Below are positions 1 through 64,000 of a DNA stretch of 64,000 nt, in pieces. The notes under the pieces were generated by a model. It did not search any database. It had not been told where the DNA came from and saw nothing but the letters and a program-made list of their open reading frames with translations. This stretch comes from an uncultured cyanobacterium (GTDB taxonomy: Bacteria > Cyanobacteriota > Cyanobacteriia > Cyanobacteriales > Nostocaceae), in contig OY970166.1 in assembly GCA_963706595.1 (NCBI GenBank), positions 1,056,001 to 1,120,000 on the forward strand, written 5' to 3'. The position numbers and the translations under genes were made by a program. The first letter of the stretch is position 1, and each line of letters starts with the position of its first letter.

Positions 1-826
1 CCTCGCCCAAGGGAGGGATATTTGTACTAAAGGCAATTCGCAATTTACCGAGTTTTTCGGTAGTAGCAGCGAGAAATGAGGGTTCAGGGTTAGGCAACCA
101 GTAAGGATCACCGGTGAAGTAGCCAGACATGACATCTAAAAGGGCAGCAGCATCAGCCACAGTCCGGGCAATTGGTCCATTGGTAGCAATTCCCGCTAGG
201 CGATTGCCTACGGGCGCATGAGTGACTCTACCGCGTGATGGTTTGATGCCTACCAAACCACAGCAAGCCGCAGGCCCCCGCACTGAACCGCCACCATCGG
301 AACCCTGCGCGATCGCACATAATCCTGCTGCTACGGCTGCTGCTGCGCCGCCACTGGAACCGCCGGGAGTGTATTCTAAATTCCAAGGATTTCTAGCTGG
401 GGGAAAACCTGTAGGCTCAGTGTAAGGAAAAGAACCTAACTCTGAGGTGGCAGTTTTACCGAGAATAGTAAATCCAGCTTGCTTAATCCGAGTTACTACC
501 CCATCATCGTAGTTAGGAATATTTTCTATTAATGCTGGATGACCGTAATTACACGGTATCCCTGCCACGGCATTGAGGTCTTTAATGGAAATCGGCACAC
601 CAAAAAATGGCGGTAGTTCTGAGGTAGTTGTCAGTGTCTCTGTTTTGACTTTAGCATCTGCGATCGCCAATTCTGCTGCCACCGTAAAGTAACTTCCCAG
701 TTGGGGGTTCAATTGCGAAATCCTGTCTAAATATAATTCCACCAACTCTAACGGCGACACTTCCCGGCGACGAATCAAGTTGGCTAATTCTAGGGCTGGG
801 GTAAAAGCTAAATCAATTTCATTCAT
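1..826 (-). CDS. Amidase (amidase-signature family), 3' part runs off the window start
   Basis: Not in the ORF track. Manual minus-strand translation from ATG at 826 gives [36 protein letters not shown]..., with [24 protein letters not shown] and [27 protein letters not shown] signature motifs. Confidence 0.92.
309..316. repeat. HIP1 octamer GCGATCGC (one example of dozens across the window)
   Basis: GCGATCGC recurs throughout coding and non-coding DNA, a hallmark of cyanobacterial chromosomes. Confidence 0.95.
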
Positions 827-1039
827 AAGTTAGTTGATGGGCTATTTTGTCAATTGCTGAAATTTTTCCCGGAAAATCGTTACTTTTATCCCATGTCCGG
901 GAATCATGTAATATATAGATCCTCAAATTTGTCAATCAATCACAAGGCATAACTTGAATAGGCAGGGTGACATTCTTATTACTGCATAGTTATTTTAATT
1001 GTTTCGGATCAAATTTCGACAAATCGCCAAGGGATATTT

Positions 1040-2560
1040 ATGGCTAACTTAGAAAAAATTTTTGATGAATTACCCCAACTTGTTCTTCATCTGAAGTTGA
1101 ATCTTGGGAATTCACACGAAATTATGGAACAAATTATCCTGATTAATAATATTCAGGATCAACTACGTCTCCAGCAAAAAACCATTATTGAAGAACTCAG
1201 CTTTGTCAAACTTAATAATTATTCAATTCATACCCTCCCTCGTATTGGTACAATAGCAAGTCTGTTTCTGACTCATATTTGTGTATTAGAGACAGATACT
1301 AATGCTAGAACAAAATATATTACCGCAAAATTTGGCAATCCTTACACAGAAATATCACTTAATGACTTACAATCAAAAATTGATTATTGGATTGAATGGG
1401 GTGATCTTCTTCATGTTATATCTGCCGATATTTTAAATAAACCTGAATTAGTCAGTCAACTAAATTCTGATAGTCATTATGCCAATTTACCTGTTCAAGT
1501 GCAAAAAGTTAGTCAAAACTTAAAATTTAACTTAGCATTTACCAACCCTGAGATTTTACAGCAGCAACTCCAGCAACTTAACAATACTCAAGCAGAAGCT
1601 TTGCAGGTAAAAGAGAAATTAAATTATATTTTTAATACAATTAAGAGTAGCCCTGATTTGTTAACAATTTTGTTAGGTGTATCATCTTTTTGTGGTAAAT
1701 CTGGCTTGAGCTTAGAATGGTGGGATGATGATCAAGAATTAATTATATCTAGTGATGGTAAATTTCATGAATTAACAGATATTCTCAATGAATCTGAAAA
1801 ATTACAGGAAACTATTAATACTTTAATTATCAAGATTAATACTTTAACACAACAGGCAGAACATTCACTGAGACAGTTTACACCAGAAACTCCGCCAGAA
1901 CCAGAAACTCCGCCAAAAGCAATCATTCATCATCCAAAAAAAGTCATACCAAAAAATAGATCATCAAAAGTATTTCCTCTGAATTTAACCATAGTTTCAA
2001 GTTTACTATTCTTGGTTTTTAGTGGCTGGATAATTAATCACAAAGTTCCATTTTTTCAGCAAACAATATTGATTTCCAGTCAGGAAACCACAGCAGCTAC
2101 TAACTTTAAATCTGCCCTCAGACTTGGTTTAGAAGCTTCCAATTTGGTAAAAAATCCGCCGCATTCTTTAAGCCTATGGGAACAAGCAGAAACCAAATGG
2201 GAACAAGCAATAGAATTGTTAACCACTATCCCTGAAGGTACATCTGTGTATACTCCCGCAACTGAGAGATTAGTTGTCTATCGCCTTAACCGAACTGCTA
2301 TCAATAAAAGAGCATTAAGCGAAAAACAAGCCCAAGAAAATTTCCAACAAGCCCAAAAGTTGGCAACAGAAGCTACTTTTTTTGTAAAAAGTTCACCTCA
2401 ATCATTGTCAAATTTAACCGAAGCAAAAAATAAATTACAGCAAGCAATCAATATTTTAGAAAATATTCCCAAAAGTGTCTCTATTTATCAACAAGCTCAA
2501 GAAATGCTTCCTACTTATAAAACTAGCTATGCAAGTATTAAGATTATCATTAAAGATTAA
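1040..2560 (+). CDS. Hypothetical protein: coiled-coil N-terminus, one TM segment, TPR-like helical C-terminus
   Basis: 506-aa ORF; hydrophobic LTIVSSLLFLVFSGWII; repeated WEQA..W.QAI.LL..IP helical motif seen in cyanobacterial membrane-anchored proteins. Confidence 0.7.
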   Translation: MANLEKIFDELPQLVLHLKLNLGNSHEIMEQIILINNIQDQLRLQQKTIIEELSFVKLNNYSIHTLPRIGTIASLFLTHICVLETDTNARTKYITAKFGNPYTEISLNDLQSKIDYWIEWGDLLHVISADILNKPELVSQLNSDSHYANLPVQVQKVSQNLKFNLAFTNPEILQQQLQQLNNTQAEALQVKEKLNYIFNTIKSSPDLLTILLGVSSFCGKSGLSLEWWDDDQELIISSDGKFHELTDILNESEKLQETINTLIIKINTLTQQAEHSLRQFTPETPPEPETPPKAIIHHPKKVIPKNRSSKVFPLNLTIVSSLLFLVFSGWIINHKVPFFQQTILISSQETTAATNFKSALRLGLEASNLVKNPPHSLSLWEQAETKWEQAIELLTTIPEGTSVYTPATERLVVYRLNRTAINKRALSEKQAQENFQQAQKLATEATFFVKSSPQSLSNLTEAKNKLQQAINILENIPKSVSIYQQAQEMLPTYKTSYASIKIIIKD

Positions 2561-2601
2561 GTTTTTATCCAACTCAACATGAAAACTGCTTGCAGAAAAG
2601 A

Positions 2602-3225
2602 TTACAAATTACTTCCTACTTGAAAAATTTGATCCACAGTCAAATTTAACTCTGGGAACACTGGCGATTGAATGCAATCGCTTCCCCGAAACTGGCTAAC
2701 TTGATACTCACCTTCAATGAGTTGGTATACAGAAATAGTCGGTTGTTTGGGATTACCGATAAATTTTCTTCCCCCTAAAGCTAGATAATCCACTACCCAA
2801 TATTCAGGAATACCCATTTCCTCGTAATCAGCTAACTTTTTGTAGTAATCATCTCGCCAATTACTACTAACCACTTCAATCACCAATGGCGCTGATGCAC
2901 CTTGAGTAACAGTTGATTGTTTTTTCCACAACTCTTCATTTACCAAATTAGCCCGGTTCAATATCAAAACATCTGGTAAATAAGCTGATTCGCTTTCAGG
3001 TGGTTTAACTAATGCTTGTTTAGGGATAGTATAGGGAAGATCCAATCTGTCAAATTCTACAGTGATTTTTCTGGCTAAAAACCCTGTAACTTCTTCATGT
3101 TCTCCTAATGGTTGTGGCATTTCAAAAATTACTCCATCATGTAATTCATAGCGTCTACCTTCAGGTTTCCACTCGACAAACTCTGCATAAGTTACTACTT
3201 TGGGTTTGGTTATGGCTTGAGTCAT
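2602..3225 (-). CDS. Uma2 family (DUF820) putative endonuclease
   Basis: RYELHDGVI, PDVLIL, LVIEVVS, K..DYEEMGIPEYWVVD motifs. Confidence 0.92.
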   Translation of the reverse strand: MTQAITKPKVVTYAEFVEWKPEGRRYELHDGVIFEMPQPLGEHEEVTGFLARKITVEFDRLDLPYTIPKQALVKPPESESAYLPDVLILNRANLVNEELWKKQSTVTQGASAPLVIEVVSSNWRDDYYKKLADYEEMGIPEYWVVDYLALGGRKFIGNPKQPTISVYQLIEGEYQVSQFRGSDCIQSPVFPELNLTVDQIFQVGSNL

Positions 3226-3281
3226 AAAACCTCATCTATCAGTTAACAGTTAACAGTTATCAGTTAAGTGAGATACAAGAA

Positions 3282-3319
3282 CCCCACCCCCAACCCCCTC
3301 CCCGCAAGCGAGGAGGGGG
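3282..3319. repeat. REP-like GC-rich hairpin repeat (CCCCTCCTCGCTTGCGGGGAGGGG family), reverse copy
   Basis: Same palindrome at about 5494, 8598, 10365/12003 (interrupted), 23691, 27643, 46553 and 58351. Confidence 0.85.
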
Positions 3320-3442
3320 CTATGATGTACTTCATTGAAGTCGATACCGCTATATCAGTGAACAGTGAACAGTTATCAAGTATATGTAGGGTGTGTTTCA
3401 TAAATCCAATATGAGTCCTATAACTGATAACTGATAACTGAT

Positions 3443-4270
3443 TTAAACTTTTGTGCGGTCTGTCAAAATTTCGTAACCTGTTTCTGTCACCAAGACTGTA
3501 TGCTCAAACTGGGCGGATAGGGAATTATCTACAGTTACAGCCGTCCATCTGTCAGATAATATTCTGGTGTGCTTAGAACCTGCATTCAAAATTGGTTCAA
3601 TTGCTAAGGTCATCCCGGCGCGAAGTTTCACATTGGGCATTTCGCGGGTGCGGAAGTTGAAAACTGATGGTTCTTCGTGTAAATTCCGACCAACACCATG
3701 TCCGGTAAATTCTTCAACTACACTGAAACCATTACCTTTTACATGGTCTTCTATTGCTCCTGCCAAGTCCAGCAAATAAGCGCCTGCTTTGACTTGTTCA
3801 ATACCTTTAAAAAGAGCTTCTTCAGCTATGCGAATTAATTTAGCAGCATCTGGTGTTACTTCACCCACGGCAATTGTAATGCAGGAATCACCATGAAAAC
3901 CTTGATAATAAGCACCTGTATCTACTTTTAATACATCCCCAGTGCGAATTACTTTCTTAGCATTGGGAATGCCATGCACGACTTCATTATTAATACTAGA
4001 GCAAATAGAACCCTTAAAACCGTGATATCCCTTAAAGCTGGGTGTAGCATCCATTTCGCGGATACGTTTTTCTGCATAAGCATCTAAATCTGCTGTACTC
4101 ATTCCTGGTTTTACCATTTCAGAAATTTCTTTGAGTACAGTAGCGACAATTTTTCCTGATTGCCGCATAATGTCAATTTCACGCGGCGATTTAATTTCAA
4201 TACCCCGACGTTGTTTTTGTGCAGGTTTAGGCTGGGTTTTTTGAGCAAGCAAATTAGTGAGAATGTTCAT
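3443..4270 (-). CDS. map: Type I methionine aminopeptidase
   Basis: [47 protein letters not shown] motifs. Confidence 0.97.
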
Positions 4271-4482
4271 GGGGAGTGAATAATTACTGATGTTTTACTA
4301 CTACAATCGCCGGATTTTTTCTTAATTGAAAAACAATATCTATAATTTAAGTTAACGTATTTTTGCTCCAGGCTCTGCTAATTCTGGGGACGGTTGACGA
4401 TTGACTGGGCTTTTCCCCACTCCCCCGGTTACTGAGCGACTTGTACTGAGCGAAGTCGAAGTAAGTCGAAGTAACTCCCCAC

Positions 4483-4992
4483 TCATCGGATAGCAATTTC
4501 ACCAATCATACCTGCTTCTGTATGTCCTGGGATGGAACAGTGCAATTTATAGCTTCCTGGTTTCATGGGTACAAACACCCATTCTGCTTCACCACCTGGC
4601 TTGAGTTCTAGTTCATGAATTGCGCCTTTAACTTCTACTTTGCCTGCTTGGACTTTTTGTGTCCAGATACCATCGGCAAAGTCTTTGGCGGTGAAATAAT
4701 GCTTCAATTGGCTGGGATTATTCAGGCGCAGTAGATAGCGTTTACCGGGGACAAATTCTAAATAATCGGGTTCAAACTTGAGTTCGTTAGCAGAATTACC
4801 TAAACTAATTGTAATTTCTGTGGCTGGTTGTTTGAGTAAATTGTCTGGAGAATTAGCGGCGATCGCCTGCTCATTACTCCCAAAACCCAGGCACAGTAAC
4901 AAAAATACTACAGTTAATCGCCGAATTGTTTGCAGCCTAGCCAGAATAAACGGGTATAAAATTTTTTGAATTTCTTTAAATAACCAAGTCAT
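4483..4992 (-). CDS. Exported cupredoxin / blue-copper-binding protein
   Basis: Signal-like hydrophobic stretch; H(YF) and C-SIPG-H-TEAG-M type-1 copper ligands. True start may be downstream. Confidence 0.82.
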   Translation of the reverse strand: MTWLFKEIQKILYPFILARLQTIRRLTVVFLLLCLGFGSNEQAIAANSPDNLLKQPATEITISLGNSANELKFEPDYLEFVPGKRYLLRLNNPSQLKHYFTAKDFADGIWTQKVQAGKVEVKGAIHELELKPGGEAEWVFVPMKPGSYKLHCSIPGHTEAGMIGEIAIR

Positions 4993-5012
4993 TATTATTC
5001 AGTAGTCCTCAA

Positions 5013-5447
5013 TTACGAATTATTAATTGTAGCCATACACCTAATAAATTCTAAAGGTAAACCATCAGTATCAGCAATAAAAGCTACCTCCCAGATGCGA
5101 TCGCCTATTTGCTGCTGCGTCGGTTCTAATAGTATTTTCAGGGGTGGTAAATCTGCCACCGCATCTACACATAATTGTAAATTTGTCAACCAGCTAGGTA
5201 AATCTGATGTAATATCAGTTAAATCAAAAGACAGATGATAATAGCCCACATAATGTTCATCTGTAAACGCATCCGGGGCTGGTTTCGGTTCAGGAATTTG
5301 GATTAATTCAATTCTGCCATTTAGCCCTTCCATCCAGCAAGCCAGAGTATAACCTGTGGTGAAGCGTTCACAAACTGTAAAGCCTAATTGTTCATAAAAG
5401 GCGATCGCGCGATGAATATTCGCAGTCCGAATCGAAGCATGGTGCAT
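5013..5447 (-). CDS. VOC / glyoxalase family protein
   Basis: MHHASIRT..AIAFYEQLGF, GYYHLSF, FIADTDGLPLEF. Confidence 0.88.
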   Translation of the reverse strand: MHHASIRTANIHRAIAFYEQLGFTVCERFTTGYTLACWMEGLNGRIELIQIPEPKPAPDAFTDEHYVGYYHLSFDLTDITSDLPSWLTNLQLCVDAVADLPPLKILLEPTQQQIGDRIWEVAFIADTDGLPLEFIRCMATINNS

Positions 5448-5493
5448 AATTTAGTCATTAGTCATTAGTCACTAGTCATTAGTCATTATTGCT

Positions 5494-5529
5494 CCCCTCC
5501 TCGCTTGCGGGGAGGGGCTGGGGGTGGGG
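5494..5529. repeat. REP-like GC-rich hairpin repeat, preceded by an AGTCATT heptamer array
   Basis: cccctcctcgcttgcggggaggggctgggggtgggg, same family as the 3282 copy. Confidence 0.85.
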
Positions 5530-5581
5530 TGATTGATTTAATAGCCACTGGGTTTATACTCAGCACTCAGCACTTCCCACC

Positions 5582-6094
5582 TTACTCAAACAAGCGAAAA
5601 TAAGGATAACGTACAGGGACACCAGGCTCTTTTTCCAAATCAAAATTAATCACATCCCAACAAGGATCTTCCCCACCATCTGGACTAAAATCCACAGGCA
5701 GTCCGTATAATCTTGCATAGGTAGTTTCCGGCTGTCCAGAACGCCAAGGAGTGCTGCGTTCTAAATAGCCACTCATCATTTCCTGATAACGTGCAGCAAT
5801 AATTACTCGTGTTGCTCTGTAACCTTGAGTGTATAGCTTATCCAGTGCCTCGTGGATTTCAAAGCGAATCCCATCAGGATGGGTATGCTGTCTATACCAA
5901 TCATTATTCCAACGTCGCCAATGACGACCCGACTGTAGATGAACTAACTCTTCAGTTTTAGGGTCAGCCTCAAAAGCACCGTGTCGGGGACACAAATAGG
6001 TATCTGTTAGTGTCAACGCCGGAATAGTCTGACGACAGTGGGGACACTGAATGTCAGGGCCAAATATAGGGTACTGCAAGCCTGGATTCATCAT
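5582..6094 (-). CDS. Conserved cyanobacterial protein (TIGR02652-like) with N-terminal zinc ribbon
   Basis: LQYPIFGPDIQCPHCRQTIPALTLTDTYLCPRHGAFEA; C-terminal VPVRYPYFRLFE. Confidence 0.85.
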   Translation of the reverse strand: MMNPGLQYPIFGPDIQCPHCRQTIPALTLTDTYLCPRHGAFEADPKTEELVHLQSGRHWRRWNNDWYRQHTHPDGIRFEIHEALDKLYTQGYRATRVIIAARYQEMMSGYLERSTPWRSGQPETTYARLYGLPVDFSPDGGEDPCWDVINFDLEKEPGVPVRYPYFRLFE

Positions 6095-6332
6095 GAAGTG
6101 CGTACAAACATAGTTTCGTCTTCACCAGCACCAGTGAGTTGAATTTTACAATTCGGCTTCTCTATTTTCAAGGCTGGCTCGTTGCTGCAAAGAAACGGAG
6201 TTACAGCATGAGCAATTTTCACTAGCATCAGACTCAGTTGAGAGACCTGACACCGTGATATCCTGGTTGTGCAACCAGCCTCAAACGTGAGAGTTTCAAA
6301 GAGTTTCCTGGGTACCATATTCATATTCTATC

Positions 6333-6863
6333 GTGTCTACAGTTTCTTACTGGCCATCTCCCGATTTTTCTCAAGCAGTCTTCATTGCAGCCAACGCTGT
6401 CATCATCGGTTCGGTAAACATTCAAGCCGGGGCGAGCATCTGGTATGGTGCAGTCGTGAGGGGAGATGTAGAACGAATTGATCTTGGCGAATGTACAAAC
6501 ATTCAGGATGGGGCAGTTTTACATGGTGATCCAGGTTTGCCCACAATTTTAGAAGATCATGTCACCGTCGGGCATCGTGCTGTCATTCATTCCGCCTACA
6601 TTGAACGTGGCTGCTTAATTGGCATTGGGGCGATTATTTTAGATGGGGTCAGAGTCGGTCATGGTAGTATTATTGGAGCTGGCTCAGTCGTCACTAAAAA
6701 CATTCCCCCCCACTCGCTGGTTGTGGGTGTTCCCGGTAAAGTATTGCGCCAAATTTCCGCAGAGGAAGCCGCAGAATTGATCGAACACGCCGAACGTTAC
6801 AAAAAGTTAGCTTTGGTTCATGCGGGAAAAGGAAATGATCTCGGCTTTCACCCAAAGAAATAG
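6333..6863 (+). CDS. Gamma-carbonic anhydrase family (hexapeptide repeat) protein
   Basis: IWYGAVVRGD, TNIQDGAVLH, VTVGHRAVIHSA motifs; GTG start. Confidence 0.93.
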   Translation: MSTVSYWPSPDFSQAVFIAANAVIIGSVNIQAGASIWYGAVVRGDVERIDLGECTNIQDGAVLHGDPGLPTILEDHVTVGHRAVIHSAYIERGCLIGIGAIILDGVRVGHGSIIGAGSVVTKNIPPHSLVVGVPGKVLRQISAEEAAELIEHAERYKKLALVHAGKGNDLGFHPKK

Positions 6864-6954
6864 CTCAAAACATTGTAATATAACTATATATTGGTCAGGT
6901 AACACCAGACAATAAATAAGACTTTTATTTTCACTTAAAAGAGGGGTTCTAGAA

Positions 6955-7080
6955 ATGGATATCGATTACCGTATTGCCATCGTTGTTGCACCAATTGCCA
7001 TTGCTGGTGCTTGGGCTGCTTTTAACATTGGAGCCGCAGCTTTAAGACAAGTGCAAAACTTTTTGAACAAAGAAGCATAA
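6955..7080 (+). CDS. psbY: Photosystem II protein Y
   Basis: Below the ORF-track cutoff. Translates to [41 protein letters not shown], with GAGGGG RBS upstream. Confidence 0.95.
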
Positions 7081-7102
7081 GCTTAATCACAATCATCCAT
7101 CT

Positions 7103-7143
7103 AAAACCGGCTGTTTCTCTAATCAAGGGAAGCCGGTTTTATT
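7103..7143 (+). terminator. Probable intrinsic terminator after psbY
   Basis: aaaaccggct...agccggtttt stem followed by a T-rich run. Confidence 0.65.
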
Positions 7144-7174
7144 GCAAAGTGCTGAGTGCTTATTCCTAACTAAG

Positions 7175-7243
7175 CCTCTTCTCCCCTGCCCCCTGCCCCC
7201 TGCCCCCCTGCTTCTTCTCCCCTGCCCCCCTGCCTCTTCTGCT
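7175..7243. repeat. CCCCTGC heptamer (STRR-type) array
   Basis: Tandem cccctgc / cctcttct units just before folC. Confidence 0.85.
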
Positions 7244-7244
7244 T

Positions 7245-8507
7245 GTGGATATCAACTCTTTACTCCAACCCTTTGGGCGTTTCGGCGTTAATTTAGGACT
7301 GTCGCGCATTATCAAACTGTTGGCAAATCTCGGCAACCCTCACCAGCAAGTTCCAGTCATTCATGTTGCCGGCACTAACGGCAAAGGTTCGGTTTGTGCT
7401 TATCTTGACTCTATACTGACTGAGGCTGGTTATCGTACAGGATGTTATACCTCTCCTCATTTAGTCCATTGGACAGAACGCATTAGCATCAACAAACAGC
7501 CAATTTCCTCTGAGGAATTTAGCCAATTAATCTTACAAGTTCAAGACGCTATTCAACCTGATGATGAGTACCCGACTCAGTTTGAAGTGATTACCGCAGC
7601 TGCTTGGTTGTATTTTGCTCAAGCTCAAGTTGATGTGGCTGTGGTAGAGGTGGGTTTAGGCGGGCGCTTGGATGCGACTAATGTTTGTGAGCAGCCGTTA
7701 GTGACAATAGTTACATCAATTAGCCGTGAACACTGGCAGCAATTAGGACCGACTGTAGCTGATATTGCTAGAGAAAAAGCTGGTATTCTGAAATCAGGAT
7801 GTCCGGTGATAGTTGGGCAGTTGCCACCAGAGGCGGAAAATGTGGTGCGATCGCGCGCCCAAGAATTACAATGCTCATATATTAAGCCTCAACCTGCCCA
7901 TCAAATATCTCCCAGATGGGCTGAGTATAAAACTATTAAAAATTCTCACATCCTTAAATATCCTCTACCATTACATGGGCAAATACAATTAACTAATTCT
8001 GCCTTGGCTTTAGCTGCTGTAGAAATTCTCCAAAACACAGGTTGGGAGATTTGTCAAGAGTCCATTGTGAATGGTATGAGCAAAACTCAATGGCCGGGGC
8101 GAATGCAATGGGTGAGTTGGAAACAACAAAAATTATTAATTGATGGCGCTCATAACCCAGCCGCAGCCCACGCACTGCGAGATTATATAGATAGCTTAGA
8201 CACCCCTAAAATAACTTGGGTGATGGGAATGCTTTCTACTAAAGAGCATAAAGATATTTTTCAAGCTTTGTTGCGCTCATCGCATGACCAATTATATCTC
8301 GTCCCAGTACCAGATCACAGTTCAGCCAATCCTCTGGAATTAGCCAAAATAGCTCGTGAAACCTGTCCAGAATTATCAGTGTGTGAAACTCATCCAGATT
8401 TATCATCAGCCCTAGAAGCAGCATTCACTTCCACAAATCATCAAGTTGTTTTGTGTGGTTCCCTTTACCTAATCGGGCATTTTTTCACAACTTTGCCCTC
8501 AAAGTAA
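7245..8507 (+). CDS. folC: Folylpolyglutamate synthase / dihydrofolate synthase
   Basis: IHVAGTNGKGS, YTSPHL, EVGLGGRLDATNV, WPGR, IDGAHNP, CGSLYLIG. Confidence 0.96.
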   Translation: MDINSLLQPFGRFGVNLGLSRIIKLLANLGNPHQQVPVIHVAGTNGKGSVCAYLDSILTEAGYRTGCYTSPHLVHWTERISINKQPISSEEFSQLILQVQDAIQPDDEYPTQFEVITAAAWLYFAQAQVDVAVVEVGLGGRLDATNVCEQPLVTIVTSISREHWQQLGPTVADIAREKAGILKSGCPVIVGQLPPEAENVVRSRAQELQCSYIKPQPAHQISPRWAEYKTIKNSHILKYPLPLHGQIQLTNSALALAAVEILQNTGWEICQESIVNGMSKTQWPGRMQWVSWKQQKLLIDGAHNPAAAHALRDYIDSLDTPKITWVMGMLSTKEHKDIFQALLRSSHDQLYLVPVPDHSSANPLELAKIARETCPELSVCETHPDLSSALEAAFTSTNHQVVLCGSLYLIGHFFTTLPSK

Positions 8508-8552
8508 CTTTGAACTCCGGGTTTTACCCCCCTTAATCCCCCCTTGCAAAGG

Positions 8553-8707
8553 CTACGGTGTACACACAAGTCTTGAATTGTCTGTTGTGTCATAAGACCC
8601 CACCCCTAGCCCCTCCCCGCAAGCGAGGAGGGGAACAAGATTTTTGATTAAATCTGGTTTTTAGGGCTGGAAACTCTCTTTGGGTCAGGATTTGTGTACA
8701 CTGTAGC
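8553..8707. mobile_element. MITE with GCTACGGTGTACAC ends carrying a REP-like hairpin
   Basis: gctacggtgtacacacaagtc ... gatttgtgtacactgtagc inverted ends; a related end occurs at about 55783. Confidence 0.7.
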
Positions 8708-8851
8708 TTGGAAAGGGGGGAGACCGGAAAATCTAGTTACCTCCCCTTTCCAAGGAACCACCGTGTACGTGTGTAGGGTGTGTTGTCGCGTAGCGCAACG
8801 CACCATCTTCAATTACTGGTGCGTTATGGACGTTAGTCCTAACGCACCCTA

Positions 8852-8956
8852 CTAGCGTGGCAAGGCTAAAATGTTGCAATAGATTTTTGAGAAAATTCAG
8901 ATAAATCAATGTTTTCGGCTTTTTCCTAATGCACTACTTTAAGCTTGTCACGCCAC
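8852..8956. mobile_element. 105-bp IS630-type MITE (left copy)
   Basis: Ends ctagcgtggcaaggctaaaatgttgca / tgcactactttaagcttgtcacgccac match the adjacent IS630 TIRs; TA on both sides. Confidence 0.85.
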
Positions 8957-8958
8957 TA

Positions 8959-10207
8959 CTGGTGTGACAAGCTTAAAATGTTGCATTAGAATGGAGGAAA
9001 AAAAAGGAGAAATTGATGGGGAGAGGTCGGAGAGATAAAGTAATATTAGATACAGAAAAAAGACAAAGATTAGAAGCGATCGCGCGCAACGGATATGCCC
9101 CAGCCAAAAAAATATTGCACGCACAGGTGTTGTTAATGTGCGATGAGGGAGAGGGTGCAACGAAGAAATGGACAGATGAAGAAATAAGTATAGCCTTAAG
9201 GGTTCATCGCAATACGGTGGCAAGAATTAGGAAGAGGTTCCTTGAAAATGGAGAAGAACCTGCCTTAAATCGTTATCAGAGGTTAAAACCACCAAATCCC
9301 AGCAAAATAGATGGTTATACTGAAGCCCAAATCATCGCATTATGTTGTTCTGAACCTCCCACGGGGCAAGCACACTGGAGTCTAAGATTACTGACGCAAG
9401 AAATTCAAAACCGAAAAATTGTCATAGAAATTTCTAGGGAGACGATTAGAAAGACATTAAAAAAAACAAATTACGCCCCTGGAAAACAGAAAGATTTTGT
9501 ATTCCCGAACGGGATATAGCACGTTTTGTCTCTCAAATGGAAGTAGTTTTAGACCTCTACAGCCAAGAACATAGTGATTTGGAACCTTTAATCTGTATGG
9601 ATGAAGCTTCTAGACAATTAACAGGGCATCTTTATGAGCCAAAACCAATGGAACCGGGTGAAGATGCAAAAGAAGATTATCACTATACTCGCGAAGGAGT
9701 CCAAGCTTTGTTCATGTTTTTTGACCCAATCAGAGGTTGGCGACGTGTCAGCAATCGCGCTCATCGGACTCGTGTTGATTGGGCCGAAGAAGTCCGTCAA
9801 CTATTAGATGAAGACTATCCCCAAGCCACCAAGGTCAAATTGCTATGTGACAACCTCAACACTCATAGCATTGCATCGCTTTACGAAACTTTTCCCGCAC
9901 CAGAAGCTCACCGCTTGGCTAGAAGACTTGAGATTTATTACACTCCTCGCAATGGAAGCTGGCTCAATGTTGCCGAGATTGAATTAAGCGTTTTAAGCCA
10001 ACAGTGCCTAGACCGACGAATTCCTAGTATTTGTCAACTATCTACAGAATTGACCGCTTGGCAAAACGAACGTAACCGCACCGCAGGTAAAGTTATTTGG
10101 CGTTTTACTACTGATGATGCTCGTATCAAACTTAAACATCTTTACCCAGTGTTTGAAACTCACAAAATCGTTGATTCTAATGCACTATTTTAAGCTTGCC
10201 ACGCTAC
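8959..10207 (+). mobile_element. IS630 family insertion sequence
   Basis: About 30-bp TIRs (ctggtgtgacaagcttaaaatgttgcattag / ctaatgcactattttaagcttgccacgctac), TA on both sides, two-ORF transposase. Confidence 0.93.
9013..10193 (+). CDS. IS630 transposase (orfA 9013-9519 + orfB to 10193, joined by a -1 frameshift at about 9459-9466)
   Basis: orfA is an HTH domain; orfB is the DDE domain (CMDE, LLCDNLNTH, YTPRNGSWLNVAEIE). An A-run in TTAAAAAAAACAAA links the frames: ...TLK-KNKLRPWKTERFC...MEVVLDLY. Confidence 0.92.
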
Positions 10208-10209
10208 TA

Positions 10210-10314
10210 CTGGCGTGACAAGGCTAAAATGTTGCAATAGATTTTTGAGAAAATTGAGATAAATCAATGTTTTCTGCTTTTGCCTAATGCACTACTTTAA
10301 GCTTGCCACGCCAC
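10210..10314. mobile_element. 105-bp IS630-type MITE (right copy)
   Basis: Near-identical direct copy of 8852-8956; TA on both sides. Confidence 0.85.
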
Positions 10315-10381
10315 TAGACTAAAAACTACTGGACTAAAAACAGAATTTAACCGGAAATCCAGTTCCCCTCCTCGCTTGCGG

Positions 10382-12002
10382 CTATCCATTACCCGCATCT
10401 TTCTTAACAATCCAACAAGATACTTAATATAAAGGGAAAAAGCTTGCTAAGTATAGTGTGGAGAGAACAGAATCGGGTAATGGAATCATGGAAAAGTGGG
10501 CAGCCAAGGAACTGTCTGGGGTAGACCTAGGAGACCTTCGTCGAAACAAGCGGTTAATCAAGATAGTAGAGGACTTAGCCGCACAGCCGGATAGCAGCGT
10601 ACCACAAGCGAGCGGAAATATGGCAGCAACCAAAGCGGCATATAACTTTTGGAAATCACCATATTTTCCCGCCAGTGAAATTCGTCAAGGGCATATAAAT
10701 AGCACAATCGAAAGAATCAAAGAACATCAAATAGTCTTAGCGATTCAAGACACAACAAACATAGATTTAACAGACCACCCCAAAACTAAAGGTGTGGGTT
10801 ATCTTGACCATCGTCAATCATCAGGATTGAAAGTACATTCAACATTTGCTGCCACAAGTAATGGAGTGCCGTTAGGAATTATTGAACAGCAGGTATGGGC
10901 TAGACCACCTGAAAATTTGGGCATAGCGAAAAAACGTCGTCAAAGGGAAACACTTTTAAAAGAAAGTCAGCGCTGGTTAGATGGATTAGAAGTCACACAA
11001 AGCTCAGTCCCATCAGAGATTCAAGTGGTGACAATAGGTGACTCAGAAGCAGACATATTTGACTTATTTAATCTCAAACGTTCAGAAAATTCCCATTTGT
11101 TAATTCGTGGGACTCACAACCGCAAAGTTGACCATTGTGCGAAATATCTACATCTTGCAATCCGCCAAATTGAACCCAATGGAACACTGACAGCAGAGGT
11201 CAAACGCAGTCCAGAACATAGTGCTAGAAAAGCGATACTTACAATTCGATTCACTAGTGTTGATATCCAAGTCCCATTACATCACATCGGGCGTTCACAG
11301 CTAAAACCTGTCAAGTTACAAGTAATTCTGGCATCAGAAGATCATCCACCACCCGGAGTCAATCCTATTAGTTGGTTATTGCTCACCAGCCTTGAGATTC
11401 ATAACTTAGAAGATGCCGCGCGTTGTGTGCAATGGTACACCTATCGTTGGTTGATAGAACGCTATCATTACACTCTAAAGAGTGGGTGTAGAATTGAACA
11501 ATTACAATTGTCCACTGCTGACCGCATCAATATGGCACTAGCCACTTATTCTGTTGTCGCTTGGCGTTTATTATGGCTAACTTACTCCTCACGAGTTCAC
11601 CCTGATTTATCCTCTGATGCTGTTTTAGAAACTGATGAATGGCAATCTTTATGTGCCACTGTCAACAAAAATCCCACCCCACCAAAAAAACCTCCATCTT
11701 TACGAGAAGCGGTGCGAATGATTGCCACTCTCGGCGGCTTTCTGGCTCGCAAGGGAGATGGTGAGCCGGGAGTTAAAACTATTTGGCGGGGTTTACGGCG
11801 ATTACACGATATCGCCGCTACCTGGAAACTTCTCCATTCCCACTCCCCATCTGATGTTTCTGGTTAACGATCGCATCCCAATATAGATATATTCATTTTC
11901 ATGTTTTGTCTAGTTTGTCAACCATCCCCTCTCATGGAAGCTATGTCATCCCCACACAGTCTGCTTTACAGCCATGTTAAGAAAGATGTGGGTAATGGAT
12001 AG
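10382..12002 (+). mobile_element. IS4 family (IS50/Tn5-like) insertion sequence
   Basis: 28-bp TIRs ctatccattacccgcatctttcttaaca (10382-10409) and its inverse (11975-12002), one mismatch; 10-bp direct repeat tcgcttgcgg at 10372-10381 and 12003-12012. Confidence 0.95.
10488..11867 (+). CDS. IS4 family transposase (Tn5-like)
   Basis: WAAKEL...LGDLRRNKRL, IQDTT, KESQRW, IGDSEADI, YTYRWLIERYHYTLKSGC, LGGFLARKGDGEPGVKTIWRG. Alternative GTG start at 10458. Confidence 0.95.
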   Translation: MEKWAAKELSGVDLGDLRRNKRLIKIVEDLAAQPDSSVPQASGNMAATKAAYNFWKSPYFPASEIRQGHINSTIERIKEHQIVLAIQDTTNIDLTDHPKTKGVGYLDHRQSSGLKVHSTFAATSNGVPLGIIEQQVWARPPENLGIAKKRRQRETLLKESQRWLDGLEVTQSSVPSEIQVVTIGDSEADIFDLFNLKRSENSHLLIRGTHNRKVDHCAKYLHLAIRQIEPNGTLTAEVKRSPEHSARKAILTIRFTSVDIQVPLHHIGRSQLKPVKLQVILASEDHPPPGVNPISWLLLTSLEIHNLEDAARCVQWYTYRWLIERYHYTLKSGCRIEQLQLSTADRINMALATYSVVAWRLLWLTYSSRVHPDLSSDAVLETDEWQSLCATVNKNPTPPKKPPSLREAVRMIATLGGFLARKGDGEPGVKTIWRGLRRLHDIAATWKLLHSHSPSDVSG

Positions 12003-12037
12003 TCGCTTGCGGGGAGGGGTTAGGGGTGGGGTCTTAT

Positions 12038-13339
12038 TTACGCCCGATTATCCCATTCTTGAGCCGCATCTGACAAGGCTTTATCTACAGTTTTTTGATC
12101 TAACATTGCTGCTTGCAAATTCTCATAAATTGCCTTTTGCAGACGTTTAGAATCTTTCAAAGTGGGAGTTAAAATCTCCGCTTGTTGTAATTGTTCAGCA
12201 CTAATAACTCGCGCTTTGTCCACAGTGGAAGCAGTATCAGGGACACTTTTAAAGTAACTATCTCCCAATGCTTTGATTGTAGAGGGTAAGACATTAGCCT
12301 CTTTCGCAAAGGCTAATTGATTTTCGTCATTGGTGAGAAATAAAGCAAACTTTACAGCCGCGTCCGGGTGTTTGCTAGCACGGGGAACAACTACATTCAT
12401 CACAGCCACATTTTTTTTGCCAGTATTACCGGTCATTTGGGGCGCAATAGCTGAAGCTTTGGCAACTTGGGGCGCATTAGTCGCAATTGTGCGGAGAAAC
12501 TCTGGTCCAGAAGCTAAAAATGCCGTTTGTCCCGATTGGTATAAATCAATTGCATGGCGATGTCCTTGGGTTAAAACTTCCCTGGGAAGTAGCCCTTTTT
12601 TATATAAATCTACCCAGTATTGAAACGCTGCTTTACCTTCTGGAGAATTAAAAGCCGCTTTACCTTCGGTATTTACTAGGGTTACTCCCATTTGCACCAA
12701 TGATTCCAACACTTCTCCGGAATCTTGCGGTGCAAAAGTCACAAAAAAAGCATATTTCCCCGTCTTATCTTTAATTTGCTGGGCTACATCTGCTAATTCT
12801 CCGAAGGTAGTCGGTACTTGAGTGATACCTGCCTGTTTTAATAAATCAGTGTTATAAATAGTTAACCTTGTTGTGAGGTACCAGGGAACACCAAAACTCT
12901 TACCATTCAGGGTGCTGGCTTTCCAGATATTCGGTAAATAGGAGGAACGTTCTTCATTCGAGATTTTTGGATCTAAGTCTAACCATGCATTTCTTCCCGC
13001 CAGTTGGGAAGCAAAAACTGGGTTGAGATTGACAACATCAGGAGGCGTATTTGCTGAAACAGCTGTTAAAATTTTGTTCTCCATCGCTGACCAGGGTACA
13101 TCCACCCAGTTAACCTTTATACTAGAATTCTGAGCTTCAAAATTTGTAATCAGATTTTGGAAGTATTCAGTAAATTGCGGTTGGAGTTGCATTGTCCAAA
13201 ACTCAACAGTGGCCTCTCCTGAAGCAGACTGTTGTGTATTTGTACCAACATTTGCAGCACTACAACTGACCATCCAACTGGTAAATAAGCCAATTAATGC
13301 CCAAGTAGCCAGTTGTTTGAATTTTTTAAATTGCATCAT
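12038..13339 (-). CDS. Sugar ABC transporter substrate-binding lipoprotein
   Basis: Lipobox-like VSC; VEFWTMQL, PPDVVNLN, GVPWY, IYNTDLLKQAG (SBP family 1). Confidence 0.9.
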   Translation of the reverse strand: MMQFKKFKQLATWALIGLFTSWMVSCSAANVGTNTQQSASGEATVEFWTMQLQPQFTEYFQNLITNFEAQNSSIKVNWVDVPWSAMENKILTAVSANTPPDVVNLNPVFASQLAGRNAWLDLDPKISNEERSSYLPNIWKASTLNGKSFGVPWYLTTRLTIYNTDLLKQAGITQVPTTFGELADVAQQIKDKTGKYAFFVTFAPQDSGEVLESLVQMGVTLVNTEGKAAFNSPEGKAAFQYWVDLYKKGLLPREVLTQGHRHAIDLYQSGQTAFLASGPEFLRTIATNAPQVAKASAIAPQMTGNTGKKNVAVMNVVVPRASKHPDAAVKFALFLTNDENQLAFAKEANVLPSTIKALGDSYFKSVPDTASTVDKARVISAEQLQQAEILTPTLKDSKRLQKAIYENLQAAMLDQKTVDKALSDAAQEWDNRA

Positions 13340-13479
13340 TTTAGCAGTATTTTTACGCTTGCTCAGGGTGACAAAGTTATGCAGAATTGTCGAGATTATA
13401 GGCTAAATCAGTTACCTAGTCTTCAGAGAATTCTTTAGTATCATGTAAAGTTTCCATTTAGCAGTCTACTGGCATAAGT

Positions 13480-14586
13480 GTGGTGAAAAGCTTTAATAAT
13501 CTGTTTGGCAAATCTAATCGAGGGGTGGGTATCGAACTTGCACCTGAACGGGTGAATGTAGTTCAGCTACGCAAGCAACGCCAAGGCTTGAAATTAGAAT
13601 CCCTGACTTCAGTACCGGTTCCCGAAGGGGTAATTGTCGATGGTCAAATTATCGACATCTCAACAATGGCTGAATTAATTCAGCAAGCACTAGCCCAGAG
13701 TAATATCAAGGCTTCTCGTGTGGCTACTGGTGTACCAGGGAGAGATTCCATCGTTCGTCTGATACCTATACCAGCTGAGTTGGACGACAAAGAACTAAGG
13801 GAGATGGTGTTAAACCATGAAGCCGGGTTGTATTTGCCCTATCCCCGTGAAGAAGCTGATGTAGATTATCAAAAACTTGGGTACTTTGTAGATGAGGATG
13901 GCATTGAAAAAGTACAGGTATTGTTAGTTGCCACCCGTAAGGAGGTGACAGATACCTATCTTAATACTTTTGAACAGGCAGGATTGCAAATCGATATTTT
14001 AGAGATTAACAGTTTTGCTCTGATTCGGACTATTCGTGAGCAACTGCGACGATTTGGGATGCAGGAAGCGGCGGTATTGGTTGATATAGAGTTCGACAGT
14101 ACAGAGATAGCTATTGTGATTAATGGCGTGCCGCAATTTTCGCGCAGTGTGCCGATTGGTACTTATCAAATGCAAATGGCTCTCTGTAGGGCGATGAGTT
14201 TACCGACATCACGGGATATGGATTTGTTACAGGGTATGGTGATTCCCGCAAATCCTTTAGATGGCGGACAAACTGGGGTGACAGAGGCTAATCCTGGGAT
14301 GGCGGCTTTGTTGAGAGTTTTGGGAGAACTCACCGATGAACTGCGCCGTTCTATCGATTTTTACCTAAATCAAAGTGAAAACCTGGAAGTGGCACAGATT
14401 TTCTTGGCAGGGCCAGGAGGCGGACTGCAACAGCTAGATGAGTTTTTCACTCAAAGATTAGGACTGCCAACTAGTCAAATTGACCCCATTGTGTCTTTGT
14501 CTTTACAAGTTGATGAGGAACAGTATCCCATAGCACAACGTTCTGGCTTGGGAATCATACTTGGTCTTGGAATGCGGGAGGTATAA
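13480..14586 (+). CDS. pilM: Type IV pilus assembly protein PilM
   Basis: Actin-like fold motifs (VGIEL, LVDIEFDST, IFLAGPGG, GLGMR); first gene of pilMNOQ. Confidence 0.95.
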   Translation: MVKSFNNLFGKSNRGVGIELAPERVNVVQLRKQRQGLKLESLTSVPVPEGVIVDGQIIDISTMAELIQQALAQSNIKASRVATGVPGRDSIVRLIPIPAELDDKELREMVLNHEAGLYLPYPREEADVDYQKLGYFVDEDGIEKVQVLLVATRKEVTDTYLNTFEQAGLQIDILEINSFALIRTIREQLRRFGMQEAAVLVDIEFDSTEIAIVINGVPQFSRSVPIGTYQMQMALCRAMSLPTSRDMDLLQGMVIPANPLDGGQTGVTEANPGMAALLRVLGELTDELRRSIDFYLNQSENLEVAQIFLAGPGGGLQQLDEFFTQRLGLPTSQIDPIVSLSLQVDEEQYPIAQRSGLGIILGLGMREV

Positions 14587-14590
14587 CAGA

Positions 14591-15358
14591 ATGTACAGTT
14601 TAGATGTTAATTTTCTTAAAGATCGGGTCCTTGAGCAGAACACGCCTAACAACAGACCAGGATTTCAAATGCCCACGGGCGATTTCACACCAGTGTTTGT
14701 GGGATTGGCTATTGGTGTGTGTTTGCCGGCTTTTGTTGGGGCAGGTTTGTGGTTTTTGCAGTCGAAAAATAGTCAATTAGATCAGCAGATAGCAGAATTA
14801 ACTCAGGAAAATGCGAGATTAGAAACGGAAATTGGGAATATTAATAAAATCCGGGAGGAGACAAAAAGAGTTAAAGCGGAAACACAGGGTTTAGTGACTG
14901 TGTTTGATCAGATTCGCCCTTGGTCTGCCATGTTACAAGATTTGCGCGATCGCATACCAGCAACAGTGCAAATTGAAACCGTTAAACAAATTGAACCCGC
15001 CGCCCCAGCCCAAGGACAGCCACCCAGCAGTCGGGCTGGAGGATTGGAAGTTACCGGTATAGCTCGTTCTTTCAATGATGTCAATGACTTTCTCTTGACT
15101 CTGCAACAGTCTCAATTCTTGAAATCATCATCAAGCAGAATTACCACAGCCACCTTAGTAGATGCACCAATTCCACCAGGGAGTAATCAATCTGGTGGTG
15201 TCCAAATTAAACTACCCCAAGTAGTGAGATACACAATTCAATCCAGTGTGAGTGATGTTCCAGCTTCTGAGTTAATTCGGGAATTAGAGAAAAAAGGCAC
15301 CGTGGGATTAGTAAGTAGAATTCGCAGTATGCAAGAATTAGGAGTCATTTCCAAATGA
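14591..15358 (+). CDS. pilN: Type IV pilus assembly protein PilN
   Basis: MYSLDVNFLKDR N-terminus, TM, coiled coil, PWSAMLQDLRDRIP. Confidence 0.92.
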   Translation: MYSLDVNFLKDRVLEQNTPNNRPGFQMPTGDFTPVFVGLAIGVCLPAFVGAGLWFLQSKNSQLDQQIAELTQENARLETEIGNINKIREETKRVKAETQGLVTVFDQIRPWSAMLQDLRDRIPATVQIETVKQIEPAAPAQGQPPSSRAGGLEVTGIARSFNDVNDFLLTLQQSQFLKSSSSRITTATLVDAPIPPGSNQSGGVQIKLPQVVRYTIQSSVSDVPASELIRELEKKGTVGLVSRIRSMQELGVISK

Positions 15359-16128
15359 CAATGAGTCAAGGTTTTAATTTTGATGAGCAAGGTGGGGAAT
15401 TCGGTTCAGAAACTTCAAACTACCCCGTTGCTTTTGGTATTACTTTCACACCCAAAGTTCTTGGCATTTTGGTGGGTGTATTGGGATTTGCGGGAGCAGC
15501 GTATATGCTGCTTAACGTAGTAATGCCAGCATGGGAATCTTTTCAGGAAAAACAAACACAAGCTAATGATTTGCAAAGTCAAGTTGAGCAAAAAAAAGCC
15601 AGCATTCAACAAATTGGCCAAGTAAAAGCTGATTTAGCCGCAGCCAAGCAGGAAACAATCCAGGTTTTAAGTTTATTTGCTGATGAAAACACCTTAGATA
15701 CTCTATTGCTGGATATAAATCGTTTAGTTGAGTCTAGTAATGCTGAAGTTTCGGCTAATGCAGTTAGAGCCAAACTACAAAGATTTGTCCCAGCTTCAGA
15801 GGCAGCAGAACCAATTAAAGATGGCTCTCTTGGCCCTACTGTCGATGGCAAATTGAAACGCAGTAGTATTACTGTGGAAATTCAGGGAACATTTGAACAA
15901 ACCCAATCAATTGTTCGTAATATTGAACGTTTGCAGCCATTGTTAATAGTTAAAGATTATCAAGCAAGATTGTCTCCTGAACAAGCCAGAGACTCATCAG
16001 GCGAAGAAGTGATTCGGGTGGGACCAGCGCCCATTACTACGTCTTTTGAAATTCAGGCATTAATGCCACTTAATTCAGAAGAAGTTGCTGCTGCGGCTAA
16101 GGCGGCTGAAGCTGCAACTACACAATAA
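15355..16128 (+). CDS. pilO: Type IV pilus assembly protein PilO
   Basis: TM plus coiled coil, GTFEQTQSIVRNIERLQPLL; ATGA overlap with pilN. Confidence 0.88.
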   Translation: MTMSQGFNFDEQGGEFGSETSNYPVAFGITFTPKVLGILVGVLGFAGAAYMLLNVVMPAWESFQEKQTQANDLQSQVEQKKASIQQIGQVKADLAAAKQETIQVLSLFADENTLDTLLLDINRLVESSNAEVSANAVRAKLQRFVPASEAAEPIKDGSLGPTVDGKLKRSSITVEIQGTFEQTQSIVRNIERLQPLLIVKDYQARLSPEQARDSSGEEVIRVGPAPITTSFEIQALMPLNSEEVAAAAKAAEAATTQ

Positions 16129-16151
16129 ACTTTTGAGTAGAAACACAAATA

Positions 16152-16341
16152 TAGAACTTACGCACTTTACAAATTAATCAGGGTATGCTTTGAATAAAAT
16201 ACATTGTTTCAGACTTTTATCCACGATTATTTTGATTGTAAATAAACCAGCATTGTGGGGTTTTAGCAATGCTAAACCCCTACGAAAGATATGGTTTTTG
16301 ACAACACATATTTAATGTTAATTGTCAATGCGTAACTTCTA
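16152..16341. mobile_element. MITE with TAG(G/A)ACTTACGCA-type ends between pilO and pilQ
   Basis: tagaacttacgca ... tgcgtaacttcta inverted ends; internal hairpin ggggttttagcaatgctaaacccc; related ends at 36605-36730. Confidence 0.7.
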
Positions 16342-16402
16342 GAATACTACTACTCAAAAATTTTTGGTTAACAGGTGTTTTCTATATAGTGAGGAATGAA
16401 CG

Positions 16403-18940
16403 GTGAAACAATTTCACGGTAATGGTGTTATTTTAGGCGCTGCTGCTTTTGCATTTATCGCAGCTCAACCAGCATCAGCCCAGGTAGCTCAAGTAACTGG
16501 GGTGAAGCTCAACCCAGCTAATGGTGGAGTTAGCGTTGTTTTGCAAACTTCTTCAGGGTCGCGTCCCCAAGTTTTCACAACGAAAAGAAATAACGCTTTA
16601 GTCTCAGATATTATTAATACTCAATTGCGTTTACCGCAAGGAAATAATTTTCGCCAAGATAACCCGGCTGAGGGAATTGCCTCAGTGGAAGTTGTACAAC
16701 TTGATTCCAATAGTATTCGAGTCATCGTGACTGGTAATAATAATATCCCCACAAATCAACCTGTGGTGCGAAAGGCAAATGAATTAACTCTCAGCTTTAC
16801 GCCATCTTCCAGCACAGCATCAACAGCAGCACCGTCTGCTGGGACTCCAGCCCAAACTAGCCCAAGTGTTCTGGTTCCTAACCCACAAATCTCAATTGAT
16901 GGCAGACCTGCGCTACCTGCTAGCCCTAGTCAACCTGTGAGTCAAGCGCCGCCTTTTTTACCCAGAGCCGTCGCCCCACCAGTGGGAGATATCTCTGTTT
17001 CTAATACAGATGCGTCTCCCACAACTATTGACTTAGGCACTCAGGAACGTGTCCCCCGGTTGGTATTGAGAGATGCATCAGTGCGCGAGGTTTTGTCATT
17101 GCTGGCTCGTGCGGCTGGGATGAATTTGGCTTATATCGGAGAAGATGATGATAAGCAAGGTTCTACTTCTACCAGTCAGATTAATCGTGGTGCTACTGAT
17201 GCAGCGCCAATATATCAAAGAATATCCTTAGATATAGAAAATGAGCCAGTGCAAGATGTGTTTAACTACGTTTTGCGATTGAGTGGTTTAGAAGCTAACC
17301 GCAGTGGACGCACGATTTTTGTAGCTCCTAAACTCCCTAATACTACTCGTGATGTAGTAGTACGTAACCTGAGACTTAACCAAGCAACAGTACCAGAGAT
17401 TTTAAGGGTTTTAGTTAACTTGGGAGCAGAAAGTGCTGTCAATGCTGAACCTAAGACTACTAGGGTAACAACAGATGTGATAGGTACAGAAGAGGGATCG
17501 CGAAGAGAACTTGCTGAAGATACAAATCTTCAGGCTCAACGAATTACGTTTATTGACTCAATACCTATATTGCGAGGTTTACAAGTATCAGGAGACGTGC
17601 GAACCAATACTATTACCTTAATTGGTATGCCTAAGCTAGTTGAAATTGCCATGTCTCAAATTGTTCCGCTTGATCTCCGCCGTCGTCAAGTGGCAGTTAA
17701 CGTCAGGATTATCGATGTTAACCTCTTAAATACTAAAGACCAGAATGCCAGTTTTTCCTTTGGTATTGGTAATAACTTCTTTAGCAGTGATGGTGGTGCA
17801 GCATCTGTGAATTTTGGCGGTGTTAATCCGCCTTCCTCTAATGATGTGCGTAACAGTCTACAAAGTCCAACTATCATCCCTAATCCCTATTCAGGTGCTA
17901 ATACTTTCGTAGATTTAAGTGGCTCCACGCCTATTCCAGGCACTGGAATAGGTAACAGATTAATTGATAATGGGCGTTTACGAGAAGATATACCAGGAGG
18001 GACTGAATCATTCTTCAACCGTCAAGCAGGGGTTTCAGAAAATCCATTTCAAGCGGGTATCACAGACTTTACAAGGGGAACACCAAATGTAACCCGGATT
18101 ACAGATATTCCTGCTACTCCTGGTACTCCTGCTACGCCTGCTATTCCTGCTGTGGTTGAAAATGGTATTATTATTGTTCCAGCAGTTCCTGCTACTCCTG
18201 GTACGCCTGGTACTCCAGCGCGTAGAGAGTTTACGTTTGCACCAGGGACTTTGGGAACAGCAACATCTGCTCTTCCATCCCTTTACCAGTACCCTAGACG
18301 ACTTCTTGCGAGTTTGCAAGCTCAAGTCCAAAATGGCAATGCCAAGATTTTGACCGACCCTACCTTAATTGTGCAAGAAGGTCAAACAGCTGACGTTAAA
18401 TTAACTCAAGAAGTTGTGGGTAACATTATCAGGGAAATAACTCGTGGTGATGGCACTTCTTCAGAATCAGTCACAGCTGAGAAAACAAACGTAGGTTTAG
18501 AACTGGCTGTGAGAGTTGATCGAATCGATGATAATGGTTTTGTATCTCTTTCTGTGTCTCCAAGTGTTTCAACTCCTCAAGCTCCAGCCGACATTAGTTT
18601 GGGTGGTGGTGGTAGCCAAAGAATATTTTTGGTTTCGACACGTTCCCTTACTTCTGGTACTGTTCGCCTGCGAGATGGTCAGACTTTAATTCTCTCAGGT
18701 ATCATTCAAGAGTCAGATAGAGTAAGTGTTTCTAAGCTTCCTATTTTGGGTGATCTTCCTCTGATTGGTTCTCTGTTTAGAAGAACAAACAGAGAGAATC
18801 AACGTCAAGAGGTGATTGTGCTGCTAACTCCTCAAATTATGGATGACTCTGAGAACTCGGCTTATGGCTATAATTACAGCCCCAGCCCAGAGGTACGGCA
18901 AATGATTGAGCGTCGTGGGTTGAGTGCGCCGAGACGATAA
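16403..18940 (+). CDS. pilQ: Type IV pilus secretin PilQ (AMIN + secretin domains)
   Basis: Signal peptide, AMIN domain, RRQVAVNVRIIDVNL, AKILTDPTL, VRLRDGQTLILSGII, KLPILGDLPLIGSLFR, VIVLLTPQI. Confidence 0.94.
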   Translation: MKQFHGNGVILGAAAFAFIAAQPASAQVAQVTGVKLNPANGGVSVVLQTSSGSRPQVFTTKRNNALVSDIINTQLRLPQGNNFRQDNPAEGIASVEVVQLDSNSIRVIVTGNNNIPTNQPVVRKANELTLSFTPSSSTASTAAPSAGTPAQTSPSVLVPNPQISIDGRPALPASPSQPVSQAPPFLPRAVAPPVGDISVSNTDASPTTIDLGTQERVPRLVLRDASVREVLSLLARAAGMNLAYIGEDDDKQGSTSTSQINRGATDAAPIYQRISLDIENEPVQDVFNYVLRLSGLEANRSGRTIFVAPKLPNTTRDVVVRNLRLNQATVPEILRVLVNLGAESAVNAEPKTTRVTTDVIGTEEGSRRELAEDTNLQAQRITFIDSIPILRGLQVSGDVRTNTITLIGMPKLVEIAMSQIVPLDLRRRQVAVNVRIIDVNLLNTKDQNASFSFGIGNNFFSSDGGAASVNFGGVNPPSSNDVRNSLQSPTIIPNPYSGANTFVDLSGSTPIPGTGIGNRLIDNGRLREDIPGGTESFFNRQAGVSENPFQAGITDFTRGTPNVTRITDIPATPGTPATPAIPAVVENGIIIVPAVPATPGTPGTPARREFTFAPGTLGTATSALPSLYQYPRRLLASLQAQVQNGNAKILTDPTLIVQEGQTADVKLTQEVVGNIIREITRGDGTSSESVTAEKTNVGLELAVRVDRIDDNGFVSLSVSPSVSTPQAPADISLGGGGSQRIFLVSTRSLTSGTVRLRDGQTLILSGIIQESDRVSVSKLPILGDLPLIGSLFRRTNRENQRQEVIVLLTPQIMDDSENSAYGYNYSPSPEVRQMIERRGLSAPRR

Positions 18941-19479
18941 GAAGCCCTGGAACCCTTAAAAATCCCGGAATCAACCACCCAAACAAAGTCCGCACTATGG
19001 CTAACGCCACGCTCAGTGAGCGCCAGCGCGGACTAATAGAAAATTCAGAATTTGAAACCCGCGTTGGCGGCCTTCCCGACCGAATGCCGCTACGCGTCTT
19101 GTCTGTGTAAATGTGGGTTATGACTGCCGATTTTGCTGATGTGATTTCTGGTTTTTGAATTTTAAATTTGAATTTTGAATTTCACAGTCAGGAGCTTTTA
19201 TCAGTACTTTTGCAATTTTATGTATAATTTATCGAAAAAAATCACTGAAAAATCACAAAAAATCCTGAAATCTATATAAATTAATGGTTTCATCTATCCA
19301 CTTCAGGCTACAACACCTTAGAATGATTCATTGAAAAGTCGAGCCGATGGGATGTACAGCCATTTTTTATGTAAATATTCCCAAAGGACGACTTTTGTAA
19401 TTCTCTGTTTGGAGAATTAAATAAATATGCCGCCGGGTGTAACAGTAAAGAATCTGAAGTAAACATCAAGGAGTTTGAT

Positions 19480-19782
19480 ATGAACAAGGGTGAATTAGTT
19501 GATGCTGTGTCTGAAAAGGCTAGTGTTACCAAAAAACAAGCTGATGCTGTTTTAACTGCTGCTTTGGAAACGATTGTTGAAGCTGTTTCTTCTGGCGATA
19601 AGGTCACGCTAGTAGGATTTGGCTCTTTTGAATCACGCGAACGCAAGGCGCGTGAAGGTCGTAACCCCAAAACTAATGAAAAGATGGAAATCCCTGCCAC
19701 TAGGGTTCCAGCTTTCTCTGCTGGTAAGCTGTTTAGAGAAAAGGTTGCACCCCCAAAAGAACCAAAAGAAGTAAAAGAATAG
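19480..19782 (+). CDS. hup: DNA-binding protein HU
   Basis: MNKGELVDAV...VTLVGFGSFE...GRNPKTNEKMEIPATRVPAFSAGK; AGGAG RBS. Confidence 0.97.
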   Translation: MNKGELVDAVSEKASVTKKQADAVLTAALETIVEAVSSGDKVTLVGFGSFESRERKAREGRNPKTNEKMEIPATRVPAFSAGKLFREKVAPPKEPKEVKE

Positions 19783-19808
19783 CTCACGTTTTAGGAGACC
19801 TCTTTTTG

Positions 19809-21041
19809 ATGCGGCAACCAGTTCACGGCGGAAATTTAGTTTGGGCAGCAGCACTAGCTGGTTGTCCACCTGAAGCTATTGTGGATTTTTCTGCCAGCAT
19901 CAGTCCCTTGGGTCCACCTAATAGTGCGATCGCAGCTATTTATTCTCAAGTTGGTAATCTTAAACACTATCCTGACCCAGCTTACAGTGACCTAAGACTA
20001 GCTCTGGGTCGCTTTCATCAACTACCTCCTGAGTGGATTCTGCCGGGGAATGGTTCAGCAGAATTACTGACTTTAGCAGGTAGAGAATTAGCAAATTTAA
20101 CCGCAACAACCTTAATTACTCCAGCCTTTAGCGATTATTACCGCACCCTCACGGCATATAACGCTAAAATTCTGGAGTTTCCCCTTTCTTTGGAATGGGG
20201 AGTGGGGAGTGGGGAGTGGGGAGAAGAGGAACGGGTGCAGGGGGCAGGGGGCAGGGGAGAAGAAGAATGGTTGTTAAGTAACCAGAACTTTAAAATAATT
20301 TCTAACTCCCCCTTACTCCCTGCTCCCTGCTCCCCTGCTTCTTCTGGGGTGGGGAGAAATTCTTCTTCTTCTTCCTCATCTGCGTTATCTGCATTTGCCA
20401 GTTCGGGATTATTGCTGAATAATCCCCACAACCCCACGGGGAAGTTATTCTCACGAGAGGCAATTTTGCCTTATTTGGAGCAGTACGCCTTGGTGGTGGT
20501 GGATGAGGCGTTTATGGATTTTGTGCCTCCTGATGCGGAACAAAGCCTGATAGGGGTGGTGCAGGAATATCCAAATTTAGTAGTATTGCGATCGCTCACC
20601 AAATTTTACAGTCTACCAGGACTGAGATTAGGATATGCGATCGCACACCCTGAGCGTCTTTCTCTATGGCAATCATGGCGTGACCCCTGGCCTGTCAACA
20701 CCCTGGCGGCGGCCGCAGCAGTTGCAGCCGTCCAAGACCAAGAGTTTCAAGAACTCACCTGGAAATGGCTCCCACTGGCAAGAAACCAACTTTTCCAAGG
20801 TTTAGCCTCAATTCCCGGTTTACAGCCTCTAGAAGGCGCTGCTAACTTCTTACTGGTGAAATCACAGCAATCGGTTTTGCAGTTACAAAAAAAATTACTC
20901 CAGCATCACCAAATTTTAATTCGTGATTGCCTGAGTTTTCAAGAATTAGGCGATCGCTTTTTCCGGGTTGCTGTCCGTTCCCAGTCAGATAATGAACGCT
21001 TATTAACAGCATTATCTTCAACCTTGATTGATGACGAGTAA
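19809..21041 (+). CDS. cobD: Threonine-phosphate decarboxylase (PLP-dependent) with an in-frame repeat insertion
   Basis: HGGN, DFSASISPLG, GNGSAELL, NNPHNPTG, VVDEAFMDF, LRSLTKFYSLPGLRLGY, IRDCLSF. Confidence 0.9.
   Translation: MRQPVHGGNLVWAAALAGCPPEAIVDFSASISPLGPPNSAIAAIYSQVGNLKHYPDPAYSDLRLALGRFHQLPPEWILPGNGSAELLTLAGRELANLTATTLITPAFSDYYRTLTAYNAKILEFPLSLEWGVGSGEWGEEERVQGAGGRGEEEWLLSNQNFKIISNSPLLPAPCSPASSGVGRNSSSSSSSALSAFASSGLLLNNPHNPTGKLFSREAILPYLEQYALVVVDEAFMDFVPPDAEQSLIGVVQEYPNLVVLRSLTKFYSLPGLRLGYAIAHPERLSLWQSWRDPWPVNTLAAAAAVAAVQDQEFQELTWKWLPLARNQLFQGLASIPGLQPLEGAANFLLVKSQQSVLQLQKKLLQHHQILIRDCLSFQELGDRFFRVAVRSQSDNERLLTALSSTLIDDE
20192..20345. repeat. GC-rich composite repeat (GGGGAGT/GCAGGGG arrays + GTTAAGTAACC core) inside cobD
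   Basis: Matches intergenic copies at 40562-40700 (direct) and 55973-56150, 36497-36968 (inverted). Confidence 0.9.
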
Positions 21042-21092
21042 AAACTTCAGCCCTTTCGAGAGGACTAAAGTCCTCACTACAAACTTGGACTA

Positions 21093-22547
21093 ATGACGAT
21101 TGATTACGACTTAGTAATTATTGGTGGTACTCTAGCCGGACGTTATGCAGCCCTAGTTGCAACCCAACTCAAAGCTACTGTGGCTTTAGTAGAGTCTCAA
21201 GTAAATTATGAATTTAGTCAACAGCAAGCATTGAGCGAAATCGCCAAAATCGTTCATAACATGAATGATGTCGCTGGTTTGGGAATTCACACCAGACAAG
21301 CTGATACTGCCGACAAATGTCAAGCATCCGTGACATGGACAGAAGCCAAGCGGTATACTCAAGGCGTTGTGTCCAATATCCAAGAACAGCACTCTCTCGC
21401 TAATTTAGCTGCCCTTGGTGTCGATGTGATTCTTGGCAGTGGTCAATTTCAATCTTTACCCCATTTAGTCTTTGCTGTCAATCAACGCCTGCTACGGGGG
21501 CGGACTTATTTATTAGCTAGTGGTTCTGTGCGAGGCGTTCCAGATATTGAAGGATTACAAACCACAGGCTACTTAACTTTATCTGATATTTGGCGATCGC
21601 TCAAGCAAGCAACTTTACCCCAAAATTGGGTAATTATTGGCGGTGTTCCCCAAAGTATTGAAGTAGCTCAAACCTTGGCGCGGTTGGGTTGTAATGTAAC
21701 TTTAGCAGTCAAATCTGCATCTATTCTGCCCTATGCTGACCCAGAAATCGCCCATTTGCTGCAAGCACAGTTAGAAGTGGATGGTGTGCGTGTTCTCACT
21801 CAGAAACCAGTAACTCAAGTAAAATTAATTGAGGGTAAAAAGTGGGTTCAAGCCGGAGATAAGGCCATTGAAACTGATGAGATTTTAGTAGCAACTGACC
21901 AACAACCAAACGTTGAGTTTCTCAATTTGGCGGCTGTGGGCGTAAAATGGCGGCAGCGTCGCTTACTTGTCAATGATAAATTACAAACCACAAACCACCG
22001 CATTTATGCCTGTGGTGATGTGATTGGTGGTTATGATTTTACCAATGTTGCTAATTATGAAGCTAGAATTGCTGTGAAAAATGCCCTGTTTTTTCCCAGA
22101 TTAAGGGTAAATTATCAATGTATACCTTGGGGGCTAAATTCTCATCCCAGGTTGGCGGAAGTGGGTTTGACTGAAGCGCAAGCAAAACGCCAATTTAAAC
22201 CAAATGAAGTTTTAGTTTTGCGACAATATTATAAATCAGTTACAGCCGCGCAATTGCGGGACGAAACGACAGGTATATGTAAGTTAATTGTACTCCGCAA
22301 TGGGGAAATTTTGGGTGCTTCTATATTGGGGGCAGAAGCCGGGGAATTAATTAATTTAATTGCTTTGGCGATGGCTGAAAAAATTTCGGTTAAACAGTTA
22401 GCAAATTTAGCTGCTGTCTATCCCAGTTTTTCAGAAATTATCGAAAATACAGCTAGAGAGTGGGGTCAGCAAAAGTTAAATAGCAATTCTGCTTTACAAG
22501 ATTTTCTGGAAGGATTTTTTCATTTTCGCCGTGACTGGAATTTGTAA
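21093..22547 (+). CDS. NAD(P)/FAD-dependent oxidoreductase, dihydrolipoamide dehydrogenase-like
   Basis: YDLVIIGG, LLASGS, TTNHRIYACGDV and dimerisation domain; the redox-active CxxxxC is absent. Confidence 0.85.
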   Translation: MTIDYDLVIIGGTLAGRYAALVATQLKATVALVESQVNYEFSQQQALSEIAKIVHNMNDVAGLGIHTRQADTADKCQASVTWTEAKRYTQGVVSNIQEQHSLANLAALGVDVILGSGQFQSLPHLVFAVNQRLLRGRTYLLASGSVRGVPDIEGLQTTGYLTLSDIWRSLKQATLPQNWVIIGGVPQSIEVAQTLARLGCNVTLAVKSASILPYADPEIAHLLQAQLEVDGVRVLTQKPVTQVKLIEGKKWVQAGDKAIETDEILVATDQQPNVEFLNLAAVGVKWRQRRLLVNDKLQTTNHRIYACGDVIGGYDFTNVANYEARIAVKNALFFPRLRVNYQCIPWGLNSHPRLAEVGLTEAQAKRQFKPNEVLVLRQYYKSVTAAQLRDETTGICKLIVLRNGEILGASILGAEAGELINLIALAMAEKISVKQLANLAAVYPSFSEIIENTAREWGQQKLNSNSALQDFLEGFFHFRRDWNL

Positions 22548-22577
22548 TAAAAGAACGCTAGAACTGTTTACTAAATG

Positions 22578-23603
22578 CTAACGCATATTTTTTACAAGTA
22601 ATAATTTTCTAGCTTTGTACATCCAAAAAAACATCGACAAAAATAGAATCAATGCAAATATAGCCGTATAAATTACAGGCAATGTGAGAGGAACCAGTAA
22701 AAGTGAACTCACCAACTCTACAAAGATTAAACTGACGAGTACCAAAATAACTGTTGTGCGATTTAATAAAGTGCATAAAATTGCACCCAATGGCGCACCA
22801 ACCACAACTACTGGGACTGCTGCCAACCAATAATTACTAACAGGTTCGACAAAATTTCCTAAAATAAATTTGTGCAGGAAAAAACCTACAGCAGTGTTGA
22901 TTGCCATTAAAATTACTGAGTTGGGAGTACTCACTTTTTCACAAACCCCAAACAATAATACCATTACAGAAAAAGCAAAAATATCCATTCCACTCCCTAC
23001 TAAACCGCTAATCATTCCCCCGATTATTCCCACACAAAAAGAAACATTTCGTTCCCATTTTCCCCATGATTTTATAACTAAGTTGGGCTGACTTATACTA
23101 CGATTTAAAAGTAATAAAATTATCGCAAAACTGCTAATCATAATTGTAAAACAAATCTTGATTACATTCGAGGGGATCATGGGAGCTAAAAAAACTGAGC
23201 TAATAATAATTCCTGGAACACCTCCCAGACTTACCCAACGAATAAATTTCCATTCTAAGGGAGTACCCATTGCCACAATAGTTAAGGATGCAGACCCCAT
23301 ACCAATAGTTTGAATAGCAAGGGAAAAAACTCTAGCTTCATGTGCAGGAACTTGCAACACTTTAGTCAGAACTGGAAAGGCTACTGCCCCCCCACCCATA
23401 CTTGTACCACCAGCAATCATTGAACCAAAGACCATAGTTACAGCGATTTTCCAGTGTTCAATCATATTAGATATTGCTGAACTAGGACCAACACCGATTA
23501 ACCAGACTGTCCATACAGTGAAAGCGACTAGAGTACTCACACGAATCAAAGGACGAGAACACCAAATCTTAGTAACTAAAGAAAAAAAGTTGTGGCTCTT
23601 CAT
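22578..23603 (-). CDS. TSUP (TauE/SafE) family sulfite exporter
   Basis: Many TM helices; GGTSMGGGAVAFP and GLVGSGMD repeat-half motifs. Confidence 0.85.
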   Translation of the reverse strand: MKSHNFFSLVTKIWCSRPLIRVSTLVAFTVWTVWLIGVGPSSAISNMIEHWKIAVTMVFGSMIAGGTSMGGGAVAFPVLTKVLQVPAHEARVFSLAIQTIGMGSASLTIVAMGTPLEWKFIRWVSLGGVPGIIISSVFLAPMIPSNVIKICFTIMISSFAIILLLLNRSISQPNLVIKSWGKWERNVSFCVGIIGGMISGLVGSGMDIFAFSVMVLLFGVCEKVSTPNSVILMAINTAVGFFLHKFILGNFVEPVSNYWLAAVPVVVVGAPLGAILCTLLNRTTVILVLVSLIFVELVSSLLLVPLTLPVIYTAIFALILFLSMFFWMYKARKLLLVKNMR

Positions 23604-23656
23604 ACAGTTGTAAATTTGTACTTATATGAATTTACTCGTTTTTTCTATAAATTCAA

Positions 23657-23761
23657 TACAGCAATTTCCAATTATATAAGGTACTCTTAGCCCCCTCATC
23701 GCTTGCGGGGAGGGGGTTGGGGGTGGGGTTCTTGTACCTCATAACACCGGGAAGTGCTATA
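23657..23761. mobile_element. MITE with TACAGCA...TGCT(A/G)TA ends carrying the REP-like hairpin
   Basis: tacagcaatttcc ... gggaagtgctata; about 85 bp essentially identical to 46533-46623. Confidence 0.75.
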
Positions 23762-23802
23762 AAATAACCCTCTTTTATAACTCTGAAAAAATAAAATATT
23801 CG

Positions 23803-23910
23803 TAGGTTGGGTTGACGTAAGGAAACCCAACATCATTGGTCGCGTTGGGTTGCGCTGCGCTTAACCCAACCTACGTCTAATACACTACTTTAAGTTTGCC
23901 ACGCCAGTAG
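23803..23910. repeat. GTAG-type REP double hairpin plus one IS630-MITE end
   Basis: gtaggttgggttg...cccaacctac then tacactactttaagtttgccacgccagta; inverted counterpart at 25911-26166. Confidence 0.8.
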
Positions 23911-23995
23911 AGTAACGCCACAATCCCTGGTTGTGTTGCAATACTACTTCGGTTAAGGGACTTCCAAGAAATAAGATACCCAAGTTTAATGCCTT

Positions 23996-25765
23996 TTATT
24001 TAGGTCGCTCACCATTGCGTTTAAAATTCTTTTCTGTTAGGGATACACTGCCAATTCCTTGCAGGATACCACGACCGATTAAACCTAAACCTCGACCAAC
24101 TATTTTTGTGAGTAGGAAAACAATACCGCTACCGACAATAGCTAATAAAGATTTTAACCGGGGTGCGATCGCATCACGAAATTCTAGTGTTAATGTGACT
24201 AATAGGGGAATACCAGAAAGTTTTGCTAATTCCTGACCACGGGGAGCATAAAGTGAAGTTTTGGCAATACCGCGCGGTGCTAATACAAATAGCTCATAGC
24301 TACTTTCAAACATAGCTTTCGGCTCATTAATATACTTGTTTAAACGATATTTCCATGACAACTCATTACGAAAGCGTTCTATTTCTCTTGTGGAAATTAA
24401 TCTGCGGTCATAATAATTTTGTTTGATTTCTTCCACATCTGCTAAAGAGTTGAGTAATGGTTGCACTACACCATTGGCTACTTGAATTAATAGATTTTCT
24501 AAAATTATTAATGCTTGAGATTTAGCCTCAGAACTCCCGGCTGAGTAGCAAGTATTATCAATGTGTAAATCTGTCTGAAATACCAAATAAGCAAATAATT
24601 CTACAACTAAGGGAATTTTATTAAAAATCTCTGTTTGGATAACTCGATAATTTTGCAGCAGTAAATTAACGACTTCTATATTCTGGTTAGCTATTTGTAC
24701 TCGATAAAATTTACCGAAGAAATCTGTAATTACTGCTTGCCATATATCATATAATATGCTGTCTTTAATGTCTTGCAGTTGAGCAATTGTCACTTGAGGA
24801 ACAGGCAATTCATCAAGTTTTTGAGCCAGTTTTTGCAGCGTTAAATACAGTAATTCCCGTTTTTTATCTTCACGAAAAATGTCAATTTCTAAAGCTACAT
24901 CTGTGACATTTTGTAAAGATAATTGCAATTTGGTAACACATAAAGAGAATAATTCAGATTGAAGCGATCGCGGGCTAAGTAGAGGCGGCGAAGTTGGTTG
25001 TTGTTCTAACTCGAATGGCACAATAGCACTACTTAAAGACGGCTTTACAGAGAGTTGCTGAGGCGCAGAAATTGTCTGTTCCTGTTGTCTTTCCTGTGGT
25101 GAAACTAACAACCGAGTCAATAACGAACGAGCTGCTAACAGTTCCCGTCGTTGTCCAGCGAAAACGGCTCGATCTATTAATGGTAATCCAGGGATTTGTA
25201 ATTGTGTCGTAACTTCGGCTAAACTCGCTTCAATGTAACCAATTCCTGACAAATACCAATTTTTCCGCAGCCTAGCTAAGGGTAGACTAGGTAATGGGGT
25301 GATGGGCTGATGAGTAGTTGCTTCTACACTTCGCTGTTCAGGAAACCAATAAAAACCACCATCTGCGACTGCTTCCATAGCAGCAACTAATTGGGAAATC
25401 GGAGTACCCTTAGCACAGTAGCCATTCACACCAGCCGCCTGAACTGCTAACAGTAATCCTGGTTCTTGCACAGAACTAAGTAGCAACACTGGTAATTGCG
25501 GGTATTGGATTTTTAGTTGTTGACAGAGTTGTAAACCTTGCTGCTGGCTGGAAATTGAGCGACCATTGCCTAATTCTAAAACTACCAAATTTACTTGGTT
25601 CGGGTCTTGTTGAGCCAATTCTGCTAATATCTGCAAAGCCGTTGTCTCTGTTTCAGCTTCCGATACCACCTCAATGTCAGGTAATGCTGACAATGCTACC
25701 CTTAGTCCTAACCGAAATATGGGATCTTGGTCAATTAACAATAATTTTAGGGGTCTATTGCTCAT
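23996..25765 (-). CDS. DUF3685 (Ycf55-like) protein with atypical receiver domain
   Basis: LLLIDQDPIFRLGL receiver-like N-terminus; STREIERFRNELSW and GRGLGLIGRGILQG C-terminal motifs. Confidence 0.88.
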   Translation of the reverse strand: MSNRPLKLLLIDQDPIFRLGLRVALSALPDIEVVSEAETETTALQILAELAQQDPNQVNLVVLELGNGRSISSQQQGLQLCQQLKIQYPQLPVLLLSSVQEPGLLLAVQAAGVNGYCAKGTPISQLVAAMEAVADGGFYWFPEQRSVEATTHQPITPLPSLPLARLRKNWYLSGIGYIEASLAEVTTQLQIPGLPLIDRAVFAGQRRELLAARSLLTRLLVSPQERQQEQTISAPQQLSVKPSLSSAIVPFELEQQPTSPPLLSPRSLQSELFSLCVTKLQLSLQNVTDVALEIDIFREDKKRELLYLTLQKLAQKLDELPVPQVTIAQLQDIKDSILYDIWQAVITDFFGKFYRVQIANQNIEVVNLLLQNYRVIQTEIFNKIPLVVELFAYLVFQTDLHIDNTCYSAGSSEAKSQALIILENLLIQVANGVVQPLLNSLADVEEIKQNYYDRRLISTREIERFRNELSWKYRLNKYINEPKAMFESSYELFVLAPRGIAKTSLYAPRGQELAKLSGIPLLVTLTLEFRDAIAPRLKSLLAIVGSGIVFLLTKIVGRGLGLIGRGILQGIGSVSLTEKNFKRNGERPK

Positions 25766-25910
25766 AGTATTAAGAAATACATAAGGTCTGTTTTTTTACA
25801 GTCACAAAGACTTTTGATGCTAAACTTAGTCCCCCTCATTGTCACTTGTTTTCGCCAATTGCAAAACTTCTGTATTCAGCATTTATTTATGTTTATGTAC
25901 CAAATTAGTT

Positions 25911-26166
25911 AGTAGTGCATTAGACGTAGTGGCGTGGCAAGCTTAAAATGATGCATTATATTTCTCTTGTGGAACAGGCATCTTGCCTGTTCTGGGCGGG
26001 CTAGAAGCCCACCCCACAATATTTATGCTTATGCACTATTTTAGGCTTGTCAGTCCAGTAGGTTGGGTTAAGCGCAACACAACCCAACGCGACCAATGAT
26101 GTTGGGTTTCCTAACGTCAACCCAACCTACAATTTTTCGCCTCATTTTAAGCTTGTCACGTCAGTA
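25911..26166. mobile_element. Nested IS630-type MITEs (inner copy 25929-26058 inserted at the TA of a GTAG REP)
   Basis: TA-gtggcgtggcaagcttaaaatgatgca...tgcactattttaggcttgtcagtccag-TA, then the REP, then a further TIR cattttaagcttgtcacgtcag-TA. Confidence 0.8.
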
Positions 26167-26224
26167 GAATATTAATATTGATATGGATGATGAGGACTAA
26201 AGTCCTCACTACAAACTTTTAAAC

Positions 26225-26674
26225 TTATGGTTTTTCTGGGGAATTGCGATAACCATAAAAGTTAATACTGTATTCTGTAATCCGTACTCCTGTTTTTTGT
26301 TCCACTTCACGGAGTAATTCTTCTGGCAGTTCTATGTGAATATCCATAAGTTGATTAGTATCAATACAGTTGACGTGACTATGGGAATCACTGATGTTGC
26401 CGTATAAACGCCCGTCACAGCGTTCGATACACTCAATGATGCCTTGAGTTGATAAGGCTTCTAAATTTTGATAGACAGAAGTGTGTCCAATATCTTTACC
26501 TTGCTGGCTAAGGCGGTCATAAATTTCTCTAGCAGAAAGATGTTCATTGGCTGACCACAGCAATTCTAAAATAAAGCGACGCTGGCGGCTGACGCGCATA
26601 CCTAGCTGTTGACACCGTTCTAAGGCATCTTCTAGGGAACGAATGGATTTTGTCGATAGCGATTGATTTTGCAT
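26225..26674 (-). CDS. furC: Fur-family regulator, FurC/PerR type
   Basis: IRSLEDALERCQ.LGMRVSRQRRFILELLW.ANEHLSAREIYDRL...SHSHVNC, as in Nostocales FurC. Confidence 0.88.
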   Translation of the reverse strand: MQNQSLSTKSIRSLEDALERCQQLGMRVSRQRRFILELLWSANEHLSAREIYDRLSQQGKDIGHTSVYQNLEALSTQGIIECIERCDGRLYGNISDSHSHVNCIDTNQLMDIHIELPEELLREVEQKTGVRITEYSINFYGYRNSPEKP

Positions 26675-27030
26675 AGTTAAATTTGTTAACTATTAAGGGG
26701 TTTTTCCCGTTTCAATGTTGATTAATTGTTCTGATATGCAAGGATATTACATGAGTGATTTTGCCTCTACCTGTGCGGCTGTGTAATTTACAGTTTTAGG
26801 TGATTGTTAGCGTTTGCTTGATTCTACTTTCACCTTAAACAAACTCATTACAACTTTAACTTAAAATTGTGGCCAATGTCCATCTTTAGGCAGGTGTTAT
26901 GTCTGCACAATTAGGCGGATACAGATATATTAGGGAGTTATATGGGGTAAATGTCGCATCAAACCCAGAAAGCTGGTAGTCTGTATTCTCGATCCTACTG
27001 TTAAGCATAAAGAAAGTACCTGCCGAATCA

Positions 27031-27510
27031 ATGACTATCACGATTACACTCGATACTGACTGCGTTAACAATCTAGATATTTCACCTGCCTTAAAGGTGA
27101 TTTCGCCACTGCTGGATGAGAACGCGACCATTGCATCTCACGAACAGCAACTAAGTTTTGATATAAAATATACCTTAGAACCTGGAGACCCCCGCGAACT
27201 TTCCGAAATTCCAGAGTTAAGGCTGTGGTTTGTGCGTTTGGATGCCAAATATCCCTGGTTGCCATTTTTACTGGATTGGAAATCTGGCGAATTTGCTCGT
27301 TATACGGCTATGCTTGTACCACACCAATTTAGTGCTAAAGAAGGTATTCAATATAACCCGGAAGCTTTAGAAATATTTCTGATGCACAAAATCTTTATTT
27401 TAGGTGATTGGTTCAAGGAACAAGGTATCCCCAGTCAGTCGCGCTTAAAGTCTATGGCGCAAATGCTCGGCTATGACTTAGATGATACCTTCTTTGAGAT
27501 TTTTTCTTAA
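27031..27510 (+). CDS. CRR6 family NDH-1 (NdhI) maturation factor (DUF1817)
   Basis: DPRELSEIPELRLWFVRLDAKYPW, RYTAMLVPHQF, NPEALEIFLMHK. Confidence 0.9.
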   Translation: MTITITLDTDCVNNLDISPALKVISPLLDENATIASHEQQLSFDIKYTLEPGDPRELSEIPELRLWFVRLDAKYPWLPFLLDWKSGEFARYTAMLVPHQFSAKEGIQYNPEALEIFLMHKIFILGDWFKEQGIPSQSRLKSMAQMLGYDLDDTFFEIFS

Positions 27511-27518
27511 GAACCTCA

Positions 27519-27735
27519 GCCTTAAGAACCTCACCCCCAGCCCCTCTCCTTAGTAAGGAGAGGGGAGATTTTGATGCAAGTTATACCAATTCCGGTTGAA
27601 TACTTACGAAACGCGAAAACCTGCCAAATCTTTGCTTTATCTCCCCTCCTCGCTTGCGGGGAGGGGTTGGGGGTGGGGTAATTCGATAACTTGTGTATAC
27701 ACGGTGTTTCCTGAGCAAGGAGAGGGGAGAGTTTG
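27519..27735. repeat. Cluster of hairpin repeats between convergent genes
   Basis: cccctctccttagtaaggagagggg hairpin (same family as the ispD flanks) and a REP-like copy at 27643-27678. Confidence 0.75.
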
Positions 27736-27770
27736 ATAGAAGTTAAAAATCCTGCCATGTATATACATAA

Positions 27771-28649
27771 TTATTTTTCTGAGTTTTGATCATCTAAAGT
27801 ACCTTTACGGGCAAAAATTTCGATAGCCTCACTTCTAGTTAAATTATTTTCAGATGCTAATTCTGCCAGTTTTTCCCAAGCTGTATCTGTGAGTCGCATT
27901 GACCTGAGATGTTTGGGTTCACGACCATAATCCATTTTAAATTTACCCGACGCAGTACGCTTGCGCCTGGGCGATTTCTGAAGAGTACCGGAATACTGAT
28001 TGACGGTTGGCGGGTGGGGTGTTTGATTACTGGTGAGTAAGTTAATTAGATGATCAATCAGGCGATCGCGCTCCATTGGTAACAACTGGTGACTATGTAG
28101 CATATTCTGAATAATGGTGAAATGTACTAATGTCCCCATAAAAATCCGCGCCGCTACTGCTGCGTCAGTTAGTTGCAGTTCTGGATGCTCTGTAAAATAT
28201 TGCGTTAGCATTTCCAAAGCAGGTTTGTGTATATTACGGACAAACTCTTGCGCCAGCAACGGGAAACGTCCAGACTCACCGATAATCACTCTGACTAAAT
28301 TCAATACTTCCTGTTGTTCGGTCATCCGCACCAAAATGTTGGTTGCTAAACGGCGCAACACAGTTTGAGGTTCTCCTTCCAGGAAATGCGGGTCTTGGGG
28401 ATTAAATACAGCCCGAAAATTTTCCTGGGCTAGTCGCTCAATCAGTGCAATAAATAATCTCTCTTTGTCTTGAAAGTAGCTGTAGACGGTTGTTTTGGAT
28501 ACTCCGGCTGCTGCTGTCACTTTATCCATTGTGGTGGCTGCATAGCCATTTGCTAAAAATTCTTGCATAGCACCAGCGAGAATCGCTTCAACTTTTTCTG
28601 GTGACAGCAAACGCTCTACCTGATTACTTTCTGTCTGTTTCTTTTTCAT
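27771..28649 (-). CDS. TetR/AcrR family regulator with an extra C-terminal domain
   Basis: ILAGAMQEFLANGYAATTMDKVTAAAGVSKTTVYSYFQDKERLF HTH; divergent from devBCA-like genes. Confidence 0.92.
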   Translation of the reverse strand: MKKKQTESNQVERLLSPEKVEAILAGAMQEFLANGYAATTMDKVTAAAGVSKTTVYSYFQDKERLFIALIERLAQENFRAVFNPQDPHFLEGEPQTVLRRLATNILVRMTEQQEVLNLVRVIIGESGRFPLLAQEFVRNIHKPALEMLTQYFTEHPELQLTDAAVAARIFMGTLVHFTIIQNMLHSHQLLPMERDRLIDHLINLLTSNQTPHPPTVNQYSGTLQKSPRRKRTASGKFKMDYGREPKHLRSMRLTDTAWEKLAELASENNLTRSEAIEIFARKGTLDDQNSEK

Positions 28650-28667
28650 ATTCAGATTTCTGGACTC

Positions 28668-28723
28668 TTGACATTATTAGAATGTACAGTTTAGTTTAGT
28701 GAGATAACAACTGAACTAAATAG
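28668..28723. promoter_or_regulatory. Putative devB promoter and TetR operator (inverted pair)
   Basis: TTGACA at 28668; imperfect inverted repeat cagtttagtttagt (28687-28700) / actgaactaaatag (28710-28723). Confidence 0.5.
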
Positions 28724-28750
28724 TTTACTTATACGTAAAAGAGGGGGCTT

Positions 28751-30052
28751 ATGCTACCTGATAGCACAGCTAAAGGTTCCGCATTCTTTAAGCCTAGCTC
28801 TCGCCAACTGATTATGTTGGCAGTAGCTACAAGTTTGGCGATCGCTGGTACAACAGGTTACAAATTTTGGCAATCACAAGCAACTCAAACGACTCCCACC
28901 ACCCAGGTGAGCATACCTGAGATTAAAACAGTGACAGCCTTGGGAAGATTAGAACCCAAAGGAACAGTAATTAAACTTTCCGCACCGTCATTGAGTCAAG
29001 GTAGCCGGGTAGAACAGCTATTAGTCAAGGAAGGAGATCAGGTTAAAGCTGGGGAGGCGATCGCAATTTTAGATAATCGCGATCGCTTACAAGCCGCATT
29101 ACAAGAAGCCGAAGCTGGCGTGAAAATAGCACAGATAAATTTGGCAAAAATCCAGGAAGGTGCAAAAGTCGGCGAAATCCAAGCCCAAAAAGCCGAAATG
29201 GGGCGTATTCAAGCACAGACTCTAGGAGATGAAAGGCAGCAAACAGAGACAGTCACCCGATTAGAGGTACAGTGGCAAGGAGAGAAAACAGCACAACAAG
29301 CCACAATTAACAAGCTAGAAGCAGAACTGAAAAATTCCGAAGTAGAATTTCAACGCTATCAGCAGTTGTACTCAGAAGGAGCAATTTCTCAGTCTTTATT
29401 TGACAGTAAGCGCCTGAGTGTAGATATCATCACCCAGCAGTTGAGTGAAGCCAGAGCTATTCTCAAACGCATTGATGGCACTGGTCGCCAGCAAATTACT
29501 GAAGCTCAGACAGTGCTAACTCGACTTCAAGCAACTGGCAATCAACAAGCTAATGTGGCATCTGCTACCTTAGACCGGATCGCCGAAGTCCGACCGATAG
29601 ATGTCGCCGGCGCAAAAGCAGAAGTTACTCGTGCGATCGCAGTCACAAAACAGGCAAAGGCAAACTTAGCTCAGGCTTATGTCATATCGCCCCAAGACGG
29701 CGTGATCTTTGACATTCTGACCCGCCCAGGCGAAATGGTATCTAATGACGGCATTATCGAGATTGGGCAAACCAAGCAGATGTATGCAGTTGTCGAAATT
29801 TATCAAAGCGACGTGAGCAAAGTCCAACCACAGCAACGGGTGCGGATATCCAGTAATTCTCTATCAGGTGAATTAGTCGGAACAGTAGATTGGGTAGCCT
29901 CGAAAGTGCAACGGCAAAATATTATTAACAGTGACCCCACCGAAAATATTGACTCCAGAGTGGTGGAAGCTTATGTAAAACTTGATGCAGCATCCAGCCA
30001 AAAAGCCGCTAAATTTACCAATTTACAAGTAAAGGCGGTGATTGAACTATGA
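28751..30052 (+). CDS. DevB-family ABC exporter membrane fusion protein
   Basis: VTALGRLEP, LLVKEGDQV, long coiled coil, MYAVVEIYQSD, TNLQVKAVI. Confidence 0.92.
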   Translation: MLPDSTAKGSAFFKPSSRQLIMLAVATSLAIAGTTGYKFWQSQATQTTPTTQVSIPEIKTVTALGRLEPKGTVIKLSAPSLSQGSRVEQLLVKEGDQVKAGEAIAILDNRDRLQAALQEAEAGVKIAQINLAKIQEGAKVGEIQAQKAEMGRIQAQTLGDERQQTETVTRLEVQWQGEKTAQQATINKLEAELKNSEVEFQRYQQLYSEGAISQSLFDSKRLSVDIITQQLSEARAILKRIDGTGRQQITEAQTVLTRLQATGNQQANVASATLDRIAEVRPIDVAGAKAEVTRAIAVTKQAKANLAQAYVISPQDGVIFDILTRPGEMVSNDGIIEIGQTKQMYAVVEIYQSDVSKVQPQQRVRISSNSLSGELVGTVDWVASKVQRQNIINSDPTENIDSRVVEAYVKLDAASSQKAAKFTNLQVKAVIEL

Positions 30053-31230
30053 AAAATTTGATTAAAGAACTACAACGGCGAACACCACTAGGATGGCTAC
30101 AACTCAGCCATCATAAAAGTCGTTTGGTTGTCGCTATAGCCGGTATTGCCTTTGCAGATGTCCTGATGTTTATGCAGCTAGGCTTTCAGAATGCCCTCTA
30201 CGACAGCAACACTACCATAAATCGGGCTGTGCTGGCAGACATTATATTAATGAGTCCGCAAAGTCGGAATATGCAAAGTATGTCTACCTTTTCACGGCGG
30301 CGATTATTGCAGGCTGCTGATGTTCCGGGTGTGCAATCAGCTACAGCCATGTATATCGGTTTAATCACTTGGAAGAATCCCCAAACACGCCGCAAAACCC
30401 CAGTCCAAGCCATTGGTGTCACTCATGAACAGCCTGTTTTAGACTTACCAGAACTAAATGCTCAATTAGACAAGATTAAACTACCTGATTCCTTTATTTT
30501 TGACCGTGGAGCCAGAGGTGAATACCAAGAGGTATTTCGCCAAATTGACGCAGGTAAAACCGTATCCACAGAAGTAGATAAACGTACCATTAACATTACT
30601 GGCGCATTTAAATTAGGCGCATCCTTTGGCGCTGACGGCACATTGATTTCTAACGATGACAATTTTTTACGGCTATTTCCCCGACGACAAGTAGGGAGTA
30701 TCAGCCTGGGCTTGATAGATATTGAACCAGGCTATGATTCCCAGCAGGTAGCAACAGCCTTAAAATTCCACCTCCAAAATAATGAAGATGTGAAAGTGCT
30801 AACACGGGAGGAATATATCAAATTTGAGGAAGACTACTGGAAAAGTGAAAGCCCCATTGGATTTATCTTCAGTTTGGGCGTAGCTATGGGATTTCTGGTA
30901 GGTGTGATTATTGTCTATCAAGTTCTTTCTACTGACGTGAATGCCCATTTAAAAGAATACGCCACCTTCAAAGCCATGGGTTATCCCAATTCATACCTAT
31001 TAGGGGTGATTTTTGAAGAAGCGATTATTTTAGCTTTCCTGGGTTTTATTCCCGGATTTGTTGTGCCTTTGGGACTTTACCACTTGGCTCGCAATGCGAC
31101 AAATTTACCGATATATATGACTTTATTCAGGGGAGTGATTGTATTATTACTCACAATTATTATGTGTACTATTTCGGGAATTATCGCCACTCAGAGATTA
31201 CAATCTGCGGACCCGGCGGATATGTTTTAG
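30049..31230 (+). CDS. DevC-family ABC exporter permease
   Basis: RTPLGWLQL, GIAFADVLMFMQLGF, IVYQVLSTDV..HLKEYATFKAMGY, ADPADMF. Confidence 0.94.
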   Translation: MKNLIKELQRRTPLGWLQLSHHKSRLVVAIAGIAFADVLMFMQLGFQNALYDSNTTINRAVLADIILMSPQSRNMQSMSTFSRRRLLQAADVPGVQSATAMYIGLITWKNPQTRRKTPVQAIGVTHEQPVLDLPELNAQLDKIKLPDSFIFDRGARGEYQEVFRQIDAGKTVSTEVDKRTINITGAFKLGASFGADGTLISNDDNFLRLFPRRQVGSISLGLIDIEPGYDSQQVATALKFHLQNNEDVKVLTREEYIKFEEDYWKSESPIGFIFSLGVAMGFLVGVIIVYQVLSTDVNAHLKEYATFKAMGYPNSYLLGVIFEEAIILAFLGFIPGFVVPLGLYHLARNATNLPIYMTLFRGVIVLLLTIIMCTISGIIATQRLQSADPADMF

Positions 31231-31345
31231 GGAATGGGGAGTGGGGAGTAGGGAGTGGGGAGTGGGGGGAAAGAAAAGAGGCAGGGGGGCAGGGAGCAGG
31301 GGGGAGAAGACGGTAACTTCCTAATGACCAATGACTAATGACCAA
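31230..31345. repeat. STRR heptamer arrays (GGGGAGT, GCAGGGG, AATGACY)
   Basis: Tandem heptamers fill the devC-devA spacer. Confidence 0.85.
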
Positions 31346-32046
31346 TGACTAATGTTATCTCTATTGAAAATCTAGATCATTACTTTGGTAGTGGTCAACT
31401 GAGTAAGCAGGTTTTATTCAATATCAATCTGACAATTAATGCTGGTGAGATTGTGATTATGACAGGTCCTTCTGGTTCTGGTAAAACGACACTGCTAACT
31501 TTAGTGGGAGGGTTGCGTTCTGTCCAGTCTGGTAGTATGCGAGTTTTAGACAGAGAACTTTCTGGTGCTAGTAGCAAAGATTTAACAAAAGCCCGGCGAA
31601 GTAACGGTTATATCTTTCAAGCGCACAACTTGCATGGTAGTTTAACAGCACTTCAGAATGTGCGGATGGGTTTGGAAGTGCAACCGCAAATTTCGCCCCA
31701 AGAAATGCTTCACCAATCACAAGAAATGCTCAAAGCAGTGGGTTTGGGCGAACGACTCAATTACTATCCCGATAATTTGTCTGGTGGACAAAAACAACGG
31801 GTTGCGATCGCACGAGCGTTGGTAAGTCAGCCTAAAATTGTCTTAGCAGATGAACCCACCGCCGCACTGGATAAACAATCGGGGCGCGATGTGGTGGAAA
31901 TTATGCAAAAATTAGCCAAAGAGCAAGGCTGTACAATTTTGCTCGTCACCCACGATAACCGCATTTTAGATATCGCTGACCGGATTATTTATATGGAAGA
32001 TGGTCATCTCGTCAGAAATGATGTCAATACTCTCAGTAGTGCTTAA
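31345..32046 (+). CDS. DevA-family ABC transporter ATP-binding protein
   Basis: GPSGSGKTT, GYIFQAHNL, LSGGQKQRVAIARAL, VTHDNRILD. Confidence 0.94.
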   Translation: MTNVISIENLDHYFGSGQLSKQVLFNINLTINAGEIVIMTGPSGSGKTTLLTLVGGLRSVQSGSMRVLDRELSGASSKDLTKARRSNGYIFQAHNLHGSLTALQNVRMGLEVQPQISPQEMLHQSQEMLKAVGLGERLNYYPDNLSGGQKQRVAIARALVSQPKIVLADEPTAALDKQSGRDVVEIMQKLAKEQGCTILLVTHDNRILDIADRIIYMEDGHLVRNDVNTLSSA

Positions 32047-32085
32047 TGCTGAGTGGAAGGTTTGTTCTCAGCACTCAGCACTGGT

Positions 32086-33042
32086 TTAACCAGCCCAAAT
32101 TTTATCCAAAACGGTTTGGGGTGAAATATCCGCCATTTCACCTGTTGGTGATTTAATCGCCAGAAATTTATCGCTTTTTGGCAACAACTGCGCTGGATCT
32201 GTGGGTCCAAATAGAGCGATAGTATAAGTTTGCACTGCCACACTGAGGTGAAGTAGTGGATCATCAGTTGATAACATCAAACTCGCGCCGCCAATCATGG
32301 CAGCTATTTTGCCAATATTATCAGGAGAAGTCACTTTAATACCTGGAGTTCTTTCCAGAAGCGATCGCCTAATTTCCTCATTTTCAGATCCTTGAATTAC
32401 CACCACAGGCAAATCTGGCTGCTTTTGCTGACATTCCTGAATAATTTGCTGCCAATTTTTCACAGGGTAGAGTTTATCCACACCTGTGGGAGATACCTCA
32501 CTAGAACCAGCATTAATCAATATGTAGCCTGTTTCATTTACCCCCAAGCGTTTTTGTTCATTTTGTGACCACTCAATGTCTGGTTTCGGTACATTCACTG
32601 CTAACTCTGGGCAAGGGGTTTTAATTCCAAACGGTTGCAGCAAATCGTGGTAAACTGCCGCCACGTACTTGTTTGGTTGGTATGGTACAGAATCAGTGAG
32701 AAAACCTGCTCCTTTACCTTGGTAGCCAACGCGGGTAGGAATTCCCGTTAACCAGAGCAAAAGACCCATTAACCAGCTTTGTCCCACAGTGATGACGGCA
32801 TCATACTCGCGATCGCGAATCGTGCCAACCAGATTGCTCCAATCCGCCAGACTGTTGCGGTCTTGATAATCAAAGGCCAGAACATCATTAACTGACTTGC
32901 TCACCCGATAGGCAGCCTTTGACCGGGGTTCCACAACGACATCTAACTGAGCGTTAGGGTAGGAACGCTTCAGATCATCTAGTGTCGGGAAGAAAAGAAT
33001 TTGGTCACCAATTCCACCAGGAACAAGGGCTACTACTCGCAT
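32086..33042 (-). CDS. Glycosyltransferase family 9 protein
   Basis: VPGGIGDQILFFP, LHLSVAV, IALFGPTDP. Confidence 0.9.
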   Translation of the reverse strand: MRVVALVPGGIGDQILFFPTLDDLKRSYPNAQLDVVVEPRSKAAYRVSKSVNDVLAFDYQDRNSLADWSNLVGTIRDREYDAVITVGQSWLMGLLLWLTGIPTRVGYQGKGAGFLTDSVPYQPNKYVAAVYHDLLQPFGIKTPCPELAVNVPKPDIEWSQNEQKRLGVNETGYILINAGSSEVSPTGVDKLYPVKNWQQIIQECQQKQPDLPVVVIQGSENEEIRRSLLERTPGIKVTSPDNIGKIAAMIGGASLMLSTDDPLLHLSVAVQTYTIALFGPTDPAQLLPKSDKFLAIKSPTGEMADISPQTVLDKIWAG

Positions 33043-33092
33043 AATATTTATTGACGCGTACTCGCTCTTAATTTTAGGTGAATATAGTCAAT

Positions 33093-33253
33093 CAATTTTG
33101 GATTTAAGATTTAAGATTTTAGATTTAAGATTGACCCCCATATTCAATTTTAGATTTAAGATTTAGGATTTTAGATTGACCGCCTGATCAAGTAGCACAA
33201 CAAAATTCCGGCTCCCTCTCCTTACTAAGGAGAGGGTTGGGGTGAGGTTCTAT
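33093..33253. repeat. Composite repeat upstream of ispD (inverted partner of 33975-34090)
   Basis: TTTTAGA array + ttgacccccatattca + caacaaaattccggctccctctccttactaaggagagggttggggtgaggttctat. Confidence 0.88.
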
Positions 33254-33291
33254 ATTATTGGTTATTAGTCGTTAATGTCTTGAGGTTTTCT

Positions 33292-33972
33292 GTGTATTTA
33301 CTCATTCCATCGGCGGGTATTGGCAAAAGAATGGGAGGAACCCGGAATAAACTCCTCCTGGAAGTGCGATCGCAAGCAATCATTGCTTGGACGCTCAAAG
33401 CGGCAGCAGCAGCCAGTAAAATCAAGTGGATCGGGATTATTTCTCAACCTTGTGATTGGCCTGAATTTAAAGAAATTATCGCTGATTTAAATCTGACTAA
33501 ACCAGTGGAGTTTATTGTCGGGGGGGACACCCGTCAAGAATCGGTTTACAACGGCTTGCAGGCGCTCCCAGCCACCGCAGAACAAGTATTAATTCACGAT
33601 GGCGCTCGATGTTTAGCCACACCAGATTTACTCGACTCCTGCGCCGAAGCTATCCGCCAATGTTCTGGTTTAATTGCGGCTGTACCCGTGAAAGATACAA
33701 TCAAAGTTGTGGATGAGCATGGCATTATTCTAAGCACACCCGACCGACGGCAATTATGGGCAGCACAAACACCCCAAGGGTTTAATGTCAAGTTATTGAA
33801 AGAATGTCATGCCCAAGGTGTGCGTCAGGGTTGGGAAGTTACCGATGATGCGGCTTTATTTGAAAAATGCGGTATTGAAGTCCAAATTGTCCCCGGAGAA
33901 GAGACTAATTTAAAAATTACCACTCCTCAAGATTTAGCGATCGCTGAATTTATCCTCAGTAACAGAGAATAG
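33292..33972 (+). CDS. ispD: 2-C-methyl-D-erythritol 4-phosphate cytidylyltransferase
   Basis: LIPSAGIGKRMG, GGDTRQESVYNGL, VLIHDGAR, AQTPQGF, TDDA, NLKITTPQDL; GTG start. Confidence 0.96.
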   Translation: MYLLIPSAGIGKRMGGTRNKLLLEVRSQAIIAWTLKAAAAASKIKWIGIISQPCDWPEFKEIIADLNLTKPVEFIVGGDTRQESVYNGLQALPATAEQVLIHDGARCLATPDLLDSCAEAIRQCSGLIAAVPVKDTIKVVDEHGIILSTPDRRQLWAAQTPQGFNVKLLKECHAQGVRQGWEVTDDAALFEKCGIEVQIVPGEETNLKITTPQDLAIAEFILSNRE

Positions 33973-33974
33973 GG

Positions 33975-34090
33975 ATAGAACCTCACCCCAACCCTCTCCT
34001 TGCTAAGGAGAGGGAGCCGGAATTTTGTTGTCCTACTGAATATGGGGGTCAATCCAAAATCTAAAATCTAAAATCTAAAATCTAAAATTG
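33975..34090. repeat. Composite repeat downstream of ispD (inverted partner of 33093-33253)
   Basis: atagaacctcaccccaaccctctccttgctaaggagagggagccggaattttgttgtcctactgaatatgggggtcaa + TCTAAAA array. Confidence 0.88.
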
Positions 34091-34091
34091 T

Positions 34092-34631
34092 ATGACTACA
34101 GCAACAAAGATAGAAGCGATTCTGTATTTAAAAGGTAAGCCCTTGTCCCTGAGCGAAATCGCCGAGTATGCAGGGTGCGATCGCGCCACAGTCGAAGAAG
34201 GCATAATGGAACTAATGGATAATTATGCTCATAGAGAAACTGCTTTAGAAGTCGTAGAAACTCCCACTGGTTATAGTTTGCAACTGCGGTCTGATTTTCA
34301 TGACTTGGTACAAACGCTGATTCCTGTAGAATTAGGCTTGGGAGCATTAAGGACATTAGCTGCGATCGCACTGCATAATCCCATACTCCAAACTGATTTA
34401 ATTGAACTGCGTGGTTCAGGAGTCTATCAACACGTCCCGGAACTGGTCGAACTTGGTTTTGTGCGGAAACGTCGAGACAATGAGTCTCGCTCCTACTCGC
34501 TACAAGTCACACCGAAATTTCATCAGTATTTTCAACTTGAACAACTGCCCCAAATCCTAGAATACAGCCACAAAGAAGAACAACTAGAATTAGACCTCAC
34601 ACCCAAAGAAGAAGTAAAACCTGCTAGTTAA
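34092..34631 (+). CDS. scpB: SMC-Scp complex subunit ScpB
   Basis: IEAILYLKGKPLS, ALRTLAAIA, IELRGS, VTPKFHQYF. Confidence 0.93.
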   Translation: MTTATKIEAILYLKGKPLSLSEIAEYAGCDRATVEEGIMELMDNYAHRETALEVVETPTGYSLQLRSDFHDLVQTLIPVELGLGALRTLAAIALHNPILQTDLIELRGSGVYQHVPELVELGFVRKRRDNESRSYSLQVTPKFHQYFQLEQLPQILEYSHKEEQLELDLTPKEEVKPAS

Positions 34632-34788
34632 ACAAAATCTCATCCACAAAAGTTTTTTAGGCAAAATTTCTCTGTTGTAGACATAGACAGGGCTTTCCTA
34701 GATTAAAGTCCAACCTATACCAATAGAGAATGCAATAGGCTTGTACTATGGTTTAGAGTAGAATCAGCAACTAAGCTAAAATTTGCCA

Positions 34789-35136
34789 ATGGTGTTTGAC
34801 CCTGACTTTTTGAATGATAACTCCGAGGAAAATCCCAATCAGCTTCTGAACGACCATTTTGAGGAAAATCCGAATCAGTTACTCAAATATTTACAGCATC
34901 AGCCTCCTGAAGTTCTAGCCCGTGTCGCCCAGTCCGTCAGCCCGGAAATTAAGCATATAATTTCGCAAAACGTCCAAGGGCTAGTGGGAATGCTTCCCGC
35001 AGAGAATTTCAACGTGCAGATTACCACAGATAGGGATAACTTAGCTGGGCTTCTAGCATCGGCGATGATGACAGGATACTTCCTCCGCCAGATGGAACAA
35101 AGAATGCAGTTGGAGCATTTGTCTAATAATCAATAG
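34789..35136 (+). CDS. DUF760 domain protein
   Basis: NVQGLVGMLP, RDNLAGLLASAMMTGYFLRQMEQR. Confidence 0.9.
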   Translation: MVFDPDFLNDNSEENPNQLLNDHFEENPNQLLKYLQHQPPEVLARVAQSVSPEIKHIISQNVQGLVGMLPAENFNVQITTDRDNLAGLLASAMMTGYFLRQMEQRMQLEHLSNNQ

Positions 35137-35148
35137 TCAACAGCACAA

Positions 35149-36363
35149 CTACTTTTTGTCAGGATAGGAGCCTGATTGCACTTTCAAAGTTTGGACTTTA
35201 CCATTGCGGTTAACTTCAATTTCCAGGATATCCCCAACCGTGCTAGACTCTACCAGCTTCTGGACTAGGGCTGCGATTTTGACTGGTTTACCGTTGATTT
35301 TTTGAATCACGTCTCCAGGAAGCAGCCCCGATTCTTCTGCTGGTGAATTTTCCATGACTCCCAAAATCACAACACCCGTTTTCGGCTGAATGTTGAGATT
35401 TTTTGCTTGATTCATCTCTCGTCTTTTAGTGGGAGATAAATCTGTCATTTGAATCCCCAAAAAAGGATGTTCTGCGCGTCCTTTGGTAAATAGTTCATTA
35501 GCAATACGAGCAGCCGTTTCAATCGGAATAGCAAAGCCCAAGCCTTGAGCATCGGCGCGGATAGCAGTGTTAATCCCAATAACTTCACCTTGGGCGTTTA
35601 ACAAAGGACCGCCAGAGTTACCAGGATTAATTGCTGCATCAGTTTGAATAAAACTGACTCGCTTATCTGGGACACCAACTTGAGCGCTGGTGCGACCAGT
35701 AGCGCTAATAATACCGATAGTGACAGTATTATCTAAACCTAAAGGATTGCCAATAGCGATCGCCCATTGTCCGGGAATTAAATTTTGCGAATTGCCTAAC
35801 TTCACTACGGGCAATTTATTTTCGGAAATTTTCACCACGGCGACATCGGTAATCGGATCAACTCCCACCACTCTCCCCTTAAAAGTCCGACCATCTTTGA
35901 GAGTGACTTGTACAGTATCTGTATCCGCCACCACATGGGCATTAGTCAGCAATAGACCATTTTCCCTCAAAATAAATCCTGACCCCGTACCACGCTCAAT
36001 TCGTTCTCTAGGAATGGGTTGCTCATCATCCCCAAAAAAGCGCCGCAAGAGGGGATTTTTCAAAGCGTCTGAAATGGGATTGGGAACCTTGCGGGTAGCA
36101 TTAATGCGTACTACTGCCGGGCCGACTTTCTGCACTGCTGAAGCAATAAAATTCAGGTTATCACCCCCAGTAGCGCCAATAGCTCCGCCCACAGGATTAG
36201 GAACCACAGAGTCTGGAGAAGATGACACCGTAACATTTCTTAATTCTTTAAATGAGCGATTGTATGGCAAAAGATAATGACTGCCCAGCACACCTGCACC
36301 ACTACCAATCGCCAGTAGAGATAGATAAATAGCTAATTGCTTTAAGGGTAAGTTCATAATCAT
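35149..36363 (-). CDS. HhoA/HhoB/HtrA family serine protease with PDZ domain
   Basis: GTGSGFI, TNAHVV, DVAVVKI, IQTDAAINPGNSGGPL, C-terminal PDZ. Confidence 0.95.
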   Translation of the reverse strand: MIMNLPLKQLAIYLSLLAIGSGAGVLGSHYLLPYNRSFKELRNVTVSSSPDSVVPNPVGGAIGATGGDNLNFIASAVQKVGPAVVRINATRKVPNPISDALKNPLLRRFFGDDEQPIPRERIERGTGSGFILRENGLLLTNAHVVADTDTVQVTLKDGRTFKGRVVGVDPITDVAVVKISENKLPVVKLGNSQNLIPGQWAIAIGNPLGLDNTVTIGIISATGRTSAQVGVPDKRVSFIQTDAAINPGNSGGPLLNAQGEVIGINTAIRADAQGLGFAIPIETAARIANELFTKGRAEHPFLGIQMTDLSPTKRREMNQAKNLNIQPKTGVVILGVMENSPAEESGLLPGDVIQKINGKPVKIAALVQKLVESSTVGDILEIEVNRNGKVQTLKVQSGSYPDKK

Positions 36364-36496
36364 CAGGTTTAGACAGCAGTGCAGTTGCTAATTCCTAAGT
36401 GTAGTCAAGCCAACGGCGAGTGAACAGATAAATTTACATAAAACTAGACAATATTTTTGGTAAAAACGGGGATCAGAGTCCAGACAAAGGTAGAAA

Positions 36497-36968
36497 GGAG
36501 AAGAGGCAGGGGAGCAGGGCGCACCGGAGTAAGGGGGGGGGGTTAAGAGGCAGGGGTGCAGGGAGCAGGGGGCAAGGGGGAGTAAGAAATTACTTTAAAC
36601 TTCCAGGACTTACTTAAACAAAATTTGTCATTGCGACCGGAACGCAGAGTAGGGAAGCAATCCCAGAGTTTTAGGCGATTACGTCGCTATCGCTTGTAAT
36701 GACTAATTACGTTAATTTTGCGTAAGTCCTAACTTCCGGTTACTTAACAACCATTCCTCTTCTCCCCTGCACCCTGCCCCCTGCCCCCCTGCCTCTTCTC
36801 CCCCCTGCACCCTGCCCCCTGCCCCCCTGCCTCTTCTCCCCTGCACCCTGCCCCCTGCCCCCCTGCCTCTTCTCTCCCCTGCACCCTGCACCCTGCCCCC
36901 CTGCCTCTTCTCCCCTGCACCCTGCCCCCTGCCCCCGTTCCTCTTCTCCCCTGCCTCTTAACTCCCCA
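36497..36968. repeat. GC-rich composite repeat with expanded CCCCTGC array, interrupted by an AGGACTTAC-ended MITE (36605-36730)
   Basis: Core ttactttaaacttcc|ggttacttaacaacc is split by aggacttac...gtaagtcct with aacttcc duplicated; intact core at about 56047. Confidence 0.85.
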
Positions 36969-37022
36969 CAAATCGATTCGCCAACTAAAATCTAAAGTTA
37001 GCGCTCTGTTGACTTTTGATAT

Positions 37023-37901
37023 ATGAATTTTCCCTATCGTCTACTTTTGCTCTGTAGCCTAGTTGGTACTGTCGGGTTAACATCCACACCCCTGAACTCG
37101 AACAGCGCCCATGCAGCCCCTAGTTGTCCAACTCCGGCGTTATCTCGCTTCCAGCGCCATCAAGTTAATCGTGGCGAAACTTTGGAGAGCATAGCACAGC
37201 GTTACAATCTCACGCCTACAACGCTAATCAATATGAATCCTGCTGTCAGAAACGGTAGCGTGACTGTTGGTAGCGAGCTACAAATTCCTCCCTTTAATGG
37301 GTTTGTGGTAGAAGTGCCTCGTGGACAAACTTGGCGAGATATGGCAAAAAAATATGAAGTTCGTGCTGATACGCTGTTTGAAATCAATGGTTGTCAACAA
37401 AATCTCAGGGTTGCTTTTATTCCAGTAGGAAATGTCTCTCCCAGTCGCCCCATAACTGCGTCTCCCGCCCCTGCTGATAGTCAGCCTATATCCATTTCTG
37501 GCTATCCTTTGCAGAAAATGGCCTCTGTGTTACTTCCTTATGGCTGGCAGATTAATCCTACTACTGGTGCGGTGTTTTTCCATAGTGGTGTAGATTTGTT
37601 GGCTGCTGTGGGTAATCCTGTACAAGCGATCGCACCTGGAACTATAGTCTTTGCTAATGACCAAGGGACTTATGGCCAGTTGGTGATTATTAATCATGCT
37701 GGCAATCTGCAAAGCCGTTACGCCCATCTGGGGGAAATTAAGGTTTCTGTAGGTCAAAAAGTGAATGCAGGTGACTTACTAGGAACTGTAGGCACGACTG
37801 GAGAGCCTACCGGAGGTCGGACACACCTCCATTTTGAAATGCGTTCTAGCTCTGATTTGGGTTGGGTGGCTGAAGATCCTAAAGGTTATTTACAGCAGTG
37901 A
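37023..37901 (+). CDS. LysM + M23 peptidase domain protein
   Basis: HQVNRGETLESIAQRY LysM; FHSGVDL, YAHL, HLHFE M23 motifs. Confidence 0.93.
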   Translation: MNFPYRLLLLCSLVGTVGLTSTPLNSNSAHAAPSCPTPALSRFQRHQVNRGETLESIAQRYNLTPTTLINMNPAVRNGSVTVGSELQIPPFNGFVVEVPRGQTWRDMAKKYEVRADTLFEINGCQQNLRVAFIPVGNVSPSRPITASPAPADSQPISISGYPLQKMASVLLPYGWQINPTTGAVFFHSGVDLLAAVGNPVQAIAPGTIVFANDQGTYGQLVIINHAGNLQSRYAHLGEIKVSVGQKVNAGDLLGTVGTTGEPTGGRTHLHFEMRSSSDLGWVAEDPKGYLQQ

Positions 37902-37954
37902 GGATTTTAACGCAAAGGGGCGCAGAGGTGAGCGCAAAGGTACGCGGAGGAATT

Positions 37955-38980
37955 TTAAAGGGTTTGAGTCGATTTGATTATTTGCATTCCGGCTTCTGCA
38001 AATTTTCTAAATGCTCTATCTGCTTGTTCTGTGTAGTCCACTACACCAGGGACGACCACAGGGGATGTGCAGTCTTCTAGTAAATAAATTTTTTGGCTCA
38101 GGGTGCTATCTATCTGTTTAATTTCTGTGAGTAAATCGTCAATTGTCCAGGCTACGCAGTGGCTTTTGGCTTGACCTGCAATTATTACAGCATCAAATTC
38201 TAACAGTTGTTTAATTAGGCGGGTGTTTTTTTGGGCGAGTGGGTTTTGCTTAAAATCTGTTAAAACTTCTGGGCTTAAAACGGAGTAGTTTTCTGTTAAG
38301 GGGTTATCTCCTTTAATTTCAAATTGCGTCTGAGTTTGACGCGCAATGCTATGGAAAAATATTGCTGATTCAACTGATGAAACTAAGGCATGACCAATTC
38401 CGCCTAACATGGAATGATAAGGCCAAACTGTGAGGGGATATTTACCATTTTGGCTGAGTTGTTTAACGTAATGGTAAGCGTGTTTTTCTAATAGTTCATA
38501 ATTGCCATTAGTAATACTGTTAGCCACTGCTGGGTTAACTTTCCAAATACCGTTTTCTATATCGGCTGGGGTAATGTTAGTTGCGGCTGGGGTCGGGTGT
38601 TCACCTGCATCATTTATCCAAAATATGGGATGAAAAATTTGGGTTGCGGTGTGGGTGTCTAATGTGGGAATAATTTTGGTAATTAGTCCTAAGTTATGAT
38701 AAATAAACTCACATATCCGCCGATTATCATCAACTGCCCCAGTCCCAGATTTTCCGCCGACAAATAATTCAAATCCAGGGATACAGAATGTGTTCTGCAC
38801 ATCAATTAAAAGTAAGCAAATATTGGTTTTATCTAAAGCTGCTGGTTGAATATTATATTGTTCTGCCCAAGCTTCGGCTGCTGCGGCTATTTCTTGATAG
38901 GGTACACGCCAAACTTCGCCAACTTTTTCAGCGTTGAAGTAAGGAGGAATTGGTAGTTGAGTTTTTATGAAATTATTCAT
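37955..38980 (-). CDS. Isochorismatase / nicotinamidase-like cysteine hydrolase
   Basis: LLLIDVQNTFC, TLDTH, WPYH, AGQAKSHCV, LLEDCTS. Confidence 0.85.
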   Translation of the reverse strand: MNNFIKTQLPIPPYFNAEKVGEVWRVPYQEIAAAAEAWAEQYNIQPAALDKTNICLLLIDVQNTFCIPGFELFVGGKSGTGAVDDNRRICEFIYHNLGLITKIIPTLDTHTATQIFHPIFWINDAGEHPTPAATNITPADIENGIWKVNPAVANSITNGNYELLEKHAYHYVKQLSQNGKYPLTVWPYHSMLGGIGHALVSSVESAIFFHSIARQTQTQFEIKGDNPLTENYSVLSPEVLTDFKQNPLAQKNTRLIKQLLEFDAVIIAGQAKSHCVAWTIDDLLTEIKQIDSTLSQKIYLLEDCTSPVVVPGVVDYTEQADRAFRKFAEAGMQIIKSTQTL

Positions 38981-39332
38981 TTTAAATATTTAATTTAATT
39001 TAAAATCTTAGCAAAAAACATCATCATTTGAACATTCTCACAGAAGCGATTTGAGATTTCTGTTCATTTAATCCAAAATCCAAAATCTAAAATTATTTGA
39101 CTTGGCGTTCTTGGCTTCTTGGCGGTTCGTTATTCAAACCCAGTGCGATCGCCTCCCAGTTCGATTTTAAAGTATTTTTCATAACTCAGTAAACAGGCGA
39201 TCGCTACTCCAATCTAATTTTTATCTACTCTTTTGTCCTCTCATCGCCCAAAAATACTCTGAATGTGGCAATCTGAGAGACAGAGACTTTCAATCTGATA
39301 TTTTAACTACAGCAAATTTACCTAATTAGGTT

Positions 39333-40559
39333 ATGCAAACTCTGCCAACTCCTACAACCATTGACACCACAGCAGATCAACCCATCTTTGACACCAAAAT
39401 TCAGAGGCGTAAAACCCGACCTGTAAAAGTGGGAAATGTCACTATTGGGGGTAACTACCCAGTGGTAGTGCAGTCGATGATTAACGAGGATACACTTGAT
39501 ATTGATGGTTCCGTAGCAGCGATTCGTCGTTTACACGAAATAGGCTGTGAAATTGTCCGCGTCACAGTCCCAAGTATGGCTCATGCTAGAGTCATGGCGG
39601 AAATTAAACAAAGATTAATTAAAACTTACCAAGATGTGCCAATTGTAGCCGATGTGCATCACAATGGCCTGAAAATCGCCTTGGAAGTCGCCAAGCACAT
39701 CGAAAAAGTGCGAATTAATCCGGGGTTGTATGTGTTTGAGAAACCCAACTCCAATAGAAGCGAATACACTAAAACCGAATTTGATGAAATTGGCGACAAA
39801 ATTCGCGAAACTCTAGCACCTTTAGTAGTTTCCTTACGAGATCAAGGTAAAGCCATGCGAATTGGCGTAAATCATGGTTCTCTCGCCGAAAGAATGCTAT
39901 TTACCTACGGCGACACCCCAGAAGGAATGGTGGAATCTGCCTTAGAATTTATTCGCATTTGTGAATCTTTAGATTTCCGTAACTTGGTAATTTCCATGAA
40001 AGCCTCACGAGTGCCGGTGATGATAGCCGCTTATCGAATGATGGCTAAACGCTTGGATGAACTGGGTATGGATTATCCCTTGCATTTAGGGGTAACAGAA
40101 GCTGGCGACGGTGAATATGGACGCATTAAATCCACAGCCGGAATTGCCACATTACTAACTGATGGCATTGGTGATACAATTCGCGTCTCACTTACAGAAG
40201 CCCCAGAAAAAGAAATTCCCGTCTGTTACAGCATTCTGCAAGCTTTGGGATTGCGGAAAACAATGGTTGAGTATGTTGCTTGTCCTTCTTGTGGGCGGAC
40301 TTTATTTAATTTAGAGGAAGTTTTACACAAAGTTAGGGAAGCCACCAAGCACTTAACTGGGTTGGATGTAGCCGTAATGGGTTGCATTGTCAACGGACCG
40401 GGAGAAATGGCAGATGCCGACTACGGTTATGTTGGTAAAACACCAGGTTACATTTCTTTATATCGTGGCCGAGAAGAAATAAAAAAAGTCCCAGAAGCCC
40501 AAGGTGTTGAGGAATTGATTAACCTGATTAAGGCAGATGGACGCTGGCTAGAACCATAA
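39333..40559 (+). CDS. ispG: (E)-4-hydroxy-3-methylbut-2-enyl-diphosphate synthase
   Basis: [51 protein letters not shown]. Confidence 0.97.
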
Positions 40560-40561
40560 AA

Positions 40562-40700
40562 GGGGAGTGGGGAGAAGAGGAACGGGGGCAGGGGGCAGGG
40601 TGCAGGGGAGAAGAGGAAAGGTTGTTAAGTAACCGGAAGTTTAAAGTAATTTCTAACTCCCCCTTGCTCCCTGCTCCCCGCTCCCCTGCCTCTTCTCCCC
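40562..40700. repeat. GC-rich composite repeat (same family as the cobD insert)
   Basis: ggggagtggggagaagaggaacgg...gttgttaagtaaccggaagtttaaagtaatttctaactccccc...ctcttctcccc. Confidence 0.88.
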
Positions 40701-40815
40701 GGATTGTCAAGTATTTTAATGAAATTAGTAACATGAGCTTGGTCTGTACAGTGTAACCCTGTGTTAGATTGGGCATACTGACGATATATTCCTCCCTCTG
40801 ACGCAGTCTGTCATT

Positions 40816-42099
40816 ATGGTGATTACAAAGAGTAGACTTGTTTTGGGTGCTACGGCGGTGACGCTTTCCACGATTGCTGTTACTAGCTTGGGCATTCACT
40901 CGCGAGGTCAAGCTTTATTTAAAGCAAGTCCCAAAGAATTGGTAGATGAGGTTTGGCAAATTGTTCAGCGCCAATATGTAGACGGTACTTTTAATCAAGT
41001 GGATTGGCTGGCTGTGCGGAAGGAGTACTTAGGCAAGTCCTACAGTAGTCAGCAAGATGCCTATACATCCATCCGGGAAATGCTGAAGAAGCTGGATGAT
41101 CCTTATACCCGGTTTATGGACCCAGAAGAGTTCAAGAATATGCAGGTGGATACTTCTGGGGAACTCACTGGTATTGGCATCACCATCAGTCAAGATGAAG
41201 AAACCAAGAAGATTGTGGTGATTTCGCCTATTGATGATACACCCGCATTTAAGGCGGGCATTTTGGCGAAGGATATCATTACAAAAATTAATGGTAAAAG
41301 CACTGAGGGGATGGATACTAACCAAGCCGTATCCCTGATTCGTGGTGAGCCAGGAACGAAAATAAACTTGACAGTTGAACGTGACGGTCAACCTAAAGAG
41401 TTTGAAATCACACGCGCCCGCATTGAAATTCATCCAGTTAAATATTCCACACAGCCAACTCCAGCAGGTAAACTCGGTTACATTCGCTTGAATCAGTTCA
41501 GCGCCAATGCTAGCCGGGAAATGCAAAGCGCGATCAGAGATTTAGAAAGGCAACGGGTAGACGGATATATTCTGGATTTACGTGGGAATCCAGGTGGTTT
41601 ACTCTTCTCTAGTGTGGAAATTGCTCGCATGTGGCTGGATAAAGGGACAATTGTTTCTACGATTGACCGCCAGGGTGAACAAGAACGGGAAGTGGCTAGG
41701 GGTCGGGCTTTGACGAATAAACCTCTGGTGGTTTTAGTTGATAAAGGATCAGCCAGCGCCAGTGAAATTCTTTCTGGAGCTTTGCAGGATAATAAACGTG
41801 CCGTTTTGGTGGGTTCTCAAACTTTCGGTAAAGGTTTAGTGCAGTCTGTGCGTCCTTTAGAAGATGGTTCGGGTTTAGCGGTGACAATTGCTAAATATAT
41901 TACTCCCAATGGTACAGATATCAATAAACACGGCGTTGACCCTGATGTGACTGTGGACTTGTCTGATGAGCAACGTGAGGAATTATGGCTGAAACAGCGT
42001 GAAAAACTGGCTACTCTAGCAGACCCTCAATTTGCTAAAGCTGTAGAAGTTTTGGGTAAACAAATTGCTGGTAGAGGTCTAACGAGTTCAGAGAAATAG
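40816..42099 (+). CDS. ctpC: Carboxyl-terminal processing protease (S41), probably CtpC
   Basis: DPYTRF, PDZ, LDLRGNPGG, SASASEI, TFGKGLVQ. Paralogue assigned from the recalled MVITK..LVLGATA N-terminus and position after ispG. Confidence 0.82.
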   Translation: MVITKSRLVLGATAVTLSTIAVTSLGIHSRGQALFKASPKELVDEVWQIVQRQYVDGTFNQVDWLAVRKEYLGKSYSSQQDAYTSIREMLKKLDDPYTRFMDPEEFKNMQVDTSGELTGIGITISQDEETKKIVVISPIDDTPAFKAGILAKDIITKINGKSTEGMDTNQAVSLIRGEPGTKINLTVERDGQPKEFEITRARIEIHPVKYSTQPTPAGKLGYIRLNQFSANASREMQSAIRDLERQRVDGYILDLRGNPGGLLFSSVEIARMWLDKGTIVSTIDRQGEQEREVARGRALTNKPLVVLVDKGSASASEILSGALQDNKRAVLVGSQTFGKGLVQSVRPLEDGSGLAVTIAKYITPNGTDINKHGVDPDVTVDLSDEQREELWLKQREKLATLADPQFAKAVEVLGKQIAGRGLTSSEK

Positions 42100-42234
42100 T
42101 GAATTTATGGCTGATGCTAAAGGGGTGTAAGGTTTTGCGCCCCTTCGTATCAGGGTTTTCCTAGAAATAAATTAGAGATCGACTTAATTTAAATATGCTT
42201 TTTCCAAAACCCTTGTAGAAACGTTTCATGGAAC

Positions 42235-42378
42235 GTCTCTACTTTGTGGAATATTTGACATACCTCCTCTTCCTGAAGGAGAGAGGATTCCTTAACGCTT
42301 CATTGGGTTGTGCTATCGAAATAGTCTTACCATCCCTCGACGTTCGTTTAAAGTCTCCCAATGCCCTATGGCGACTAT
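42235..42378 (-). ncRNA. Putative TnpB omegaRNA (reRNA) scaffold plus about 20-nt flanking guide
   Basis: CATTGGG/CCCAATG and AACG/CGTT pairings, terminal right-end hairpin ending TCAA, extended -10 TGGTAAAAT just upstream. Inference from family architecture. Confidence 0.55.
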
Positions 42379-42460
42379 ATTCCCATTTTACCAGAAAGCC
42401 GTCCTCAAAGGCTTGTACTGAGCTTGTCGAAGTGACGGGGCTTGTATCCCGTTATTCTCG
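42255..42460 (-). mobile_element. Non-autonomous IS200/IS605-family mini-element (no tnpA, no tnpB)
   Basis: Minus strand: TTGAC|CGAGAATAACGGGATACAAGCCCCGTC...GAGGACGGCTT left-end hairpin; right end GAATCCTCTCTCCTTCAGGAAGAGGAGGTATGTCAA. Confidence 0.8.
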
Positions 42461-42541
42461 GTCAATCTGTCCTCCCGATTGCGGTAAAGTGGCAAATATA
42501 GCAATGGATAAGGGCGTTAGGATATACACTGATAATAAAAC

Positions 42542-42665
42542 TTAGACACCAAGATGCTGTGAGTATCGGTAGGGGCGGGTTCATAGATATCATTCAACAT
42601 CAACGAGGATATTAGTAAACCCGCCCCTACTGTGAATTTGTTTTGGAATTTTGTCATGTCCTAAG
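42542..42665. mobile_element. Probable MITE containing a GTAG-type REP hairpin
   Basis: ttagacac...tgtcctaa outer ends; gtaggggcgggtt...aacccgcccctac stem. Confidence 0.55.
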
Positions 42666-42710
42666 CGCCCTGTCCGTTGCACATAACGGTGCATCTAGGA
42701 GGAAAATTTT

Positions 42711-43718
42711 GTGAAAGCAGTTTTAATGACAGCAGCTGGTAGTCCTGAAGTTCTGCAATTACAGGATGTGCCAAAACCTACTTTACCTTTAGGAAATAGT
42801 GAGCTTTTAGTCCGTTTAGTAGCGGCTGGTGTTAACCCCATTGATATAAAACTCCGTCAGCGAGGCACTTTTTATCCTGAGCAAATGCCGGCGATTTTAG
42901 GCTGTGATGGTGCTGGAATTGTTGAGGCTGTGGGTGTTGGTGTTGAAAGATTTCGCGTAGGTGATGAGGTGTTTTTTTGCTATGGTGGCTTGGGCGCACA
43001 TCAGGGTAATTACGCTGAATATACTGTAGTTGATGAAAGGTTTGTGGCACGTAAACCGGCTTCAGTCTCTTTTGCAGAAGCCGCCGCAGCGCCTCTGGTA
43101 TTAATTACTGCGTGGGAAGCTTTGTATGAACGGGGGAGGTTAGCACCTGGAGAACGGGTGTTAATTCATGCGGGTGCTGGTGGTGTTGGTCATGTAGCGA
43201 TACAATTAGCAAAACTGAAGGGTGCTTCTGTCTGCACTACTGTGAGTTCTCAGGAAAAGGCTAATTTTGTGAAAGCACTCGGTGCTGATGAGGTAATTTT
43301 TTACAAAGAAACAGATTTTGTCAATGCGGTGTTAAGTTGGACTGGTGGTGAAGGTGTAGATTTAGCTTTTGATACTGTGGGCGGTGAAACTTTTCACAAA
43401 ACTTTTCCGGCTGTGCGGGTATATGGGGATATTGTGACGATTCTGGAACCAAAGGCTGATACTGTTTGGAAGGCTGCTAGATTACGTAATCTCCGCGTTG
43501 GGTTGGAATTAATGCTGACTCCGATGTTGGAAGGTTTGGAGGAGTGTCTGAAGCATCATGGGGAAATTTTGGCGCAGTGTGCTACTTGGATGGATGAAGG
43601 GAAGTTGAAAGTTGAGGTGAGTCATCGCTTTCCTTTGGCGGAAGCGGCTCAGGCTCATCAAGTTCTTGAGTCTGGTGCGATGATTGGTAAGGTTGTTCTG
43701 TTAATGAGTGATGAGTGA
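42711..43718 (+). CDS. MDR-family (zinc-binding dehydrogenase / quinone oxidoreductase) protein
   Basis: AAGVNPID, ILGCDGAG, VLIHAGAGGVGHVAIQLAK, GKVVL. Confidence 0.92.
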   Translation: MKAVLMTAAGSPEVLQLQDVPKPTLPLGNSELLVRLVAAGVNPIDIKLRQRGTFYPEQMPAILGCDGAGIVEAVGVGVERFRVGDEVFFCYGGLGAHQGNYAEYTVVDERFVARKPASVSFAEAAAAPLVLITAWEALYERGRLAPGERVLIHAGAGGVGHVAIQLAKLKGASVCTTVSSQEKANFVKALGADEVIFYKETDFVNAVLSWTGGEGVDLAFDTVGGETFHKTFPAVRVYGDIVTILEPKADTVWKAARLRNLRVGLELMLTPMLEGLEECLKHHGEILAQCATWMDEGKLKVEVSHRFPLAEAAQAHQVLESGAMIGKVVLLMSDE

Positions 43719-43774
43719 TTGAATTTTTTTTTAAACGCAAAGGGGCGCGGAGGGAACCGCAAAGGGGCGCAGAG

Positions 43775-45952
43775 ATGAAATTATATTTATCTCTGCGTTG
43801 GGTTTGTATGTATGTCTGCGTTATATTAGTTCTACTTTTCTTTTCTTTACCTGCTGGGGCGATCGCAAGTCAACCAGAACGCACTTCTTTAAGTCTGGAG
43901 TTGTTGCAGGAACGATTGCAAGCTCCGGTAATTCGTGAGGGTAATTTGACTGTGGATTTACGGGATATGGTGATTGATTTGCGACCAGAAAATAGGGAAT
44001 TTCGGGATGAGTTTTACCAGTTGCTACGAAAGGAGTTACAAAAGTCGGGGACGAAACCTTTGGGTTTAGACTTGAGTAATTCTCTGATTCAGGGGAATTT
44101 TGTGGGTAGCGATTTGGGTTTGAGAACTCCTCTCTATGCTCCTATTTTGACGAGTGGTGAACAAGCCCAATTGTCACGTTTGCGTTTTGTTTGTTTGCAG
44201 TCTTTAGGAATCGCTTTACCTAATTCTAAGGACTGTCGCGCCCTTTTGGGAAGTCAGCCGACAGCATCTAGTGAAATCAACATCTTTCGTGGTTCTTTAA
44301 TTCTAGTAAAAACTCGCTTTAATGGGGAAGTACAGTTTCCTAATACTTTCTTTTTTCAGCCTGTGAATGCCAAAAATGCTATTTTTTTACAAGCTACTAA
44401 CTGGGCTGAAACTAGGTTTAGCCGTTCGGTACGTTTCACTGGGGCTAATTTTCGGCAATTAAGTAATTTTCAAACGAGTGTTTTTTTTGAGAAGGTTAAT
44501 TTTGAGCAGGTGCAATTTCAGGAAAGGGCTGATTTCCAAGATAGCACTTTTGAAGAGTCTACTAAATTTAATGAGGCTAGTTTTCAGCAATCAGCTAAAT
44601 TTAATCGGGCGCAATGGCGAGGGAATATTGATTTTTCTGGTGTGCAATTTGCTGATACTGCACAGTTTACTCAGGCGAATTTTTATCAGGATGTTTCGCT
44701 CACGGAAGCTATTTTTGAGCAAGCTGTAATTTTTCAAGAAGCTATTTTTAAGCAAGCTGTAAATTTACGTGGGGCTAGTATTTTTAACCAAGCCGATTTT
44801 AGCGATGCGCGGTTTGCTAAAGAGGCTTTTTTAAATGTCCCTGGTTTAACTTTTAATTCTAACCAAGGCAAGATTTTAGGAAATCCCGGCGAAATTGGCA
44901 AGATGTTTCGTGTTCCGACTTCCCAAGGGAATCAAAGTATTTTGCGGAATTTGGGGCAGAATTTCCGTCAGCAGCAGCAAATAGCGGATGCTAATCAGTT
45001 GGAGTATACAAAACAAAAACTGCAATTGCGGGAGTTAAGCCATCGTTTGGTGGATTGGAATATTAATAATGTTACGCAAAAAAGTTTGATTAATTTGGGT
45101 TTTAGTGTGGCTCAGGCGGATGCGATCGCACATCGTCGGATGATTGAACCATTTCGCAATAGCAGCGACTTATTAAGTTTACCAGATATCGATTTAGAAA
45201 CATACAATCAATTGAGCGATCGCCTCGTAATTGCTGAACCTCTTTCCCCTGGTAGTTGGTTCTTACAAGCTGCAAGATGGTTGGCTTTGAGTGTACTATT
45301 GTTGCTTAGTGGCTATGGTACCAGCTTTTGGTTAGTCTTTGGCGTGGGCGGAGTCGCGATCGCTTACTTCGGCGGTTTATTTTGGCTTGTTGATCGCTAT
45401 CGCCGTTTACATCCAGTAGCAATTATTCCTACATACCATGAAACTATGTGGATGTTCACTGGTTTCAGTATTTTAACCCTCTTGAGTTTATTAGCTATCT
45501 TTCGTAATGCTGAACAACCTTGGCTGACTCTCGCTTGTCTTTTAATAATTATTGTCCCCTTACCGATAACTTTATTAATCCGACTTTACCAACAAGGCCG
45601 CTATCACGATTTAATGGATATTTCTTATTTCACAGAAGACGGTACTTTCCGGCAATTACGCTTATTAATTGGACGATTACCAGTCATCCCAAGATATCAA
45701 ATGTTTCGGGAACGATATATGCATTTGTTATGGAATCGCCGTTGGAACTGGCTGAATTATTACGATTTTAGTTTGAACAATTTAGTCAGGCTAGGATTTA
45801 ACGATATTCGCCTGCGAGATGAACATTTACCGGGTATCATCGCCACACTTGCTTGGTATCAGTGGAGTTTGGGTATACTTTACATTACCCTAGTCTTGTG
45901 GACTCTTTCTCGCACTATTCCCGGATTAAATTTACTAATTTATCTCAAGTAA
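43775..45952 (+). CDS. Pentapeptide-repeat membrane protein with HhH-like insert and channel-like C-terminus
   Basis: Long F-x4 repeats (VRFTGANFRQLSNFQ...), ComEA-like segment, several TM helices. The upstream TTG/GTG extension from 43715 runs through a repeat. Confidence 0.85.
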   Translation: MKLYLSLRWVCMYVCVILVLLFFSLPAGAIASQPERTSLSLELLQERLQAPVIREGNLTVDLRDMVIDLRPENREFRDEFYQLLRKELQKSGTKPLGLDLSNSLIQGNFVGSDLGLRTPLYAPILTSGEQAQLSRLRFVCLQSLGIALPNSKDCRALLGSQPTASSEINIFRGSLILVKTRFNGEVQFPNTFFFQPVNAKNAIFLQATNWAETRFSRSVRFTGANFRQLSNFQTSVFFEKVNFEQVQFQERADFQDSTFEESTKFNEASFQQSAKFNRAQWRGNIDFSGVQFADTAQFTQANFYQDVSLTEAIFEQAVIFQEAIFKQAVNLRGASIFNQADFSDARFAKEAFLNVPGLTFNSNQGKILGNPGEIGKMFRVPTSQGNQSILRNLGQNFRQQQQIADANQLEYTKQKLQLRELSHRLVDWNINNVTQKSLINLGFSVAQADAIAHRRMIEPFRNSSDLLSLPDIDLETYNQLSDRLVIAEPLSPGSWFLQAARWLALSVLLLLSGYGTSFWLVFGVGGVAIAYFGGLFWLVDRYRRLHPVAIIPTYHETMWMFTGFSILTLLSLLAIFRNAEQPWLTLACLLIIIVPLPITLLIRLYQQGRYHDLMDISYFTEDGTFRQLRLLIGRLPVIPRYQMFRERYMHLLWNRRWNWLNYYDFSLNNLVRLGFNDIRLRDEHLPGIIATLAWYQWSLGILYITLVLWTLSRTIPGLNLLIYLK

Positions 45953-46090
45953 TGTGCAACATCAAACTAAGATAAATTACTTCATGCAGAGACATAAGAT
46001 AAATCCCATACTAGGGGTAGTGTTACGCAATCTGCGATAGATGCAAACTTAATAGTATAGTTTAGCTGTGTTCTACTCCAGAAGACATTT

Positions 46091-46480
46091 ATGATTGACC
46101 ATATTGGGATTAACGTTAGTGACTTTGAGCATAGCAAGAATTTTTATGCCGTTGCCTTAGCTCCATTGGGATATGAGTTAGTCAAAGAGTACGATCATAC
46201 CGCAACTGGGATTAAATATGCAGCTGGTTTTGGCAGAGATGGAAAAGCTGACTTTTGGATTGTTGATGGGGAAGTCAACATTCCACAAATTCATGTAGCT
46301 TTCACAGTTGAATCCTGCGAGAAGGTTAACGCTTTTTACACAAATGCGATCAATGAGGGTGGTAGAGATAATGGCGCACCAAGTTGGCGATCGCATTATT
46401 ACCATTCCCAATACTATGGAGCGTTGGTTTTAGATCCAGATGGTCACAACATTGAAGCAGTATGTTATGCACTGTCATAA
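46091..46480 (+). CDS. VOC / glyoxalase family protein
   Basis: MIDHIGINVSD..SKNFY..ALAPLG, HVAF, GGRDNGAP, LDPDGHNIEAV. Confidence 0.92.
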   Translation: MIDHIGINVSDFEHSKNFYAVALAPLGYELVKEYDHTATGIKYAAGFGRDGKADFWIVDGEVNIPQIHVAFTVESCEKVNAFYTNAINEGGRDNGAPSWRSHYYHSQYYGALVLDPDGHNIEAVCYALS

Positions 46481-46532
46481 TCAGTAATGTAAAGGTAGCA
46501 CTCAAACGGAAGCGATCGCCTCGTAATTGCTG

Positions 46533-46623
46533 ATTATATAAGGTACTCTTAGCCCCCTCATCGCTTGCGGGGAGGGGGTTGGGGGTGGGGTTCTTGTACC
46601 TCATAACACCGGGAAGTGCTGTA
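46533..46623. mobile_element. Truncated MITE with REP-like hairpin (left end lost)
   Basis: Essentially identical to 23671-23761 but lacking the left TIR. Confidence 0.75.
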
Positions 46624-46698
46624 TTGTCTGGTTTTAGCTTTTTAACACTCTTTAGCTTATTAGCCATCTTCCGTAATGCTGAACAACCTTGGCGGACA

Positions 46699-46823
46699 CT
46701 AGTACAAGTCGGCGTAAATAAACACACCATTCAAAATCCATGAAAAGCCCATTTTATAAGCTTTTTGACTTTTGACTTTTGACTTTTGACTTTTGACTTT
46801 TGACTTCCGCCTTGCGGTACTAG
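46699..46823. mobile_element. MITE bounded by CTAGTAC...GTACTAG with an internal TTTTGAC array
   Basis: Interrupts the pseudogene; CTAG present on both sides; homology to the intact gene resumes immediately after. Confidence 0.8.
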
Positions 46824-47294
46824 GGTGTCTTTTAATAATTATTGTTCCCTTACCTGTAATTTTATTAATGCGACTTTATCAACAAGGCCGCTATCACAAT
46901 TTAATTGATGTTTCTTATTTCACAGAAGATGGTACTTTTCGACAATTAAGATGATTAATTGGGCGATTACCAGTCATACCTAGAAATCAGACATTCCGCG
47001 AACGATATATGCCTCTTTGATGGAATAGTCGTTGGAATTGGTTAAATTACTACGACTTTAGCCTGAACAACTTAGTCAAATTAGGATTTAATGATATTTG
47101 CCTGCGAGATGAACACTTATCCGGTATCATCTCCACACTTGCGTGGTATCAGTGGAGTTTGGGAGTAATTTAGATCACCCTAGTCTTGTGGACTCTTTCT
47201 CGCACTATACCCGGATTGAATTTACTGATGTATCTCAAGTAATATCTGCGCTATTCTTGCCTATAGATCCAAATTTATTGTGCCATCACAGTAT

Positions 47295-47621
47295 TCAGTT
47301 ACTAGTGTAATTAGTCACAATAATTGCAGTATAAGTATTAAAACTAAAGGAGCGAGATGTTTCGTTATCAGTTCTGGCGAAGGATTTAGCTCGTGCAGAT
47401 GCTACGCCAATAGTCAGGTTTGGGAAATCTCTCACCGTTGATCGAGTGTAAGTATCAGTAGCAGTCTGACGACCTCTAGCAGATGCTATAGCAGTATAGC
47501 CCAAAGATTCAGGCTCTCTGGAGATAGAGGTTTCAGCATAGGTATTACCACCTTTTACAGTATTAGTCTCAGCAACTAGCTGTATATAACTTAAGTCTGC
47601 AATGATTAGTCGCTTTTTCAC
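47295..47621 (-). CDS. Small secreted protein with double-glycine leader (Thr/Ser/Ala-rich core)
   Basis: GTG start with AAGGA RBS; leader IIADLSYIQLVAETNTVKGG. Confidence 0.8.
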   Translation of the reverse strand: MKKRLIIADLSYIQLVAETNTVKGGNTYAETSISREPESLGYTAIASARGRQTATDTYTRSTVRDFPNLTIGVASARAKSFARTDNETSRSFSFNTYTAIIVTNYTSN

Positions 47622-47732
47622 AACTTCCTTAATTTAGTAAATTGGGGTCATTTTTTCCAACTGGATCGGCGATTTTCTGCCCACTAATGATTTGTGAATA
47701 TGGGTAAATTCTCGCCGCCAACCAGTTGCTGT

Positions 47733-47804
47733 GTTGAATGCTTCGTAGTTGTTAGCCTAACTATGAATTACAACTTAATTAGATAGACTACGAAGCAAAT
47801 CAAC
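47733..47804 (-). terminator. Long stem-loop directly 3' of the 113-aa precursor gene
   Basis: gttgaatgcttcgtagt ... actacgaagcaaatcaac inverted arms. Confidence 0.55.
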
Positions 47805-47814
47805 AAGTTGTTAT

Positions 47815-48156
47815 TTATAAGCTAATCAAAGCAGCAGAACTACTAGATGAGAAGGAATTACCGTAGTAATCTGTAACAGCCAATGTGTCTGCCTTAGTGT
47901 AGCTATAAGCATGATATTCACCAACATCTGCTACACCTTTAGCACCAGCAGAAGCACTGATGTTATGAACATCTTCAGGTGCTTTGATGATTGTTGTAAA
48001 TTTATTTGTGGTATCGAATGTAGTTTCTACTTTGTCATTTTGATAGTAGGATAAATTCCGATTGCCCCTATCTCTTTTCCCTTTTTTCTCACCACCACCT
48101 TGAATTTTAGATGCTTCTTGAATATTTTCTAAAATGCTTAAATCAGAAATGTTCAT
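47815..48156 (-). CDS. Small secreted protein with double-glycine leader
   Basis: Leader MNISDLSILENIQEASKIQGG; core ends ...SASAGAKGVAD...YSYTKADTLAVT...SFSSSSSAALISL. Confidence 0.85.
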   Translation of the reverse strand: MNISDLSILENIQEASKIQGGGEKKGKRDRGNRNLSYYQNDKVETTFDTTNKFTTIIKAPEDVHNISASAGAKGVADVGEYHAYSYTKADTLAVTDYYGNSFSSSSSAALISL

Positions 48157-48217
48157 GATTTATTCTTAGTAATTTTCTAGTTGGTTTAGGGATTTTATTA
48201 TAACCAATTCGCTTTGA

Positions 48218-48260
48218 TTGGCTATGTTTATATAATAGCTAATTACCTCAAGAAAGTAAC
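48218..48260 (-). promoter_or_regulatory. Putative promoter of the 113-aa precursor
   Basis: GTTACT-N17-TATTAT-ATAAACATAGCCAA; the AAACATAGCCAA block is shared with 48904-48945. Confidence 0.55.
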
Positions 48261-48605
48261 TGATTTATTTTTTGTTTTTACCGAAAAATAATTCAAATAA
48301 TTATTTTTATATACTCAATTTATAGGCAAATCTTTGCAGTTTAGTTTAGTAAGTTTCGATATTTTGAATGAAAATAAAAAAATATTGCTGGAACGCTTTT
48401 TAGCTATTCCAACAATATTTGTACTGCCTGATTACAATATGAAATTGACGGGCTTAATCTCAATCATAGGAGAACTACAAGCAAAGATTAAGTTAAAAAT
48501 CCAGACAAAACCCAACCAAAAATGGTTTTATTTATTCTGAGAATCGGGATCAATTTCAAATTGCTGACAGTTTTTTTTGCCAATTGTACTATTTCTTGCA
48601 GTCCA

Positions 48606-48857
48606 TTAAGAGATACTAATCTTTGGCACTACTGTAACTTTAACCTCAGTTTCTTGTGTGATTTTGAAGGTATCATTATCATTTGTGTTGCTAGTATATT
48701 TCTTACTTTCATCATTATCTTTAGTGTATTTTCTGTCGCCATTATTCTTCTTAGTGTATTTTTCTTCTTCCTGACGTTTATTATTTTTCCAACCACAACC
48801 ACCAATAACATTTGCTGCTGTAACGGTTTCTAAGATGTTTAAATCAGAAATGAACAT
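48606..48857 (-). CDS. Small secreted protein with double-glycine leader and 10-aa KYT repeats
   Basis: AGGAG RBS; leader MFISDLNILETVTAANVIGG. Confidence 0.82.
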   Translation of the reverse strand: MFISDLNILETVTAANVIGGCGWKNNKRQEEEKYTKKNNGDRKYTKDNDESKKYTSNTNDNDTFKITQETEVKVTVVPKISIS

Positions 48858-48903
48858 TGAGTTTCTCCTGGGTTATTTACTGTTTTCTAGCCGTCTTTTG
48901 TGT

Positions 48904-48945
48904 TTGGCTATGTTTTTAATATATCCGATTATTCAACTAAGTCAA
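48904..48945 (-). promoter_or_regulatory. Putative promoter of the 83-aa precursor
   Basis: TTGACT-N16-TATATT-AAAAACATAGCCAA. Confidence 0.55.
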
Positions 48946-49205
48946 TATCTCATGCAACATCTTTTTTTTGAAAAATAATATTAATAGATGGTGCAATTTA
49001 ATATATTTCTAATAACCTATTCACGCCAAATTTAGGCAATATAATATATTGCCTAAAAACAGGAGTTTTTAAATAAATTAATTTTTATCCGGGATTAAAC
49101 AGTGTACAAGCACTATTTATTAGCCATCAGCCAATACACTTTGGTTAAGGCTAACTTTTTTTAAGCGAACCTCAGAGCCGAGAGGCCACAGAGTGTTACA
49201 TACTT

Positions 49206-49328
49206 ATACCAATTCTGTATGAAGATGCGCTGAATTATATGAGTAACGTTAGCGTAGCCTGCGCGTAGCGCATACCGCAAAGGATACAAAGAAAGAAATT
49301 CAGCGCAGCTTTACATAGAAAGGGTATT
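49206..49328. mobile_element. Probable MITE
   Basis: ataccaattctgtatgaagatgcgctgaatt ... aattcagcgcagctttacatagaaagggtat long imperfect inverted ends. Confidence 0.65.
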
Positions 49329-49361
49329 AGGTTTATTTGTGCCTACTTACTTAACTATAAA

Positions 49362-50141
49362 TTAGGTCTGCGTCAGCAATTCTTTCGGTGACTGTATCGT
49401 ATCTGCATCTAGCTGAGTAATTATTTCTATAGCATCAATTTGTTGCTTTAACCAACCAGTAAATAATTCTGTAATGATTTTTTCGCGTAAGGATTCATCT
49501 AATTGGGGTTGACTAATTTCTTCTACCCAAATTAAGTACACTTCTTTTGTAGTCGCAATTGGCTTGAGAATCTGCGGTGGAGTTGCAGCAAATACAGCAG
49601 CAGCAATTTCTGGGCGAAAATCTTTACGGTGTCGCCGTCCCTGATATCCATAAGTACCCCGATGTTCTGATTCGGGGATATATAGACGAGCAATTTCTGG
49701 AAAACTAATTTCTCCTTCTTCCACCGCATAAAACATTTCTAAAGCCAAGTCTTGATCATCAAAAATCACTTGATATGTTATGGCGGTGATATAATCTAGT
49801 TGATGTTCATAAAAGAATCGTTCCACTTGGGAATTAAATAGAAAATTTGCTAACTTTTTGGCAAGAATTTGGTTGTGGACTAATTCTTCAAACTCATTCA
49901 CAGAAAGATAGTTTTTCTCTAGCCATGTTAATGTATCTTGGGCTTTTACAAGCTTCTTAGCTAAACGTAATTTATCTCCTTCTTCCTGTATTTCTTCTGG
50001 TGTGACTGTAATTCCTGAGCGCTGGGCTACTTCTGCAATAATCTTTTGTGATGCGATCGCCTCTAAAAGAACAGGAACCTGCGATGATAGTTTCAGGCTG
50101 TGAATGATGTCTGAACTAGAAATAGACAAAATTTGAGTCAT
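49362..50141 (-). CDS. Parvulin/SurA-like peptidyl-prolyl isomerase (foldase) of peptide-export clusters
   Basis: Helical chaperone N-domain; LALEMFYAVEEGEISFPEIARLY, FRPEIAAAVFAA, LKPI rotamase-like motifs; directly after HlyD. Confidence 0.85.
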   Translation of the reverse strand: MTQILSISSSDIIHSLKLSSQVPVLLEAIASQKIIAEVAQRSGITVTPEEIQEEGDKLRLAKKLVKAQDTLTWLEKNYLSVNEFEELVHNQILAKKLANFLFNSQVERFFYEHQLDYITAITYQVIFDDQDLALEMFYAVEEGEISFPEIARLYIPESEHRGTYGYQGRRHRKDFRPEIAAAVFAATPPQILKPIATTKEVYLIWVEEISQPQLDESLREKIITELFTGWLKQQIDAIEIITQLDADTIQSPKELLTQT

Positions 50142-50194
50142 GATTCAATCCTTGTAGTAATTTTGCTATTTTTTGATGGCTCTACAAGCAATGA

Positions 50195-51748
50195 CTAAAG
50201 CTCTAAACCGTTTTTGTGCAATTTCTTAAACGGATCTAAAACAAAATCAATCACGCGTCGCTGACGCAAAATCACTTCAGCATTTGCTGTTTGTCCTGGG
50301 TTTAATGGAATACGTTTTGCACCACTTTGGACATAGTTCTGTTCTAAAACGATTTCTAACTCATAGGTTTCTATATTTCCTTGGGGTGTTTGATTAATTT
50401 TAGAGTCAGGAGAAATCCAAGCCACTTTACCTTCCACAATGCCATATTCCTGGAAAGGAAAGGCATCAAACTTGACTTTCACCGACATTCCCACATTTAA
50501 GAAGCCGCTATCCTGGATTGGTATATTCGCTTTGAGTACGATGGGACTATTTTGAGGTGCAATGTGAGCAATCCTTTGACCGACTTGTACCACCTCTCCC
50601 GGCTTCGTGACTGGTAACTCAAAAATTGTGCCATCAATAGGCGATCGCACCACACGTTGCTGCATTTGTAGATTTAAGGATGTAATTTTGCTCTGAGTTT
50701 GAGCAATTTCAGATTGTAAATTAGTAACCTGCGTCTCTAAACTTTTAAGTTGTTCTTGATATTTAAGCACAGCCAATTTACCAGATTTTAGTAAACTTTG
50801 ATGACTGTTTTTCTCGGCTTGAAGTTGATATTTTGCTTGTTCAATATCAGATTCCAACTGATTCATTGTCACCTGATAGCGGCTCGTTTCTTCAGCCAAG
50901 CGTAATTGTGCTTGTTTGACATCAGATTGCGCTCTGGAGTAAAGTCTTTTACTTTCTTGTTCTTCTTTTTTGAGTTGGTCAACTTGATTCGCCGAAACCG
51001 CACCATTGTTCACAAGTTGCTGAAAACGTTGGACTTGCCGGGAATCTATACTCAAACGACCTTGAGCCGACTGCTGGTCATTTTTAGCCGTTTGAATCTG
51101 CTGCTGTACCTGATTAACTAATGCTTGTATTTCTAACTTTTGCAGGTTATAAGTACTTTGTTTTAACCCTAGGTTTTGCTCTGCCTGGTTCACTTGAGAC
51201 ATTTTTTCTAAAGCTTGAAATTGGTTTTGTTGTTTCTGAATACTTAGTGTCAACTGAAGTTGGTTTTTTAGCACATCAAACTGCGCTTCTTGATTTAGCA
51301 GTGCGGAAAGTTTAGCTTCGGCTTGCTGAAGTTCCGTTTGCAAAATCTCAGTATCAAGTTCCATCAACACCTGTCCCATGGTTACAGTGTCGCCTGCTGT
51401 CACCTTCACAGCTTTGACACTTCCTCCGGCTTGTGAGTCCAATTTTTGTGTTGCACCTTGAGGTTCTATGCGTCCTCTGGCGCTACCAGTTTCATCTACT
51501 TTTGAGAAAGTTGCCCAAGGTAAAGCTAGAGATGCAAAGCCTACCAGCACATAAAACACACCACGAGTCCAGACTTTTGGTAAAGCATCTAGCAGTTCTT
51601 CAGTACCGTAATATAAATCTTCGGTATTACCTTCTGGAATGGTCTTGTTAAATTTAGTAGTTTCTTCGCTGGGTTGAATATAAACTTTATAGTCTTCTTG
51701 CTCTTTTTTGAGAAGTAGAGATGAGGCATTAGGAAAGGTATTAGGCAT
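50195..51748 (-). CDS. HlyD family type I secretion adaptor
   Basis: TM, VDETGSARGRIEP, long coiled coil, VRSPIDGTI, VKVKFDAFPFQEYG, LNPGQTANAEV. Confidence 0.95.
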   Translation of the reverse strand: MPNTFPNASSLLLKKEQEDYKVYIQPSEETTKFNKTIPEGNTEDLYYGTEELLDALPKVWTRGVFYVLVGFASLALPWATFSKVDETGSARGRIEPQGATQKLDSQAGGSVKAVKVTAGDTVTMGQVLMELDTEILQTELQQAEAKLSALLNQEAQFDVLKNQLQLTLSIQKQQNQFQALEKMSQVNQAEQNLGLKQSTYNLQKLEIQALVNQVQQQIQTAKNDQQSAQGRLSIDSRQVQRFQQLVNNGAVSANQVDQLKKEEQESKRLYSRAQSDVKQAQLRLAEETSRYQVTMNQLESDIEQAKYQLQAEKNSHQSLLKSGKLAVLKYQEQLKSLETQVTNLQSEIAQTQSKITSLNLQMQQRVVRSPIDGTIFELPVTKPGEVVQVGQRIAHIAPQNSPIVLKANIPIQDSGFLNVGMSVKVKFDAFPFQEYGIVEGKVAWISPDSKINQTPQGNIETYELEIVLEQNYVQSGAKRIPLNPGQTANAEVILRQRRVIDFVLDPFKKLHKNGLEL

Positions 51749-51844
51749 GATTTTATGGGGAGTGGGGAGTGGGGGGAAGAGGCAGGGGTGCAGGGTGCAG
51801 GGTGCAGGGGGGAAAGAGGCAGAGATGCAATTGTCTGAGTGAAA

Positions 51845-54800
51845 TTAAACTACTTGAGCTAATTGTTGTTGATTGAGATAGTAGTAATGTCCTTGTTTAG
51901 CAATTAGTTCTTCGTGAGTACCGCTTTCTACTAATACGCCTCGATCTAAAACTAAAATTAGATCGGCATTACGGACTGTGGAAAGGCGATGGGCAATAAT
52001 GACGCTGGTACGCCCTTGAAGAATTGTTTTGAGGTTGTTCTGAATAATTCTTTCTGATTCTGAGTCTAGGTGACTGGTGGCTTCATCAAAGAGTAATAGC
52101 CGGGGGTTGCCGAGTAAGGCTCTAGCAATGGCGAGGCGTTGGCGTTGTCCACCAGAAAGCATTCCGCCACTTTCGCCAATTTGGGATTCATAACCCATTG
52201 GCATTTGCTGAATAAATTCATCTGCACCAGCCCATCGTGCGGCTTGTGCAATTTCTTCTAAGGTGGCTTCTGGGTGGGCGATGCCAATGTTTTCTCGAAC
52301 TGTGCCACCAAATAGAAAGGTATCTTGATCAACTACACCTATTTGACATCGCAGCGATCGCAAGGCAATATTATTCACATCAAAGCCATCAATTAAAACT
52401 TTGCCATCTGTTGGTGGGTATAAACCTAAAATCAATTTGCTCAAGGTGGTTTTTCCCGAACCACTCCGCCCCACCACCGCTACCATTTGCTCTGGCTGGA
52501 TTTCAAAGTTGATATTTTCCAGCACGTTAGTCTCACTTTCAGCATGATAACGAAATGTGACATTTTTAAAGCAAATCCGGCCATTTAGTCTCTCTAGAGG
52601 CTTGCGGGGTTTCTTCTGCAAGTCTTCTTCTGGTTCGGCTTCTAAAACATCATTAATCCGTTCTGTAGAAATAATAATTTCCTGTAATCCATTCCACAGC
52701 ATCGATAACCTTTGAAAAGGACTCAAGACGTTACCCACCAACATATTGAAAGCTACTAACTGCCCCATTGTCAGTTCCCCTTGAATGACTTGCCATGCGC
52801 CAAACCACATTAAGGAAGCATTGACAAATGTTTGAATAACGCCACTAAGGATTTGTAGGCGATTACCTATCACTTGGGCATGAAAGCCTTTTTTTACCAA
52901 ATCATTCAGCAACTCTTCCCAATGCCAGCGTACCGTCTGTTCAATGGCTAATGAACGCACTGTGCGAATGCCTGACAGAGATTCAATCAGATAACTGTTT
53001 TCTTTGGCTCCAGCATTAAAAATCTCTCTGGAAATGCGACGCAAAATATTTGTGCTAGCCAGTGCGAGAATAAAAAATGGCGGCACTGTTAATAGTACGA
53101 ATAAGGTCATGCGCCAGCTATACCAAAACATCATGCTCAGATAAATCACTAATGTCAGCAGATCCAGGATGATTGATAAAGTCTCGCCGGTCAGGAAGCG
53201 CTGAATTTTTTGATTTTCTTGAATGCGAGAAACAATATCACCCACATAACGCGACTCGAAATAAGCCAGGGGTAAGCGGAAGGTATGTTTAATAAAACCC
53301 ACAAGTAGGGAGATGCTGACGCGATTGGCTGTGTGATCTAGCAGATATTGCCGCACGGCGTTCATGGCGATCCCAAATAAACCAAAAACGATCATCCCTA
53401 TACCTACGGCGTTTAAAGTAGGAATGCTGCCTTGCACCAGGACTCGATCTAGTAATAGTTGGGTGAAGACTGGCGTTACTAGTCCGAATATTTGCATCAG
53501 CACACTGGCGATGAAGACTTCTATCAGGACTGCATAGTGAGGTTTAATTAACTCAAAGAATTTCCAAAAGTTGGCTTTCTCGTTCTTAGTTTGTTTGAGT
53601 AACTCTGTCGGTTGCAGTAATAAGGCATAACCAGTCCAACCTGCATTAAATTGGCTTCTGGTAAGGCTAACTTGACCGATAGCGGGGTCTCCGACGATTA
53701 CACGCTTTTTGGTGATTTGATAAACGACAATGAAGTGGTTGCCTTCCCAGTGTGCGATCGCAGGTAAAGCTTGTTCGGCAAACTTATCGAAGGTAGCTTT
53801 CACAGGACGGGTGGCAAAACCGAGGTTTTCTCCCACTGTGGCTAAGGCACGTAGAGATGCACCACTGCGGCTAACGTTGGTCATATCCCGCAAGCGATTC
53901 ACACTAAACTGCTTACCCCAATATTTACCAATCATCACTAAGCAAGCAGAGCCACAATCTGCGGCACTTTGTTGAGCATAAAAGGGATAGCGTTTGCTCA
54001 GGCGTTTCCACCAATGCCCCATTTGCACTTTCGGGCTGGGAAAGTAAGGAAGTGGTTTATTTTGCTGTTCTTGTGATTTTGCTTCTCGTTGGGGAAAGGG
54101 GATAACTTTGGCTATGGGGTATGGGCTTGGTTTTTTGGATGGGGAAGAGTCCTTTCTATGGGTCTGATTTCCAGTCTCCGAAGTCGGGTATTGTCTAGAC
54201 TCAGGGACAAATGCCGCTAAGGCTGGGCAGTGTTCCAGTACATTTTGCCAGTTGGAATCTTTGAGAATGTAAGCAATTGTCGGTTGTATGGCCTGCCAAT
54301 GACCCTGTTTTGGTTCCGCAGAGATTTGGGCTGGTGTCAGGGATTTACCCTCAGAATGCAGTAGTTGACCTTTGTACAACAACCATAATTGGGAATCGGG
54401 GAATTGTGTATTTACAGAGCCAATTTCTAGTTGGTGTCGCTCAAACAGGGATAAAGCCTTGAGCATGGAATGAAATTGACTGGGATGTGCAGGAAATTGT
54501 GAGTTTTGGCGACATGAAAGCAGTAAATCCCATATTTCTGCACGAGAGAACAAGCGATCGCGAATTTGAGGATATTTGTCCATCAATCCTTGCAATACCT
54601 CTTGTCTGAGATACCCAAGTTCTAAATTTGTCGAGGCTCTGGCGGTGTAATCACTAAAGTTTGACTCTGGGAACAAAGTCATTTCACCAAATGAAGACCA
54701 TGCTGATAAAGTCGTGATTAAATCATCAGAACTATCTGATAATCTGACTTTACCGGCAAGAATGACATAAATACCAGCCTTCATTTCTGCGGATTGCCAG

Positions 54801-54934
54801 AACTGCTTTGTTACTGGTGGCTCCACAAGTTCCATAGATGCCAAACAGTTTTGCAGTTCTTGTTTTAAAAGCGTCTCTCCCAAAACGTAAGTTAGTTTTT
54901 CACCTAGATGTTGCGGGGAAAATACCGTTGTCAT
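51845..54934 (-). CDS. Peptidase-containing ABC transporter (cNMP-binding-like + C39 peptidase + ABC membrane + ATPase)
   Basis: GIYVILAGKVRL/SFGEMTLF cNMP-like domain; QQSAADCG (Cys), GNHFIV (His), VGDP (Asp); GRSGSGKTT, LSGGQRQR, DEATSHLD. Confidence 0.96.
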   Translation of the reverse strand: MTTVFSPQHLGEKLTYVLGETLLKQELQNCLASMELVEPPVTKQFWQSAEMKAGIYVILAGKVRLSDSSDDLITTLSAWSSFGEMTLFPESNFSDYTARASTNLELGYLRQEVLQGLMDKYPQIRDRLFSRAEIWDLLLSCRQNSQFPAHPSQFHSMLKALSLFERHQLEIGSVNTQFPDSQLWLLYKGQLLHSEGKSLTPAQISAEPKQGHWQAIQPTIAYILKDSNWQNVLEHCPALAAFVPESRQYPTSETGNQTHRKDSSPSKKPSPYPIAKVIPFPQREAKSQEQQNKPLPYFPSPKVQMGHWWKRLSKRYPFYAQQSAADCGSACLVMIGKYWGKQFSVNRLRDMTNVSRSGASLRALATVGENLGFATRPVKATFDKFAEQALPAIAHWEGNHFIVVYQITKKRVIVGDPAIGQVSLTRSQFNAGWTGYALLLQPTELLKQTKNEKANFWKFFELIKPHYAVLIEVFIASVLMQIFGLVTPVFTQLLLDRVLVQGSIPTLNAVGIGMIVFGLFGIAMNAVRQYLLDHTANRVSISLLVGFIKHTFRLPLAYFESRYVGDIVSRIQENQKIQRFLTGETLSIILDLLTLVIYLSMMFWYSWRMTLFVLLTVPPFFILALASTNILRRISREIFNAGAKENSYLIESLSGIRTVRSLAIEQTVRWHWEELLNDLVKKGFHAQVIGNRLQILSGVIQTFVNASLMWFGAWQVIQGELTMGQLVAFNMLVGNVLSPFQRLSMLWNGLQEIIISTERINDVLEAEPEEDLQKKPRKPLERLNGRICFKNVTFRYHAESETNVLENINFEIQPEQMVAVVGRSGSGKTTLSKLILGLYPPTDGKVLIDGFDVNNIALRSLRCQIGVVDQDTFLFGGTVRENIGIAHPEATLEEIAQAARWAGADEFIQQMPMGYESQIGESGGMLSGGQRQRLAIARALLGNPRLLLFDEATSHLDSESERIIQNNLKTILQGRTSVIIAHRLSTVRNADLILVLDRGVLVESGTHEELIAKQGHYYYLNQQQLAQVV

Positions 54935-55367
54935 AACCTAACCTCCAAAACAGAATTAGTTACTGGTCTACATCAGACTGAATAACTAATCAAAACTGGG
55001 TGAATGGCAAAAACCTGATTGCGGCTAAAATTTGTGTGTAAATCACAACTATTGAGTTATTCTGATTGATCCTGATCATCTCAACTATTGTCCATTCCGG
55101 GATTTCGCAATCACAAACATCCTCAATTTCCTTATGGGATGGGTGTTATATCGTGTTCGGGGAAAGACTTATCATTAAGGCCGCAGGGGTGCAGGGTGCA
55201 GGGAGCAGGGGGAAAGAGGATTTTACGTTTTTTGCACAGAGGTGGGAATTAGAACTAATTAGGCGAACATGATATTACTACCCGTCCCATTTTTCAGGTT
55301 GGCAAGATGCTCAACGCCACCAAATGGACAATTTATTTGTGAAAAATCCCTAATTCAACAACGATGT

Positions 55368-55493
55368 TAAGTAAGTGGATAAAAATAAATCAAACTTTGT
55401 TACGAAGGATTTAATCCGGACAATATTAGAAATAACTGTTAAAGCACCCATGACCAGCGATTAGTAAATTTAAGGTTTGTTTTCACCTACTTA
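55368..55493. mobile_element. Probable MITE with TAAGTA(G/A)GTG ends
   Basis: taagtaagtggataaaa ... ttttcacctactta. Confidence 0.5.
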
Positions 55494-55972
55494 GTTAGTT
55501 GATCAAATGAGTATCTCGTCGTTGTATCAGCCTAAAAATTAGATTTCAGTAATTGTAAATTGGATGCTTTTTGCAACCCATAATTGCTAGTAATATTGTC
55601 CTCGACTATCAATTGTTTAACAGGTTTTTAGTCTTTGTGTCATGCCACACTGGCACAACTTTGGTGAATCACCATATTTTTCTTTTTATATAAAATATTT
55701 ATATCTGTTATAGTCTATTTAGAAAAATTTTTATTCAAAATGTTAATAAATCAATTGAAAAAACGTAGAAATATGAATTGAGGGCTACCGTGTACACACA
55801 AGTCGGGAAATATTACCTGCACTCATTTTCTTTTGCTAGGGTGCGTTATGGACTTTAGTCCTAACGCACCGAAAATCTGGGACTTTCAACCCAATTTTTC
55901 GGTAATATTTTTACTTGAAGTGTCGCCGTGGTAGTTGAAGAGAAAAATTCTGAAAACCCTGCCTCAAAATAA

Positions 55973-56150
55973 GCAGGGGAGCAGGGAGCAGGGGGGAGTT
56001 AAGAGGCAGGGGAGCGGGGAGCGGGGAGCAAGGGGGAGTAATAAATTACTTTAAACTTCCGGTTACTTAACAACCATTCCTCTTCTCCCCTGCCCCCTGC
56101 ACCCTGCCCCCGTTCCCCCTGAACCCTGCACCCTTCCCCTCTGCCTCTTC
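55973..56150. repeat. GC-rich composite repeat (inverted relative to the cobD insert)
   Basis: gcagggga array, ttactttaaacttccggttacttaacaaccattcctcttctcccc, cccctgc array. Confidence 0.88.
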
Positions 56151-56158
56151 GGTAACTG

Positions 56159-56677
56159 TTAAACTTTGACTTCTAAAGACTTCAGCAACTCAGTATTTAC
56201 ACCCGATTCACGGGTCAGGGCAATTTTGCCAGTGCGGGCGATTTCCCTCAGACCAAATTTTTGTAACACTTGGACGATGGCTACCATCTTACCAGGATCT
56301 CCCACAACTTCGAGAGTGACAGAATCTTCGGATACATCTACCACTCGCGCCCTGAAAATTTGCGCTAATTCGACTACTTCTGAGCGATTGCTACTAGTAG
56401 CATTCACTTTTAAAAGCATCAATTCTCGCTCTACACAAGGAGTTTCGGTGATGTCTTGGACTTTGAGAACGTTGACCAATTTATACAGTTGCTTGGTGAG
56501 TTGCTCAATCACGCGATCGTCTCCGGGTACAATCATCGTAATGCGGGAAACTCCTCCTTGCTCTGCTGGACCAACGGCGAGGCTTTCTATATTAAAGCCA
56601 CGACGCGCAAATAAACTAGAGATACGGGACAGAACACCCGCCTCATCTTCTACCAAAACGGAAAGGGTATGTTTCAT
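56159..56677 (-). CDS. ilvN: Acetolactate synthase small subunit
   Basis: [53 protein letters not shown]. Confidence 0.97.
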
Positions 56678-56909
56678 CTTCGCCAAAACAAGCTCAGGCA
56701 AGCATTCTCAGCTTTGCCATCTATGTATCATAGTAATCCAAAACAAATTTAAACTCAATAGTTCGACTCATGGCATTTTTGTAAAAATCACACCCAAAGC
56801 CGATACCTTTGGGGCTGCATATCTTTTCGCGGGCAGATGTGGATGATTTGTCAAGCTTTTATCCTGGGGATATCATGGGTATTTAACTGAAAGTGGGAGA
56901 AAAGTTGTT

Positions 56910-57278
56910 ATGGCTTGGTTAAAAAGACTTTTTGGATTAGAGAAACCGCAAAATGCTCAAGTAAATCCTACACCGCAGCAAGTACCGCCAAGTTCTACTA
57001 CTAGCGCGGCTCCTGCTACTACCAAATCAATTCCGCCAGAACGTTTAGGATTGAATGGAGAATATGACCAAAGTGGTTTAGCCAAGCGGGTGGCGTTGGC
57101 GTTTGATCAAGATTCGCAACTGGGGGATATTGATACTCTCTGGGTGGCTCAGACAAGCAGCACTGTGGTCCTAAAAGGTAAAGTTCCCAGCCAGGAAATG
57201 CTCAATAAGATGGTTGCTGCGGCGCGTTCAGTTGCTGGTGCTACAGGTGTGAACACCGATGAAGTCACTGTGGGATAA
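56910..57278 (+). CDS. BON-domain (phospholipid-binding) protein
   Basis: GLNGEYDQSGLAKRVALAFD, VVLKGKVPS, V.GATGVNTDEV. Confidence 0.82.
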   Translation: MAWLKRLFGLEKPQNAQVNPTPQQVPPSSTTSAAPATTKSIPPERLGLNGEYDQSGLAKRVALAFDQDSQLGDIDTLWVAQTSSTVVLKGKVPSQEMLNKMVAAARSVAGATGVNTDEVTVG

Positions 57279-57373
57279 TTCGTAATTCGTAATGCTCCCT
57301 TTGGGAGAGCTACGCTAACGTAATTCGTAATGTCTCTTTTCCTGCGGAGTGTCAAGCTAAAGTAATTACGGTT

Positions 57374-58330
57374 TTATTCATGGGGAATGAGTGGCTTGTC
57401 GGGGCTGTGCTGCGCTGGTGGCTGGGTGTTGTTATGTCTGTTGATCCAGTCTAGAATCACCTGATTAACTTTTTCTGGGCATTCATCATGGGGACAATGG
57501 CCGACATCTTCTAAGCTGAGTAGTTCGAGTTTGTCGTTGTATTGAGTAAATCTCTGTGCAAGTACAGGTGGAACGAATTTGTCCTTTTGTCCCCAAATCA
57601 ACAGCATTGGCACTGTTAAGGTTGGTAGTATGGCTTTAACACTAGGACTAAAGTTAACAGCGATCGCAGCTCTAAACAAGGCACTAAAAGCCCGCGCCGA
57701 ACCTCTATCTTGGGGAGGTCCTGCTAAAATGTCCACCAGTTCATCGGTGATGGCTTCAGGATTAGCATAAGCCAGACTAGCCCAGCGACGCACAAATCCC
57801 GGTCGGCGCACGATGTTAAATATCGGTTTGAGTATCAACGGAGAAGCAACCATCTTTTTAATTCCCATGACCACAGGTCGCAGGAAAGGCGGAATAGCTT
57901 CTTGTTCTAAAGATGGGTCGGGTAAACTCATCATCACTATCCCCTTCACCATTTCTGGATGAGCGGCGGCGGCGGCTAAAGAAATTAGTGAGCCGTTGGA
58001 GTTACCGATTAATATGACAGGTTGACGGATAAATGCTTGCCAAAATTCGTAGACCTGCTCTACCCACAGTTCTATACTGTAATTAGCTGGCGCTTTTTGG
58101 GAAGCCCCAAAACCCAGCATATCGAGGGCGTAAACGGTATGGTGTTCGCCTAAGACTGCTAAATTATGTCGCCAATGACCAATAGAAGCACCAAAACCGT
58201 GTAGCAGGATTAAGGGCGTTGTTGATTTATTTTGGCTCGGTCGGATATAGGTGTAACGCGTTTGCCAGCCTCGCCAAACCCAATCTCTTTGATTACCAAC
58301 CCTTTGTTGCCAGTGTACCGTAGTGGTCAC
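57374..58330 (-). CDS. Alpha/beta fold hydrolase
   Basis: LLHGFGASIGHWR, ALDMLGFG, GNSNG nucleophile elbow, WGQKD, GHCPHDE. GTG start with GGAGG RBS; the longer ORF-track start lies in a REP. Confidence 0.92.
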   Translation of the reverse strand: MTTTVHWQQRVGNQRDWVWRGWQTRYTYIRPSQNKSTTPLILLHGFGASIGHWRHNLAVLGEHHTVYALDMLGFGASQKAPANYSIELWVEQVYEFWQAFIRQPVILIGNSNGSLISLAAAAAHPEMVKGIVMMSLPDPSLEQEAIPPFLRPVVMGIKKMVASPLILKPIFNIVRRPGFVRRWASLAYANPEAITDELVDILAGPPQDRGSARAFSALFRAAIAVNFSPSVKAILPTLTVPMLLIWGQKDKFVPPVLAQRFTQYNDKLELLSLEDVGHCPHDECPEKVNQVILDWINRHNNTQPPAQHSPDKPLIPHE

Positions 58331-58350
58331 GTTTGCCTCCGATTTATGAA

Positions 58351-58387
58351 CCCCACCCCCAGCCCCTCCCCGCAAGCGAGGAGGGGG
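58351..58387. repeat. REP-like GC-rich hairpin repeat, reverse copy
   Basis: ccccacccccagcccctccccgcaagcgaggagggg. Confidence 0.85.
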
Positions 58388-58519
58388 GTTTGAATGAATT
58401 TAATTTGGCGGGTGTGATGAAGTGAGTATGTTACCTATATCTTTAAGATACTGGGATTTTGAGGCTTTTGTTGGGAAAGGTTGCTATTAGTTCGATTCCT
58501 GCAAAGATAAGGGACACTT

Positions 58520-58657
58520 AGGGACTTCTAAGAAATAAATTATCCGGATTAATGTTCGCGAAGCGCATACCGCAGAGGCGCAGAGGACACAGAGGAGTAA
58601 GGGTTTGAGAGATTTTTTACGTTAGGTGGTTGAGTGTTTTTTTATTTGGAAGTCCCT
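58520..58657. mobile_element. MITE with AGGGACTTC ends
   Basis: agggacttctaagaaataaa ... tttatttggaagtccct; a lone matching end lies at about 23955. Confidence 0.7.
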
Positions 58658-59052
58658 TATTAGAAATCTTCTCTGGTTCCTATCGGAAATGCTGGGTTGT
58701 GCCGTCGCTAACCTACATTTTTTGGTAAAAGTCTATGGCTTAAGTATATTTGCTGCAATATTTGGAATATGAAGATTTTCAAACTCAATTATAACATTTC
58801 ATGAGAAATTTTAATAAAAATTAATATTTTTTGTGATGTAATTTACATAAACGATCGCAGAGAAATTGGGGCAGAGTGATTAGAATAAAAAATACGGTGA
58901 CGACTAGTTCATGAATTAGTTATCCTATAAAAACAGACTCAAGCTTAAGTCCTTAGTTAAATTCAGTCTTGTGCTTCTGAGGCATCCCAAAGAAGACCAA
59001 GCCAACCAAGTCCAATCCACGTCTGAACTACTAAAGAGCTTCCATAATCATA

Positions 59053-59585
59053 ATGCCTGTGATTGAGAAAAAACGAACTCGCGATCTGCCCCAAATCAAC
59101 GAGCGCATCCGCTTTCCCAAGATTCGGGTCATTGATAATGATGGCACGCAATTAGGAATTATGCCTCCACAAGAAGCATTGCAACTAGCTGACGAGAAAG
59201 AGCTAGACCTAGTATTGCTAAGTGACAAGGCTGACCCACCGTTTGTCGAATCATGGATTACGGGAAGTATAAGTTTGAGCAGGAAAAGAAGGCACGGGAA
59301 GCCCGGAAAAAGCAGCACACGGCTGATGTGAAAGAAGTGAAGATGCGTTATAAAATAGAAGAACATGATTATAATGTGCGTGTTAAGCAAGCCGAGCGCT
59401 TCCTCAAAGATGGTGATAAAGTGAAGGCGACTGTGATGTTCCGGGGTCGAGAGATTCAACACAGTGACTTAGCAGAGCATTTGCTCAAGCGCATGGCTAA
59501 GGATTTGGAGCCGCTTGGTGAACTCCAGCAAGCACCCAAAAGAGAAGGGAGAAATATGATGATGCTGATTTCACCCAAAAAATAA
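59053..59585 (+). CDS. infC: Translation initiation factor IF-3, split by a one-base deletion at about 59241
   Basis: [14 protein letters not shown]...[13 protein letters not shown] then [13 protein letters not shown]...MMMLISPKK in another frame; restoring one G gives [13 protein letters not shown]. Confidence 0.93.
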
Positions 59586-59811
59586 TTCGCCAATTTTTTC
59601 AGATAGCAAGTATAATCTATAACAGAAATTTTCAGTTGACTCCAAGTCATGGAAATTTCTAGAAAATTGATAGTCCTGAGCGCTGAGTGGGAAAGATAAT
59701 ACTCAGTTGCTCAGGATTTTTGCCGTTTATGGGGAATAGAGAGGTGGAGGAATAATCGTTTATTTGATTGTTGATCTGATTTTGAATTCAACTTAGTGTA
59801 ACTTTCAGTGC

Positions 59812-62860
<3,049 letters not shown>

Positions 62861-62949
62861 GACTTTGCTATATTAAGGGGATCTAGAAACCCCATCTTCA
62901 ACGAAGTAAGATGGGGTAGTTCATGAAAGTCTCTCAAAGCAGAATTACT

Positions 62950-63628
62950 ATGTATGTCCTCATAGGTGGAGCCGGTTTAGTGGGGCTAAATTTGGCACAG
63001 AAATTAGTGGAATTGGGGCATACAGTCGCCATAATAGATAAAGATCCTAACGCTTGCCGTTATGCCCGTGAACAAGTGGGAGTCATGGCTTTTGAAGGCA
63101 GCGCTGTGAGTACAGAAACCTTATTAGAAGCCGGGATTCGCAAAGCTGATGCTTTAGCAGTCTGTCCTCAGAAGTGATGCTTTGAATTTAGCAATGGTCA
63201 CTCTGGCCAAACACTATGGTGCGCCTCTGATTTTATCGCGGATGCGCCACCGTGATTTTGCTGAACCTCTGCGGATATCTGGAGCCAATCATATTATCAG
63301 CACGATTGAATTGGCAGTTTCGACAATGGTGAATGCCATTGAGTATCCCCAAGTAGAATCAATGATGCATTTTGAACAAGGGCAAATCGAAGTGCTGAAA
63401 ATGCTCATTCCCAATAATTGCTATGTTGTGGGTCGGAGTGTGGCGGAAATTGCTCAAAATCCTAACTTTCCCAGTGGTTCTTTAATTATTGGTTATCAAT
63501 CTCATCCCCATACTGATTTAATTATTCCTAATGGCAGCACTGTGATTGAACCTAGTTCAACAGTGTTAATTGTGACAAAACCGGGAGTTTTACACCAAGT
63601 TATTGATTTTATTGAAGGTTGTAAGTAA
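62950..63628 (+). CDS. trkA: TrkA family potassium-uptake regulatory protein, split by a one-base insertion at about 63161
   Basis: MYVLIGGAGLVG RCK-N domain; removing one T gives ADALAAVLRSDALNLAMV and joins the TrkA-C part (IIPNGSTVI). Confidence 0.85.
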
Positions 63629-63660
63629 GTTGTAATTAATGCGATCGCTTACAAGCAACA

Positions 63661-63693
63661 AGATCCCCGACTTCTTCAAGAAGTCGGGGATCT
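63661..63693. terminator. Palindrome between convergent genes (repeat-derived, possible bidirectional terminator)
   Basis: agatccccgacttcttcaagaagtcggggatct. Confidence 0.6.
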
Positions 63694-63708
63694 GAACCTT
63701 TGAACCTT

Positions 63709-64000
63709 TCAATCATCATCTAATTGTAGTAATTGTTGGTCAATAATTTTGATGCGATCGCGGGCAATTTCTTCTGAGAGAATACGCTTACGCATAGCTT
63801 CAGTCAGTGCGCCTTTTTCAGCCAGCAGTAAACGGCGACGGATGGCTTCAAGTTTACTGCTGTCGCTTCTTTTCGTGCCAAACTCCTCTGGGCGACGATT
63901 ATGATATTCTCGGAGTGCTTTTTCTGCGCCGGCAATTCGCACCTGATAAGCTGAACGCATCTCTTCATAGATGGCTTTGGGTAATATCCCCGATTTCAAC
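63709..64000 (-). CDS. C-terminal tail of a CPA1 Na+/H+ antiporter (5' part outside the window)
   Basis: SGILPKAIYEEM, IRRRLLLAEKGAL, ILSEE resemble the cytosolic tail of cyanobacterial CPA1 antiporters; only the tail is visible. Confidence 0.65.
   Translation of the reverse strand, partial: LKSGILPKAIYEEMRSAYQVRIAGAEKALREYHNRRPEEFGTKRSDSSKLEAIRRRLLLAEKGALTEAMRKRILSEEIARDRIKIIDQQLLQLDDD

Follow-up and report, generated by a model that had tools for sequence, protein, structure and literature searches.

What does a double-glycine export locus with three small, divergent substrates send out of the cell, and what do those substrates become? This question is raised by six ORFs (47295..54934) in a 64,000-nucleotide stretch of DNA from an uncultured Nostocaceae cyanobacterium, hereafter the window. 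All six lie on the minus strand, where a preliminary description had placed them, and comprise an exporter trio followed by three small ORFs that we call cargo A, B and C:

51845..54934, minus strand: long-type peptidase-containing ABC transporter, 1029 aa (Pfam cNMP_binding, Peptidase_C39, ABC_membrane, ABC_tran)
50195..51748, minus strand: HlyD-family periplasmic adaptor, 517 aa (TIGR01843)
49362..50141, minus strand: SurA/parvulin-like foldase, 259 aa (Rotamase_2, SurA_N_3 and TIGR04500, all below cut-off)
48606..48857, minus strand: cargo A, 83 aa (orthologs in the matching slot of related loci)
48798..48857, minus strand: leader of cargo A, 20 aa (from the sequence)
47815..48156, minus strand: cargo B, 113 aa, subfamily B1 of an unnamed beta-strand family (profile, tree, AF2 strands)
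48094..48156, minus strand: leader of cargo B, 21 aa, predicted cut after IQGG (from the sequence)
47295..47621, minus strand: cargo C, 108 aa, GTG start (HMM of relatives, alignment, Shine-Dalgarno-like site)
47547..47621, minus strand: leader of cargo C, 25 aa (from the sequence)

In the transporter, a cNMP_binding domain (51-121, 33.6 bits) precedes Peptidase_C39 (316-443, 135.3 bits). The C39 residues Cys327, His400 and Asp416 are kept, as are the Walker A, LSGGQ and Walker B motifs. As first described, the transporter is co-oriented and its C39 catalytic residues are intact. The HlyD assignment also stands, with the adaptor scoring 229 bits against TIGR01843, above the cut-off of 208.65. 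For the third gene 'PPIase-like' proved a fair label, although its profile matches stay below threshold: 26.6 bits for Rotamase_2 (cut-off 27), 63 for TIGR04500 (cut-off 180) and 17.6 for SurA_N_3, with Rotamase also matching and it, Rotamase_2 and SurA_N_3 each falling just or well below cut-off. Hydropathy indicates no strongly hydrophobic N-terminus, so the foldase is probably cytoplasmic; homologs were present in all 61 genomes searched. A paralog of the transporter with 65% identity is encoded elsewhere in the same genome. The genome's four other C39 loci could export cargo A-C too. A promoter and terminator scan stayed at chance level (24 versus 22.1; 4 versus 8.7).

Wang, Fewer and Sivonen (2011; PMC3140520) described cyanobacterial 'bacteriocin' clusters whose groups I and II have in common a long-type C39 ABC transporter with an N-terminal cNMP/CAP_ED domain, HlyD and SurA; the clusters' function was not tested there. 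Group II adds an M16 peptidase and further modification genes. Because neither M16 nor any other group II accessory gene occurs at our locus, its gene content is that of group I. Judged from sequence, the exporter trio is thus a known cyanobacterial cluster type, and the novelty lies in the cargo. The earlier view of a known trio with uncharacterised substrates was right on both counts, but the leader motif was already in print: Wang et al. gave KIxDLxYLEx10GG (PMC3140520, Fig. S1), which they took from the C-terminal region of HetP proteins. The leaders here fit this motif, allowing for substitutions and a 7-8-residue spacer; by contrast, they are N-terminal, and those of B and C lead beta-patterned cores. 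Unclassified 100-106 aa precursors in a portion of their Table S3 might be family members, a comparison by length only. None of the three small ORFs matches the HetP domain (NF037966). The HetP of this genome does (117.5 bits) and carries the motif; we rejected HetC as an identity for our transporter, since that HetP adjoins another one.

As the preliminary description stated, the small ORFs all conform to one leader consensus. Written as a regular expression, it hit 3 of the 86,150 segments in a six-frame reading of the genome, namely cargo A, B and C. Their reading frames and leaders are intact. Uncorrected pN/pS is below 1 in each of six homolog pairs that include a small gene of this locus (0.37-0.88), and values of 0.29-0.57 among close orthologs indicate purifying selection. 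Inside the three genes no tandem repeat was called. Cargo C, preceded by a Shine-Dalgarno-like AAGGA, scores 41.4 bits against an HMM of eight relatives built without it; its core is rich in Thr, Ala and Ser, with A-x-A-x-G and T-x-T-x-T patterns. The core of cargo A is of a different kind: a low-complexity sequence rich in Lys, Asp, Tyr and Asn, with Cys at its start and a tail rich in Val and Ile, that has no match among the other cargo types and fits no strand pattern. Its YhcN (NCBIfam) match, 20.6 of the 99.75 bits called for, was rejected as compositional. The description of all three cores as unrelated therefore survives for A, whereas B and C, each a member of a recurring family, share a pattern of alternating small residues. 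This link is weak: the B core reaches 2.3 bits on the C-type HMM, a score equaled by 22 of 100 shuffles, and hhalign probabilities do not exceed 13%.

Cargo B belongs to an unnamed family of 465 representatives at 50% identity that has no match in Pfam, NCBIfam or the PDB; a Pfam search with all 147 members of our set A6 returned one stray match (TraH_2, E 5.5e-4). In 29 of 33 genomes the best family match has a C39 domain no more than 10 kb away, against 0.55 expected; when the five genomes that supplied loci to seed the profile are left out, the count is 24 of 28. In the remaining 4 of 33 the match is away from any C39. Likewise, cargo motifs led to 33 cyanobacterial loci, of which 27 contain a C39 match. 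This linkage argues for the dedicated export route that had been suspected. Family genes are frequently duplicated in tandem, and subfamily B2 takes the place of B1 in four of five same-genus loci fetched, while this genome has B1. Judging by record names, the family extends to non-heterocystous genera; it also occurs in Nitrococcus. Of 55 related loci, 22 have a PEP-CTERM homolog and 21 have RTX-repeat genes. Plasmid searches with one B1 and one B2 protein gave no match. Two candidates were dropped: P0138, a 2006-aa protein with Thr-rich repeats, was judged a false positive, and a 1.6-kb contig, the one result of a metagenome scan with P0160, was set aside as its leader region is out of frame.

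Family cores, with a median of 79 aa, are long and poor in Cys (11 of 143). In cargo B, a strand of about 30 residues in which hydrophobic and charged residues alternate is followed by three strands that have one face made up entirely of small residues. The B2 profile, built from 120 cores, displays the same alternation in its N-terminal strand and makes the small face explicit: even positions 38-48 are 77-100% small, odd positions 51-61 are 73-97% small and even positions 66-74 are 87-99% small. The face opposite mixes charged and hydrophobic residues. An AF2 monomer of cargo B placed strands at 66-77, 84-95 and 101-112 at low confidence; the monomer models were poor (pLDDT 52.7 and 54.8, pTM 0.28-0.29), and one of the three strands was lost when a deeper alignment was used. 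Foldseek against the PDB, with the pLDDT 53 model as query, found nothing at E ≤0.001, and PDB sequence searches with the cargo B and C profiles returned no match at E up to 10.

On balance, these patterns suggest that the cargo proteins are probably leader-cleaved, secreted subunits of a beta-sheet fiber, sheath or matrix. In the cytoplasm, the foldase would hold precursors that are prone to aggregate in solution; the C39 domain would remove the leader after GG, and a TolC-type channel encoded elsewhere would complete export. Loss of the leader would then free the core for polymerization. The N-terminal strand of cargo B has a large hydrophobic face that could pack on the Ala/Ser/Thr/Gly face of the three-strand sheet in adjacent subunits, which would yield a double-layer antiparallel sheet. 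Cargo B may supply the principal subunit and its relative C a minor one, with A as an accessory or charged surface component. A precedent for such an architecture is the CT pilus (MrpC), a double-layer antiparallel beta tube (PMC12397347). Like the structure proposed here it is an extracellular cyanobacterial filament whose two layers consist of long antiparallel beta strands, but it is an architectural analogue only. Homology to CT pilin was considered and gained no support: the cargo B and C profiles have no PDB sequence match, and the fold searches used a model of pLDDT 53.

A relative outside the cyanobacteria places the family in a second context. In Nitrococcus mobilis, a cargo B-type core is preceded by a Sec-like signal and a GG-like propeptide, and scores 98 bits on an HMM built from cyanobacterial cores only (0 of 100 shuffles). 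Its gene lies upstream of a stand-alone C39 peptidase (best NCBIfam matches FilB and FapD) and a Phenol_MetA_deg/FapF-like barrel, and no ABC exporter is present at the locus. These matches are far below the curated cut-offs (FapD 88.4 of 330 bits, FilB 101.1 of 475, FapF 33.6 of 700). According to a passage of PMC5557850, machines of the stand-alone C39 and FapF barrel type export Fap amyloid; Fil is a 'putative pilus system' in its NCBIfam description. Fap and Fil resemble the Nitrococcus homolog in Sec-like signal, GG-like propeptide, stand-alone C39 and nearby barrel gene. By contrast, the cyanobacterial locus points to a type I route, with C39 fused to the ABC transporter rather than periplasmic and paired with FapF, and by inspection the cargo cores do not have the Asn/Gln-rich FapC repeat as quoted in part of the same paper. 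Against the fiber reading, the Nitrococcus locus also encodes an ATP-grasp protein along with a precursor that bears the TTxALGEE motif, so its machine is not dedicated to fibers.

Together with the strand patterning, this Fap/Fil-like context favors the earlier preference for a structural role over a classic bacteriocin. More tentatively, the family may serve as the subunit of a new kind of extracellular fiber, tube or sheath in bacteria, its assembly being unlocked when C39 cuts a GG propeptide, with export by a type I PCAT in cyanobacteria or by Sec and a FapD/FapF-like machine in Nitrococcus and others, the route having switched at least twice; we regard this wider proposal as possible but doubtful. 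If true, it would connect bacteriocin-type exporters with Fap/Fil fiber secretion and hint at targets of FapD-like peptidases. The target of FapD/FilB-type C39 peptidases is called unclear in a section of PMC5557850, and the Sec-signal forms are candidate substrates.

A GG leader and a PCAT are the classical bacteriocin route (Wang 2011, PMC3140520), so the cargo could instead be unmodified antibacterial proteins, for instance oligomeric beta-barrel pore formers akin to microcins or class II bacteriocins. The swap of B2 for B1 among close relatives would suit such a role, as would the top rows of a wide structure search with the pLDDT 53 model, which were gasdermin pore hairpins (Z 5.4 and 5.2). 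Z values near 5 are, however, below the best score of 7-8 usual for models without a clear match, so we treated the hairpins as a common arrangement. Furthermore, the cores contain no hydrophobic 19-residue segment (maximum Kyte-Doolittle 0.27-1.12), charged and hydrophobic residues are mixed on the face opposite the small one, close orthologs are under purifying selection, and no immunity-like ORF is evident, which leaves an antibacterial role unlikely. The absence of neighboring tailoring or immunity-like genes, asserted before, was borne out for ORFs of at least 50 aa in 46000-56000, and no lanthipeptide, YcaO or graspetide maturase is found among the locus ORFs. 'Unmodified' describes the cargo at this locus, but not uniformly its relatives: ATP-grasp or radical-SAM genes (MvdC/D-type or nif11-class radical-SAM) occur in 14 of 53 related cyanobacterial loci, and only 4 of 10 ATP-grasp loci have a TTxALGEE-type precursor by regular expression. 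The cargo might therefore be RiPP precursors or glycoproteins whose enzymes (ATP-grasp, radical SAM, kinase, glycosyltransferase) are encoded elsewhere. The opening Cys of the cargo A core (CC or CCC in some orthologs), the Ser+Thr content of the cores (19-31%) and the M16, APH-kinase and HopA1-family genes at the paralogous transporter's locus point the same way. Yet 39 of 53 loci have no such genes within the flanks fetched, and conserved strand periodicity is atypical for short modified cores. A genome-wide maturase search, which covered YcaO, MvdC/D and radical SAM (a LanC control was silent), found no MvdC/D match, only two weak partial radical-SAM matches, and YcaO in 0 of 1 for this genome (control positive in 5 of 14). 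We consider this explanation quite unlikely. O-glycosylation would be compatible with a fiber.

HetP raises another prospect: the cargo could leave the cell as developmental or cell-cell signals, in the manner of the HetC/HetP module. The leader motif occurs inside HetP proteins, HetP-like genes are present in 16 of 55 related loci, and the transporter has a cNMP-like domain, which HetC needs according to a part of PMC10986499. Against this, the motif-bearing HetP of this genome sits beside a different C39 transporter, the family reaches beyond heterocystous genera, and an 80-residue strand-patterned core in tandem copies would be a costly signal, making such a role very unlikely. Least expected is that the small ORFs are decaying, unexpressed or leave by another route while the trio handles different cargo, for example RTX proteins, whose genes flank 21 of the 55 loci and also occur elsewhere in this genome. 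One cargo C comparison does reach a pN/pS of 0.88, but intact frames, leaders and protease catalytic residues, and the tight linkage across the phylum sample, render this most unlikely.

The structural reading would matter beyond this locus. Genome miners count such clusters as bacteriocin pathways, with function shown for few, such as EbfG. Should a widespread class of cargo prove structural, some of the 'bacteriocin' entries catalogued for cyanobacteria would be matrix or appendage biogenesis, with a bearing on mats, soil crusts and aggregates, and the cargo family offers a concrete cryo-EM target in native filaments. Cargo A-C are not, however, proteins of the EbfG/CTB type, and EbfG, which was cited earlier, serves here as a precedent. 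PteB with EbfG1-4 of Synechococcus elongatus, and CTB, resemble our locus in having small GG-leader proteins and a C39 ABC transporter, and EbfG, with a matrix or amyloid role shown, includes EbfG1-3, which form amyloid according to part of a preprint (10.1101/2022.07.13.498973); their leaders and cores differ from those of cargo A-C, and none of our three ORFs matches the EbfG/CTB model NF038167. At a separate CTB locus of this genome, which has a short-type transporter, two of four GG proteins tested pass that model.

The six open reading frames (ORFs) of the preliminary description are present as stated, all on the (-) strand, and the 1029-amino-acid transporter, composed of cNMP-like, C39, transmembrane and ATPase domains (Pfam), retains the catalytic residues claimed for it (Cys327, His400 and Asp416). 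The HlyD assignment scores above its model cut-off; that of the PPIase-like foldase holds in part, as rotamase and SurA models match it with scores below cut-off. The leader said to be common to the three small cargo ORFs, A, B and C (83, 113 and 108 aa), is confirmed: when the 5.57-Mb genome is scanned in six frames (86,150 segments), a consensus regular expression finds precisely these three. By gene content, the locus is group I of the cluster type defined, in passages of Wang 2011 (PMC3140520), by a long-type C39 transporter, HlyD and SurA. The leader-like motif KIXDLXYLEX10GG is also in print there, so that machine and motif were already known. By contrast to this known machine, the cargo families are unnamed and probably structural: cargos A, B and C have no credible family in Pfam or NCBIfam, and searches of the open-access literature yielded no description of the cargo family or of a Fap-like counterpart. 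Table S3 of Wang 2011 may contain family members as hypothetical proteins, listed without sequences.

Cargo B belongs to an unnamed beta-strand family (family B; subfamilies B1, the window's, and B2), which a loose first look matched in at least 34 of 301 genomes spread evenly over the phylum, the window's genome (G000) included. Of the other 33 genomes, 29 have a C39 domain no more than 10 kb from the best match, where 0.55 would be expected, kin among them not being independent. The C39 neighbours lie in frames of at least 1000 aa in 27 of these 29, and once the five genomes that contributed loci to the profile seed are set aside, the count is 24 of 28. The match lies away from C39 in G236, G091, G226 and G204 (contig edge). 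A separate search by cargo motifs gave 33 cyanobacterial loci, their flanks often incomplete, and 27 of them contain a C39 match.

With a family B profile built from 32 sequences, 465 representatives reached an E value of 0.001 and 157 reached 1e-10. We analyzed 143 of the best 150; one could not be parsed, and six were excluded by name (three were Sec forms, and the others a false positive, a mis-parsed and a partial sequence). The leaders of the 143 end in GG (127), GA (10) or GS (6), and their cores have a median length of 79 aa, with cysteine in 11. The B2 profile (120 cores) displays about 30 residues of alternating hydrophobic and charged character, followed by G-N and by three strands, one face of which is Ala/Ser/Thr/Gly nearly throughout. 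One AF2 model, of low confidence, has three strands of 12 residues at those positions, and a second has two. Pfam credibly named none of 147 members, fold searches gave no significant match, and the Atlas neighbours are unnamed cyanobacterial clusters (0.90-0.92), CTB reaching only 0.85.

The cores of the three cargos had been described as unrelated. This stands for A83, which matches none of the tested cargo-type HMMs, whereas B and C have a weak pattern in common: on a B2-only core HMM, the B113 and C108 cores score 15.1 and 12.1 bits, each above 100/100 shuffles, while the B113 core is at chance level on the C-type HMM. In profile-profile comparison, B2 versus C exceeds 40/40 column shuffles, yet with a probability of 12.6%, and the B1 versus C score is reached by 2/40. 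Because shuffling destroys periodicity, these scores indicate a shared pattern and do not prove ancestry.

We took orthologous loci, that is regions around the best foldase match, from 20 of 60 related genomes. ORFs with window-type leaders occur in 18 of the 20 and sort into types that recur: A, which is charged and of low complexity, B, C and others. The second cargo slot holds B2 in four of five same-genus loci examined (from 10 same-genus genomes) versus B1 in G000, the latter with a close named relative from Thermocoleostomius (61%), which shows cargo exchange at a fixed site. Such exchange fits conflict systems as well and weighs against the structural reading. Uncorrected pN/pS is 0.37-0.88 for the window's small genes; close orthologs of types B2 and C give 0.29-0.57, compared with 0.25 for the foldase. 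Cargo C lies on the opposite strand downstream of B2 in the same-genus loci L036-L039; the window's is co-oriented and has a GTG start, like the C genes of other genera. A further point against that reading is that 14 of 53 related cyanobacterial loci contain ATP-grasp or radical-SAM genes; in G000 (94% completeness), MvdC/D and YcaO have no match. Of the 55 loci L036-L090, 22 contain a homolog from one PEP-CTERM family and 21 contain RTX-repeat genes.

C39 peptidase-containing ABC transporters (PCATs) cleave after GG during export. On the structural reading, the foldase would hold precursors in the cytoplasm, export would proceed through a TolC-type channel (TolC-type, or OEP, genes are present in G000, away from the locus), and the mature cargo would polymerize, its amphipathic strand packing on the small-residue face. 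Of this scheme, the analysis itself shows which genes are present and linked, that the leader and the catalytic residues are in place, that the cores have a strand pattern, and that one homolog lies beside Fap/Fil-like genes. EbfG (PMC4997328; 10.1101/2022.07.13.498973) and the CT pilus (PMC12397347) serve as precedents, each by analogy.

That homolog is one of six that begin with a hydrophobic stretch of Sec-like character, after which comes a short propeptide with a GG-like end, the signal being judged from sequence and hydropathy (computed for the Nitrococcus protein). On a cyanobacteria-only core HMM, the core from Nitrococcus mobilis reaches 98 bits, and on the B2 HMM P0160, another Sec form, reaches 97 bits; 0/100 shuffles score as high in either case. 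Downstream of the Nitrococcus homolog lie three further ORFs of the signal-plus-propeptide kind, together with genes for an ATP-grasp protein, a stand-alone C39 and a Phenol_MetA_deg barrel; the best NCBIfam matches are FilB, FapD and FapF, each below cut-off. FapD is a periplasmic C39 required for Fap secretion, its target being unclear in the portion of PMC5557850 that bears on it. PCAT, HlyD and foldase were matched neither in this locus (L056) nor in L057, which at 81% identity does not count as independent. Of the extra Nitrococcus ORFs, one reaches 17.0 and 14.3 bits against the HMMs for two further types of cyanobacterial cargo (0/100 shuffles). In an unrooted, long-branched tree of 53 of 151 cores (88 columns), five Sec forms group with B1 and P0160 with B2, separated by a 100/99 branch, and a single Sec clade, specified in advance, is rejected (p-AU 0.0012). 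Sec forms are rare in the Nitrococcus class (2/400 genomes: Nitrococcus itself and one N-terminus-only match); for P0160, the Atlas gives unnamed clusters from Pseudomonadota, with 70-461 members each, at 0.88-0.90, a lead only.

Precursors ending in TTxALGEEGG accompany ATP-grasp genes in L056 (11744-13150), L075 (3945-4891) and L085 (11767-12078), a module that we presume to be graspetide-like. Since they have a Sec-like signal in Nitrococcus and a GG leader in cyanobacteria, this module may have changed its export route in the way proposed for family B. A weak PEP-CTERM gene lies directly upstream of the Nitrococcus cargo, and the locus is adjoined (L056, 1300-8425) by genes that, on inspection only, look like those for the sheath, tube, spike and baseplate of a contractile injection system. 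In another genome of this class (L093, 541-2562), three small signal-plus-propeptide ORFs with short, differing cores precede a stand-alone C39-like gene.

G000 contains five C39 loci, among them:
C1 3292066-3312482, paralogous trio (L094), transporter 65% identical to the window's
C1 1906416-1914441, short-type C39 transporter, HlyD and GG-protein array (L095)
C1 3244770-3249507, long-type C39 transporter, then HetP (L096)

L094 fits group II of Wang 2011, with cargo of another type than the window's: about ten convergent GG-leader genes, mostly near-identical copies of 78-89 aa that gave no family match. It also has M16 peptidase, APH-type kinase, HopA1-family, UbiA and HAD genes, and a helix-turn-helix-like ORF upstream. 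Among the L095 GG proteins, two of the four tested are CTB members, and a Gly/Trp/Pro repeat forms the core of one. L096 is probably hetC-hetP, and its HetP has a KIxDLxYLE...GG motif near the C-terminus, where an alignment in Wang 2011 also places KIXDLXYLEX10GG; a passage of PMC4558948 again gives this motif for HetP. Its likeness to the cargo leaders suggests, at the level of sequence, that HetP may be a C39 substrate or binder.

Beside the window's cargo genes (region 46091-47250), the 3' end of the pentapeptide-repeat gene at 43715-45952 recurs, as a second and broken copy, after a glyoxalase/VOC gene (46091-46480); identity is 86% across stretches of 417 and 73 nt, and the copy includes a 7-mer repeat run. 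L041, a related locus, has a similar VOC gene, with fragments on its flanks.
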